Assembly: GCA_965112735.1 (NCBI GenBank)
Contig: OZ218951.1
Location: 1,612,001 to 1,676,000, forward strand
From: Phaeosaccion multiseriatum
Lineage: Eukaryota; Protista; Ochrophyta, other classes
Length of the DNA: 64,000 nucleotides
Direction of reading: 5' to 3'
In this document: positions 1 to 64,000 of the stretch, one piece after another
Layout: the number at the start of each line of letters is the position of its first letter
How positions within the stretch are numbered: the first letter of the stretch is position 1
Notes under the pieces: generated by a model
Databases searched by the model: none
The model's input: the letters and a program-made list of their open reading frames with translations, nothing else
What the model was told of the DNA's origin: nothing
Position numbers and translations under genes: made by a program

Positions 1-2728
1 GCAGGATCTTGTTCTGCTGCAGAGACTCACGGGAGATGTTCAGGGGAAGGTCCTCCGAGTCCACAACACCCTTGACGAACTGCACGAGTTGGTAGTATGG
101 GTGTAAGGGGCAGGGCGGCGACAAATATGAGCAGGGTAAGAGTACCATATATATACAGAACAGTCGTATCAGTATTATTCATGATCTATCATAGCAGCCT
201 CACTCTCATTGACTTACCGAGAGGTACTCGGGCATGAGCTCCTCGCAGTTGTCCATGATGAAGACCCTGCGTACGTACAGCTTGATGTTGTTGTGCTTCT
301 TCTTGTTGCCTCCCTCGAACATGTCGAAGGGGGCGCGCTTTGGCACGTACAGCACACTGTAGTGTTGGAGGACGGCAAGGGAGAGAGCAGTGAGACACCA
401 GGAAAAGAGTAAGTACATTTCCTTTTTGCCAACCCCATTCCCACACCCAGCCACCCACACAACCCTTCCCCTCCCCTCCCTAACTACTCCGCCCACCCCA
501 CCCCCCTCCTCACCTGCGGAACTCGAGCTGTCCCTCCACCGAGAAGTGCTTGACAGCGGCGTGGTCCTCCCAATCGTTGCTCAGCGCCTTGTAGAAGGAG
601 GCATACTCCTCGTGGGGGATGTCGTCAGGTTTCCGCATCCAGATGGGCTTCTGGCTGTTGAGGTGCTCCCAGTCGTGCGTCACCTCCTTGATCTTCTTGG
701 TCTTCTTCTCCTTCTCCTCCTCATCCACGTCCTCCACCTGTTGCGTTTTCGTAAGTCATGCGTCGCCAGAGATTGAGAGCGAGAGAGGCGACAGATGGGG
801 AGGGAAAACACAAAAAGACATAGCGGGGCGGGACCAGGGTGAGTCTCAGGAGTGCGCACAGCCCCCAAACAAGCTCAGGCGCCACTACAGTACGGAAGGC
901 ATCTTTTCTCCGATCTCTAAACTGCCTCTGAGGCAGAAGCGAGAGAGAGAAGGGGGGGGGGGGCAGAGCAAGCATACGACGGCAAGCAAACCAGCTCCGT
1001 CTCTCTCCCTTCCCCGCCCGTATGTGGCCTGGCCATACAAAGCAATCAAATGCAGTACCTCAGCCTCCACCCTCTATCTCTCTCACCTTGGGCTTGTCGG
1101 CGTCCTCCTCCTCCTCGTCGTCGTCGTCGTCATCCGTCACCTCCTTCTCGGTGGTCTTCTCCACGTACATCTTGATAGGGAAGCCGATGAACTCAGAGTG
1201 CTTCTTCACCAGGTCCTTGAGCTGTTGGTGGTAGGCACAAGTGAGGGCAGAGGGAGGATGGAGCGAATAGTACAAGGCGTTAAAAAGAGGGTTCTATACC
1301 TACCTCATATCAGAAACTCTCCTCTGCCACTCTGTACTTGTCCCCTAACACCCCACTCCGCAACACTCCCACACTCACTCACTCCCTCCCCTCCCCTCCC
1401 TTCCCCGTCGTCCTCCTCCACTCACCCTTCGCTCCTCCAGGTACTCCTGCATGTCCTCCTTGAGCTGCAGCTCGATGCGAGTACCACGTCCGAGGGGCTT
1501 GACGCCCTCAGCGGCGGGGGTGACGGTGAAGGAGCCTCCAGCGGCGGATTCCCATGTGTACAGCTCGTCGTCGTTGTGGCGGGAGGTGACAGTCACCTAA
1601 GAGACGGAAGAGACGAGAGGTATGAAGGAAATGAGAAAGGGTGGAATGCAGGGGGGGTAAGGTTGAGTGGAAAGATAATGCTCTCTCTTTCCTTCTATTT
1701 CACTGGTGCTTGTGGGTCTAAATTCAGAGACTGTCTTGCTCTTCGATTCTTTTGGGACTCCACCAAATGGACGTCGACTGACGGGGACTCGGCGTACCTT
1801 ATCGGCGACGAGGTAGGCGGAGTAGAATCCCACTCCGAACTGCCCGATCATGCTGATGTCGGCGCCGGCAGAGAGGGCCTCCATGAACTGCTTGGTACCG
1901 GACTTGGCGATGGTTCCGAGGTTGTTGACGAGGTCGGTCTTAGTCATGCCGATGCCGGTGTCCTCGATGGTCAGGGTGTTGTTGGCCTTGTCGGCGATGA
2001 GGCGGATCTCCATCTCGGGCTCATTGTCCAGCACAGACTTGTCGGTGAGGGACTGGTAGCGGATCTTGTCGAGCGCATCGCTGGAGTTGGAGATGAGCTC
2101 GCGGAGGAAGATCTGAGGGGATGGGAGTGAGAGAAAAGCGGGGTTGGGGGGGGGGGGGGGGGGCGGGCAGGAGGAGGAGGAGGAGGAGGAGTGTGAGCTT
2201 TTCATCGGAGGGAGGGGAGGTGGGAGGTGAATGGAAGGGAGGGAAAGGGCCGCGTGGAGCTTCCGGTATTTTTTGTTTTCTCCCCTCAGTCATCGGTCGT
2301 ACTCACAACACCTCCGACCCTACTGCGAGGGGAGGAAGTCAGTCGGTCCCCCGTCAAAGAGCGGGGAAGCTAATACAAGCACACAATTCGAAACACCCCC
2401 ACCACGCCCATGGCCGGTGAGAGGGAACAGGTCAAACTAAAAAATTGAAACAGACAGCACCTGCGCCCAATGACAACCCATCCCATCTCTAGGCGACACT
2501 TATGGACCCATTGACACCCCTCTTCCCTCTCGAGCCAGCACCGGTCCAATTTCAAAGCGCTTTCTCCTCCAATCCCTCCGTTCTCCCCCCCGCTCCCCCA
2601 AAGATCCGCTCTCGACGCAGACTTGCCTCCTTGTTCGAGTAAAAGGTGTTGATGATGAGCGACAGCAGCTGGTTGATGTCAGCCGAGAAGGCGAAAGTCT
2701 CAGCGGTGTTCTCGGTGGAGTCGGCCAT
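1..2728 (-). CDS. HSP90: Cytosolic heat shock protein 90, 3' part outside the window; exons 2728-2627, 2112-1798, 1596-1426, 1221-1087, 737-514, 356-218, 79-1
   Basis: Spliced translation [53 protein letters not shown]...[11 protein letters not shown]...[15 protein letters not shown]...[10 protein letters not shown]...[18 protein letters not shown]; all junctions are phase-consistent. Confidence 0.98.
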
Positions 2729-3504
2729 GGCTACTTGCGCTTGATCTGGTCAATCAATAATGGAAGGTGAGAACCGCAGCCTCAAATCGAGAAAGGAAAC
2801 TCTCCCCCGGGGGATTTTTTGATCTGGAACCTTACAAATGACAAAGGCGAAGTACTAACTTTTACTTGGTTTTCTCGGCAGAACTTTTTGCGCAAAAATC
2901 AATCGATTGTGATTGGGAAGAGTAGGAGGGGGAGAGAGGAGAGGCAGGAGTGGGAGACTAGAAGAGAGGAGGTATTAAACTCTTCTCCTTCCCCACTCTG
3001 TTTTCGTTTGATGATGCGCTGGTATTGACGAGAGAGAATTTGAAAAGAAAAATGTATGGCTGCCTGGACAGATAAAGGCCCCAAGAATAGGAATCAGCCA
3101 GCAGATTTTTACCAGTTTTGCAGTGACCATGGGTCGTGGTATCTATGTGGGAGACATCCAGCGCAGCGCCAGCACCTCCCAGCTGGTTATGCCGGGCATC
3201 TCAGGCATGGGCAGCACAATGGGGGGGAATAGAACGACCACCAACAAGCGGTAATGCCATACAGCCTCTTTATCATTTCCCCTTTCTTCCCGCTGTCCTT
3301 GTTTTCTCCAAGTACGATCTACATGGCCGCGCTTCCCCCCTCTCAACCCATCGGATCGCCCCGCCCGCTCTCTCTCTCTCCCATCCTTCTACTGCTGCTG
3401 CTAACGTCCGTCCCACCTGCAGCGTCGAGGACACTCTGAAAGACCGTAGGAGCCAGCGCCAAGCGAAAGGCACCCTCCGCACCGCCCACGGCATATCCGA
3501 CGCC

Positions 3505-5287
3505 ATGCGCGTCGCCAGCCTGTATGGTGCGTCAGTGGACTCCGACATTGTCAGGAGGAGCATTGGCCTCCCCGTTGGAAGGCGCAACAAGGTGGGGCGG
3601 TAGGAGAATGGTAGTGGCCTCAAGCGAAGGGAAGGGGAGGCAAGGCGTGCCTAAGTGCGTGCGTGCGTGTGTGCGTGTGTGCGTGGGTGCATGGGTGCAT
3701 GGATGCATGAGTGAGTGTCTGCCGGCCTGTATGCGCACAGCCAACCCCTTATCTGGGGGTCCTGTGTGCTCCTTCCTGCTTTTCACTTCCTTCTCTTCTT
3801 CTTTTTCCGCCACACACAACTCTGAACAGAGACGTCTCAGCGCCATCGGCCAGGGCGCCCAAGACAACGCTGACCCATCGTACCAGCGGCGCTGCGGGGG
3901 CATGCCCAGCAACCACACACACCACCACCGCAGCGCTAGCCCTCCCCGCCCTGAAAGACACAGCAGCACAGATGCGAAGGCGAGGAGGGCGGCAAGGCGA
4001 GACCGAAGGAGGGCGAAGGAGGTGCACCAAAGTGCTGTGCTGAAGCTCAAGCAGGCCGCCAATCTCTACGATGGAGACCGGCACAGGGATATCTTCAAGT
4101 CCTTCGGTGAGGTATAGGGGAGGGCACGAAGGGAGTGAGGGGGGAGAGAGGGGAGGGGAGGGAAGAGGGAACAGGTTAGGGGGGGAGGGGAGGAAGGGAG
4201 TTTTGTTTGCAGAGATACTCCATATGCGCTCATGCCCTCCGTCTGCTCATATGCCCGCATGCCCCCAGATGGCCCTCCAGTTGGGGGGCAGGAGCTGCGG
4301 GAGCTCATGATGCGAAGTTTCCGCGTCCACCTGAGCCTCAAGGAGGCATGTGCCGTGGTGGACATGTTCGATAAGGACGGGAGTGGGGCCGTGGACGCGG
4401 CAGAGCTTCTCACCGGCTTCATGCGGTGAGTGAAAGGCGTAAGAGGCGCATGGGCAAGTATGGCACATAGGCATATGGGCATAGATTGATGGCAACTCAG
4501 GGACTAGAGACGAGAGGCAAAGGCCAGACGATCCTTGCCCTGACCCTGACCCTGTGCTACGCTAGGAGTAGTAGGTCAGGTAGTGAGGCTATCTGCGCTT
4601 AGTACAGAGAAAGTGTCTCCAGCGCAGGGGTTCAGTTCCCTTTGGCGTTTTTTTTTCGTTAACCAACCCTGAACCCGCCCCTGACCCCGGCCTTGCCCCA
4701 AACAATGCACTCCACTGACAAACACAGACTGGTATTTGAGTGTCGGGAAGAGGAAAGGAAGAAGCGAAAGACAAGGCAGAAGGCAGCTGACACACACCTC
4801 CGCCTCTTGGCACGGAAGAAGGTTCGGAGAATGGTCCGCCTCAATGCCACGCAAGTGTCACGTGACTTTGACTTGGCCGCCCTCACCACGGCTCTCACCA
4901 AGATCGAACACGCCGCACTGCACTACGACAGACAGAGATTCGGCGGCCTGCAGGTGACGAGAGAGGGGAGGGAAGGAGGGGAGGGGAGGGGAGGGGAGGG
5001 GAGGGGAGGGAGAGAGGGGGGGGGGGGGAGGGAGGGAGGGAGGGAAGGAGGGAGGGAGGGAGGAGGGAGGGTGCAGTCATCATCATCATCATCCTCCTCC
5101 TCCTCCTCGAGTGCATCTATTTACACCGCCCCTCCCTTCCCCTCCTGCCCCCCTCCCCCCAAAGGCCTTTGACCAGGGAGACATGAATCCCTGCATGCTG
5201 CGGGACCTCCTAAGGAAGAGGTTCGGCATTCGCCTCAATCCGAGAGAACTCGGGGCTACCATGGCCTACTTCGATAGGGATGAGAAC

Positions 5288-5330
<43 letters not shown>

Positions 5331-6429
5331 TGCGTGTCTGTGGACACGGGTGAGTGTGTGGCGCAGAGGCGTAGATGGGAGGAGGGGGCGTGACTTCCAC
5401 CTTCTGAAAACCTCTTCGATCCTCCGTCCTCCCTCCACCCTTCCTTCCCTCGCCCTCCCTTCTCCCTCCTTCCCTCCCTCCCTCTCTCTGCTTCGTCGTT
5501 TTGTGGCGTGCAGTGCCATCGACACTACGGAGTTCTTGATTGCCTTCTTTCGCCTCTCCACAAACGCCAAGAAAGAGCACGCTCGCAGACTGAGAGGCGA
5601 CACCGATGGCGACGGCGGCCATGTCCACGCAACTAGCGTATCACCATCCAGTACGTTCGGGGGAAAGATTTCTTGGGGCAAGTCTCTCTCAGCCACTCGC
5701 AGAGAGCGGCAGCAGCAGCAGGAGGAGGAGGAGGAGCAAGAGGACGGCAGCAGCGGCCGCTCCCTCCTACCTCACAACGACGACGACCACTCAGTGTTCT
5801 CCTCAGTCTCGGCATTGGGCAGTAGCAGCAGTAGCACGTGCAGTCTGAGCCTCCCTCCCGGCGAGTGGAGCGAGACTGCCGCCCAAATGGCCGCTGAGTT
5901 CATGTCTACCCGTGTCGCCATCTGTGAAACTGCTGCTGGAGGAGTTGGTGATACATGCAATAGCCTACTTGGCCGTGGTGGAGAGTCGGAGGGGGGGGAG
6001 GAGGGCGAGGAGGGGGGGTTTGCGTCGTCAGATGACGAGGGTGGAGGGGAGGGGATTGTGCTTCCCCGTTTAGGAAAGGACCGGAGCTATACCAACGGAG
6101 GAGGAGGAGGAGGAGGAGGAGGAGGAGGAGGAGGAGGAGGAGGAGGAGGAGGAGGAGGAGGAGGAGGAGGAGGAGGAGGAGGAGGAGGAGGAGGAGGAGG
6201 AGGAGGAGGAGGAGGAGGAGGAGGAGGAGGAGGAGGAGATGCGGACTACGCGGACGAATACGAGTATGGCAACGAGGACGGAAATGAGAGCGACGAATGG
6301 GAGGAGGAGGGCGACGAGGGTGGGCTGCAGGAGAAGAAATCAGCAGCAGTTGGTGGTACAGCAGTAGGGGGGGCTGCGGCGGCTCCGACTTCGAAGGGCA
6401 AGAGCGGCGTCGCGGTGCGTCACCACGTG

Positions 6430-6503
<74 letters not shown>

Positions 6504-6524
6504 TAGACAGACAGACAGACAGAC

Positions 6525-6573
<49 letters not shown>

Positions 6574-6661
6574 GGGCGGGAGGGGGGGGGTTGCAGGGGA
6601 TGGAGGGGGGAGAAGGAGATTCCTTGACTCCTTTTGATCTGACTCGTGCCTGTCTGTCCTC

Positions 6662-6693
<32 letters not shown>

Positions 6694-8361
6694 TCCTCCT
6701 CCTCCTCCACCACCACCACAACCACCCCCCCCCCGCCCACGCTCAGGCTCTCCTGGAAGCCGGCAAGATAGAGGCAGGTCGTCTCAAGCGACAGCAAGAG
6801 GCAGCCTCTCGAAGCAACAGACCTGGCGGCGACGGCGACAACCAACACGAGGAGCTGCTGGGGAGGGTGGACGAGTACAAGAGACAGCGGGAGATGAGCG
6901 AGCAGGAGCAGGGGGGCGGCTCGCTCTGGGAGAAGAGCACAATTCGGCGTTCCAAGGGCTGCACGATTGTACGGGCAGTCACGCCGGCATTCGCCCATGG
7001 TGAGCTCCTCTCGCTCCTCCTCCTCCTCCTCCTCCCCCTCCTCCTCCTCCTCCTCCTCCTCCTCCTCCTCCTCCTCCTCCCCCTCCTCCTCCTCCTCCTC
7101 CTCCTCCTTGTACGGGCACGTCCGGCTGGCTCCTCCACGGGCTCTCTCTGTACTCACGAAATGACCCCCTCCTCCTCCTCCTCCTCCTCCTCCTCCCTCC
7201 CTGAACAGGCATGGATCGTTACCGCAAGGCCCAAACGCTGGCCTATCACGCCAAATGGCACGTGATTGCAGACTTCCTCTTGTCCGCACAGGGAGAGTCC
7301 TACCACGAGGTGGCGAGGCAGGTGCGTGCCAATATCGACATCGATATCGATGTTCGATAGCTCTCTAACAACTGAAACTCAGACTGAAGCTGAAACTGAA
7401 ACTGAAACCGACTGGAAACTGTACTGCAGGTGCTGGAGGTGTTCTATGAAGAAGCCGCACCCTCCTCGAGTGCACTCTTCTCCTCCTCCTCCACCATGGC
7501 AGCGACTATGCCGGTGGGCGGGGCGACGTCGAAGGCTGTGGGAGGAGGAGGAGGCGGCGGGAGGGGTGCTGACCATCTTCTCACCACGGGCCAGCAGAGA
7601 GGTGAGTAGCAAAGATCCGTGCAGGAGATAGAGGGGAGGGAGCGAGAGGTGGGGGGTCAACGGACAGCTGTGCCTTCTCTCTCTCTTCTCTCTCGCTTCT
7701 CTCCATCTCTCTCTCTCTCTCTCTTTCGCTTCCGCCCTCAGCCTTTGTAATCCCCCCCCTCCCCCACCCACCCTCCTCCTCCTCCTCCTTCTCCTTGTGC
7801 TCCTCCTCCTGCTGCTACTGCTCCTACTACTGCTTCCTTGTCCTTCCTTTCTTCGCGTGTCCGCAGCGCTAGGCAGGGATGCTTTTGTCTCCATTCTCGC
7901 CTCAGGGTTCCAGGGAGTCACTGAGAACAGTGCGCAGAAGGTGTACTCTTGCTTCGATCCCAAGGCCAGCGACAGGTCAATAGGCAATAGGCAAACGGGT
8001 ATTCTATGGCATGGCATGTCCAGGGGCATACGGATGTGGCCGGAGTGACTCGCAGATCCTGCTTTCTAGCTTCACCTGGCTTTGCACCTCACCCCACCCC
8101 ATCCACTGCCATCCCATCCCATGCCATCCACTACCATCCCCAGTGCGGACTTCCTCGAGTTGGCCGTGTGCGTGGAGATGCTTGGGGTGTACGCCGAGCG
8201 CGTGCATGGGAAGAGCACAGGGATGAAGCAACAGGACCACCAGGCCAGGAGGTGCGTCACTCAGTCATTGCCTTATTGCCTTGCATTGTTTGTTCTGGGC
8301 TTGATCTTTGTTTTGCCCTACCTGTTGTTAACGGGAGCGAGAAGCCATGTGTTGCTTGCTA

Positions 8362-8398
<37 letters not shown>

Positions 8399-10065
8399 TT
8401 TGTGGGCTTTTACTCCTCTCTCTATCTCTTACCATATCTCACTCTCTCACCCCCCCCCCCCTCTTTCCCCCTCCCTCCCTCCCCTCTATACGGAGCGCAG
8501 GGGAGCCCTCGGTGCAGGTATGGTCTTTGCTGCGGGCTTCCAAATGAGCCCTGCAAGGCAGCTGCGTCTATCCGCTGAGCTTTGCAAGCAACTCTTCAAT
8601 TGGATTGGCGGTGACTTCCGCCCCGCCGTGACGCAGGGGTGAGTGAGTGAGTGAGTGAGTGAGTGAGTGAGTGAGTGAGTGAGTGAGTGAGTGGGTAGGG
8701 TAGGGTAGGGTAGGTGGGCGAGTTGAAATCCGAGCGCCAGACATGTTCTTTCGCGATATTGATGCATCTATTCTCTTCCCTCACCTCCCTCTCTCCCCTC
8801 CCCTCTCTCCCCCCTCTCCCCCCTCTCCCCCCTGTCCCCCCTCCCCTCTCCCCTCCACTCCCCTCCACTCTCTCCTCTCCCCTCCTCTCCCTTCCCTCCC
8901 CTTTCTCCTCCCCTCTCATCTCCTCCCCTCTCCCCTCCTTCTCTCCCCTCCCTCCCCCCCCCCGCAGGAAAGTGCACGTGACTCCTTGCCGCAGCGTGGA
9001 CGTCCCCTCGCTTATCAGCTGTCTGCGGTCCCTCTCCGCCACGGAGGAGGGTGCAGTGAAGGTGGAGGAGACCCTTTTGGACATGCTGTCGTACACAGAG
9101 ACACTGGGGCCAAAGGTAAAGCAGGAGGGGAGGGAGGGAGACACGCACACACACACACACACACGCACAGGAGAGGGGGGTCGAGGGATGGAGGGTGGGA
9201 TACACGCACGCACACGCACACACGCATGCACAACCACACATGCAACACACACACAGAGAGAGAGAGAGAGGGAGAGATGCGAGCCTCCTATGTTGCTCTC
9301 CCCGTCTACCCCGCCTGCCTGCGGAGGCACTTCTCAACTACCCCTCTCCCTCTCTCTGTCCCTCTCTCTCTCTCCTTCTCCCTCTCTCTTCCCCTCTCTC
9401 TGCCTCTCTCTCTCTCCTTCTCCCTCTCTTCCCCTCTCTCTGCCTCTCTCTCTCCCCTCTCTCTTTTCTCCCAGGTGTCTCGGGAGCGGCACTTCCCTCT
9501 CGCCAACAGCGCCGCTAACCTCATGTCCAACAGCAAAGCCGCGCACTTCCTCCACTGCTCCCTCACCGCCGCAGAGCTCACTTCCCTCATGGCCCTTGTG
9601 TTCAACGAAGACAAGTCCTCTCCCATGAAGATGCATGTCAAGGTTGCCACTCTGAGCACATTCATCGCCGCCACCCAGCCAACAAACAGCAGCAGCAGCA
9701 GCAGCAGCAGCAGCTCGGCCTTGGTCAAGAGTAGGACCATTTCCGCCACCGCCAGCAGCAGGGCCAAGGCCGTGCTCAAGGGCGGGGTCGAGACGGTGAC
9801 GCTGGCAAGCCTGCGAGACCAGCATCTGTCCACGAACTCGCCGCCGCAGCAGATGGTGATACACGAGCAGCAGGGGCAGCAGCAGCAAGGAGGGGAAACT
9901 ACGTCAGGGAGCAGCAGCGGTGGTGGCGGCAAGGGCCAGTGCGAGAGGAGCGAGGAGGAGCGGGAGGCGGCGAAGCGAGCCACAAAGGCCTTCCTGCTGA
10001 CCATGATGCACAATGTTGCCCACTGCAGAGAGCGTCTCGACGCAGCGCTGGGGCAGCACCACTGA
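3505..10065 (+). CDS. Multi-exon EF-hand protein with long low-complexity regions; start and middle exons uncertain
   Basis: Two homologous modules ending in EF-hand loops: MFDKDGSGAVDAAELL (about 4363-4410) and YFDRDENG/AIDTTEFL (about 5267-5540); GT-AG junctions; last exon 9475-10065 ends LDAALGQHH*. Confidence 0.7.
6097..6237 (+). repeat. (GGA)47 trinucleotide tract, in frame as poly-Gly
   Basis: Uninterrupted GGA run inside ORF 5290..6627. Confidence 0.95.
6431..6574. repeat. (AGAC)n microsatellite
   Basis: Directly visible, with two AGAT variants. Confidence 0.95.
8639..8692. repeat. (GAGT)n microsatellite at an intron donor
   Basis: gtgagtgagtgagt... follows exon end ACG CAG GG. Confidence 0.9.
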
Positions 10066-10230
10066 GGGACTTAAGTCACTTAGGGGCACTGAGGGACAGA
10101 CACTGAGGGGCACCGAGACACTGAGGGGCACTTAGGGACAGACACTGAGGGGGGGCCTTTGCTGGCTCTTCGAGGCTCTGTGCAGTGGCGCAGCAGCACA
10201 GAGGGCACTGATGGCACTGGCTGAGTGAGG
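10060..10230. repeat. Degenerate CACTGAGGG-type minisatellite downstream of the EF-hand gene stop
   Basis: Repeated cactgaggg / cacttaggg / cactgatgg units. Confidence 0.75.
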
Positions 10231-10292
10231 CCACTCGGGGGGGGCCACGGAGGGGCACGTGTGTGTGCCCTCTCATGTACAATACATGCCAT

Positions 10293-10369
10293 CCATGGCA
10301 CATTCCATGGCACATTCCATGGCACATTCCATGGCACATTCCATGGCACATTCCATGGCACATTCCATT
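10293..10369. repeat. 12-bp tandem repeat (CCATGGCACATT) x about 6
   Basis: Directly visible perfect units. Confidence 0.95.
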
Positions 10370-10868
10370 TCCTATCGAGGTACGACGCAGTACTTCGAAA
10401 CATAAAACACTGATTTTTCTAAGGAATGCCCATAAGGAATGCCCAGAAAAATAAAAGACTTTCCAAAAAGTGGCGGCGGAAATGCTACGGGCCGCGGCAT
10501 GGGCATGGCTGATTACATAGCTTAGAAAATTATACAATGACACGCAGGCTGAAGGTGGTGTCTGACAGAAAAGGCCATCCTCCTCCCATGACTCTCATCG
10601 CCTCTGTGCACCAGTGGCACTCCAGTGTTGTGGTGTGGTTGCTCGAGCCGGAGGGGGGAAGGCAGCTCATGGCGCCTCGAGAGGACGCGTCCTTGGATCG
10701 GGCCATGATTGCGGACTTTCACACCCAAACGGCGGAGGAGGTGGAGATGCTGCTGGAGCTCAGTTTGTCCGAGTATGTGCGCTGTGATGGTACATTGCCT
10801 AGGTGGTGCTTCGATCGCTGTAACCTACTGGTTTCTGATTCTGATTCTACATTGAAGAATTCATGACA

Positions 10869-13792
10869 TCAAACGGCGACGTTAATGACCATACCGGGCG
10901 AAACGTTGGCAGGCAACAGCACGTTAACCAGAGTTCCGTTTGGGGCCTGTGCCTGAATGGTGGCCCCAGGACCCGCCCCCTGGGGCACCATGACTTGAAT
11001 CATCACCGGTTGCCGTGGCTGTGTCGGGGGCTGCGTCACAAGGGGCGTGAAGGCCTGCGCCTGCTGCTGCTGTTGGTGATACATCTGCTGCGCGACAGGA
11101 GTTGTGGAGTTGTTATTGCCCCCCCCCTGTGGTGTCACTTGCGGCGTATGAGGGGACTGAGGACGCGACATCGGACCCGCGCTTCCCAGGGGAGACGGCA
11201 GGGTCAGACTCGGTGGAGGCTTCAGCCCCCCGGGGGACGCTTCCCCCCCTTCCACTCCTTCCTTCCTGTCGTGCTCTGCCCTGAGGGAGGTGTACACATA
11301 GACGCGTCCGTCGTCGGTGATGCGAGTCTCGTACATGGGCAGCGACTCCACTTAAGTTTTAAGCATAGCGAAGAGTGCGGTGGATGGATGGGTAGGTGGG
11401 TAGGTCGGCGGGTGGGTATGTGGGCAGGTCCGCGTGGAGGAGGAGGAGGAGGAGGAGGAGGAGGAGGAGGAGGAGGAGGAGGAGGAGGCAGCAGCAACAA
11501 AAAGAGGAGACAGGCTGGGTGTCAGAAGAGCGGTTGGGGGGCGCGGGGGGGGTGGTTTAAAGGCTTGTCGATGCCTGAAGCAAGCATTCCATTCTTCCAT
11601 ACGAGCCCACCGCAGTCAGTTGCTGGCCACGCTCACCCCACCCATTCCCCCATCCGTGAAGTCCGTCTCTACCCACCGCCCCACCATCTCCACGTGTAAC
11701 GCTCAATCTACAGATGTATAACCGTCGTCCAATCACTACTCCTCGGTCCTCCGTAGCGAACCTGTGAGCGGCCATGCCAAGGCCTCCTCCCCGGGGTGCT
11801 GTGCGTTGAAGTCCGCCTTGTCCTTTTTGAACTTGTGTGCAAATACGCCCACCCAGATTATGGGCCAGTAGAACCACGACTCCACTAAGGGGTGATGGTG
11901 GTGGTGGTGGTGGTAAGACAGGGGCGGACAGGCCGAGAGGAAGAGGCAAAGTCAGAGGCAGACGAATGGGCATGTTCGCTGAGGAGGGAAAGAAGTTGAC
12001 CCACCCCAAAGGCGCTGCTTGCAGCCTCTCTACCTTATTGTCCTGGCAAGGCAAGGCCTGTCGTCCTTTCCCTTCCTACTCACCCCCCCCCTCCCCTCTT
12101 CTTCGACCTTCTCATCTCGCCCCTGCCCCTGGCCCCTTCCTTCCCCTCGACACCTTGGACCACCTAGTCCTCGTACACTTCAGTTCACTTCTTAAGGGCC
12201 TTTTCAAAATAACTCCATCCCCACAATGCAAAATATCGATCCGCACTACCTCAAAAGTCGATATCACATACCTACTCCAGTGACCCATCCGATGGCGACG
12301 CCCGGTGTGCCCATCTCGACAGATAAGACAATCCCAGTAAGGATGAAGACAATGGAGAGCAAGGAGAAGAGGAGCAGGATGAAGCCCCCGATGCACTCGA
12401 ACAGACACCTCACGCAGCTCCAGCACTCTTGCACGCAACCGCATTGAGCGAACACCTTAAGAATCTGCGACGGACGGGAAGGGACGGCATGCAAATACAC
12501 AACAGAGTCAAGACGACGAAGGAAAACAGCAAACAGCACTTGTGTCGCGCCTGAATGAGAAACCTCCCTCCCTCCCTCCGTCCCTCACTCACTCACTCCC
12601 TCCCTCGTTCGCTCATGATCTCTACGCTTCGACTTGCCCCCCGAGTTTGCCTCGCCTATCGCTTTGCCCCTGTCGCAGCGTGGGGAGCTTGTCTGCGTGC
12701 GTTGATTTCGACCGCCACCACCCCCTCCCTACCGTCTCTCACCATGTTGTACGGAACGGTGCATAAGGCAATGAAGATGGACAGGATATACCACTCAAAA
12801 GTGTTTTTACAGGCCTTCTCATAGTCAGCCACGGTCGTCTCGGGCTCCTCCCCACTCTCCGGCCCACAGAAGAGCTCAGAAGAGGAGCTCGAGCTCAATG
12901 TGTGATAGACCTCATTCTCACACCCCGCGTTACACGTCTCTGTTCGGTGGCAAAATCACGCAACACAGGGAGGGAGGAGGAAGGCACGGCGGCAAAGGTT
13001 CAGCCCAGTTCAAGGTCGGTGGTTGGGTTGTTCAAGGTCGGTGGTTGGGTTGTCCACGGGAGCCTTTGCCCAAGTTCAGACGTCTCTCAAGCGCCCCCCG
13101 CCCCGTTTGCAAGTACGTGCGGTACGGCACGGTAGATTTGTAGGATGCCCTCTGTCTCTGGCTTGTCTCACCCGTGTTTTCGTGAAATGCGTTGTAGAAG
13201 ATTGTACTGATGAAGAAGGCCCAGGCGAGGTAGCACAGAAGGACCACGGAGCGCTCTCTCCGAGAAAACGGGTCTGTCGCGACCATGGGTCGGTATTCGG
13301 GTGTATATCAGTGGAAGGTGTAAGCTCTAGAGAACCGCGTAGTAGGAGGAGGTATTGCCCTACAAGAACGCCGTCAAACGAGCGATGCATAAAAGCAAAC
13401 CAAATGAGATAAAGTACTTACGAAGCTCGTGAGCCTGGTAGACCGATAAGACCGGGTGGGCATTGCAGCTCCAATACCAAAAGTTTGAGGTGAACGTCCC
13501 CCCACTCCCGGGGCTCCCGTACGCCCTTCCTGTCGTACGAGAGCACAGCACGGAGAGTGGTACACAGTTGGTTAAATTAAAGACACTGCACCTCCTGCCG
13601 CTTCCAACTCCACTCACCCTTGAGGAGCATCCTCGTAATCTCCTTCTTCTGCAGCGCGATGATCTCCTTGGCTCCCATGATGACTTCTCCCTCGCCCGCA
13701 CCGATAGCTATTTGAGGCCCCGGCGAGCCTGGGGGTGAGAGGTTCACCGCTGGAGCCACTCTCACTCGGGACATGGGCGAAGGTGGCGCCAT
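10869..13792 (-). CDS. Multi-exon polytopic membrane protein with a C-terminal 'VMVPQGAGPGATIQAQAPNG' repeat-type domain; function unknown
   Basis: Exons MAPPSPMSRV..., NFWYWSCNAHPVLSVYQAHEL, DPFSRRERSVVLLCYLAWAFF, FEWYILSIFIALCT, CIGGFILLLFSLLSIVFILTG, VESWFYWPIIWVGVFAHKF; a phase-1 splice 11762->11350 joins the last ORF; otherwise a stop occurs near 11737. Confidence 0.6.
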
Positions 13793-14749
13793 TTTTTTTT
13801 TGCTTGTTTACGCTTTTCTCTTTGCTTGAAAGGCACCCTCTATCATGCCAAGAAGGCTCTCAATGCATTTTGTGAGACATTTCCTCCCCAGCACTCTCTC
13901 CTCTCCAGGCGTTTATTCATGCGCCGGTCGCACTTCTTTGTTTCTGTAACGCCACGCCATTTGAAGTGCCAGTTCGTCATTTTTTTGAGAGGCGGGGGGG
14001 GGGTGGATGGGACACTTTTGCTCGCGAAACAACCCCGCGGACCAGCCCACATCATGACCACCACGAGGAAACTGCTCTGTCTCAGGAGCTGCCCAGGAGG
14101 ACGAGAGAAAGCGCGTGAGCTGGGGTGATTTTGATTCCCCCCCCCCCACCCCCAGCTTAGGGAGGGTGATAGGTAGGCTGCGACCACAGCAGGCAGCGAC
14201 CACAGCACCTGACAACAGTGAGATCAGACACCATCATCACTAGCCAGACTCTGCAGGTACGGCCAACATACCCTGCTGAGGACAGAGAGGTCGTGGCCCC
14301 AAGTTAGCTTCTTTTTTTTTTTGAAGTATCTTAGGTTCTTGCCTGCTCCCTCCACTCCCTCTCTCCTTCTCTCTCTCCTTCTCTCTCTCTCTCTCTTCTC
14401 TTATCTTCTCTTATCTTCTCTTCTCTTCTCTCTTTCTTCCCTGTGTCCCTCCCTCCTTCGCTGCCTCCCGGCCCTCCCTCCCTCCCCTCCCTCCTGTATG
14501 TACTGTCAAATACGTCAAGAAAGCTCCGTGTCGGCCTTTTGTTTTGTCTAGCGGGGGATGGATCGAGCAGCGAGTGAGGGGCAGCCCTAGCCCTGGCTCG
14601 AGGAGATCCCTGAGCAATGGGGGTGGAGATGCAAGAGGGAGGAGGTGCAATGATTGTACTGTGAGGGGAGGAGAGGATGGTGGCGAGGAGGAGAAGGAGG
14701 GAGGACGGGGGGCTCTCAGCCGCTGGACTCCTCGGGAACGCAGCAGCAG

Positions 14750-15418
14750 CGCTTGCTGGACTCCAGAACCAGGCATCCCCACACTCTACCTTTCTGGCGG
14801 ACCCGACCAAGTCGTTACGTACTGCGAGGTCACCACTGCAGTACGTAACAACTTGGTCACGTCCGCCAGAAAGGTAGAGTGTGGGGATGCCTGGTTCTGG
14901 AGGTGTCCTCACACTCTACCTTTCTGGCGGACCCGACCAAGTCGTTACTTACTGCGAGGTCACCACTGCAGTACGTAACAACTTGGTCGGGTCCGCCAGA
15001 AAGGTAGAGTGTGGGGATGCCTGGTTCTGGAGGTGTCCTCACACTCTACCTTTCTAGCGGACCTGACCAAATCGTGTGTGGGGATGCCTGGTTCTGGAGG
15101 TGTCCTCACACACCACCCCAGTACGTAACGACTTGGTCGGGTCCGCCAGAAAGGTAGAGTGTGGGAATGCCTGGTTCTGGAGGTGTCCTCACACTCTACC
15201 TTTCTGGTGGACCTGATCAAGTCAGAACCAGGCATCCCCACACTCTACCTTTCTGGCGGACCCGACCAAGTCGTTACGTACTGCGAGGTCACCAATCGTC
15301 GCTCCTCTTGCTGCATGGACCGCATCACCGGCGTCAGCTTCAAGATCCTCGAACCGGACGGCACTACTGAGCTCTACTCCAGCACCTTCCCCTCATCCAC
15401 ACAAGACTCATACTTTCG
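14750..15418 (+). pseudogene. F-type lectin (fucolectin / F5-8 type C)-like exon fragment interrupted by a fold-back repeat array
   Basis: Removing the 459-nt insert gives ACWTPEPGIPTLYLSGGPDQVVTYCEVTNRRSSCCMDRITGVSFKILEPDGTTELYSSTF, which resembles the V-x-NR-x(1-3)-CC-x2-R motif; ends at donor CG|gtacgt; no clear start. Confidence 0.5.
14761..15294. repeat. Array of alternating direct and inverted copies of a 65-75-bp unit (nested hairpins; 130-bp higher-order period)
   Basis: Forward copies 14761-14835, 14910-14965, 15040-15075, 15190-15223, 15223-15294; inverted copies 14838-14902, 14968-15032, 15076-15099, 15120-15182. Confidence 0.95.
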
Positions 15419-17510
15419 GTACGTTGGGGAGGGGAGAGGGAGATTGGTATTTCATGCCTTTGGGTGCCGCCCTTCCTCTTCTCCTTCACTCTATTCAACC
15501 GTCAGTCCTGTTGTCGGACGTGAAGCAATGCTGCCCCTCGCCCCCCCCCACCTTCCCTTCGTCTAGACTGCGTGTGCCCCAGACTCAATCTCAGCCCTGT
15601 GCGCCTCCTGCTCTGTAATCGGCATGCCCATGGGACGCTCAATTCCAACTTCCCGGCAACTTGCTGCTCACTCCCCTTTGTGCTTCTTGTCTCCTTTGCC
15701 GCTCCTCGCCTTTTGCCCACCTCCTTCCCCTGGACCTACCATGACTTACAGTCTCCTCCGAGAAGGCGATCTGCGAGGCGGGCGGTGGAGCCTACGTCAT
15801 CTCCTCCAACGCGTGCACCTGCACTTCTGTGAACCCTCTCATTCCACCAGTGGGTGTGCGGTTGCGGCTTTCACCAGCGCTTCTCGCCAAGTACTTGACT
15901 CGCCCCAGAGCAGTTCCCGCGCTCTTTGCCACTACAGTCAGGAGGACTGCAGCATCAGCCCTTCCTCGAGAGTCCCTCAGCGATGGGGGTGGAGATGCAA
16001 GAAGAAGGAGGTGGAAGGCGGAGGAGGAGGAGGAGACGAGAGGAGAGAAGATGAAGAGGCCGTGGACGGGCACAGGAGGGAACCGCCAGACCCGATAAGG
16101 AGCTCTCCTTCAGTGGCAGTCGGGATAGCCACCAATTCAACGTTGTTGTTTCGTTTCGGCGCTTTCTTATTCGGTGTCTCCTCAGAGCCGCTCCACCCTG
16201 AAATAAATACCCTTTAAGCTCGTTGCATTTTGGGTGGAGTTCATTTTATGTTTCAGCAGAGGGTGGAGCGGCTTCAGTTATTTATGTCCAAATGGCAAAG
16301 TGCCATTAACGCTACTCCTGCTGCTCCTACTGCTCCAAACGTGTTATCATCAACAAGTGGTAGATCAACTTTAGCCGCCGCCATGGCCCAGAGTCTCCAC
16401 ATTGCGTCAGCCATAGATACTATGTCCGCCTCAAACACACCCCTCCATCAGGTCGAACCCCGTCCAGAACCGCCAGCAGTTCCTGGAGCGAGTCCTCAAC
16501 CTCTGCCCCAAAATGTACTCAGCCGCGCCAAGGGGTCCTCCGCCGAGAGGATGAGGGCAATGCATGAAGCCTCCGGCTCCTCAGCGATCCATGCTGCTCC
16601 TGCTGCTGCCCCCGCCCTTGATAGGCTCCTTCGTTCGCAGCACGCAGTAGTAGGTCAGGACACTCAGGACACTCCATCACGATTACCTCCTCTGTGATGC
16701 TGGTGCTGGTGCTGGTGCTACTCCTGGGGCGTTGCGGCTGCTTCTTGATGCTCCATCGGTTGCAGCGGGCAGTAGCACCTCCACAAAGCAGCTCAGGAAA
16801 CTCCATCATGGTTGGCTCCTCTATACTTCTGCTGCTGCTGTACTGGTGCTGCTCCTGCCGAGGCTCTACTGCCGCTTTTCATGCTCAATCGTTCTCCCCA
16901 GCAACTCAGGAAACTAGACGAGGGCGGATGGTGGCGGTGATGCTGCAGAGGCTCTGCAACTGCTTGTGATGACCCTTTGTTAGCACCAGCAGTGACACCT
17001 ACTACAGCAGGAGGTAGCTCGGAAAGTCCCACCCTAGGGGCGGCACCATATGCTCTGGTCTGCCTGCCCACGCAAAATGCCACACACGCGGGGAGAGGAG
17101 AGAGGAGAGGGGAGACGGGAGAGAGCAGAAGAGAGTGAGTGCCAGTCGGAGGAGGCAGCCAGGAGGGAAGACGTACAGCAAAGCAAGCAAGCAGGCCTCT
17201 CTTTACAGGAGTAGTTGTGGTTGCAAAAAAAAACAGCCCGCATCCACTAGCTGCCATCCCCACCCAGGCCTTAGTGTCTCTGCCGGTGTGCTCGCGACGC
17301 CCCTCTCTGTAATGCGCGGAGCAAAGCGCTGTGTAGGTGCATGGGGCCCGAGGGCAAGCCCATTTAGCAGGAAGCAAGCAAACAAAGCAAAAGCAAAGCA
17401 AAATAGTCAGCTGAAAAATAGTGATGCTTTCCCTGCGGGTTTTGGTACGACGGTTGGTGGTACGGCATGACGTAATTTCTCGAGGACCCCGCCGCTGGCT
17501 TTTTCGAAGC

Positions 17511-18181
17511 GCACTGGGGGCCATGGGAGCACGTATACAATACCCCCACCCCGGCGTGATGTAGAGGCCACGTAGGAACAGAAACGTTGTCCTGACGTAG
17601 GGAAGGTGGTGACCACTGGCAGCACTTGGGGCCCCCACAACCCCAAGTGAGAGCACGCTGCAGGCGCGCGTACACTTGGGGGCCATAAGAGCACGTTCCT
17701 CCCCCCACCCCCCGGGCAAGATGTAGAGGCACGTACGATTAGCACTGGAACTGAAACGTTTGTCCTGACCCCCGCTCTTGGGCCGGGTGGGCGGGCACTT
17801 GGGGTACTTGGGCCCCCCAACCCCCCCGACCCCAAGCTGACAAACATGCAAGTGCAGGCGCGATAGGTCAACCACACCATGGATAGGCCCGGTCAGCGCC
17901 CTCATACCCCGCTCGCTACATGTAGATAACCAAAGACGGTAGGGGAGGTGGCACCGTGGCCGAAGATGGTAGTGGAGGTGGCACGGTGTCTGTGGTGGTA
18001 TAGTTAGTGATAAGTCGGGTAGGGCAGCTACTTTGGGCCCGGTCAGCGCCCTGATACCCCGCTCGCTTCATGTAGATGGCCAAAGACGGTAGGGGAGGTG
18101 GCACCGTGGCCGAAGATGGTAGTGGAGGTGGCACGGTGTCGGTGGTGGTGAAGTGGTAAGTCGGGTAGGGCGGCTACTCTG
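17511..18181. repeat. Two adjacent diverged tandem duplications (about 162-bp period at 17511/17673; 150-bp period at 17886/18036)
   Basis: Shared blocks gggggccat..gagcacgt..gatgtagagg..aaacgtt..gtcctgac and ggcccggtcagcgccc..ccaaagacggtaggggaggtggcaccgtggccgaagatgg. Confidence 0.85.
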
Positions 18182-18491
18182 CGACTGCGCGGAGGTGGAA
18201 AGGGGTAGGTAGAAGGTGAAGGAAGTGACGGAGGGAACAGCTGTATTCAGAGAGTGCAAAATTTGTCATATTTATACTCTAATATTCTCAGTGGCGGCAA
18301 TGAGGTTCAACCCTCCTTTAGCCGCTAAGGGAACTATGCTCTCGCCATGTCCCTGCTCTATTGTCACATCTCTCCTCTAGTTTGGTATGTTACAGGTCTA
18401 TCAAAAATAACTATAACTGGGGCTCCAAAACCCCGCTTGCGATGAAAGTAAAAAGTCCACACCCCCCCCGCTACCGACACTATTATGTTGC

Positions 18492-20643
18492 TCAGCTATG
18501 GTACCCACGCGTCTCGTCAGTCAGGTCCGCGCCGTGCGACGGCACGCCGTGAGTCATCTTGCAGACGTCCGACGCGAACCGCCCCTCACGCTCGTCAGCA
18601 ATATCTGCGCCGTGGACGAGGACCTTCTTGACTGAGGGAGGCGCGTGCTCAAGGTCGGCGACGGTGTCGATTCCCTCCTTGGCCGCCACCCACTCGTCGA
18701 TGTCATCGTCCTCGCCGTCAATGCACACAAGCTCCCATCCGGCAAAGAAGCGAGGCGCGAGGTAGATGCGCCCGGGGATGCACAGAAGGGTCATGAAGGG
18801 GAAGCCAATGGAGATAGCCTTGGTGTTCTGGACAATGAACACGCCGGCAAAGAAGACAAGCTGGAAGATGGTGTAGAGGTGGATCTGTCCGATGCGCATG
18901 TACTTGGTGTAGGGCGTCTCCTTGACCCTGCTGGTCTGCTGGAAGAACATTTGGATGCGCTTCCAAAACTGGATGTTGGGCAGAGAGCTGAGGCCCATGA
19001 AGAGGAACACGCCGTACAGCACGGGGAGGGGCAGGAGCTTGAGCAGACTCAGCGCCGCGAGGGATACTCCGACAAGCAGATGGGCCAAGAGGGCGCTCAA
19101 TCGCGTCTCCTGCACCCGGACGAAGTGGCCCTGCTCGTCCTTGTCGGCCAAGGCATTAAGATGCATGATGCAGGGTACCGTGGTGGCCACCAACCAGGGC
19201 AGGCCGAGCATCGCGTTGACGAAGTTGAAAATGCCGTTGAGCAGGAGGTCGTAGTTGTAGGCCTCTCCGTGCGCCAGCTTGTGGCTCTTGTGGTTGATAA
19301 GGTGCCATGTGATGCCATTGTCGAGGAAGCACAGCAGGAAGGCGAGGATGGCCGGGCCTGCCGCCATAATGGGCACCCAGTTCTTGCCATTCAGGTCTCC
19401 GAATCCGACGACCCAGTCGCGCGTACCTGCCGCCTCGGCCTGGCCCTCGCAATCATCAGGGAACATCATTTTGCAGTCGTCGTCGCAGCACTGGAAGCTG
19501 GGCTCGAAGTTCTCCGGCACGCTGAGCTTCTCCGTCTTGACGTCTGTGAACACGGCGGCGGCCACCACAGACCAGATCAGAACGGACACGGCCACGCTAA
19601 AGTCGTGGATGGAAGTGCGGATGCCGTCGCTGCTGAAGAAGGCGGAGTACTTGAAGCTCCGGAAGAAGAAGATCAGCCAGCATGTGCCAAGACCCAAAAT
19701 CGTGCTCAAGAGAGCGGTCGTCAGATAGGAGTACCTCTCGTTCCGGTCTTCGTGGGACTCGTGGCCAGGGGCGTAGTAGCGGAAGATACCCACGTCGGAC
19801 CAGGGGTCCCCGACGGCGTCCTTGACAAAGATGCTGACAATGAGCAGCGCAAAGATTTCGTCGGTGAAGCGGGTGGCCAGGCGGACGAAGCGAGTCATGT
19901 CCATGAACGAAGCGATACTAATGTAGATCAGCAGCCACACAGACACCCAGAGGTTGAAGGTCAGGAAGGGCACGCCTATGCTCTCGCTCATCTTGTAGAG
20001 CGCGCTCGAAACAGCAAGCACCGGACCGGTAGAGCCCATGATGCACACTGAAGAGAGCGCGAAGAGACGGGGGGGGGGGGTGGAGGAGAGCAGCAGCAGG
20101 AGTAGCAGCAGGTGGGTCAGAGAGTGTGGTGCGTGTGTGAGAGGAGTGCTTTTGCCGCGCTCCAGCCATTTGCGGCGAGAGGATCTCAAACCCCTCCCGC
20201 AGAATAAAAAACTCCGCCTCCACCCTGCCTCCACCCCGTCCCCCCGTGCGCTCTGCTATCCCCCACCCTCTCCCTGCCACGTACTCACTTGGCATGCCAC
20301 CGATCAGGGCGTAGACCACACCGACCCAGGCTGTGGCCAAGAGCGTCTCAACAGCGCCAATATTGTTCTCGGTGACCTTGCCGTACACCGCTCCGAAGGT
20401 CAGCGTGGGCGCAATGACCGTGATGAAGACCAGGATGGTGGTAGAGATGGTCTTCTGGTTAAAGTTGGTCATCTCCTTGACCCAGTGGGTCCCTACCGTC
20501 GTCTTGAACTCGCCCTTCACGCCCGTCCCCCACAGCTGGCCCTTCTCCAGGTGGATCTGGCCTGCGTTCGGGACAAGCAGCTCGTTGCCGGTCTCGTCAT
20601 GAGACTTGTCCACCTGCCTTTCCAAGCTCATTGGTGCCCTCAT
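18492..20643 (-). CDS. SLC4: SLC4-family (anion exchanger / HCO3- cotransporter) membrane protein; intron 20288-20048; start uncertain
   Basis: Motifs IAPTLTFG, GAVETLLATA, GGMP/MCIMGSTGPVL, TRFTDEIFALLI, AYNYDLL, LGLPWLVATTV, VQETRLS, LPLPVLYGVFLFMG. Confidence 0.93.
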
Positions 20644-20897
20644 TCTCTATCTCTCTTTGTGCGTGGAGTAAGAAAGATAGTGGGGTGAAGGATAAGGGAT
20701 GATGCGGCCTAAAAAGAGCGGGCCACTCTTTTCGACGCAACGTACGCGATTTCGATTTCATTGGCTTCCACGCACGCCACCGAACTGAAACTATACGTAG
20801 GGTGTTGAACAAACAAACAAACAGCCCGCCGCCGCCCTCCCGACATTCACGATAATATTCACAACCGTTCTTCCATTCTCGCCCTTTCTACGGAGAG

Positions 20898-22729
20898 ATG
20901 AGGAGACCAGGGGCCAAAAAGGAGAGGCTGGTGGATGTGCAGAAGCGCATCGTGACACACACACTCGACAAAAATAGGCCCGGTATCGTGGACGAGGAAG
21001 ATGCCCTCCTCGTCGAGCGCCTCACTGTACCCGTGCTCGTGGGCTCGCTCGTACTCTCCTGGAACTGTATGATGATGTTCATAGTGGAGGTCATCATCGA
21101 GCTGTTGCTGGTGGCGGGGGTCATACCCTACATTCCCTTCCGGTGGGTGCCACTGGCCCAACTTTCCCTCCTCGCCATTTCTAGACTGCTGCTGTTGCTC
21201 GCATGAGGGCGGTGGTGGCGGGTGCGGGTGGCGGGCGCGGGTGGGTCGTGTATCTGTAGTGTTCATCTATGTGCCTTGCTGTTATTTTATTCCTATTATT
21301 ATTTTTTATCCCCGCTGCGCTGTCATGGTGATTCATTCGGCCGTCCCGCTGTACAACTCAACGCCTGCCAACTCACACGCCGCCGTACGTACGCCGACAC
21401 CCCCATCCTTTCTCAGGATGGACTTCTTCAGCCTCACCGCGCTGTCCGCTCTGCTGGCGTACCAGACGCTCAAGGGCATCCGCAAGTCTGAGGTGGGTCA
21501 GGTCGGGCGCGGGAGTGTTGCGAAGAAGGTGTTGGCGATATTGCCCGTGCTGCTGCGCAGGGGGGGAGAGGAGACACAGTGGGTATTGCTGCCAGGGCGA
21601 GAGTACTGGTGTCTGACGTGGCGTCTCTCCGCCTCGAGACAGGCCTAGCCTACTACGCATTGCTTATTATTCTTCGGCACAGTATTTTTTTTGTTCGTTC
21701 GGACGCACGCGCCCGAGGCTGCTCCCTCCCTCCCTCCACTTCGAGAGGCCGGCCGAGTCGGCAAGCGGGCCCCGGTACCCGACCCACGTGCTCATCGTCC
21801 TCGTTTTCCTCCTCCTCCTCCTCCTCCTCCTCCTCCTCCTCCTCCTCCTCCTCCTCCTCCTCCTCCTCCTCCTCCTCTTGTCTTTTGCTGTGTGTGCCGT
21901 GTCCCCCGACTCCCCCCCCCGCCAGTTGGATGTGACCCAGAACGCTCTTGTGGTGGGACAGGCGGTGGAAATCTTTCTGATCATAGGAGACTCCGTCTTC
22001 ATCGACCAGTACGGCTCCAAATACCCGGCGGTGAAGCCCATCCGGGTCCCCTTCATGATCCTCACACTCATCAACGTCTTCATCATCTGCTTCATCTATC
22101 ACGCGGTCCATCGCAAAGGCCCCAAGCCCTCTGTCGGCGGCAACCCAAGCAGCCCGCCTCCCAGTCCCATGTTCAGCCCCGTCACGCCGCTGCCGTTCAG
22201 CACCAACACCCCCACTGTCAATGTCGATGGTGTGGCTAGCAAAGGTCCCGGCGGCGACGTCGAGCCGGCCCGCCGGCCGCCCCGGTCCCAAGCGGGGATT
22301 CAGCGTGCGCGAAAGACGAACCACCCCTTCACGGCCAGGAGGAGAATCTCGGCGTACGGCGTCATGTTCGAGAGCCCGCAGAGGACAATCGACATTTTGA
22401 CCGGAAGGGGTGTGGAGAAAGGCACTGTCGGGATTCACTCAGTGGGGGGAACCCACAGGAGGGCGCCGCAGCGCAAGAAGGACGCAGCGGCGGCAGCAGC
22501 GGCAGCGGCAGCGGCAGCGGCATCGGCACCAGTAGCATCAGCAGCAGCCATAGTAGCAGCAGAAGAAGGAGCAGCACCAGGAGGAGCGACGCCAGCAGCA
22601 CTCGCCGAGGCCACACAAGCAGGAGCAGGACCAGCCAGAGTTGAAGTAGGGCCTCCCCCCCAGCCGGTGGTTTGGGTCGCTGATGGCAATGAAGACAACG
22701 AGGTCCTGTCCTCGAGGACTTACCATTGA
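20898..22729 (+). CDS. Hypothetical membrane protein (3 exons: 20898-21142, 21417-21492, 21926-22729)
   Basis: Phase-consistent GT-AG joins link hydrophobic segments (VPVLVGSLVLSWNCMMMFIVEV; MDFFSLTALSALLAY; VPFMILTLINVFIICFIY). Confidence 0.6.
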
Positions 22730-23827
22730 TGGCCCATGGCGACTTGCACCTACCATTGATGGCCCACGGCGACTTGCGAACAGTGAGTGACTGCGAGTTT
22801 TGTCGCTATGCATCAGGGAAGGGGACAGGGGGAGAGGGGAAATTGAATGCCCTATGGGAATCGACCTATCGTATGAATTACCAATACGAGCGGGGCAATT
22901 GTAGACAAACGCAAACGTGTGAATTTCGTAGGAGACGAATGAACGGGTGGCTACTTTCGGTAGTAGATAAGGGAGGGTATTACGTGTACTTAGCATCAGC
23001 AGCCTATTGGGTATGGGCGGAGAGGCCAAGGGGGGCGAGCGGGTGCGGGGCGGGTGCGGAGCGTTTCCTTCTCTTCCCCCCTTTGTGAATGTCTTTGCTA
23101 TACATATATATAGATAGATAGATAGATGGGGGAATATAACACACATCGGACGCGCATGCTCAGACCTCCAGCCGGAGGCAAGGTCAACCGATTGTGGGGC
23201 GAGGGGGGATGCGGGCGAAAACGGGTGCGGGGCATTTACGAGGGCGGACAATTGGGGCTCCAAAAATGTGAAAAATTGTTGCTATATTTTGTATAGGGGA
23301 ATATCATCTGGACGTACAGGCGCACACGCGAGCGCGCGTTACCTCCAGCCTTGAGGCAAGATCAAAGACAATGGAAAAACAGGAGAGTGGGTGCGGGGGA
23401 AAATAAGCAAATATTCAGAGCGGGTGTCCTGGTGACCCGCAGATGCGAGCAACGACAATGGGCAACAACGCCAAGCCACTAGGTGTAAACATATAAACAA
23501 TAGACATCTGCTTCCTACTGCAATTCGTTCATCGTCTTCATGGACAAAGAGGACGACGGAACGATGTACGTGAGTGGGCAGTTTCGGTTTCAGTTGCGTC
23601 GCCCTTGAGCGAACCCTCAGCCAAAACACCGGGACGCCCCGGTTGATGGCAAATGCATCTGAGCTCGACTCCTTGTCCGCATGCTTAGTTGGATTTGTTG
23701 GCTTTGACGATCGATGACGAAGGACAAAAACAGGAGACGCGAGTGAGGCGAGGAACACATTATTATGTCACGGAAATTTCGGTTACGCTGCTCCGTCCTA
23801 AATCCTCTCTTTTGTCATTTCTTTCTT

Positions 23828-23861
<34 letters not shown>

Positions 23862-24005
23862 CAATCTTTCCTTCCTTCGTACTCTTTCCTCCCCTTTGTC
23901 CTCATTCTGCTCCTGCCTCCACACCAACACCACGCCTCCTCAGTGAGCACTGCTCCACGGCTCGAGTGGGCCTTCTCACGGAGAGGAGGCCTCCACGCTT
24001 GCAGT

Positions 24006-26489
24006 ATGATGCTCATAGACTCGACCATGTTCTTGGCCGCGATCTTCGGAGGTCTGGCGTTGGGCTTGTGCGTGGGGGTGTTCTGCATGAGATTCAAGCC
24101 TAAAGAAGTGGCGATGTGGCGGCAAAGCCCCGGGATCCCTGATGCATCATCGACTTCATCACGCGTTGGTACATCAGAAGCGGATCAAGAGGAGCAGGAG
24201 CAGGAGCAGAAAGAGCAGCGGCGACGAAAGGACCTTAGCTGGGACAGTAGCGAGGGTGTGGGAATGGAATCTTGTTCGACGGCCAGGAGCAGCAGTGCTT
24301 CCATAAAGCGCAGTGACAGCAGAAAGAGGTCACGCGCCGGCGAATCAATGCTGCAGGCGCTTGCCACTCGACGTGCGAGCCAAAGAACCATGGTACCTGT
24401 ACCCCGAGGAAGCGGAGGCCATACATGGTGAGAGCAGCATAAGAGCACCTTTCACTGCCCCATTGGGGAGGGGGTGTCGAGGAGGGTCGGGTCGCACCAC
24501 GGACTCACAATTCGTGTTGAAACACTCTTCTGCTCTGCGATGTCATCTTCTATGGAGACAGACCGACACAAGAGGACAGGTGTCGTCACACCCCACACCA
24601 CACCCACACCCTGTTGCCCCATGCCCCGCACCCCACCGCTCTGCACTACTCAGCTCCCTGTTGGTTGGCCTCTCGCCGCATTGAACCCAAATACGTGTAT
24701 CTATCTGGACGTACCGCAGGGAATCGGCGGTGCCTTTCCGCTCAGGGGGAGAGCAACACGAGCACGAGCGCGGACACGTCAGAGGCGCAGGTAGCCGTGG
24801 CAGTAGCAGCAGCTCTGGCTTCGGCTTTGGAGGCGGCCACAGCAAAGACTCCATTCACCTTGTGGACGAGGAGAAGGCTTCATCAGTCATCACCGCCGAT
24901 AACGATGCGTTGACGCCGCTGTCGAGCAAGAGCGGGCAGGGGTCTGTGATGCAGGCCTTCTTTGGCGTTCTGGCCGCGGGCCACACATGCCGGTGAGTGA
25001 GTGGGGGAGTCAGTGAGAAAGTAAGTGAATCAGTGAGGAGGGAGTAAAGATAGGAAGGAAGGAAGGAAGGAAGGAAGGAAGGAAGGAAGGAAGGAAGGAA
25101 GGAAGGAAGGAAGGAAGGAAGGAAGGAAGGAAGGAAGGAAGGAAGGAAGGAAGGAAGGAAGGAAGGAAGGAAGGAAGGAAGGAAGGAAGGAAGGAAGGAA
25201 GGAAGGAAGGAAGGAAGGAAGGAAGGAAGGAAGGAAGGAAGGAAGGAAGGAAGGAAGGAAGGAAGGAAGGACGGTCTTCGAGCGACCATCGATGCTGGCG
25301 TGCTCTGCTCAGTCTCACTCTCTCATCTCCCGCAAGCATGACCACCCGGCGACCGCCCTTCGTCATGACCCTTCTCCTGCTGACTCACGCCCTTGTGTGT
25401 ATGCATGACTGTGATGCAAAAGGCTTCATCGAGAGAAACGCACACCGCAGGTTATTGAAATAAAGCTTATTCACGAAAAGCCGCAGGACAGAGCACTGGT
25501 GAGTGTCAGGGGTGAGAGGGACGGAAAGTGCGAAGGAACGAATTGGAGCACGTGGGAGCCCCACGCTCCCCTTCCATACTCTACCCCACCCCACCCCACC
25601 CTTGCTCCACCCACTCACTCTGTCAATCTTTGATGTTGGACTTACCCACTAGCACGCCTCCATCTCTCCCAATCCCTCTTCATGTGGGCCTTCGCTTGTT
25701 TCGCTTCGCCTCACATAGGTTTGGATGGCCCCGAAGAAAAAGGGTGCGAAAAAGTCGCAACACTCCTTTAAGCTCATGCATCTTGGAGAGGTGAGAGCGA
25801 TTGAGCAACCTTCGGAGCCAAGGCGATCTCCTAAGGGGGGGAGGGCTCATAGGCTTGGAGGGGGAGCGAGCGGGGTAGACAACGAACAAGGGAACGGGGT
25901 GAAGGGGGAGGAAGGCTTAGGGCAAGCACAGCTACTGCCTTAGGGGAACAGAGAAGGAAGCGGAAGAGCCTATTTCCATCCCCCCCCCACCTCCTCCCTG
26001 GTCTGTACTGTGCACTACAGCGATATGATGGCTTGGCTCACTTGCAACAACCACTCTTTGTGATGCTTGGCGTCGCTGCCACAGGTTGGGGTGGGAACCC
26101 AGGGGCCCAATTGGTCGACGTCAGCGGACCCCGGCAGGTGCCTCTCGCTCATCGGACAAGAGGGCCTGGAGGGGGGCTCGCAGCCGCAGCGGGTGAGTGG
26201 GGAAGAACATTCAGTTCTTCGTTTGAGTAGCTGTTTGAGTACCTTCGTTGATCCCGATCAAAAATCGATCCCATCGATATCGACATGGTGCCGCCACCAA
26301 GAACTTCTGCAAAACGTCTCCGAGCCTCCGTCCTTTCCACTAACTTAACGAACGGCATGCCTTCATTCACCACTCATCACTCAGGTCGACCTCGAGTTCG
26401 ACACTGAGATCGAGCGGGACGGGCTCGCAGAGGGCTTCGCCATTGTGCTCAAGGCCTACAGAATTTTCTTGGAGCGGCGGACGCCCTAG
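24006..26489 (+). CDS. N-terminal TM anchor, low-complexity linker and C-terminal PH-like domain
   Basis: Short exons splice to FFGVLAAGHTCR/LHREKRTPQVIEIKL...AL/VWMAPKKK...FKLMHLGE/VGVGT...DPGRCLSLIG...QR/VDLEFDTEIERDGLAEGFAIVLKAY, a PH-fold-like pattern. Confidence 0.65.
25052..25271. repeat. (GGAA)n intronic microsatellite, about 55 units
   Basis: Directly visible. Confidence 0.97.
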
Positions 26490-27807
26490 CCGGCACGCAC
26501 GCACGCACGTACGCACGACAAATCGGGGAGTTGGCGTGCTTCCATGTGGACTGATAGGGGGGGCGGCAGCAGAGAAGTGTATTATAGGGTGTGTCACCAA
26601 CTGCTGCACTCTGCTCTTTCTCTTGTAGAATAGTAATAGCTTAGACTTAGGTATCGAAGGAGCACTTTTCCGCCCCCCGCTCCAGTAAAGAGTAAGAAAT
26701 TCTCTACGTAATCGCTGAACTGAACCCGTAGTCCGAAGCAAGTATCGACACACTCTCGACACGATTGACACTGTCTAGCGTCAATCGAGACACGCTGCCA
26801 TTGCCTAGCGCCTGGCCTGCAGAGTGTCAGGACACACCGCACATCTCAGAGCCGGCGCCGCATAGGGACGACGTTGGCCCGGGCCCTTCTCACCAAGTCA
26901 GGCACACACAGGACCGGATGGAGGTGAGGTCCACTCATATCCATCGTGTTCAGGGCGTGGCCTGGCACACCTCCTCCACCCTCTCCTCCTCCTCCTCCTC
27001 CTCCTCGTCATCGTCCTCCCCTCCTCCTCCTCCTCCTCCGTCTCTCGCTCCTCCTCCTTCCTCTTCTCCTCCAGTCTGCGCTGCTCTCTTTCTCACAGCG
27101 ACCGTTCTATTTCTGCTCGCATCAGGACTGCCCTGCAAAACGCACTCGACTCAGCCGCAGCAGCTGTTGCGCCAGAGAGAGAGAGGGAGGAGAGGGAGAG
27201 AGAGAGAGAGGAGAGAGAGAGGGGGACAGAGAGGAGACAGAGAGGGAGAGACGAGAGAGAGGGAGAGGGAGATCGAGAAAGAGATAAAAGAGGGACAGAG
27301 AAAAGGGAGGTGATGTGGCGTCCACAACGCTCAGTCCGTCCCGTCCGTCAATCAGCGTGTCAATCGAAGGCGGGATGAGACCCAAGCTTCCCTCAACTGA
27401 AACTGACACTGCTCGAAGTCGTTGGTGGCCGCTGATTGTGCACAGAGGGCCCATCGGAGAGAGAGCGAGAGAGAGAGAGGAGCGTCCACCACGGTAAAGT
27501 TTAGGCACCAAAGTATCGTCTCCGCCTCGATGCTGCTGTATCACCAACTGCTGCTGCTGGTGCTTCCTGTCGCCTTTGCCGCCCCCCTCTCCTCTCTGCG
27601 ATGTACGCTGCTAGCCCCCCTCGAGCCCTCATCTTATCGCCGTCGAAGCTAGCGACTCAGTGGGGGCGCTCGCTTGCATACACTTCTTTAGGGGAAGGGG
27701 AGGAGGGGAGAGAGACGCTAAAGGAAGCTGAAGAGCTCAGGCGACTGCAAAGCAGCCCTCATTTCTGTTTCCCTATTCGATCGAGAGCGCGTGTGGGAAA
27801 TGCCAAA

Positions 27808-28668
27808 TCAAAACACAGCGAAGAATGGCCTCGAGGTGGCGCCCCAAACACTCTCCGGTCTGCGCAGCTGCTGCAGCTCCTCGTCGCTGCAAGTCTCCAA
27901 TAGCTCGGTGAAGGTGACAATGTAGCGGAGAATGACAATGTCCACCACCAAGGTCACCAGGAACCACCACGCGCCACACAGTACCATGAATGCGTCCCCT
28001 AAGAGACGCAGGTAGTAGAAGATTCGGTAAACCATTGCCCACTTGCGGTCGTATCCCCGCCCGGCCAGAAAGCCAGCTACCGGGCCCCACACTAGCAAGA
28101 TCAAGTACCTGCAAGGGGGAAATGGAAGTACATTCATCGAGCCCAAAGGTGGCAAAAAGGGGGGAAGAAGGTGAGGAAGGCGCATGTGCTTGGGGTTGTT
28201 CTTGAGGGGCACAGAAGAAGAAACGAAGGCGGCGAGTAGTAAGCACCTCCTTCTCTCTTCACCCTTCCCCACTTACCCTTGCAGGAGCAGCGTGTTGAGG
28301 AGGAGAAAGGCTCCGCTGACACAGGCGAATAGCTTGACACCCCTGCCAAGGCTTACGGTGTCCATCATTCGCTGCTCATGTCCCAGAAACACCGTTGTGC
28401 CTTGCAGCCCGCCTCCTCCTGCTCCTCCTCCTCCTCTTCCTCCTCCTCCTGCTCCTCCTCGAATGGCGTCTCCCATGGCTTTGTCTGGAACTTGCTGGTA
28501 GGCGCTCGGGAGCAGACCTGCTGTCTGGTAGCCGCCGCCACTACCAATACCTCCGTCATCTGCGTATGGCGTTTGAGGGGAGTAGCTTTCCTGTTGTTGC
28601 TGTTGCTTCTCTGGTTGGAGCGTCTTGTCCTTGATCTTGGAGGAGGAAGAAGAGGACTTCTTTCCCAT
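27808..28668 (-). CDS. Hypothetical membrane protein (2 exons)
   Basis: MGKKSSSS...GRGVKLFACVSGAFLLLNTLLLQ spliced to YLILLVWGPVAGFLAGRGYD...WWFLVTLVVDIVIL; gtaagt donor and gcag acceptor. Confidence 0.65.
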
Positions 28669-29510
28669 CTTTAGACTGCTCAAAGACCGAACAAGCTTCA
28701 AGGAGGTCGTGAGACGCGCACGTACACTTGTATAGAGAGCCGGGCCTGTTGAATGTTGTGTTTTCGGCTGCCTTTGCTAATGTGCTTTACGTTCTCGCCC
28801 CCCCCCCGAATGAAATTTGTCCACAAGGTGCCATCCATCGTAATTTGAAGTTTGAAATGATTCGCCCCTACCCTTCCTCCACCACCACAATGACCAGCTT
28901 CTAGGGAGCAAGCCATAAGGGGCTTAAAAGAAACCGTCCATCAGCAGCAACAGTAGTAATTGAAGCATACGGGGGTGATGGCGCTTCAGGGGAGAGGGGA
29001 CGGGAGGTCGAAGCCTGAGCAGCACGGCAGACTCCTGAGACCAAGCAAGAGCGGGAGCTGTGGAGATGCAAGCTCCACAGACGATGTGATGATTGGGATC
29101 TCGACAGGGTCGTCTCGAAGTAGTCGCCGTGGTGGAGTAGGGGTCTTTGTGGCACGTGAGTCAGAGGTAGCCATACGATCTCGTACAAAGTGCATTGAGT
29201 CAGTCAGGGACAGCAGGCGGTTCATGTATAGAGAAGCAAGACGCAAGGAAAAGCTTTCCTTTCCCAGGGTGGGAATGTTGCTGTTTTTCCCTGGCTAGTA
29301 TGCAGCCCGAAGCCGAACGAGAAGGAGTCTCAAACGCCAATGTCTCACCTCTGTGAGCTGTGGCGCTCCTTCTCCTATTGTCCCATCTCTCATTTCTCTC
29401 TCAATCCCTCCCTCTCTCTTTCCGGCCATCTTGCCCCCCTACCCCCCCAACCTCGCGCTCATGTGTTAACAGGACCTTCACGCAAGCGACGACACCCTGG
29501 CTGGCGTACA

Positions 29511-29792
29511 ATGCTCACGTCCTCTTCCTTGTCTCTCTCGTCAACCTTAGCGTCCTACCGAGGAACTGCAGAGGCATTTCCATGCACCAGCAGTAGTAGC
29601 AGCACTAGAGAGTCACCATTGGCATTCTTATCATCGCAGGTAGTCATACCGCGGCGGCGGTCTCAGGCCTCAAGAGGAGCCTCCTCTGCCGACGAGGCCA
29701 GTCCAGGGGCTCGTCCTCCTCCTCCGAAGCAGCACGGGGGTGGGCGGGCCAGTAGGCAAGGAAGGGGGCGGCCTACTGGGTCCCGGCAACAG

Positions 29793-29827
<35 letters not shown>

Positions 29828-32800
29828 GCCGCAGCAGCGAACGGGCCGAGGGTTGGGGCAGGCGGGAGGCACGGGGAGAGGGGGGGGGAGAAGGGGAGGG
29901 AGGGGCAGAGGCGCCGGAAGAGGAGACAATAGAAACAACAGTAGCAGAAGCAGTGACAGCAGCAGCGATGCCTTTGGGCAGGACAGGCCGGGCGAGCAGG
30001 CGCGTGCTGTACCAGCAGCCGGGACAGGCCTGTGGGGAGGAGGAGCAACAGCAGCAGTAGTAGCAGGAGGAGGAGGAGTCACAAGCAGAGCAGGAGGAGT
30101 AGGAGGAATAGAGAGTGGTGCAGCGCTGGCTCTGCTGCGCTCCTATACCCTGCGCATCCAACAAGCGGGCAAGCAGGGCGACTGGCGAGGCGCGGTGGCG
30201 CTGATTGGTGAGCTCGAGAGTCAGGGCGTGGAGCCTAACAACTTCACCTTCACCGCCGCCATTACGGCCTGCAACAATTGCAATCAGCTCGAGGAAGCAT
30301 GTCGCTTGCAGTACATGGCGCTCGAGCGCTTTGGAAGCGCCTTTCCCATGTCTGGGGGCGTGCAGCTCATGAAACGGCTTCTGGCGGGGAGGAAGGAGGA
30401 ACACGTCATTGTGCTGTTCGAGGTTAGTTTGAGTCTTAGTTAGTTGGTCAGTTTGGGGTCATTCATATGTGTGACTTGGACAGAGTGGGGGGGGGGGGGG
30501 GAGTGTGATCATGATAGAGTAGAAGGGGGGGGGGGGGGGGGCAGAAAGAAAGGAGGGGCGGGGACTATATACGGGGCAAAAGAATGGTGAGAGAGAGGAG
30601 CTACTTGCGAATACCAAGCAAGGCCTACTCTCACTGTCTGATGGTACAGTGGCCCTCTCACTCTCTGATCCAGCGTACGCCCCCCCCCCCTCCTCCTCTC
30701 CGCCTCCTCCTCTCCGCCTCCTCCTCCTCCTCCTCCTCCTCCTCCTCCTCCTCCTCCTCCTCCTCCTCCTCCTCCTCCTCCTCCTCCTCCCCCTCCTCCT
30801 CCTCTCCGCCTCCTCCTCCTCCTCCGCCTCCGCCTCCTCCTCCTCCACCACCACCACCTCCCTTCTCCTCCGCCTCCTCCTCCGCCACCACCACCACCTC
30901 CTCCTCCTCCGGCTCCTTTTCCTCCTCCACGACCACCACCTCATCCTCCTCCCCCTTATCCTACTCTCCCTCTTCCTCCTCAACAACACGCAGTCACTGA
31001 GAACGATGGGGTGCTTTGACGAGCCTGGCGTCCCTGCCCACGATATTGAGAAGGCATTTTGCTTCGCGTGTAGAGCCTGTGAGCGGCTTGTGGCAGGCAA
31101 GAAGATTGTGCAAATCTATGAGGACTACTGCCTTGATGGCAAGCCGGCCCACCGGGGGGGGCGGGCACTTGGCTATCGTCAGATGGTGAGGAGCGCGTAC
31201 CGGAGGATGGATGCCAAAGCAGCAGCTCACGCGAGCTATCGACTGGAGGCGAGGAGGAGAGGGAATACAGATGCCAAAACAACAGCGCAGAAGAGTGCAG
31301 CAGCTGCTGCAGGAAGGGGGGGACGAGAAGGAGGAGGAGGAAGAGGAGGAGGAGGAGGAGGAGGAGGAGGAGGAGGAGGAGGGGGGGGGGCTGGTGGTGC
31401 TGTTGTATCACCAACTGGCAGTGGTAGTGGTGCTGGCCAGAGGCAGGCCGCACCTCCCTCCCCCTACGAGATTCTCGATCAGAGCTTCCCCTGTATGGTC
31501 TTTCGGACCCTGTACAAGGCGAAGCTCTTCGAGGAGGCGGCAGAATACATTGAGGAGGCCCTCGCGTCGGAGAGACTCCGAAACGACGTTCTCGTGAACA
31601 TGGCCATTAATTGCTACGCGAAGAACAAGGAGTGGGAGAAGGCCCTGCACGTGTTTAGGGCGATCGCTAAGGAGTACGGCTTCACTCCCGACGCCATGAG
31701 TGAGTCCTCTGACGAGCTGGAGGGGAGGGGTGGCAGGGAAGGAGAGGGCGGGAGGGGAGGGAGTGACTGAGTTACGAGGGAGGGAGTGCCCATGACAACG
31801 ACTTGCTCGGCCCCTATCTTGGGCGAAGGGCTGGCCGGTTCGACCGTCTTCCTCCTCCCTCCCTCCCTCCCTCCCTCCCTCCTCCTGTATCACCATCTGC
31901 TCCACCCCTCTGATATACGCGCCAACTAACAACTCCCGTACCTCCAACTGCTGCAGGCTACTGCGTCGCCATCAGTGCCCTGCGCGAGTCGGATAACCTT
32001 CAGGATGTGCTCGATATGTTTGACGAGATGCTCAGCGTACACAAGTGGGAGACGGGCTACGGCAGCAGCCGAGGAGGGAAAGAGGTACGACGGGGGCGAG
32101 GGGCGCACATGTTTTGCTGATTGTCTTGCTGCCTGGCTTGGCTTTGCTTGCTGACCCCTCGTTAACCCCTCGCGAACCCCTTCACCCTTCTTTCACCCCT
32201 CCTTTATCCTCTCGTTACCTACCCCCTTGGCTATTCAGGCTCGGTCTACTTTCCCACCTCCTCCAACTCTCGCTGCAGAGGCAGCCGCTGTCCAATCGGG
32301 GAAACGCACCACCCCACACATCAGCAAGGACAGGGCCCTCACCGTGGCCTTCAACACAGCGTTGGACTCGTGTGATCGGGCAGGCAGACCCGATGCAGCC
32401 AACGAACTCTTCGTCAAGGGCAAGAGGAGGGGCGTGGTGGTCGACGGGGTGTCGTACTGGACCCTGATGGTGGCGCTGGCAAGGGCGAGTTTGTTCGAGG
32501 AGATGCTGCTCGTGTTTGAAGAGGCGAGTAGTGGGTGTATGGGTTGGTTGGCTTGGCTGTTCGCCTTGTTGCTACAGGAGGCTTCAACCCTCCCTCTTTT
32601 CCCGCTCTTACCCGCTCTTTCTCTCTGTGTCTCTTGTGTGTGCGTCTCTCCCTCTCTCCCTCCCTTCCTCCCTCTCTCTCCGTCTCTCTCTCTCTCTCGC
32701 TCTCTCTCCCCTGCAAGCAGAGTCTGTCCCTTAAGCTGTATCCCAACACGCAGTCGTGCAACTTCCTCCTCACGCTCTGCGCCAAGCAAGGGGCCGCTGC

Positions 32801-33853
32801 GCCAGCCCTAAGCATCTTTGCTCTCATGCGCAAGGCCAAGATCAAGGTGTGACACGCACGCATACAGGAGTGCAGGAGAGGAGAGGAAAGGAAAGGAAAG
32901 AAGAAGAGGACCACAGAGGAATGGAAAGGAGACCTTGAGATCTCAGGTCCTGACTGACCCCACTGCCGGACTCACTCCTTTACTGGCTTATTAACTCACT
33001 CACTCACTCACTCACTCAACTCACTGACATACTGACTGAATGTGGATCTACAGATCACTGCCGTCTCGTACAATGCGGCCCTCACGGCGTGCTACCGCGG
33101 GGGGAGGAAGGACTCCCTCCTGGACCTCTTCAAGGAGATGCAGCTGCAAAGACTCGTGCCCGACGCGAGGTGCTTCCACCAAGTCTTCATGGTACGTGGG
33201 TTGGGGTGGGTGTAACCCCAACTCAAACCCCATCCCCAACCACTTCCCATCCACTGCCATCCCCTCCACCCCACCAACCTCTATCCACAGACGTACGTGG
33301 AGAGGGACGAGTGGGAGAAAGCCACTTACACCATCAGCATGAGCTTGCAAGAGGGCGTGGAGATGGAGGAGGGGCAACTTGCCAGAGTCTTTGCCACACT
33401 TGCCCGAGCAGGTGCGTGCGTGCGTGCGTGGGTGCGCGGTGGTAAGAGGAGGAGGGAGTCTCTCTCTCTGTGTGTGTTTGTGGCGCAAGGTGGCACAAGT
33501 GGGAGTCCCGACTGAGACGGACGTTGTGAAGCCAGGGGACAGGGGATAGAGTAAGGTAGAGGGTATGTACATGGAGTGACGCAAAAGAGGGCGGCGTGAT
33601 GAATTCTCTCTCACACACACTCTCTCCCTCTCTCTCTCATCATAATGTGTTCCTGCACATCCACTATATATAATATGTATTCTATTATGTATGTATTATG
33701 TATGTATTCAAACTATTAACACACTCCTTGCCTACGCTCAGGCCAAACTGCCGCCGTGCGAAGCTTGCTGCTGGAGATGGAGCAGCACGGAGAGCCTGTG
33801 CGAGAGAGCGCTTTGACTGCCCTCATAACCAGTCTGTGCAAGGAGGTGAGGGA

Positions 33854-33884
<31 letters not shown>

Positions 33885-36772
33885 AGAGGGAGGAGAGAGA
33901 GGGACTGGGAGAGAGAGAGACAAGAGGGGGAGGCAAAGTGTAAGAGGGGCTGGGGTAGGGGAAGAGAGACAGAAGCTTCTTGGAAGAGAAGGAAAAAAAC
34001 TGAAAGTATAGGAAGGAGAGGGAGGACCATGCACTCAAAAGGCGTGAATGGCTCATCCTTTTCATCTTTTCGCCCACCCGCCCCCAACGCACCACAACTC
34101 ACCACACCACTACCACATTCTCTGCCCCTACCCCCCGTCCCTCTCTCCCTCCCGCTCTACCTCCCCTCCTCTCCCCCTCCACCTCCCCCTTTCCTCATCC
34201 TCTCTCTCTCTCTCTCTCTGTATACCATACCACAGGAGAAAGTACAGGAAGCGCTAACGCAGCTCCGCCTCCTCCGCCACCAGGGCAAGCCCATCCACAC
34301 CGCGGCTTACACCTCTGTCATTACCCACTGTAAACGCTCTCGCAACTGGTCCCTCGCCATGGAGCTCTTCAAGGAAATGGAGAGCGCTCCTCCTGCTTCA
34401 CAGATAGCGCCGAATCAGTACACGTACAACGCACTGCTGAGGGTGCTGATTGAGTGTCGTAAGGTGGAACTTGCTCAGCTCATGGTACAGAGGATGCGGG
34501 ACTCGGTACGTTTCGATCCCCATACCCACCCACACACATACACACACGCACGCGCACACGCACACACTCACTCACCCACCCACCCACCCACCCACACGCC
34601 TCGCAGGGCTTGCCCCTGGACAGTATCACGTTCGGCAGCATGATTAGCGGTTATGCCAACGAGGAGCGTTGGGTCAACGTATTGGACACGTACAGAGAAG
34701 CGCAAAGCTACCTTGGGCTCACCACCACCAACACCACCATCAGCACCACCGCCACCACCACTACCACCACCAACACCAGCATCGGCAGCAGCAGTGGGGC
34801 AGGACAGGGGGCGGAAGAAGAAGAAGAAGAAGAAGGAGGAGGAGGAGGAGGAGGAGGAGGAGGAGGAGGAGGAGGAGGAGGAAGCGCAGCATCATCATCG
34901 TCACCGGAGGCAGAGGAGGACAAAACCATGCAGACAGCGGTCTCTGCTTCTACCCCGATCAACCCCACCACCAACCCACCCGCCAACCAACCCACCCATC
35001 AGCCCTCTGTACGCAAGCGCGAGAGAGTGAGCAACAGAGGTCTGCGCAGCGTGTTCCCAGACGTGCTGAGGGCGTGTGCCGTGCTTGGTGAGTACGAGTT
35101 GGCCATGGAAATTGTGCGCTCCGTACCCGCTGGGCAGCAAGGAGGAGGAGGGGGGGGGGGGCAAGGAGGGGGGCGAGGAGGGGACATACCTATCCAGCGC
35201 AGCGGTAGCAATAGCGGTGGTAGTAGTGGTGGTAGCAGCGGCAGCAGCAGCGGGAGTGTCGTAAGCGTCTTGAGCGGCAAAGTGACAGATGGCAGCAGCG
35301 GTATCGTTGGTGATCCTGACGGCCCTGACGATGCTGACACTAGTGTAAGTGCCAGTGCTATGAGTGCCATGAGAGCTCTGAGTGCTGTGAGTGCATCTGT
35401 GAGTGCTGTGAGTCCCACTGTGTCACCAACTGCTGCAGCCCCCTCCCGGCAGTGGGACGATGTGATGGGCGTGGAGCTGTACGCAGATGCGATTCGCGCC
35501 TGTCAGAGAGCGCAGCAGTGGAAGGCAGCGCTGGAGCTTCTCTACGAGATGGAGACGTTACACGGAGTCAAGCCCGACACGGCGTGCTACAGCGCAGTCG
35601 TCGCGGCCTGTGAGTCTTGCGGAGAGTGGCGTAAGGCGCTCCGATTGCTCCTGCGTATGATCAATGCTGGTGTAGACCCTGACCTCCCTGCCTACCGAGC
35701 GGCCATTAGCGCCTCGGCCAAGTGTGGGGAGTGGAAGCTCGCCATTAAGCTCTTTGGAGGACTCCGTAGCTCGGGACTGGTGCCCGATGGTCCCACCTAT
35801 GGCAGCGCTATTATTGCTTGTGGCAAGGGTGGTCAGCATGAGCACGGGTACGAGCTGTTCTGTGAAGCAAGGGCCGCCGGCTTGACGCTGAGCAAGGAAA
35901 GCCTCAACGCACTCATGGACCTCCTAAACCGAGCAGCAACAAGAGCAGCAGCAGCAGCAGCAGTAGCAGTTGGTGATACAGCAGCAGTCCGTGATACAGC
36001 AGCCGCAGCAGTAGCAGGCGCAGCGGCCGCGGATGTGTTTCAGACGGGAGTTGCTCCTGAAGCCAGCGGGCATGCCAGCAGCAGCAGCAGCAGCAGCAGC
36101 AGTGACGGCGCTGTCAAGAAGGCCGGCGGTCAGACGGCAGTCGAGGCCCTACTCCGAGGAGAGCTGCTGGTAACTGCAGCAGTTGGTACTACAACAGCAG
36201 CTCGCCTGGAATTGGACTTTACAGGTGGATACGGCGTGGGCGTGGCCAAGGCTGCCGTGCGCGCTGTGCTGCCCCTCGTGCTGCGACGCTACATGGACAG
36301 GCGGTTGGCAATGGATGGGGCCGCTTCTGCCTCTGTACCAGAGATTGCCATCTTGCTAGGCGAGGGCGGCGCTGCCGTCGTCGGGAGTGGCCCAGACGAG
36401 TCCATGTTGGTCGTGGACGGGTTGTCTTCCATCGTCGCCAGCACCGCTAGCACTGACAGCAGCGGTAGCATCACCACCACCACCACCACTACCGGTAGCA
36501 GTGGCAGGAGGAGGAGGAAAAGGAGTGTCGGGAAGGGGAAGAAAAGCCCGAGTGGGTCTGGAATCACCGCGGCGAAAAGGGGGGAAGGGGGAGAGGAGGG
36601 GAAGGGGGAGGAGGAGGGTGGGGGAGGGCGTGAAAACACAAGGGCTCCTCCTGTTGAGGGCAAGCAGGGTAAGGATCTCGTGCTTCATTTGATACCCCAG
36701 GCTGGCGATGCAGGCACGCTGCTGGTGACCCAACCCGCTCTATTGGAATGGGTGCAGAGGATGACACAGTAG
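29511..36772 (+). CDS. Multi-exon pentatricopeptide repeat (PPR) protein with a C-terminal degenerate SMR-like domain, probably organelle-targeted
   Basis: Many PPR motifs (GVEPNNFTFTAAITAC, APNQYTYNALLRVL, GVKPDTACYSAVVAAC, GLVPDGPTYGSAIIAC); N-terminal TAEAFP resembles an ASAF-type motif. Confidence 0.9.
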
Positions 36773-37307
36773 GCAGAGAGCTATCTAGGGCGGAAGCGAA
36801 AGAGAGCTACAGCTAGAGTAGCTGGGACAGAAGAGAAGAGAACGATTGATTGCTAACGTATATATATTATATATATACATATAGATGTATGTAAACACCT
36901 TCTCCTTTTTGTCCCGTGTTGTACTCTCCCTTCTGCCCACTCTACTGCTGCTGCTGCTGGCGTAGGTGTTCGCAGCCCAAATGTATATACTCAATAATCA
37001 AGGTTTCTTTTTCCTTTATAAAAAATAAAAATGCACGCGTTGCAAGAACATAATACATATCAATCGTACGTGTTATAAATGAAATTTCCCGTCTATCCCC
37101 GTGTATTTGACTACAATTCCTCCTCGCCTTCCCGTCTCCCTCCCTTCTTCCCTTCTTCCCTTCCCAGATGCAGACCAGTTTAGTCCTCACTTCAAGAAAC
37201 ATACACACACGCATAATAACGTACTTCTCATGTTGCTTCCCATAAATCAATACACTACCCTCGCCACTTTACAGCTCAATGAAGAGGTTCCCAAGCCCCT
37301 CGTCACT

Positions 37308-39691
37308 TCACAGCTTGAAGAAGAGGTTCCAAGCCTTCTCAAGGAAGGACCCACCTTCCGTGGTGGCACTGCGGGCTCCCTGCAGCTCCTTCCTCATTGT
37401 GATCTTCGATGTCCTCACGTTCTGGAGGAGGAAGCCGCTCTGTACGTGAGAGAGAGAGGGAGGAGAGAGAGCGAGCGAGAGAGGCAGAGAGAGAGAGGCG
37501 GAGAGAGACAGAGAGAGAAGAGGAAATTAAGTCAAGAAAGGACAGGAGAGTGCGTGTATGTGTGTGAGAGATACACACAGAGAGAGGAAGAGAAAGAGAG
37601 GGTAGAGAAGAGAGAAGGAGAGGTAAGGCGAGAGAGAGAGAGACACAGAGAGAGAGAGGCTTCCTTTCCTATCTATTCATCTCAAGGGACTAAGTGCTAA
37701 CTCACCGTGTCGTATCTGCGGCATCCCATCCGTCCGCCAAGAAGGGCAAAGAGGGGTAATGGGACGGGGGGGGGCACACACAGCACAGGACGGAAGGTCA
37801 GTCTCAGTAAGGAGGGGGCATGGACATGTCAAGTTTGAAGTTTGAAGTCTCTGCATACCACCGAGAGTCGCGCTCTCTCTCTCGCACTCCCTCCCTCCCT
37901 CCCTCTCGACGGACCTCCATCTTTCCCTCTCTCTCCATCTCTCTCCCTAGTCTCTCTCTGGCTCTCTAGCTCTCCCTCTCTCTCTCGCTCTCTCTGTCCC
38001 TGATTGTGCATTCTGAAATGGTGCCATACGGAGTTTCTTCCTGTCCCTACAAATCAACCCAACATCCTGTGGTTCCCTTTACCCCCCCCCCCCCCACCAC
38101 CACCCCCTTCAATACAAACAGAGTCACCAAACCGACTGACCGACCGACTGACCGACTGACCGACTGACCGACTGACCGACGAGGGTCCGACCAACCTACC
38201 TTCTCGCGGCCCGGTCCACAAAGAGCGACACAAAGCCCATCTTATCGTAGAACTCCCTCGCCCCTGTGTTGTCCTCCTCCACCTGACAGCCGCACCGTAC
38301 AGCACCACAACAGCACCACAACAGCACCACAACAGCACCACAACAGTACGACATCCGGCGGCGGAGGAAACATGAATAGACACATGAGAAGACACGTGAG
38401 AAGACAAGAAGACACGGTGGAGTGAGGGTGAGGGGGTGGTGGAGAGGGTGATGCAGAGGAGAGAGGGAGGGCGGGAGATGGGAGGGAGAGACAGGGAGGA
38501 GGGCGGGGGGGTGGAGGCGACAGAGGGGAGGGAGAGGGAGCTGGAGACAGAGGGAGAGAGAGGAGTGAAGGGAAGAAGCTCACGTTACAGCACTGTTTGG
38601 GTGGGGAGGAGAGGAGCACGGAAGGGGGCTTCTTCTTGTTCCTTCCCGCCGTGCGTGTGTGTTGTGTGTGTGTGTGTGTGTCCATGTGTGTCCCAGCGGG
38701 CTTTCGGATTTGATGGCCGCAGGAAATAAAAAAACTAGCCGGCTAACCCATCTACTGACTGACTCAATGACTCTCTTTTTCTAAGCGACTGACTGACTAA
38801 CTGACAGGCCGAGGGATAGTAGGAAACACAGGAAAGGAAAAGACGTCGACTCACCAGCAGCACAAGCTCGTCGAAGCCGAGACGGGAAGTGAGCTCCTCG
38901 CACTCTCTGAGCAGCTCCGAGCCGACGCCGCTCCTCCTGGCCGAGGGGTCCACAGCGAGATTGCTAATCACGGGTCTCAGGTCTCGGCGGGGAACGCCCT
39001 CTCCCATACCATACGCCATGCCTCTCGTGGGCACCACCTCAATGAAGCCCACTATGCGCGGCGCTCCGCTGTCGCTTCTACTTTCCCTGTCCACGGCCTT
39101 GAGCATGAATCCCCTCTTCGTGTTGCTCTTGGTGCTGCTCACTCCCCCCCAGCGCTCCTTGAGGTCCATGCACTGCTCCGAGTAGAGGCGCTTGAGCTGC
39201 GCCATCTTCCACGGGGTATCTGCGCTTCCAAAGAACACGCTCACGCACAGACGGGACACTTCCTCAATGTCATCAGTGCTCACCCTCTCAATGGCAAACT
39301 TTCCACTGCTCCGGGCCAGCATACCGTCCCCTAACTTGCTGCTGGGAGCACCAGCTTGGCTGCCGCGGCCCCTGACATCGGCCCCCACCGCAGCCGCTGC
39401 CGCCTCTCGCGCCTGCGCTGCTGCCGCTGACCGCTGCTGCTTCAAGCTCTGTGGGGGCTGTGGCGCCCTCGCTGGCGAAGGAATCGTGGCCCCGGCCCAC
39501 CTCTGACTCCGGCCCCCTCTCCCCCCCCGGCCAGGCGCAAACACATTGCTCCGGCTCGCGACGCTGAAGCCACAGCAAGCCGTCAGAGCGGACAACGCCA
39601 GCATCACCTTGAGCAGTACCCCGGCCACCATCCTGGCCTCGCCCCGCCTTCGCCCTCGCGCTGCCGATCGAGGGCGCTTGCGGTTGTCCAT
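37308..39691 (-). CDS. GNAT-family acetyltransferase, probably plastid-targeted; 4 exons including micro-exon 37715-37706
   Basis: ISNLAVDPSARRSGVGSELL (acetyl-CoA motif A), VEEDNTGAREFYDKMGF (motif B); signal-like VLLKVMLALSALTACCGFSV. Confidence 0.88.
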
Positions 39692-40219
39692 GTTCTACGG
39701 ACCACCGGCCTGACCCCTTCCACCTTCCCTTCTTCTCACTTCCTCTACACTTCGCCCTTACTTCTTGTGGACTCTCCACTCCTCTTTATGCTGCTTCGGC
39801 TGCAACTAATAGGGGAGGAGGACGTTGAGCAAGGAGAAGAGAGAGAAGACGAAGACGGTCAAATTTATGTCACAACACGGAGAGGTCCATGTCATCGCAA
39901 GACAGAAAAGAAAATCGATGGCCTCGACTTTCCTTGACTTTTCCTCCCCCTCTTGCTCTCATAGATGGCACTTCTCCTCCCCCCTCTCTTAACCCCTTCC
40001 TTCTCCTCTCTTTTCGTCTATTATCGTACGGTATCATCTTCCTTTTTCATCTCTCCTCCTCCTCCTCTTCCCCCTACTCTTTGGTCTACCATCACGAAGA
40101 AATCACTGAGCTTGGATTTGCCGCTTGGATGACTTCCATCCAGGGAGCCCCCCTCTGAGAGCTGGGCATCAGCTCATCCGGCTATAGTGTGCTGGGCATC
40201 AGCTGATCCGGCTGTAGAG

Positions 40220-42088
40220 ATGGGGCTGTATGACAACTTGGCTGCCGCCAAGGGAGATGCCTCAGGCAATGGCAATGGCGCGAGCGGCAGCGGATCCACA
40301 GCTGCCACGACCCTCCGAGCTCCGAAACAAATCGGGACGGGAAGAGGAGGAGGAGGAAGTCACGGCTCATCGGCTGCAGCTTCCTCCAGCACTGCGTGGG
40401 CGTCTCAGCGAATGGGCAGCATGATGGCGGCGAGGAGACACGTCTCAGCAGCAGCCAAAAAGGTAGGACAATGGCCTGTACTTGTTGCCACTTTCCTCCC
40501 CTTAGACCAAGCACTCACTGCGCTTCGAATCGTGCTCTCTTTGTGGAACAGGCTACCGTGGCCTCCAAAACCCAGCCGCAATTACAGCAGCAGCAGCAGC
40601 AGCAGCAGCAGCCACCGCAGAGACAACCACGGAGGGCGCGATTTTCAGAGGCCTCTCAGCCAATTGCGGGCCTAGTGCAGCAACCAGAGAGCGACACCAG
40701 CGAGTCCGCGAGCAGCAGCGTGGAGGGCTTCCAAGACACGGCAGATCCGTACGACCCCGCCACGCCCAACGAGTACTTGGACTACTGCGAGGAGAGGCTC
40801 GAGGCGCAGAGGAGGAAGGAGAGGGAGAGGGAGTTGAAGCTGCTTATGGAGGAGCAGGAGGCGCAGCGCGCGAGGAGGGACAAGGAGAGGAGCGAGATTA
40901 TTCGCAAGATTCAGGAGGAGGCGGCGAATGCCAAGCTCGAGGGTCGGGCCATGGAGCTCGATCACGTCGCGGCGAGGGCGGGCGTTGCTGCCGCCGGTGG
41001 GAGGGGGGCAGGGAGGGGGAGGGGGAGGGGGCTTAGCAACCTGCCTGCTTGGATGACGGAGCAGCAGCAGGGACAGGGGCAAGGACAGTCTCACGCACCA
41101 GCGCCGGGAGGCCTCTCGGACCAGCACGGTAGGGCACCCATGAGCGTCGACAGCAGCCCCGACGCCAGTGGGCGGTTCGCTGACGCAGCGCAGCAGCAGG
41201 GCGGGCCTCCGAGTAGCGGTGGTACTGCAAGAGGTGGAGGAGGAGGAGGAGGAGAGGCAGGGGGTATGGAGTTTGCGGCAGGCTACATGGCCAAAATGGG
41301 CCATAAGGAGGGACAGGGGCTCGGCAGGGGAGGGCAGGGCATCAGCCAGCCGCTTGTAGCAGAGAACCACTCCGGTGGGAAGGGGAGTGTTCGCTTTGCC
41401 CAAGAGGATGCCAAGAAGCGAAGCGGAGGGGCAGGGGTGGGCATGCTCCCTCCCCCTGTTGGGTCCACCACGGCAACCCCCAAGAAGAAGGGCCTCTTTA
41501 GCAACCCGACGAGCGTGGTGCTGCTCAAGAATATGGTGGGCCCCGGCGAGGTAGACGCGGAGCTGGAGTTAGAGACCAAGGAGGAGTGCGAGAGGTAAGT
41601 CTCATGAGAGAGAGGGGAGGGAGGGAGGGAGGGAGGGAGGGAGTGGGGTGCTCTGTGGATGGAGTGGAATGGCCTCGCCACCTCGCCTCCCTCTTTCTCT
41701 GGTCCATCTTGTCTCCCTCTCTTGCCCCTCCCCTCCATCTCAACCCCGCCTCCCCCGTGTGTGTGTGTGTGTGTGTCTGTCTGCATGTGTGCGTGTGTGT
41801 GTGTGTGTACTTGGCCCGTGTGTGTATACCGTCCCGCCTGTGTGCAAATCAAATCGCCGCGCCAGGTACGGCCCGGTGAAGCGTGTGAAAGTGTTCGAGA
41901 GTAAAGGGCCGGGCGTGGTGCCGGAGGAAGCGGTACGAATCTTCGTGGCGTTTGAGAGGCAGGAGAGTGCCGTCAAGTGCTTTCTGGACATGAGCGGTCG
42001 CTTCTTCGGAGGCAGGCAGCTCACTACCATCTTTTACGACGAAGGGAGATTCGATAGAGAGGACTTGGCGCGGGGAGAGAAAGAGTGA
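40220..42088 (+). CDS. SPF45: Splicing factor 45 / DRT111-like (SPF45 motif, G-patch, UHM-type RRM); exons 40220-40462, 40552-41594, 41866-42088
   Basis: DPYDPATPNEY motif; G-patch YMAKMGHKEGQGLGRGGQGISQPL; VVLLKNMVGPGEVDAELELETKEECER/YG...VRIFVAF...GRFFGGR. Confidence 0.93.
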
Positions 42089-42817
42089 GGCTTCGTCCCT
42101 CTCCCGTGTATATGGAAGAGGGAGAGGGAGGGCGGGAGGGAGGGAGGGAGGGAGCCAAGGCAGTAGGCCAAGTTAGGCAGCGTGTTGTCTAAACGTCTTT
42201 CGTCTCAATTATAAGTCAGTGCACCACATGCAACCCCCACAACCCCTTCTATCATCAATATACACAAAACAAAAAACGCCTCCAAGAATTATTTATTTTA
42301 ATTCGTAATCAATTTTTTTAACTTAAGGATGCCACCCTGCCAAGCCAATAAACCCCTCTCCCCCTCTGGTACAACTGTAAGCGGCCGAGTGTCACACAAA
42401 CGTGGGGGGTGCTGTGCTGTGGCCCCTCCCCTGCCTGTCCCCTCCCCCCCCCCTTCCTCTCCCCTTCCTGTCCCCTCCCCCTCCGGTCCACATCACTCCC
42501 CCAACCATCAGAATCCGACAGCAAACAGCGCAAAAAGGGTTGATTCATGCGCCCATCCAACCTCCATCCATCCACAGCCATCCATCCATCCATCCATCCA
42601 CAGCCATCCATCCATCCATCCATCCATCCATCCAACCAACCAAAGCACGCCCTCCCCTCCGGCGGGGCCCAGACCAGTGAAACTCACACTCAAAATCGTC
42701 CCCACCTACCACACAAACAGCAGCGCAGCATAGCACAGCCGCTTTATGATCTGTGATGCCTATATGCTATAAGCCTCCTTACTCTGCCAGCTAATGACTG
42801 TACTATCAGTAGTATCA

Positions 42818-43164
42818 TCATGCCGATGCCCTTGCAGGAGGACCAGGCAGCCCCATGCTCATCTGCATGGCAACATGTTCACTCATGCCCATTCCAGCAC
42901 CCGGGCTGCGGCACAAATGGGATTGATCCATAATGTCCTTCATGAGGGGACAGAGCATTGGGGGGGAGGAGGAGGAGAGGAGGAGGAGGAGGAGGAGGAG
43001 GAGGAGGAGGAGGGGGGGGAGTGGTGAGGGAGAAACTGAACTCCGCATCAGTCAGTCTTGAGAAGAGAAGCACAGACCCGTGGTGTCGCGTTCTACAACG
43101 ATGGCACGCTTGCGCACGTGCACACACGCACACACGCCCGCACACACACACATACATACACACA

Positions 43165-43215
<51 letters not shown>

Positions 43216-46200
43216 GCTGTTCTTCGCTGAGCCTGCCTCGGAAGATTCCAGGCCCCACAAAAGCGCTGAGCTCGCCCACGCACGCGCCCGCGGCATGCCT
43301 CGCCAATTGGTGAGTTCCGGGGCGTTGCAGGGTGTCGAACAGACACTCGAGGAACAGGTCGAGGTGACGCTTGAACACCTTCGGTGCGGTGAGGGGCGTT
43401 GATGGGTGAGTTGAGGGGGGGAGGGGAGGGGGGTCAGTGAGGGGAGAGTGATGGGAATGCGTGATGGGGACATGTGAGTTACTGGGGTGGTTTGCAGGTC
43501 CCTTCGCCCCGGCGTCGGCAAGGCAGCCTCACATACAGCTCATTCTCCTCCACTCATCGCAGTGTTGATAGCCCACGCACCCACCTACACCCACCTACAC
43601 CCACCCCAACCCCTACCTGCCTACCTCACCCACCTACCTACCCAACTCAATCCACCCACCCCACCCACCCACCCCACCCAACGCACCCGCCCCACACACA
43701 TCCACACACCATCCACTAGCCCACCCACCCACCTACCCCACACACATCCACACACCATCCACTAGCCCACCCACCCACCTACCCCACCCACCCACCTACA
43801 CCCACCCACCTACCCACCTACCCCACCCACCCACCTACCCACCTACCCCACCCACCTACCCCACCCACCCACCTACCTTCTTGCCCAGCGCATGTGCCAT
43901 TGCCGGCAGCTGCTTCCACAGCGTCTCTCTCAGTGAGTCCGCTTGGGGGAAGTGCGTGAGGCTGCAGACCGCCACCGCCTCAGGGAAGAGCGAGATTGCC
44001 TGTTCCTGGACCTCCCCTCCTACCCCGCACAATTCCTTGATCATGTAGAGGGCGCCGTCGGAGAATTCCCAGGGAAGGGAGGCGCGAGAAACTTCGCAGT
44101 CAGAGCATCCGCCCTTCTTTACCTTGGCGCCCTGTGGTTGGTGGGGTTGGGGGTGGTTGGGTGGTAGGGTGGGTGGGAGTTGGGGTTGGTTGGTTGGTTG
44201 GTTGGTTGGGGCCTCTTCCCTCCTTCTCAACTATCAACCAACAACTAACAACCACCCGCAACCAACTCCCAAGCGAGCTCCCTCCCTTACCTTCTTGAGC
44301 TTGGGTGCCAGGGACCCACAACTGTACCGCTGCGTGTCCGTGTGCGTCTTGGGGTCGTTCTGTACGGCCTTGGCCTCCTCCGCGGTCTGGGCAGCTTGCT
44401 CTCGGGCCCTGGGGAGCGACTCCTTCAACCAAGCCATCACACGCTCCACTGCCTCTGAACCGTACGCTCTGAGCAAGTGTTGGTACAGCAAAAGGGAAGA
44501 GGCGAGGCGAGGAGGGGAGGGGGGGAGGAGAGGTACGCCACAGTTCAGACCAAAGGAGGTAGGGGTTCAGGACTCAGAACAGGGGTCTCCTGCTCCTCCT
44601 CCTCCTCCTCCTCCTCCTCCTCCTCCTCCTCCTCCTCCTCCTCCCCCTCCTCCTCCTCCTCCCTCCTCCTCTCTTCCTCCCTCCTCCTCCTCCCTCCTCC
44701 TCCTCCCCCCTCCTCCTCCCTCCTCCTTACTCACTTGCACACCGCCCCCAGCGCCACGGCACTGTCCTCCCTCACAGACCAAATGGGGTCTGACAGGTGA
44801 TGGAGCCACCTCTCGTAGAGCCTCTCCAGCTGAGGGCGGCACTCATCTGAGTAGGCCGCTGCGAAGCGTCCGCTCGCCACACAGGCGGCGTCGCGCACAG
44901 GCCAGCTCTCATCGTAGAAGCATAAGAGGAGGGCGTCCAGGAGCTGTTGTTGGGGAGGTGGGGGAGGGTTGAGAGCAGAGAGAGGAGAGAGGAGAAGGAA
45001 AGAGGGAGAAACACACACACACACACACACATGTAAAGAAAGAATTAGAGACAGAGAACGTGCGTGTTAGAGAGAGAGCAAGGGAGGGATACATAGACAG
45101 AGAGAGTGTGTGTAAGAGAGAGGAAGGGAGAGATACATACATAGACAGAGAGAGTGTGTGTAAGAGAGAGGAAGGGAGAGATACATACATAGACAGAGAG
45201 AGTGTGTGTAAGAGAGAGAGCGCCGCAGCAGGAGCAGTAGACAGGAGCAGTAGACATGATGGGTGCGTCGGGTAAGCAACACCCCCGCGCTCTTTCCCTT
45301 CTGCCTTCGCCCCCGCCTCTCACGTTCACTCACCTTGGCAACGTGAGGAGCCACGGCCTCGTGTGGCACTTTGACTGCCATCTCAGCGATGCTATGGCAT
45401 GCCGCCTCTCGCACCACGTGGTTGTCGGCGTCGCTGATGGTGGTATAGTATTCGGCAACCTGTCATGTCAGGACAGAGGTGTCGGGAAAGCGAGAGAGGG
45501 AAGCCATGGGTGTCAGAACACGTCTTGTGGTGTGTGTGTGTGCCTCTCTCTCCCTCTCTCCCTCCCCCCCTCTCTCTCTATGAGGCGACCACGCCACCTG
45601 GAAACTCGACAGATGATTCAAGAGAGCTCGAGGGAGCTGAGCGCCCCCCCTGGAGAGGAGCAGCACACGCACGCACCCACCACGCACGCACCCACGCATG
45701 CACGCACCTCGGCGGCGTACTTGGCGACGACGAAGCGTCCGTTGTCGCCCATGAACATTTGCCATGTCTCCTGCAGTGACAGTTACGGCAGTTACGGCAG
45801 CGATGGTGTATGGCAGCGGGGCAGTATAGGGGCAGTGGGGGAGATATGGGAACAGGGGGGGCGAGCGGGAGGGGGGCGGGGGAGAGAAGAGGGAGAGAGG
45901 GAGCAGACGAGAGGGAGGGAGAGAGGGGTGGAGACACGAGGAGGAGGAGGGTGAGGAGGAGGTCGAGGAGGACATCAAAACAGCAGAAATACAAGAGACT
46001 TCACCCCACCTCCCACTTCTCACCTCGCCCATCGAAAGCCATCTCCCCCCCCTGCCCCATGCAATACATGGAACACGCACGCACACACGCACGGACACGC
46101 ACACGCCCACGCACATACGCACCTGCGAGTACAGCTTGACCCCCTCGGCGAGGTAGTATCTGTTGAGGCACATCCTCGGCAGCAATACGGAGTAGTGCTG

Positions 46201-48681
46201 AGAGCGAGACTCCTCCGAGATGGCGCTCAGGAGGGCTCGGTTGGCCACGCTCGCAGCGAAGCGCACTTGGCTCCAATTGTCCTGCACATGGGAGGAGGAG
46301 GAGGGGGAGGAGGAGGAGGAGGAGGAGGAGGAGGAGGAGGAGGAGGAGGAGGAGAAAGAGAAGGAGGAGGAGGAGGAGGAGAAAGAGAAGGAGGAGGCAT
46401 TGGGGGGGGGGGAGGGAGAGGTTGGTGCGCGACGTGAGGTCCCTCCAGGCAGGCAAGCAATGCCAATGCCACACGCTTTGAAACGAAGGTATGTCAACAA
46501 AGGTGTATCAGCGAATGTGGTATGTGGGATGGAGAAAAAGGATGCAAAGGGTTCCCCTGCCCCCCCCCAAGCCCAAAACGTCCCTCTCTTGGGGCTGTAG
46601 TACGACCCGACCCGGCGTTCAACACCATCTCAACCCAACCCCCCTCACCCACCCACCCACCCACCCACCCATCTCTCATCCACCCACCCCTCAGCCACCC
46701 AACTCCACGCACGCACCTGCAGCCCACTGACAATAGCAGGCACGAAGATCTCCTCCAGTGCCGAAGCATCCGCCAGTGGAGCTACCCCCCCACCCTCCTC
46801 TCCCTCTCCCTCTGCGCGTCCCTCCAGCGGCCCTCCAACGTTAAGGATGGCGGCTATAATCTTGAAGGCGGCCTCTCGCACGTGTCTGTTGACGTGCTTG
46901 GTGGCCCCTGCTGTAACGAAGCCGCGCAGCTCCTCGGTGAGGTGTCCTCCCTCGAGGAAGGGACGTCCGATGGCGTCGACAAAGCCCTTGAGCGCCAGGA
47001 GAGACGTCTCCAGCGCCTTCCACCCTGTTTGTTTGTTTGTTTGTTTGTTTGATGGGTTGGTTGGTTAGTTGTGTGGGTTGTTTTTGTTGGTTGGTTGGGT
47101 AGTTGTTTGTTTGTTTGTTTGTTTGTTTGATGGGTTGGTTGGTTAGTTGTGTGGGTTGTTTGTTGGTTGGTTGGGTAGTTGTTTGTTTGTTTGTTTGTTT
47201 GTTTGATGGGTTGGTTGGTTAGTTGTGTGGGTTGTTTGTTGGTTGGTTGGGTAGTTGTTTGTTTGTTTGTTGTTTGTTTGATGGGTTGGTTGGTTAGTTG
47301 TGTGGGTTGTTTGTTGGTTGGTTGGGTAGTTGTTTGTTTGTTTGTTTGTTTGTTTGATGGGTTGGTTGGTTAGTTGTGTGGGTTGTTTTTGTTGGTTGGT
47401 TGGGTAGTTGTTTGTTTGTTTGTTCGTTTGTCTGTTTGTTTGTGTGTATGAGTGTTGTTCGTTTGCTTGTTGGGTTGGGTCGCAGTCGTATTTGGCGAAG
47501 AAGAGGAGTGCTTCCCACTCCGCTCCTCCCTCGACCCTCTACTTTATGCCCCCCCCCCCCCCTCCGCCTGCGCGTCCTCTCCAAATCGACCGGTTGAACG
47601 TTGAGAAGTACATCCCACTCCGCTCCTCCCTCGACCCTCTGCTTTCTGCCCCCTTCTGCCCCGCCACCGCCGAACCACTGCACCAGTGGTCTCTCTCTTT
47701 GTTTCTCTTTCCCTCCCTCTCTCCCTCTTCCTCTCCCCTCAGCCCCCCCCCCCCTCTCTCTCCCTCTCTCACCCTTCGCCCCCCCCCCCCCCCTACCCCT
47801 TCTCTCTCCCCTCCGCAACACCCTACCTGTGGTGTCGTCCACCGCAACATCTTGCGCCCCCTTGATGGCGTCTGCAATCACCTCCGTCTCTCTCTTCCAG
47901 TTACCCGCGATGCTGCCAGTGATGCGCTCCTTGAACTGCCATCCGAGTAAAGTACAGAGTGAGAGAGAGAGACAAGTATGATGAACATACACAAGTACTC
48001 AGGGGAATGGAAACGGTTCCACAACAAAATACTGACCGCTGCACAAGGTGGCGACAAGGGGGACAAGTGACACGCGAGGCGGCAAATCTCCCTTTCTCTC
48101 TCTCACACATACACACACTTACCTGATAGTACACGGCGAGCCCCCCTTTGGTGCTGTTGTCCGGCCCGCCCGCCCTCCTGTCCGCCTCCCTGGCCAGCGC
48201 CGCAAGCACGTCGACCACAAGAGTGCGCACTCGAGGCTCCGAGTGCTCCAAGTGCTCATCCGCGAGCGGGACGAGGGACTTTTCGAAAGGGGAGCTGGTT
48301 TTCATGGTGGGGCTGGAAAGGAGGCACTGGGGGGGGAAGCAAAAGGATCCTTAGCCATCATTTGTTGTGGCGTGGCCACAGGGCATCGAATCGGGGAGTT
48401 GGAATGGTCCCACTCACCTGGGCTAGCAGCAGCCCCACTGCGATGCTCTCCCACAGCTCGTCCGTCAGAAGCTTGCCCACAGTCTCTTCAACCGCCTCCG
48501 GCACCGCTTGCTGAGGCTGGCCCTCCCTGCCCCCCCCCTGCTGCTGCTGCTGCTGCTGCTGGAAGCACGCCAGGCAGCTCGCTTCGAGGAGGGTGTCTAC
48601 CAGACCGGTAAGGTGGGGATGCAAGGCGCCGTGCCGGCGCTTCAGTCCGAGCAGCGCCAGCTTTGGCGTAGAAAAATCCAT
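42818..48681 (-). CDS. Multi-exon HEAT/ARM-repeat protein; last exon tentative
   Basis: HEAT-like units HLEHSEPRVR, DNWSQVRFAASVA, YDESWPVRDAACVA, LSDPIWSVREDSAVALG, NHVVREAACHSIAE. Confidence 0.8.
47025..47445. repeat. Compound GTTT/GGTT intronic minisatellite
   Basis: Repeated unit of about 75 bp built from gtttgttt, gatgggttggttggttagttgtgtggg. Confidence 0.9.
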
Positions 48682-49557
48682 CTCGATCCGAATAATATAT
48701 CAAGCAAATGGATCTCTGGGTTGGGTGAGATTAGTGGCGCAGAGCCCTCCTCTACTTAGCTGCTGCCTAAAATCCTTGTCTTCACCTGTCTTTCTCAGCC
48801 CTCTCCCCTTTATTACAATGTATCAGCTGTTTATTTTTCACCCTGAAGCCTTTAACAACCCAGACCAAGTTTTATCAATTTCCCGAGGGGCGAGAATTTT
48901 CCAAGGGTGGGGCCTCTGACCAAAATTGACCTTCTGCCTCTTCTGACAGTGGAGAGCGACCCTGCCTCTCGTATAGACGCTCTCCTCCCTCTCATCTGCG
49001 GCAGCAGTCCCTCGTGCTTCGGCCGTCGGAGGACGTCTTCCGCTTGGGGCGAGAAGGGGTGAGTGAGGGACATGTTTGAGGTCAGCGTGAGGAGCAGGCA
49101 CGTGTAGGGGGGGGATGAAAAGGGAACATTGTCTCCAACTTGGGTGCAGGGATTCGGCTCAGACTTCGGGTGACAGGAAGGCCTCTCTGTGTCCCTATGC
49201 TTGCGCTGCAGCAGTATGGAGGAATGGTCCTTGGCCGCGTGTTATTGTTCCGCCTCATAAGTCTGGGGTAACTTACAGAGGTGATAGGCTGGCAAGAGGG
49301 TAGTAGTAGTAGTTGTATGTTGTTCTTAACCATGGGGATTGGGCGAAAATGCCGCGAGCTCGTCCTTCTACTCGTCGGCCTCGTGCACTCCCATCCTGTG
49401 AGCCGTACTGCACTCCCATCCTGTGAGGCGTACTGACCCCTATCATCTTCCGTCCCTTTCTTGTCCTGCAGAAGACACACACAGATCAAGGAGGCACTCA
49501 CTCGCTAGAGGCCCTCCTCAGTGGGCGGCGACCGTCGAAGGGCAAAGCGAGCCAAAC

Positions 49558-51510
49558 ATGGCGGAGGTGGTTAAGGGTCTCGTGGACGGTGCCGTGGGAT
49601 CTGTGGAGAAGGTGCGTGCCTCCGTGCAAGAGACGCCTTCTGAGCCTTCCTCACAGAGTATATGTTGATGCTGCGAAGGAAAGGACTGGGGGCACGTGGC
49701 AGAGCTGTACTACCGGGGTGGTGTGGCACTACTGGAGGGGTTGGGACAGTGACAGCCCTCTCGTCGGAAAGGAGTGAAGGTTGTGAAGTCTTGTGTTCCT
49801 TCCTGACAGGATGGGCGGAAGCAGAAAGGCATCCCACGCGCTCACTCACCCTCCTGCTCAACCCCCTTCTCCCCCCCACCTGCTCCACAGTTGGCAGACT
49901 ATGTGAGTGAGATGGAGCTCCCACCCTCCGTGAGCTCGTACGCAGGGGCGGGTGCGGCAGCTGTGAAGGAGCAGATGGCGGTAGTGAGGGACCAAGACCC
50001 CGTCATGGTCGGGGTGGCAGTGGCGGGGCTTGCGGTGGTGGCGACGGTGTCCTGCATGGCCTGCTGTGGGCGCAAAGCGTGTCGAGAAGGGGCAGAAAGA
50101 GGGAAAGGAAGCAGCGGGAGGGGGCTGGGAGGAGGAGGGGTAGCGAAGGGGGGTTCGGCAGCAGGAGCAAGCGGGGCTGGAGCGTCGACCGGCAAGAAGC
50201 GAAGCAAAAAGAACAAGGGGAGCAAGAAGAGTAACCCCACCTCGGAAGGGGTTGGACAAGGAGGGCAAGGAGCAAGTACTACTGGCGCTGCGGTTGTGGC
50301 TCAGAATGGGAGTCCAGCTGCTGTTCCCGCTACTCCTGCTGCTGCTGCTCCGGCTGCTGCTCCTGCTGCTGCTGCTGCTGTGACTGGAAAGTCAGCGAAA
50401 CAGGCCAAGAAGAAGAAGAAGAATGGAGCAGCAGCAGAGAGAGCGGTGGTGGCGGCAGGAGACAGCGGGGGAACGGAGCAGCAGGCGCTAGAGGAGCAGT
50501 ATATCATTGCAGAGGCAGCAGCAATCGAAGAGGCAGGTGCCTTCACAGAGGTCAAGAGGAAGAAGAAAAAGAAGAAGGCAGGAGGGGGGGGAGGTGGCAG
50601 CGGTGGGGAGGGCGAAGAGACTGCGGCTCCGTACTCGAGTCCTACAATGGACGATGCTATCAAGGCGAAGCAAAAGGACGGGATTTCTCCTGTACCTGCT
50701 GCTCAGGCCAGCCAAGGGGAAGAGCAGGCACAGCAGAGCGGAGGAGAAGGAGGAGGGGGAGGAGGAGGAGGAGGAGGAGGAGGAGGAGGAGGAGGGGGAG
50801 GGGAGGAGGAGGAGGAGGAGGAGGCGGAGACGCCCCCTTCACCAGCAGAAGTTGAAGCAGCTTCTCCCACACCAGTGCCAGTGCCCAGCGACTCTGCTGC
50901 CACTACAACATCCACCTCCACTACTTCTACCTCTGCCAGTGGTGGCAAGAAGGCGAAGGGCAGTAAGTCCAAAAGGAAGGGCTCAGCCGCAGCTGTGGAG
51001 GCTGCTGCCCTCCGCGCCTCCACGCCACCCCCTGCGGCGGCTCTGTATAGTTCGGGCATGACCGAGGATGAGGAGATTGCGGCGGCTGTGGCTGCGGTGG
51101 AGAGAGCGGCCGCGCCGGAGTGGGAGGTGAGGGGCTTGACCTGCGTATTTATCAAGAGGGGAGGGGAAGGGAGGTGTGAAAGTGGATCGTATTATTTATC
51201 TGCGTGTTTTGTTTTTATCCTCTCCATTCGCTGCCTGTTACAGACCGTCACGTACAAGAAGCCGCGGAAGGAGAAGAAGCCCAAAGAAGAGGAGGTGGCG
51301 GAGGCGGAGGGGGAGGGGGAGGGGGAGGCGAGTACCGACTTGAATGGGAGTGCAGCAGTGGAGCCGGAACAGGCCCCACCAGCGTCACCAGTAGCACCAG
51401 CAGCACCGGCAGCACCGGCAGCACCGGCAGCACCGGCAGCACCGGCAGCACCGGCAGCAACGGAGGAAGCTACCGGTGAGATTGAGAATGGCGCTCCTAC
51501 GGGATGGTAG
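49558..51510 (+). CDS. Hypothetical single-TM, Lys/Ala-rich low-complexity protein (3 exons)
   Basis: MAEVVKGLVDGAVGSVEK|gtgcgt; long open exon from 49891 with TM VMVGVAVAGLAVVATVSCMACC; phase-consistent splices. Confidence 0.6.
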
Positions 51511-52500
51511 TGGATGGTATAGTGTGGAGGAGAGCTTGTAGGCCCAGACACGGGGCTTTTGGGGAGGGGGAGGGGGATGGAAGGACAGGGTGTGGAAGGA
51601 GACCGTCCCACGCTGTGTTGGAGATTGAAGGGAGAGAAACGTCATTTTTACGGCAATTGTTTACGTATGGAGAAGGGGGAGGAGGAGGAGGAGGAGGAGG
51701 AGGAGGAGGAGGAATGGAGAGGGGTTACTCTGAAGGGGAGCAGGCGCCTATTGAATCAGGCGCCCCGGCGGTGGATACATGGATGGCGCGTGGGAGTGGG
51801 GTGGGGGGTTGGGGGTTGGACGAGCAGCACGGAGCAAAGATTTGTGCTATTTATTTAGACGGTATATTATGGGAGGAGGAAAGAGGAAATGGAGGGACGG
51901 GCAAAGACAACAGACAACGTTGTGGATGGTTGGGCCAGATTTGTGGTTTGATTTGATTTGCTTTGCCTGCCCAATGGCTCATGCCTCACGGGTGTAATTT
52001 TGAAAGAATCTGACACCGTATTATTATTGTTTTAAATTGTATTCGAACCTTGGCTGTGTACACATCACCCCCTCTTTTTTTCAACCCTCACTCTTTCCTA
52101 ATCCACTCGGGCGCAGGGGCGAGGCTTTGATGATTCCCTGGAGGGTTGCCCTCGCGCCCACCCTTGAATTAACCTACACTTTCAGGCTCAGCAGTAGCCT
52201 CAACCTACTGCCTCCACACCACCTAACCCCCGCCGAGCCCGGGGAACTTGGCTGGTCAGGCCGTAATTCAGCACCAAACACACTTTAATTTGAGTTTTAG
52301 TTTGTATCTCAATCCTCCCCTCCCCTCCCAACTTATTGCTCAAGCAGCTGCAGACGGCAGACGAGACGCAGGGGAGGGGCGGGGACGGAAGGACAGAGGT
52401 AAAGGGGAGGAGATGTAGAGCAGAGCACTATGTCCCTTTGAGCAGGCGACAAGGAGAGGAACGGGAAGATTCCGTTGGTTCCTCAAGCCTCCTCGCGAGC

Positions 52501-54941
52501 ATGGCAAGTGCCTCATTCAACAAAGCGGACCTGGAGGAGCTGTACCTAACGACCACCAGGGGGCCCATCGTCTTGTCCATCTTCCTCTGCCTCGGGGGTA
52601 TTGTCACCTGTTTGCTGCACCGCTTTAAGATCGACTACAAATCCGTGCTGGCACAGCCAAAGCTCAGTAAGTTGCTGTGGGTGACGAGGGGGTGAACTTT
52701 CACTTCACACTGATGCGATGAGCAGCAGGGGCGCTCTCTCTCTCTGGCTCTCTCCCCCCCTGCATCCCTTTCTCCCTCTCCCCTCGTCTTCTTGCGCTGC
52801 TCGTCACCCTTTTTGTTGCCTTAGTTTTCCTCCCTGCCCCGCTTCTCCTCGTGTTTTCTCGCCCTCCCCCCCGCGCTCTAAGAGCACAAGCCAGTGGGGA
52901 GCCCACAGCAGCTGCTATGGCTCGGATTGATAGGGCTTTCCGCTGTCCTGTCTGTTATTTACTTGGGCAGAAGCTTTCAAAGGGCCCCCAACGTGTCTAT
53001 GGGAGCTTTTTACCTGGCCTTGGGGTTGGTAGTGCTCCTGGTACCGGCGAGGACGGGCTGTAGAGCAAACTTGGCCTTCCTGGGAGAGGTGAGTGAAGGA
53101 GGGAGGGAGGGGAAGTGTCTGGGTCAGGGAGAGAAATTGGGTCAGCCCGTCCATTCGATGATGTTCTCTCTCCTAGGCCGTTGACCACCTCCCTCCCTCC
53201 CACAGATGATATGCCTCATCATCCGGCCCGGCACTGACATTCACTTTGCGGAAGTCTTTCTAGCGGACGCATTTACCAGCTTATCCAAGGTAACAGTGTC
53301 TCTATTTTCTTTCTCTCGTGAGAGCTCGTAAGCCCTCCCCCCTCTCTGCTTTTTTTACCTTGCCGGCACCCTGACTGCCTGTCGACTGGCCTCCCCCCCC
53401 CCCCTGCTCTCCTGTTATCCTCCTTTCACGCTCCTCCTCTGCTCCATCAGGTGTTGTCTGACGCGGGCATTACCGTGCTCATTCTCTTGGCGTCGTGGAC
53501 GGGTCACAGAGGTGTGCCTCGCCCTCTCAAGGTCAGACTTGCCCCTCCTTTTGCTCTCCGCGGAGTGAATGCCCTTTTCTTTTGCACCGCGGAAGTTTGG
53601 GTGGGCGCCCCTCTCCAAGACACGCACGCACACGCATTCACGCGCACGTGTGATGTAGTGCTCCACTACACCGCCTTTCCCACTCTCTGCGTTGCGCAAG
53701 TCGCTCACCCATCCATCAACCCACCCACCGGGTTTATTCTCCACCCACTCACCTGCCCTCTTGTATGACCAACTCTCACACCTTGTCTCGTAACTTGTCT
53801 TGCTCTTTGCTCTCTGCTATCATCACCATGTGCAGGTGCTCTTGGCGGCCTTTCTATCGTGGGTGCCGTATTGGCTGCGCCTCCGCCAGTGCAAGACACA
53901 GTTCAAGTACGAAGTGGAGTTCCGCAGGCGGCGCCTACACCTCCTCAACATCGGTGAGCGGAAACCCTTACCATGAAGATTGATTGATTGGTTGATCACG
54001 GAACGCATCTCCAGGGGGGGGCGTATTGCTCTCTCTCTCTCTCTCTCATTGTCGACGACTGAGCCGAAAGGCAAGACATACCATGCGCTTACGCCTCCCT
54101 GCGGCTCTTCCCCCCTCTTTTCCTCCCCACCCCCCCCCAACCCTCCCTTGACCTAGCAGGAAAGTACTGTAGCGCCCTTCCCGTGGTGACGCTGTCTGCT
54201 CTCGAGGCGCTCGAGCCGCCCTACTCTGCCTCTCGCCGCCTTTTCGGCCGCCTCGTGGCTGTGGCCGCCATTGTCAACACACTCTACTGCTTCGTGTGGG
54301 ACGTGTCTATGGACTGGGGCCTTGTGAAGAGGGGCGGTGGCTTTGGTGGTGGGATGGCAGCGAATGGTGGTGGCGGTCGTCCTCCTGGCACGGAGGCCCA
54401 CAGCAACGGTGGTGCGGGTGCGTCGAATGGCTGCTCAGATTCCTCAGGACGCGGCGGGAATGGCGCTTGTGGTGGTGGCGCGGGTGGCAGTGGTGGTGGT
54501 GACGGTGGGAAAAAGAAACGCTGGTGCCGCCTTTTGGCTTCCACCCCAAGGAGAGCAATAGCAATACTCCGGCGTGAGACGCATGCGTCCATGAGCCTTC
54601 GCAAGACCATGCTCCTCCCGCGGCGCTTCTATGGCTGCGCGATTTCAGCGGACTTGCTCCTGCGCTGCATGTGGATCATGAAGTATGCAGTACGGAGTTT
54701 GGCCTTTACGGACGCGGTGTTGATACTGGAAACCGTGGAGGTGTGTCGACGGAGCATGTGGAGTCTCTTCCGAATCGAGTGGGAGGTGATCCAGACCCAA
54801 GGGCAGCGAGGAGGCGGGGTCAGGAATGGGGCTGGTGGATGCGTGGGTGGGGGTGCGTATGGTGGTGACGACAGCAGGCGGCTGCTGCTCCAAGACGATC
54901 GCATGGAGAGGAGCGACTGTCTCAACCTTATGACGGTGTGA
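52501..54941 (+). CDS. EXS-domain (ERD1/XPR1/SYG1) membrane protein, no SPX domain seen
   Basis: Motifs FAEVFLADAFTSLSK, PYWLRLRQC, HLLNIGKY, NTLYCFVWDVSMDWGL, DLLLRCMW, EVCRRSMWSLFRIEWE. Confidence 0.9.
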
Positions 54942-55863
54942 GGGGGGGGGGGGGGATTTATTTAGTTGCTCTTCTCCTTAGAGAGACCACCTTTGAGCGT
55001 GGACTCTTTGAGAGAGGGAGGAAGGCCCTGTCTCTGTTTTTGGGCTCTCCTTGGAGGGACTCGAGAAGAGGTGGCTTGTTGAGAGAGGGAGGAAGCAATG
55101 CCCTCTCTCTTTGTGAGTGCTTTACACACACATGACATGGCCACCGCTGCAGACACTGCGGATGCTGCTGTTGCCGCCGCTCACTCCGGCATGTGGATAC
55201 TATTTTGGCAAGTTGCAAGGCACGCACGCCATTGTCTAGTTTTGCTTGGTGTCAGGACGGTGGGCGCGACCCGTCGAGGGCTGTGGCTCGGTACTCGCCG
55301 CAGCGCTACTGGTATAGTCGGGGGAGGGGGGCGCTAGCTGTGTCTCCCTGCAGCCAGTACGCGAACCAACAGCAGCATCTGGCTATATATACATGTACAC
55401 ACGCATGTGGGTTGGGTGCAGGCTAGTGATACCGCAGCAGCGGGAGGCAAGAACGAAGGAGCGGGAATTGAAAACATGCCACGGCGGCGCGCACACACTC
55501 ATACGCCACATGAGCGGCGCGCAAGGGCCACAACCCGCCGTCGTACTCGCGAATCGCCAAGAGGCGTTTTGCGAGGATGGAGCACCCTTCCATGCAGTTT
55601 CGCGTGGTGGACCTGAGCGACAAGGAGGCCCAAGACAGCGAGCTTGCCTTGGGCTTGACCTTCCCGACTGCCACAGAGGATGTGTGGGTACGCGACGGAC
55701 AGTGCTGGGCTCCTCAGCTTGTACATCAGCCCCTACAGCTTCCCTTCTCACTTGATTTGCCAACACGCGTACGTACACCACCAAGAGGCTACGGAACGGA
55801 GGGGACATTTTGTGCAAATGGGGAGGACACAGATCGACCGACCGACGACGAAGGGCAATCGGC

Positions 55864-55898
<35 letters not shown>

Positions 55899-56853
55899 GG
55901 CGCATCGACAGTACTGCAAGTGAAGACGGAATACGGAATAGTGGTTGTCTTGCAGGCGAGCTCCCCCTCCGTCCCCGTCCATCGAATATATCGCGAATCG
56001 CGGAGGGGGGAAAGGTCCGGATGAGGTGTTTGGTGAGTCAGCACACCACCACGACGAACCGGAGACCCGATGTGTGTGTGTGTGTGTGTGCGTGCGCATG
56101 CGCAAGCCCAAGGCGCTAGGCCAGTGCTTGATGTGTGGGCACGGCCCAGGGACGGAGGCGATGGGGCGAGGTGCGAATTGGGTCGCTCGGCATGCCGCTC
56201 TGTCTGCTGCAGGAGAGGAAGGGCGCGCAACAATGCGCACTATGCAAGTCCTGGCAGCAGGACTGGTGACTGTGTAACTGGTTGACTGGTTGACTGGTCG
56301 TGCTAGGTGTCTCGCGTGCGGCAGTGAGGGAGGAAGGCTCCACTTGCTCCTTCGTAACGAATATTCATATTCATGTCACGGGGGTGCACCAAAACCGCCT
56401 CTTGCTTCTCTCGTTTTCCTCCTCATGCTTGTGTGTGTGATGCTGGTACTCCCCAGCAGCAGGCGTGCCCGAGTCGCTTCAAAGAGCTGAGCTGGAGTGC
56501 TGGCAAGCAAGGGAGAAAGGCCACAGCAAGACGTTTTCTCTTTTGTATATTCCCTTGAGGCTGAGACTAGCTGGCTGGTGTCGCAGAGGGAGCAGTGGGA
56601 TGGAGGAGGAGTGCTGGAGAATAGGTAGAGAAGAGATCAGCGGCCTAGGGAGAGGGGAGAGGAGCGGTGGTCATGGAGGGATAGAGCCAAGGTTCAGCAA
56701 ACACGAAAAAGCAAGACAAAAGCCCCAAGCCAACAGAGGCTTTATTTTTCAATTTGAAACTTGCTGCTTGTGTGTGACGGAATACAAAACACTCCTGTAC
56801 CCTTTTGTATCGTGAGATTATACATCCTTCCCCTTCCTGCTGTCCCTCTCCCT

Positions 56854-59755
56854 CTAGAACTGAGCGGAGAAGACGGGGTTGTGCCGTGCGATTCTCGGCC
56901 CCTCCTCGTCATACTGAGCCTTCGTACAGCACACGTTGGGGAAGTCCGGAGTGCTCGCGATGAGGGACCCGCCGAACCACACCGCGTACCTTGAGCGGGG
57001 AGGGGGGGGGCAGAGAGAGAGAGAGAGTGAGAGAGAGAGAGAGAGAGGAGGAGGAGGAGACAATAGTCAGGCAAACACACACACACACACAAAGAGAGAG
57101 GTAAGCAAACAGTCTTTCGCCTGAGGAGAATGGGACAACAGCACCCGAGTGTGCATCAAACGTCCTTCGCCTCCCTTCCCCGTCCCCTCCCATCCTCACT
57201 CCCCGTCGCCTCGCGAACCATGTGGGTGCGTGTCCCATACACTTACCTCTGCATGGCGTGTGAGATGACGTTGACGTCGATGGGGGCAGCCTTGACCCTG
57301 TTGGTGATGCTTAGACCCTTCATCTTCTCCATCAGGCTCTTGTTGAGCTCCATGCGTGTGTCCACATGCCGCTTAATGTCCCTCTCCAAGCGCCGTCCAA
57401 AGTCCTTGAACATCGTGGAGCCGCCGGACAGGACAATGTTCTGCGGAGGCGTGTGTGTGTTTGTGTGTGCGTGTGTGTGCGTGTGTGTGCATGTGTGTGC
57501 GTGTGCGCATGTGTGCGCACGCGTGTGTGTGTGTGTGGGGGGGGGGGGGATACGTCTGAGCTGAAGTGTCGTCCTTGCAGCCGACAGCCATTCTTGTCCC
57601 TCCTGCCTCCCCATGTCCAGAGCTCTCCTTCTCTGCAAACGTGCCCTGACCCTCTCTCTCCTCCCCCCTTCTCCCTCCCTCTCTGTCCGCCCCCTCCTGG
57701 TAGAGAGTGGCGTGTCATGTGGGGTACTGTCCTCCCTACCTCCCTCACAACCCTACTCCTCTCAACCCCCTCACTACTATCCTGTTCCGTCACCCCCATC
57801 CCCTCTCACTACCCTCACCTTGTAAAGCCCCCTTCGGCTGTCGATGGGACAGGCCATGATGGCCTCATCCACCACTTGCGGCAGAGGCACGGTAAAGTCG
57901 CTGCTGAAGATGTCGGGATTGAAGAACACCTCGGGTCCGAGGAAGCGCTCGTAGCCCACGTCAGCGGTGTACTCCTGCACAGAAAGGGCACAGCACATAG
58001 TCCAGGATTTGGTGATACAGCACAGCACGGCACAGCAAAGCATCCACAATGCCCCTCCTTCTTCCCTCCCTCCCTCCCTCCCGCCCGCCCTCCCCCCCTC
58101 CTTATCCCCACCAACCCCACCCACCTGTCCGCCCTTCTACCCATGCACCTTCATCCTGCCCATACACCTCTACCCTGCCGATACACCTCTACCCTGCCGA
58201 TACACCTCTACCCCCGTCCTCAATCCCCCCACGACTCCCACCTACCTGTCCGCCCTTCTTGGTCCCCCTGTACATTCTGAAGTACTTGGCAGGGTCCTTA
58301 TCGAACTTGACGTACTCCTTGGCGATGTCCGAACACACGTAACAATTCTGCTCCTTGATGCGGCGGGCGGCGTCCAGCAAGTCCTCGGGCGGGATGGACT
58401 GGGGAGGGAGAGGTGGGGGAGGAGGGGGGGGGGTGGAGGTGTATGGGCAGGGTATAGGTGTATGGGCAGGGCAGAGGTGAAAGGGCAGGATAGAGGTGTA
58501 TGGGCAGGGTAGAGGTGTATGGGCCGGGAAGAGGTGTATGGGCAGGGCAGGGCAGGTGGGATGGGGTGAAGTGATGTGACCATGGCAGAGGTGTATGGGC
58601 AGGGAAGAGTGGAGGTGTATGGGCAGGGCAGGGCAGGGCAGGGCAGTGCAGGGCAGGTGGGATGGGGTGAAGTGACCATGGCAGAGGTGTATGGGCAGGG
58701 CAGGGCAGGGCAGAGATATATGCGCAGGGTAGAGGTGTGTGGACAGGGTAGAGGTGTATGGGCAGGGAAGAGTGGAGGTGTATGGGCAGGGCAGTGCAGT
58801 GCAGTGCAGTGCAGGGCAGGTGGGATGGGGTGAAGTGAAGTGACCATGGCAGAGGTGTATGCGCAGGGTAGATGTGTATGGGCAGGGAAGAGTGGAGGTG
58901 TATGGGCAGGGCAGGGCAGAGACGTATGCGCAAGGTAGGGCAGGGCCGGGGAAAAAAGGAGACGGGGTGGGGTAAAGTACAGTGACCACGGTAGAGATAA
59001 GCCCGTTGCTTCGATTCAAGGGCGGGGAAGAAACCCACATCTCTCGCTTGGAGAGAGGCAAGAGAGGCACAAAGAGAGAGGGGGGTGGCCGCACACCGAT
59101 CATAACCGATGAGGGATGAGAGCAGCCCGACGGACACACCTATAGTGCTGCCTTTGCGCTGCCATCCCTTCCTCCCTCCCTCCCTCCCTCCCTCCCTCCC
59201 TCCCCTCCTCTCTCCCCTCCCTACGCCCCTTCCGCCCCCCCCATCGCCTCCCTCCACCCCTCCCCTCCCTCCCTCCCGTGCTCACCTCTTTCCTCTCCCT
59301 GAGAAGATTCATGATAAACTGCGTAATGTCCCTTCCCGCCAGCGGAATGTGCTTGATGCAGGAGCCAATGACGTATCCCTCCGCCACGGGAATGACGTGT
59401 GTCACTCCATCCCCGGAGTCGATGACCGTCCCCGTCAATGTCCGTTCTGACACCTGGTATCGGTTATTGTATTCAAGTCAACACGTCAGGAGGGAGGAGA
59501 GGAGGCATGGATTGGGCTTGACTTTCGGCATTCTTGCGGCTGATGCTGCTCTCTCTCTATTACACATACGCCTCCGCCCTCGAGATACTACCGACTCTCT
59601 CGATCTCTCTGAATGCCCTCGAGATACTACTGACTCTCTCGATCTCTCTCTACGTCCTCGCTACTACTGTACAGCGGCACTGCCCAGCCTACTATCCACC
59701 ACGCCACATACGAGGCAACGACTCCAGTACTACGCCTAACCTTGACACTCCTCCT

Positions 59756-59803
<48 letters not shown>

Positions 59804-60880
59804 CTCCTCCTCCTCCTCCTCCTCCTCCTCTCCTCGTCCTCCTCCTCGTCCTCGTCCTCCTCCTCGTCCTCGTCCTCGTCCTCGTCCTCCTCCTCCTCCT
59901 CCTCCTCCTCCTCCTCCTCCTCCTCCTCCTCCTCCTTTCCTCTCCCCCTCCATCCTCCTCACCTTCTTGGAGCTCCACGACGCCGCCAGAGCCATGACGG
60001 CTTGCACAGCAATGTACAAACCAGGCACATTGAAGGTCTCAAACATGATCTCAGCGGTGTACTCTCGGTTCTCGGGGGTATTGAGGGGCGGCTCTGTGAG
60101 CATGACGAAATGCTCCTCAGGCTCACACTTGAGGTACTTGAAGAGGCACTGCTGCCATAACCTATTGTATACAGATGTATAACATTACATGGCACAAAAG
60201 CAGCATTAGGGGTGTTGAGCTGGCGTGGGGATGTTGGTCTGGATTTGTGGTTGTTGTTGGAGAGTGTGGTGAAGTGCATGATGCCTGTGTATATGGTAGA
60301 GCGCCCCTACTCCTCAGCTGCTACCAGGGAGGAGAAGTTTCGGGGACGAGTCCTGTGTCTCAGATATGATGTCATATCAATGGGCAGTGGATACGGTCTA
60401 TCTCGGGAAGGAGAGGGGGTGAGAATGCTCGACACGGAGGAGAGGGGAGTGCGGTGAGCGCCACACCATGTAGAGCAGCCGCCCCCACTCCTCAGGAGAG
60501 GGGGGGTGAGAGAGACCCACAGGGAGGAAAGCATTCGCCCCATTCCACTCCACTCCAAACAGGCAGCAATAGACATTGCAAGCAACATCGCTCCCCCCCT
60601 CATCATCCTCTCACCTCTCCATGTTGTCCCAGTCCTCGATGAGGCCGTGCCTGATGGGGTAGGAAACTTGGTGTGTAGTGGCGTGCTGCAGCGCCTCCTG
60701 TCCGATGAAGAAGTCCAGGTCCTCCACGCCGTCCCGTTTTCCCTCCATGCCCCCCTGTGCTGCCTTGTGCGCCGTGGCGGTGGGAACAATGTATTGCGGC
60801 TCAACATTGCCGGCGTAGCCCATCTTGGTATAGCCGGTGCCATTGTCAATGACAACGGCCGGACGGGAGTAGTCGCCCAT
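56854..60880 (-). CDS. ARP3: Actin-related protein 3 (Arp2/3 complex), multi-exon
   Basis: [107 protein letters not shown]. Confidence 0.97.
58436..58945. repeat. Intronic satellite built from GGTGTATGGGCAGGG / GCAGG units
   Basis: Directly visible repeated units in an ARP3 intron. Confidence 0.9.
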
Positions 60881-61174
60881 CCCTCCCAGTGCGCCGCTCC
60901 CCCCCTCGGTGCTGCTGCTACCCCACCGGTGTACCGGTGTAGCCGAGACGATCAAGGGAAGACGAAGAAGATTAAGAAGATGGGCGGACAAGTTGAGCAA
61001 ACGAGGCAAATCTGGTGCGATTAGATGAGGCTAAGTGCTCTGCTTCTCCAAGCAGCAAGCAGCAGCAGCAGCAGTCTGGCACGATGGGGTTTTCTTGTTT
61101 CAAAGAAGGGGTTCTCTCTCTCTCCTCCCTCTCTCAAGGTTGACACCAGGTACTTTACTATTGGACAGAGTGCA

Positions 61175-61777
61175 TCTCCTCCTCCTCCTCCTCAATGTCG
61201 ACATTGCTGCGGGGGGGCGGGCGCTCTGCCTCATCGGGCGCGAATCGGTTTATCAGCTCCAGCATCCAGCCAGGGAGGGGCCTGTCGCGGAAGAGATTGC
61301 CATTCTCGCTGTGGAGGCCTTCGAGGCAGTGCACGGCACGCGGGACTCAGATCACCGTGTGGGTTGCCAGCAGTTGATGGCGGTCTCTGGGGCCGTAGAG
61401 TATGCCAGATCAGCGGGATACCAGGGGGATGAGCTGAAGAACCTTCTGCTGGACGCTGCAGTAACCGCTGGTTTCATGGTTTCATGGTTACTGCAGCGTC
61501 CAGCAGAAGGTTCTTCAGCTCATCCCCCTGGTATCCCGCTGATCTGGCATACTCTACGGCCCCAGAGACCGCCATCAACTGCTGGCAACCCACACGGTGA
61601 TCTGAGTCCCGCGTGCCGTGCACTGCCTCGAAGGCCTCCACAGCGAGAATGGCAATCTCTTCCGCGACAGGCCCCTCCCTGGCTGGATGCTGGAGCTGAT
61701 AAACCGATTCGCGCCCGATGAGGCAGAGCGCCCGCCCCCCCGCAGCAATGTCGACATGGAGGAGGAGGAGGAGGAGG
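61175..61777. repeat. Long inverted repeat, arms about 290 bp (61175-61466 / 61486-61777), 19-nt spacer
   Basis: Right arm is the reverse complement of the left with a single mismatch seen (caatgtcgac vs gtcgacatgg). Confidence 0.97.
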
Positions 61778-64000
61778 AGGAGAAGGAGCTCAAGGCGGAA
61801 ATGGCCATTCTGAAGGAGCTCGAGGCGCAGGTTGCTGCCAAGATCGACACTGACTACACGGAACCGGAGGAGCTGATTGACGGATTCAATGACCCCACCA
61901 GCTCACCGGAGGAGCGGGAAGAGAGCAAGGAGAAGAGCCAAGCCGCTTGTCAGGCCTGGTGCAAAGTTCTCCAGAGTGAGGTGCGGGCCAAGGGGGTGGA
62001 TCCACAGAAGAGCACGATGGGCTTCCTCTGGCACCAGCTGGACTTTACTGTATGCTTTCCGTGGCTCACGAGTAAACAGTTGGCGGACTTTACTTGGAAC
62101 GCCAACTGTTTACTCGTGAGCCACGGAAAGTATACAGTAAAGTCCAGCTGGTGCCAGAGGAAGCCCATCGTGCTCTTCTGTGGATTATGCGTGCGCCAGA
62201 AAACATGATTGATGGTGTTCGTGGCGACGACAGGCTCAAGGCCATCCAAACCGTGTTTGAGACCTCAGCCTTGTTCGTGGACCAGCAACTTCGCGGCAGG
62301 GGCAAGACGCTGGATGACCGCGCCACCTTCCATGCGCTTCTGGTGTGCGCTGCTCAGCGGCAGGACAGGAGGACTACGGAAACTCTCCTGCAGAATCTTC
62401 CCTTCTGGGATGCGGCACAGGTTCTGAGGCCGGAGGCGTTTCGCGGCCTTTCGCTGTTCAATGAGTTCTCAGTCGGGGGGGGGCTATGGCGAAAAGAGGA
62501 AGCCTGGTGGTTTCCGCAAGTCGCGTGGTGTAAATGTCAGTGAGCCCATCCGAGTGGAGTCGCTCCTGGTAAAGTATCCGGCGAGCTTTCGGGACGCGCT
62601 GGGTGCCCGGCTCCAAGGTCTGGGCCGAAAGCCCTACAGGAGTCTACAGGATGTGCGCGAGGCCGCCACAGGGGCTTGCCGCCTGGACGTCATCACCTAC
62701 GACGAGCTCCAGCACATAGAGTGGCTCTGCCGCAGAGTGGAGAGTCGCTTCGAGCAGATTTGTCTAGCCGGGGGTGACGAGGAGGAGGATTGGGGTGATG
62801 AGCCGGGCCGTGACGCCCAGCCTGGGGGAAGGGGACGCGAGACGGACTCTTACAAGAAGTATCGCATCTTTATGGAGATTCTTCACGACGTGAGTACTCG
62901 AGCGTGTGCGTTGCGTGTGTATGTGTTGGAGTGTGTGTAGCTGTGGCTGTTTGTGTGTGTGTGTACCATGTCCCTCCCGCTGTACAGCAGCTAACGAGCT
63001 GGACCCTACCCGTCTTCCTTCCCAAACTCCAGAACTTCTTGCTTCACCTGTCCAGAATCTACAAGCGGGCCACTTCTCTGAGCAGCTCGTTTCTGCTGTC
63101 GATGGTGCTCGAGGCCAGAGTAGGCAAGGTGTTCCCAGCAGCGGACCCTCGCCGCGCATCGCCCCTTCACTTGGGCAGCACAAGGGAACTCCGCCGCGAG
63201 CTCCTCTCCCTCATGAGCCTTCTCGGTTCAGACGGCTGCATCAGACCCCACCAGGCTGAGCTGGGATTGAAGGCGCGAAAGAGCGAGCGTAGGGTCATGC
63301 GCATCATGCGAGACGTTCTCCGTATCGTCGGAGGCAAGAAGGGCGGCACAATTTACAGGCGCTACAGCGGCACCAGCATACACGGCAAAGCGCTCTTCTG
63401 CTACGTCGTCTACCTACGCCACCCCCACGTGAGTACATGGCTGGCCCGCTCGCCGCTGCCCTCGCCCCTCCCCCCCCCCCTCATGCCGCTCTCCCTCTCC
63501 ACCCACCCACTGTGCAGCTGTGGGCCATCCTCGGCATCCTCGCTGGCAACGGTTCCAGCAAGGTCTCCGACCGGTTCAGTCACGCCCGGAGGATGCTCTT
63601 CTGCTACACCATGTCCGACGCCCCGACTCTCAAGGATGAGGAGGCAGCGCAAACGGACTTTGCCAAATCCGCCGTTACTTTCTTCTCCGGCATGATCGAT
63701 GGTATGTGGTAGAACAACACAACCAGGGAAAGACACCAAGCGCTTGGCTCCTCCGGTCGATAATAAACTCGCTGACAGCCTTGCTCCTCCTCGCCCCCCC
63801 CCCCACCACCAATGTCTGTGTGCGTGAACCACAGGAGACGGTCACAACGGCAGTCTCAAGAAGCGCAAGCGCAAGGGCAAGAAGGGCAAGAAGGGCAAGG
63901 GCAAGAGCAAGGGCAAGGGCAAGCGCGGGAGGAGGCAGATTGGTCGACGGCGGGCCATTCTGGCGCTCTTCTCCACCAATCGGGGTGAGCTCGACTTCTG
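61377..64000 (+). CDS. Intron-containing gene (disrupted as assembled; 3' end outside the window) encoding a helical N-terminal region and a double-motif LAGLIDADG endonuclease-like domain
   Basis: Introns 62890-62987, 63429-63517 and 63702-63834 are phase-consistent; product contains LMSLLGSDGCI and FFSGMIDG|DGH followed by AILALFSTNRGELDF; frame broken by two inverted insertions and a G9 run; start uncertain. Confidence 0.7.
62000..62185. repeat. Inverted repeat, 86-bp arms (62000-62085 / 62100-62185), 14-nt loop
   Basis: Perfect complementarity except G62054/T62131. Confidence 0.97.

Follow-up and report, generated by a model that had tools for sequence, protein, structure and literature searches.

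Organization of the array

The window analysed here is a 64,000-nucleotide stretch of contig OZ218951.1 from the ochrophyte Phaeosaccion multiseriatum, and coordinates below are those of the window unless another contig or locus is named. At positions 14761-15294 it carries an array of 534 bases in which one short piece of 55-72 nt is copied back and forth, and the last copy runs on into lectin-like exon and intron sequence (Table 1). The array consists of 10 segments, 6 forward (F) and 4 inverted (R), which alternate apart from the F10|F11 junction; two of them are small (R6, 24 nt, and F7, 14 nt). Only two kinds of turn occur, a 12-nt loop and an 8-nt loop, and the 8-nt-loop junction of 14893-14900 recurs at 15023-15030, 15090-15097 and 15173-15180. 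The first hairpin has 65-nt arms of 95% complementarity around its 12-nt loop, and a period of 130 bp was found both by a repeat search and by TRF (2.3 copies, 95% matches); each 130-nt unit is composed of 55 nt forward, 12 nt of loop, 55 nt inverted and 8 nt of loop. F1 and F11 show 0 differences over 72 nt, and the offset between them, 459 nt or 3 x 153, is the net insert. An initial annotation of this DNA, made from the letters of the sequence, had described nine alternating copies. The alternation lies where it was placed, but the number of segments is the one given here; the 65-bp arms and 12-nt loop of the first hairpin, the repeated 130-bp unit, the 459-nt net insert and the match of the first to the last copy were all recovered as that annotation had them.

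A local template at first-copy positions 14761-14837 accounts for every segment of the array except ~9 nt, which are the ct of the 12-nt loop and the 7 nt at 15112-15118, and neighbouring segments overlap at their junctions by 1-3 nt. The array has the marks of a fold-back scar in two respects: inverted copies lie beside their own template (arms of 55-65 nt, loops of 12 and 8 nt), and the templating is local with short microhomology at the switch points. In the third unit the 12-nt-loop tip has, in effect, been replaced by a copy of the 8-nt-loop hairpin tip, a rearrangement such as hairpin arms may be expected to undergo. Read in the frame of the exon, the array meets a stop codon at 14976-14978.

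Table 1 Features of the array, its host fragment and the flanks, in window coordinates.
Feature	Position	Strand	Description
Left copy of ~140-bp direct (bracket) repeat	14568-14710	+	Local alignment partner 15935-16071
Left junction	14722-14764	+	10-nt direct repeat GCTGGACTCC at 14722-14731 and 14755-14764
F1	14764-14835	+	First forward copy; 100% identical to F11; paralogue homology starts at 14764
12-nt loop	14826-14837	+	First type of turn (forward to inverted); exon continuation gaggtcacca plus ct; junction recurs at 14956-14967
R2	14838-14902	-	Inverted copy; G, T, T at first-copy positions 14803, 14804, 14813
8-nt loop	14893-14900	+	Second type of turn (inverted to forward); 2-nt overlap (ag) at the switch
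Second 130-bp unit	14901-15032		F3 and R4; 95% identical to first unit
F3	14901-14966	+	Forward copy, part of second 130-bp unit
R4	14968-15032	-	Inverted copy, part of second 130-bp unit
Rearranged third unit	15031-15182		F5, R6, F7, 7 nt of altered loop, R9
F5	15031-15075	+	Forward copy, third unit
R6	15076-15099	-	Inverted, 24 nt, third unit
F7	15098-15111	+	Forward, 14 nt, third unit
Altered loop sequence	15112-15118		7 nt, between F7 and R9
R9	15119-15182	-	Inverted copy, third unit
F10	15181-15223	+	Shortened forward copy; head-to-tail with F11, 1-nt overlap
F11	15223-15294	+	Last forward copy; runs on into remaining exon-like sequence
F11 and rest of exon fragment	15223-15418	+	C-terminal ~65 codons of lectin-like domain; frame open; ends in GTACGT donor-like site
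Intron-derived part of fragment	15419-15941	+	~520 nt; paralogue homology 78-84%
Right copy of ~140-bp direct (bracket) repeat	15935-16071	+	Partner 14568-14710

The lectin-like host fragment

A search for lectin paralogues of the unit, proposed in the initial annotation, was productive: the encoded peptide has ~20 further copies in the genome, all exon cassettes, frequently in pairs or triplets ~920 bp apart, on contigs C3, C5, C7, C8, C10 and C14. Each paralogue consists of one exon of ~140 codons with a conserved intron downstream. The best PDB match to a profile of the paralogue domains is the eel fucose-binding agglutinin 1k12, a weak match (E = 0.35) whose alignment covers the NR-D-CC--R stretch (Asn-Arg-x-Asp-Cys-Cys-x-x-Arg); the Pfam family F5_F8_type_C_2 gives sub-cut-off scores in 7 of 13 copies, and the Atlas neighbours of the domain are F5/8 type C clusters. 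From the F-type lectin sugar-binding signature, His...Arg-x-Asp-Cys-Cys-x-x-Arg, the fragment in the window keeps the NRRSSCC-DR part and is without the part that bears the His. On these similarities the domain may reasonably be called lectin-like, or F-type-lectin-like.

Tandem lectin-like exons ~920 bp apart are seen at locus L024 (C10:3242300-3246900), at L004/L010 (C5:~500000) and at L007/L008 (C5:~1161000), and the introns of the tandem loci are as similar between copies as the exons. One of these lectin-like loci carries a C-type lectin exon on its minus strand (L008:2708-3160; Pfam Lectin_C, E = 3e-8).

With the array taken out, the host is a 719-bp piece that runs from mid-exon to mid-intron. 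At its left boundary, DNA homology to every paralogue sets in at 14764, and F11 behaves like F1 in this; farther upstream the paralogues still clearly resemble one another, whereas the window's flank there is not like them, and local alignment of the flank upstream of 14764 found no homology to the paralogues above shuffled controls. An upstream likeness to the paralogues at 14738-14749 was considered and dropped, its local alignment score being equal to the mean of the shuffled controls. At the right boundary, homology ends at 15941, in mid-intron, and the paralogues stay alike past this point. A tblastn search with full paralogue domains matched the C-terminal half only, the N-terminal half of the domain being absent from the 64-kb window, and both the splice acceptor and the half-domain with the conserved His are missing from the fragment. 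The array had initially been placed inside a lectin-like exon; its host is instead a truncated fragment, with homology limited to 14764-15941.

The exon part of the fragment is about 83-86% identical to the paralogues and the intron part 82-84%, the exon being no better conserved. Six residues of the fragment differ within a 27-residue block that hardly varies among the paralogues compared. Over 48 codons, dN/dS is 0.6-0.85 for the fragment and 0.6-1.8 among the paralogues themselves, and is uninformative. Because half of the domain and the acceptor are missing and six near-invariant residues are changed, the host reads as dead; we infer that it is a dispersed lectin-domain fragment whose truncated 5' end is capped by the array.

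The end of homology coincides with the ends of the copies. Every inverted copy ends at first-copy positions 14761-14763, and after the head-to-tail F10|F11 junction the sequence restarts at 14764, which is also where homology to the paralogues starts, so that three boundaries fall within 4 nt. This is what run-off would predict if the template ended there during copying. Such a match of boundaries would be unlikely had the array arisen at a random place inside the 719-bp fragment.

Flanks and junctions

The fragment is bracketed by the two copies of a ~140-bp direct repeat, which are ~80-83% alike (83% over the core, 14581-14650 versus 15949-16016). Apart from low-complexity matches, no further copies of this repeat or of the flanks were found in the genome. 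A mobile element was considered as the source of the locus and ruled out, the array being derived wholly from the local exon piece and the flanks and bracket repeat being otherwise confined to this single locus. The bracket repeat could represent a target duplication that accompanied capture of the fragment, though its copies are far more diverged than those of the array. Taken as a date for the insertion, the bracket repeats would make the array the younger of the two, unless exchange has kept its copies uniform.

At the left junction the last base of the second GCTGGACTCC copy (14764) is the first base of the lectin-derived fragment; by calculation, ~0.004 direct repeats of 10 nt are expected within 100 nt. 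The 53 nt between the left bracket repeat and the fragment (14711-14763) have no partner to the right of the fragment and no detectable relative. A fold-back was looked for at the right end of the fragment (15941), and none was found there. A duplicated target, foreign filler DNA and small repeats together at one junction are the look of error-prone break repair. The flank architecture of the lectin fragment has that look, resembling in our analysis what is described for such repair (PMC4912351, PMC5068794).

Two kinds of simple sequence lie nearby: a CT-rich simple repeat at 14346-14494, with >100 similar stretches across the genome, and purine-rich GGAGGA tracts at 14650-14715 and 16016-16060, which adjoin the bracket repeats.

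Variation among the copies

Twelve sites vary among the copies, 10 by transitions and 2 by transversions, and the inner copies differ from F1 at ~3-6% of positions. The initial annotation had reported that the differences were mostly transitions, several of them at CpG, and had taken the array for a real and aged structure rather than a library chimera. The predominance of transitions is borne out, and the three examples that it quoted are all present; CpG sites do account for 4 of the 12 variants, but against ~14% expected the enrichment is weak. The age and reality of the array agree with the way in which variants are common to several copies, in a nested or mosaic pattern. The CpG observed/expected ratio of the window is 0.64 and the genome has one DNA-methyltransferase-like match; methylation of the array is possible, if weakly supported.

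Three changes beside the 8-nt loop (first-copy positions 14774, 14775 and 14779) are common to all inner forward copies, one variant is common to R2 and R4, and another to F5 and F10. At sites 14779 and 14804 all four allele combinations are present among the copies, which therefore points to exchange between copies or to recurrent change. At these same two sites the base of the identical outer copies is absent or rare in the 18 paralogues compared, and the paralogue base is carried by some of the inner copies; the outer copies are therefore not simply pristine, and their identity may come from recent exchange. With copies all of one age, F1 and F11 would show no difference in 72 nt with a probability of ~0.01-0.1; their identity beside diverged inner copies calls for recent exchange between these two, or else for error-prone synthesis of the copies between them. 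Duplication of the 130-bp unit with exchange accounts for the sharing of variants better than a single snap-back cascade, with which the sharing does not agree because F3 would have inherited the three variants of R2 and is without them.

Origin of the array

The observed anatomy, truncation, boundary coincidence and mosaic of variants are, in our judgement, probably best read together as the outcome of fold-back copying with template switching at a broken or captured DNA end, followed by unit duplication, rearrangement, point changes and exchange. The left end of the lectin piece would once have been a DNA end or the end of a template. There a polymerase would have run out of template, turned back by means of a 2-3-nt match and gone on to copy the other strand, and a second turn at another short match would then have produced the forward-inverted-forward order with its 12-nt and 8-nt loops. 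The 130-bp unit, made of one forward and one inverted copy, would later have been duplicated by slippage or unequal exchange, one unit would have been rearranged across hairpin tips, and point changes would have accumulated while short tracts were exchanged between copies and possibly also with paralogues. The order of these events is a reconstruction, as are the enzymes that may have been involved and the presumed lack of function of the array. From the sequence, the array is most likely a structural scar, neither a working exon nor a mobile element, and we file it as an unusually elaborate example of an already known type of rearrangement scar.

The initial annotation had proposed multi-round snap-back synthesis. 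The two kinds of turn are most naturally accounted for by fold-back, and that part of the proposal is retained; a single cascade is not, given F3. The related idea of one burst of rolling hairpin synthesis, in which the copies would all be of the same age and their differences would be polymerase errors, is attractive in that there are just two alternating kinds of turn, the copies all end at a common template end, F1 equals F11, and the three changes clustered beside the 8-nt loop look like error-prone synthesis right after a switch. We nevertheless consider it unlikely, since an F3 templated on its neighbour should hold the three variants of R2 and holds none, R4 has a variant in common with R2 though its template would be F1, the 12 sites in 386 inner positions (3%) far exceed the error rates of repair polymerases, and several of the variants are the paralogue state, which random errors would rarely produce. 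Short palindromic repeats are hard to polish, and an assembly or library artefact, such that the array is nonexistent or has fewer copies in the organism, has to be weighed for that reason; it is improbable with loops made of local exon sequence rather than an adapter-like insert, arms of 55-65 nt that are far below read length, unique sequence on both sides, and a structured sharing of variants, some of them paralogue states, that is not expected from consensus errors.

The array also invites reading as a newly gained intron. An AG|GT lies at 14827-14830 within the 72-nt duplicated piece, and the direct duplication (72 nt identical, offset 459 nt) is of the form required by the AGGT tandem-duplication route, in which excision of 14829-15287 would join the copies seamlessly and leave a working exon. 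The initial annotation had stated that this splicing restores the exon. Its arithmetic is exact, 459 being a multiple of 3, and the AG|GT is where it should be, but there is no complete exon to restore: homology starts mid-exon at 14764, the window does not contain the N-terminal half of the domain, and the fragment has no acceptor. The would-be donor is GTCACC and the would-be acceptor lacks a pyrimidine tract, as the same annotation recognised in calling the sites weak, while the fragment's own donor-like site is GTACGT. The exon pieces were searched separately (window 14544-14975 and 15222-15419). On this balance a gained intron is very improbable indeed.

Among known rearrangements, inverted triplications (DUP-TRP/INV-DUP) and fold-back inversions arise from fork stalling or break-induced replication. 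The array is like DUP-TRP/INV-DUP in its forward-inverted-forward order and its two switch points with microhomology, but the latter extend over kilobases to megabases, whereas each unit here measures 130 bp and was then amplified in tandem. Snap-back insertions made by polymerase theta are usually tens of nucleotides long; the arms here are 55-65 nt, and the enzyme is not assignable from sequence. Polymerase theta extends ends by snap-back templated synthesis (PMC4912351), and the likeness of its end joining to the array lies in a 3' end that folds back to pair with its own strand over 2-3 nt and is extended there through several rounds, in short flank repeats at the junction, with which the 10-nt GCTGGACTCC may be compared, and in the capture of foreign filler (PMC4912351, PMC5068794).

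Complete hairpins can also arise in one template-switching event (PMC10710096), and the arms of imperfect inverted repeats can be homogenised and expanded when switching takes place between them (PMC13100816). Such hairpins resemble the array in having an inverted copy beside its template, short loops and stems that are perfect at birth, with later switching between arms that spreads or erases differences (PMC10710096, PMC13100816). The cases described in those accounts are single short hairpins of about miRNA size, whereas the array has arms of 55-65 nt, at least 4 pairs of turns, and copies that end at the truncation of a gene fragment.

Under the favoured reading of fold-back copying and later unit duplication, the locus would be a clean natural case in which the end of a captured gene fragment was copied by serial fold-back, and its sequence directly displays the two switch points, the subsequent duplications of units and the exchange among copies. 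The array alone changes no current view.

RNA folding and the small-RNA reading

RNA folding had been proposed as a check in the initial annotation, and the predicted fold of the region is extreme: -430.6 kcal/mol against -208.7 +/- 7.7 for 100 shuffles (z = -28.7), with predicted stems of 55-130 bp. The array copies are 85-92% identical to the paralogous exons, so that the hairpin arms are homologous to a candidate target family, and the genome encodes a Piwi/Argonaute gene and genes with RNase III domains. R2 has a 37-nt exact antisense match on the + strand to exons at C7:1527963 and C14:747416, and matches of 29 nt to four more. The 37-nt match depends on three variants at 14803, 14804 and 14813 that occur together only in R2, and none of the other array copies has a word of at least 20 nt in common with any paralogue examined. 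The paralogue-like tract of R2 is explained equally well if ancestral bases were retained in it or if a paralogue donated a short conversion tract; selection for antisense pairing would be a non-neutral explanation of the same bases and is a minority possibility. All 13 of 13 Rfam matches, which are miRNA look-alikes, fall below the gathering scores (best 43.3 bits versus 73).

The initial annotation had inferred siRNA/miRNA precursors directed against a lectin family. The locus could on this evidence be a functional hairpin-RNA locus, transcribed and diced into small RNAs that silence the lectin family, and with Argonaute/Piwi and RNase III genes in the genome such a role is conceivable. The predicted fold, these genes and the perfect 37-nt antisense match of R2 to two paralogous exons all speak for it. 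We judge it quite unlikely all the same, because around the array there is no recognisable gene or promoter, the antisense match is a property of R2 among the copies and has equally good neutral explanations, sub-threshold Rfam matches are what any hairpin gives, and two further fold-back structures in the window make it seem that such hairpins arise as by-products.

Fly (Drosophila) hpRNA loci are hairpin-RNA genes born by inverted duplication of their targets, and the array is like them in having arms homologous to a multigene family, tandem hairpin units and one arm that is exactly antisense to members of the family. MIR and hpRNA genes are defined by transcription, dicing and target repression, whereas the resemblance of the array is one of sequence and predicted fold. 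The likenesses just named extend to MIR genes such as those of plants, of which young members have an established origin in the inverted duplication of target genes (PMC3237417), a precedent that also favours the small-RNA reading. Carried further, the array would be a young, evolving hairpin-RNA gene that originated in a captured piece of lectin exon, in which R2 is kept perfectly antisense over 37 nt to two members of the family and small RNAs tune a set of rapidly diversifying secreted lectins, which we regard as a long shot; if true, new silencing genes would have their raw material in the frequent fold-back scars of the genome. New small-RNA genes are known to start from hairpins of this kind, and the locus is a cheap candidate in that respect.

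Other fold-backs and genes in the window

Two more palindromes lie near the end of the window. The one at 61176-61776 has 291-nt arms that are 100% complementary and a 19-nt loop with a tandem ggtttcat; the other, at 62000-62185, lies ~220 nt downstream in the same open frame and has 86-nt arms, 99% complementary, around a 14-nt loop. Together with the array, these two fold-backs suggest that breaks in the DNA of this alga are often repaired with back-and-forth copies of sequence that lay nearby or was captured, which, if true, would offer a useful way into the repair pathways of an understudied group. The right arm of the larger palindrome enters an open frame whose initial ATG lies near 61757, and pieces of its arms have 94-96% relatives on contigs C12 and C7. 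The left arm of the smaller one covers an exon-like end and a GTATGC donor-like site, so that its inverted copy would be intronic.

Around the array itself, the open frame that runs into it had no match in a large protein collection, from which this genome is apparently absent, and among ORFs of at least 130 aa within ~8 kb of the array no Pfam match was found except in a transporter gene. This gene, for a bicarbonate transporter, is the nearest one identified and lies on the opposite strand at a distance of 3 kb. It is of SLC4 type and has a long exon at 18495-20234 on the minus strand (Pfam HCO3_cotransp, E = 1e-99), which is most similar, at 68% identity, to proteins of diatoms and one of Prymnesium.

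Follow-up and report, generated by a model that had tools for sequence, protein, structure and literature searches.

An inverted duplication near the right end of the window, here called fold-back 1, is probably the scar of a microhomology-mediated template switch or fold-back repair event, of a kind already known, and not a feature of a gene. The window is the whole 64,000-nt stretch analysed, C2:1,612,001-1,676,000 of a 67.1-Mb, 22-contig assembly, and consists of intron-containing eukaryotic DNA of about 58% G+C. Fold-back 1 lies in a damaged gene copy that has its best relative on contig C12 (the C12 paralogue), and each of its arms also carries a fragment of an unrelated gene family, F. 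Two smaller fold-backs follow in the same gene copy. The features are collected in Table 1.

Table 1. Features of the fold-back region. Positions are those of the window; fold-back 3 lies just past its end and is given in the same numbering.
Feature	Position	Strand	Description
First coding exon of neighbouring actin-family (actin-related protein) gene	60611-61009	-	Pfam Actin, E = 5e-17
Fold-back 1, left arm	61176-61466		291 nt; presumed newly made inverted copy
P', inverted copy of the 103-nt exon 1 stub of the C12-like gene	61176-61278	-	94% identity to C12:1296954-1297056
Filler GG between gene stub and F fragment	61279-61280		counterpart CC at 61672-61673; no match to C12 or to the F family
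Q, 199-nt fragment of F-family coding sequence, sense orientation	61281-61479	+	96% identity to C7:3656181-3656377
Fold-back 1, loop	61467-61485		19 nt, GCTGGTTTCATGGTTTCAT; first 13 nt still F sequence
Fold-back 1, right arm	61486-61776	+	291 nt; presumed original; antisense F fragment, CC and gene stub, unbroken into the rest of the gene copy
Exon 1 remnant of dead copy	61674-62085	+	C12 homology begins abruptly mid-exon at 61674 (alignment)
Fold-back 2	62000-62085 / 62100-62185		86-nt arms, 1 mismatch, 14-nt loop
Exon 2 remnant of dead copy	62184-62943	+	extra G in run 62475-62483
Fold-back 3	64176-64307 / 64315-64446		132-nt arms, 1 mismatch, 7-nt loop

The arms of fold-back 1 are complementary at 290 of 291 positions by both a repeat search and a k-mer scan, the sole mismatch being 61194 (A) against 61758 (G). 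One arm repeats the sequence right beside it in inverted form, across a short spacer, as expected of a fold-back scar. An 8-nt sequence, TTTCATGG, is repeated in tandem in the loop region (61472-61479 and 61480-61487), and the last GG of this tandem is able to pair with CC at 61465-61466. A preliminary description had proposed that the inverted duplication was templated, with a short slip where it turns around, and the length of the arms, their single mismatch and the TTTCATGG tandem bear this out. The (GAG)n/(CTC)n tract that it placed at the outer edge is present, as are ATG 61476 and ATG 61756, which are 280 nt apart and in different frames. When the RNA of positions 61160-61790 was folded, it formed one unbroken stem of -695.8 kcal/mol, compared with -265 +/- 11 kcal/mol for dinucleotide shuffles (z = -39), so chance is excluded as the source of the stem. 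A transcript crossing fold-back 1 is accordingly predicted to form the stem of about 290 bp that had been foreseen, long and near perfect, as in a hairpin-RNA gene.

The host gene copy is colinear with C12:1297056-1296597 over 61674-62085, and from 62183 to about 66800 it matches C12:1296413 downwards, at 85-95% identity across these stretches; the first 2 kb of the latter are at 93-95%, and the part beyond falls to about 80%. The C12 paralogue has long open exons and a canonical GT..AG intron, and looks intact. Its ORF extends for about 140 codons upstream of the point equivalent to 61674, and no trace of this missing 5′ part was found in the 7 kb upstream of 61674 in the window. In exon 2, the run at 62475-62483 is G9 in the window and G8 in C12, a +1 frameshift that, being in a homopolymer, could alternatively be a sequencing error. 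The dN/dS ratio between the two copies is 0.50 for the exon 1 remnant, 1.29 for exon 2 and about 0.9 pooled, values indicating that the window copy has evolved roughly neutrally. The window copy is a dead gene, because it is cut in mid-exon, has lost the end of exon 1 together with the intron, carries the G9 frameshift and has a pooled dN/dS of about 0.9.

The interrupted gene had been described as a LAGLIDADG gene. Searched exon by exon, neither the window copy nor the C12 paralogue matched a Pfam domain of any kind, and no LAGLIDADG family was reached at E <= 1 with the window ORFs or at E <= 0.1 with the C12 exons. The identification as a LAGLIDADG homing endonuclease gene is rejected for want of a domain detectable by Pfam profile.

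On its other side, the left arm of fold-back 1 abuts the upstream region of the actin-family gene. The Actin-matching ORFs of this neighbour occupy 59627-60103 and 60611-61009, both on the minus strand. Between the two, at 59740-60000, are long tracts of trinucleotide and simple repeats that read as poly-Ser, poly-Gly or poly-Glu depending on the frame.

Both arms are chimeric. Each is made up of 103 nt of the C12-like gene and 186 nt of Q, the last 13 nt of Q being in the loop; the inverted gene stub P' includes (CTC)6 at 61176-61193. A DNA search of the genome showed F to be an unrelated family of four copies, with full copies on C7, C5 and C1 (two), plus the window fragment. Q is about 75% identical to the copies on C5 and C1 (two), far below its match to the C7 copy. 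The three-part junction of P', filler and Q was found nowhere else when the 67-Mb assembly was searched. The F-family ORFs are of 274-686 codons and have no Pfam domains, and the full copies stay in frame on both sides of the Q segment, unlike the window. Very long F ORFs, again lacking Pfam domains, are present at L025:4605-9142 (C7) and L026:3438-7912 (C5). The F copies are themselves mosaic: those on C7 and C5 are identical base for base just left of the Q segment and about 75% identical within it.

The chimeric arms alter the reading of the coding frames. The preliminary description had followed a sense frame ending in ...LLLDAAVTAGFM (also ...ELKNLLLDAAVTAGFM) and taken it to resume as a stretch of 16 residues at ATG 61756, so that the insert would frameshift the gene. 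The first of these is the coding frame of the F family, while the 16 residues are in the frame of the C12-like gene; the frames come from two different sources, and one continuous ORF never existed across fold-back 1. It had also been suggested that excision from GT(61479) to AG(61761) restores the frame. Arithmetically the two frames are indeed joined, but the product merely fuses two unrelated fragments. A spliceosomal intron between these sites was rejected, as it does not restore a frame supported by homologues and the combination of an F frame with a C12-like frame occurs in no paralogue. A foldback transposon or MITE was also considered; the genome search returned just the two arms, besides the C12 gene and the F family, which match in part, and since no unit with inverted termini is repeated elsewhere in the genome, this reading was rejected.

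The direction of synthesis of fold-back 1 can be deduced from how far each colinearity extends. Colinearity with F runs through the left arm and 13 nt of the loop, to 61479, while on the right arm it ends at the arm's edge. Colinearity with C12 passes from the right arm straight into the right flank, unbroken. For these reasons the left arm would be the new inverted copy and the right arm the original. At the single mismatched pair (61194/61758), C12 has the right-arm state and the left arm carries the derived base. Synthesis from the right-hand end was rejected, since the loop would then be the reverse complement of the one observed. The anatomy of fold-back 1, its chimeric arms, its absence from the paralogue and its polarity are all evident in the assembled sequence.

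A history in two steps, capture of F and then fold-back, is favoured by parsimony. The window holds a partial, decaying duplicate of a putative orphan gene with an intact-looking copy on C12. At an earlier stage, exon 1 of the duplicate would have been cut at 61674 and joined via two filler bases to an antisense F fragment, which would then have reached at least 13 nt further left than it does now. As the nearest F copy (C7) is just 96% identical, the donor of this fragment may be lost, unassembled or diverged. Later, a break or a stalled fork would have deleted the stretch between the upstream region of the actin-family gene, which ends at 61175, and the F fragment. The free 3′ end at 61175 may have annealed, in inverted orientation, to the (GAG)n run in the gene stub and primed synthesis there, after which about 304 nt would have been copied backwards, taking in stub, filler and F fragment, and one slip would have duplicated TTTCATGG. 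A turn guided by microhomology between GG (61486-61487) and CC (61465-61466) would have allowed the original sequence to be rejoined at 61486; the left arm would then be a new inverted copy, separated by the 19-nt loop from the original right arm. For the enzymology, we infer either replication template switching (FoSTeS/MMBIR-like) or microhomology-primed break repair. The preliminary description had named polymerase theta as a candidate enzyme. Three family-A polymerase loci are present in the genome; of the ORFs compared in looking for an orthologue of that enzyme, one has no PDB match, and another weakly matches bacterial Pol I only.

Fold-back 2 starts 224 nt downstream of fold-back 1 and takes the place of about 175 nt of C12-type sequence, namely the final 36 nt of exon 1 together with the entire GT..AG intron. 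In their place are 14 nt and 86 nt of the exon sequence just before, copied in inverted orientation. The right arm opens with TTCCAA in reverse complement; these are the six bases that follow the left arm in C12 and are otherwise deleted from the window. An 8-nt filler, GACTTTAC, was copied from 62041-62048, 40 nt upstream, and the return into exon 2 shows an AT overlap. At the single mismatch, the inverted arm has the ancestral A, as in C12, and the other arm a derived G (62054); because the inverted arm keeps the ancestral base, the mismatch is a later substitution and not a copying error.

At fold-back 3 there is also a tandem duplication of 121 nt, so that three copies are present, arranged direct-direct-inverted; the inverted one carries 6 additional ancestral bases, and there is an 8-nt filler as well. 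The C12 paralogue can be aligned colinearly through each of the three sites and lacks a fold-back at every one of them, and no fold-back was found in 20 kb of the closest C12 copy. The fold-backs are thus absent from the un-rearranged reference state, as expected of scars, the reference being the C12 paralogue, which is 5-7% diverged and is not an orthologue.

These two structures bear on the mechanism. The preliminary description had favoured a simple snap-back of one strand on itself, an idea that does not agree with the chimeric arm of fold-back 1 or with the six bases kept in one arm of fold-back 2 and lost from the other. Self snap-back of one resected end is rejected for fold-back 2, since the inverted arm holds six bases that the primer side had lost. 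The template was therefore not the primer's own strand, and the retained bases argue for a switch to the opposite strand, the other break end or a sister molecule over pure self snap-back. Microhomology and templated filler accompany both fold-back 1 (the GG/CC turn and TTTCATGG) and fold-back 2 (the 8-nt filler and the AT overlap). The six retained bases and the templated filler at fold-back 2 are recognisable marks of serial template switching, and all three fold-backs look like products of serial, microhomology-guided template switching. Fold-backs 2 and 3 would be the same kind of scar as fold-back 1, in the same dead copy.

Other inverted repeats occur in and near the window. At 14761-15283 there are five back-to-back fold-backs with arms of 31-65 nt, 0-4 mismatches and loops of 12-43 nt; the unit of this chain has relatives at 15 or more other places in the genome (78-87% identity), which suggests that the chain is the end of a repeated element. 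Short fold-backs with 51-, 37- and 83-nt arms lie at 66794-66965 and 71651-71894 (window numbering), near the end of the C12 homology. At 6097-7108, inverted repeats of about 100 nt lie about 800 nt apart in a 3-nt-periodic repeat, with many staggered alignments at 95-98%.

The arms of fold-backs 1, 2 and 3 have diverged by 0.3%, 1.2% and 0.8%, respectively, against 5-7% between the window and C12 gene copies and 4% between Q and its nearest F relative. On these figures the fold-backs seem far more recent than either the partial duplication or the capture of F, unless conversion between arms homogenises them. Gene conversion from arm to arm could make a palindrome seem younger than its true age. 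An older fold-back, C12:1322923-1323280, with 174-nt arms, 7 mismatches, a 10-nt loop and 4% arm divergence, occurs at another position in a more distant paralogue that is about 82% identical to the window copy. That the arms of this older fold-back have diverged so far argues against strong homogenisation. Since this fold-back has aged, and since the mismatch of fold-back 2 has the polarity of a later substitution, fold-backs of this class appear to be inherited, to persist and to decay.

These ages, and the details of the junctions, bear on the other ways in which fold-back 1 might be explained. The palindrome could be as old as the gene duplication, had one MMBIR-type event made the C2 copy, captured F and folded back, with conversion between the arms ever since. 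Fold-back 1 does lie exactly at the left boundary of the homology between C2 and C12, and the F fragment has diverged from C7 (4%) to a similar degree as the gene copy has from C12 (5-7%). However, the arms differ by only 0.3% where the copies differ by 5-7%, arms do drift apart in this genome, as in the older fold-back of the distant paralogue, and the F fragment need not be old, most of the differences between Q and C7 being derived on the C7 side. Such a common origin is highly improbable. It is very unlikely, too, that the palindrome is a fold-back chimera of amplification, library preparation or assembly that is absent from the organism. Strand-displacement chimeras do have near-identical arms and a very short loop like those seen here, but the loop of fold-back 1 is native, being made of 13 nt of F and an 8-nt local duplication that leave no space for an adapter, and a unique three-part junction lies within the arm. 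The fold-backs are accompanied by deletions, templated fillers and a foreign fragment, and the host copy is degenerate independently of them. The ancestral base kept in the inverted copy at fold-back 2 and the related fold-back elsewhere with 4% arm divergence also speak against an artefact, and a 22-contig, 67-Mb consensus is unlikely to have fixed several single-molecule chimeras within 3 kb.

A different proposal grants that the structure is genuine and gives it a function. Hairpin-RNA genes and young miRNA genes of plants are born by inverted duplication of their target genes, and fold-back 1 resembles them in being a long, near-perfect inverted gene duplication with extended complementarity to paralogues. 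As a newborn hairpin-RNA (endo-siRNA) gene, it would be transcribed from the divergent promoter region of the actin-family gene into about 290 bp of dsRNA, yielding siRNAs that silence the C12 gene and the F family. The hairpin begins about 170-300 nt upstream of the neighbouring gene's first coding exon, and its stem is near perfect and extremely stable in the predicted fold. Both RNAi machinery and complementary targets were found, in that the genome gives domain hits to Piwi/Argonaute, RdRP and RNase III, and perfect matches were found for 28 of the arm's 21-mers in the C12 gene and for 70 in the C7 copy of F. On the other hand, the two further fold-backs in the same dead copy are a better fit to neutral debris than to selected genes, and the older fold-back of the distant paralogue is decaying (7 mismatches), with no sign that its stem is maintained. 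Hairpin-RNA and miRNA loci are defined by transcription, dicing and target repression. The proposal is unlikely, but were it true, new silencing loci would arise regularly from this genome's dead gene copies.

For a repair or template-switch scar, precedents are at hand, since errors of replication and repair are documented to produce structures of similar size and shape (PMC11724301, PMC13334657, PMC7954356, PMC10622511). Break repair in yeast produces local fold-back insertions as well as inverted pairs from distant loci, using 2-11-nt microhomology (Yu et al. 2024, PMC11724301), and these inverted insertions are enhanced when RPA or Rad27/FEN1 is limiting (PMC11724301). As in the window, the yeast insertions are inverted copies joined by microhomology of 2-11 nt, the inverted parts lying 2-120 nt apart, and pieces from distant loci arrive as inverted pairs; the model proposed is microhomology-primed synthesis plus end joining (PMC11724301). 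They differ in size, local fold-backs in yeast being mostly 5-34 bp and distant inverted pairs having medians of 50-150 bp, compared with 291 nt for the arm of fold-back 1, which unlike the yeast cases also combines a local and a foreign piece (PMC11724301). Fold-back 1 is moreover fixed in a genome, whereas the yeast cases were seen in an amplicon assay (PMC11724301).

In small inverted triplications, which are ascribed to errors of Okazaki-fragment processing, the unit is about 150 bp long and the spacer about 30 bp (Lei et al. 2026, PMC13334657). Their size class and template-switch origin are like those of the fold-backs, their junctions being of about 6 bp, and they too are unstable hairpins that co-occur with other rearrangements at the same locus (PMC13334657). 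The direct-inverted-direct order was sought in all three fold-backs; unlike the triplications (PMC13334657), fold-backs 1 and 2 are two-copy structures with deletions, and fold-back 3 has three copies in the order direct-direct-inverted. A small inverted triplication (DUP/INV/DUP) is therefore rejected, as copy number and order do not fit.

Template switches over a short range offer a further comparison. Those described by Walker, Loytynoja and colleagues reportedly involve tens of bases, as a rule, with sequence replaced in place, whereas the fold-backs here copy 86-304 nt and delete 175 nt or more. Ape genomes are known to contain such short template-switch mutations (Walker, Loytynoja and colleagues 2021, PMC7954356), and the likeness is that a nascent strand copies the nearby opposite strand and returns, creating or perfecting a hairpin (PMC7954356). 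Break-induced fold-back inversions are also known in yeast (PMC10622511). Fold-back 1 belongs with these known processes, although it is longer than typical local fold-backs and unusual in its combined local and foreign arm.

Taken alone, fold-back 1 is one more replication or repair scar of a known class, in an already dead gene copy. Inverted duplications of 100-300 bp have so far been described mainly in yeast mutants and tumours; should similar scars recur elsewhere in this genome, the organism would offer a good natural setting for studying them. The present example is valuable as a clean case whose history can be traced: the state before three fold-backs within 3 kb can be read from a close paralogue, the foreign fragment in the arm fixes the direction of synthesis, and a fourth, older fold-back shows how such structures persist and decay. 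It may also be that a palindrome in a dead copy is fragile and prompts further fold-backs, in which case their occurrence in clusters would be explained. If such scars do recur in this genome, they could also show whether any of them turn into silencing-RNA genes.
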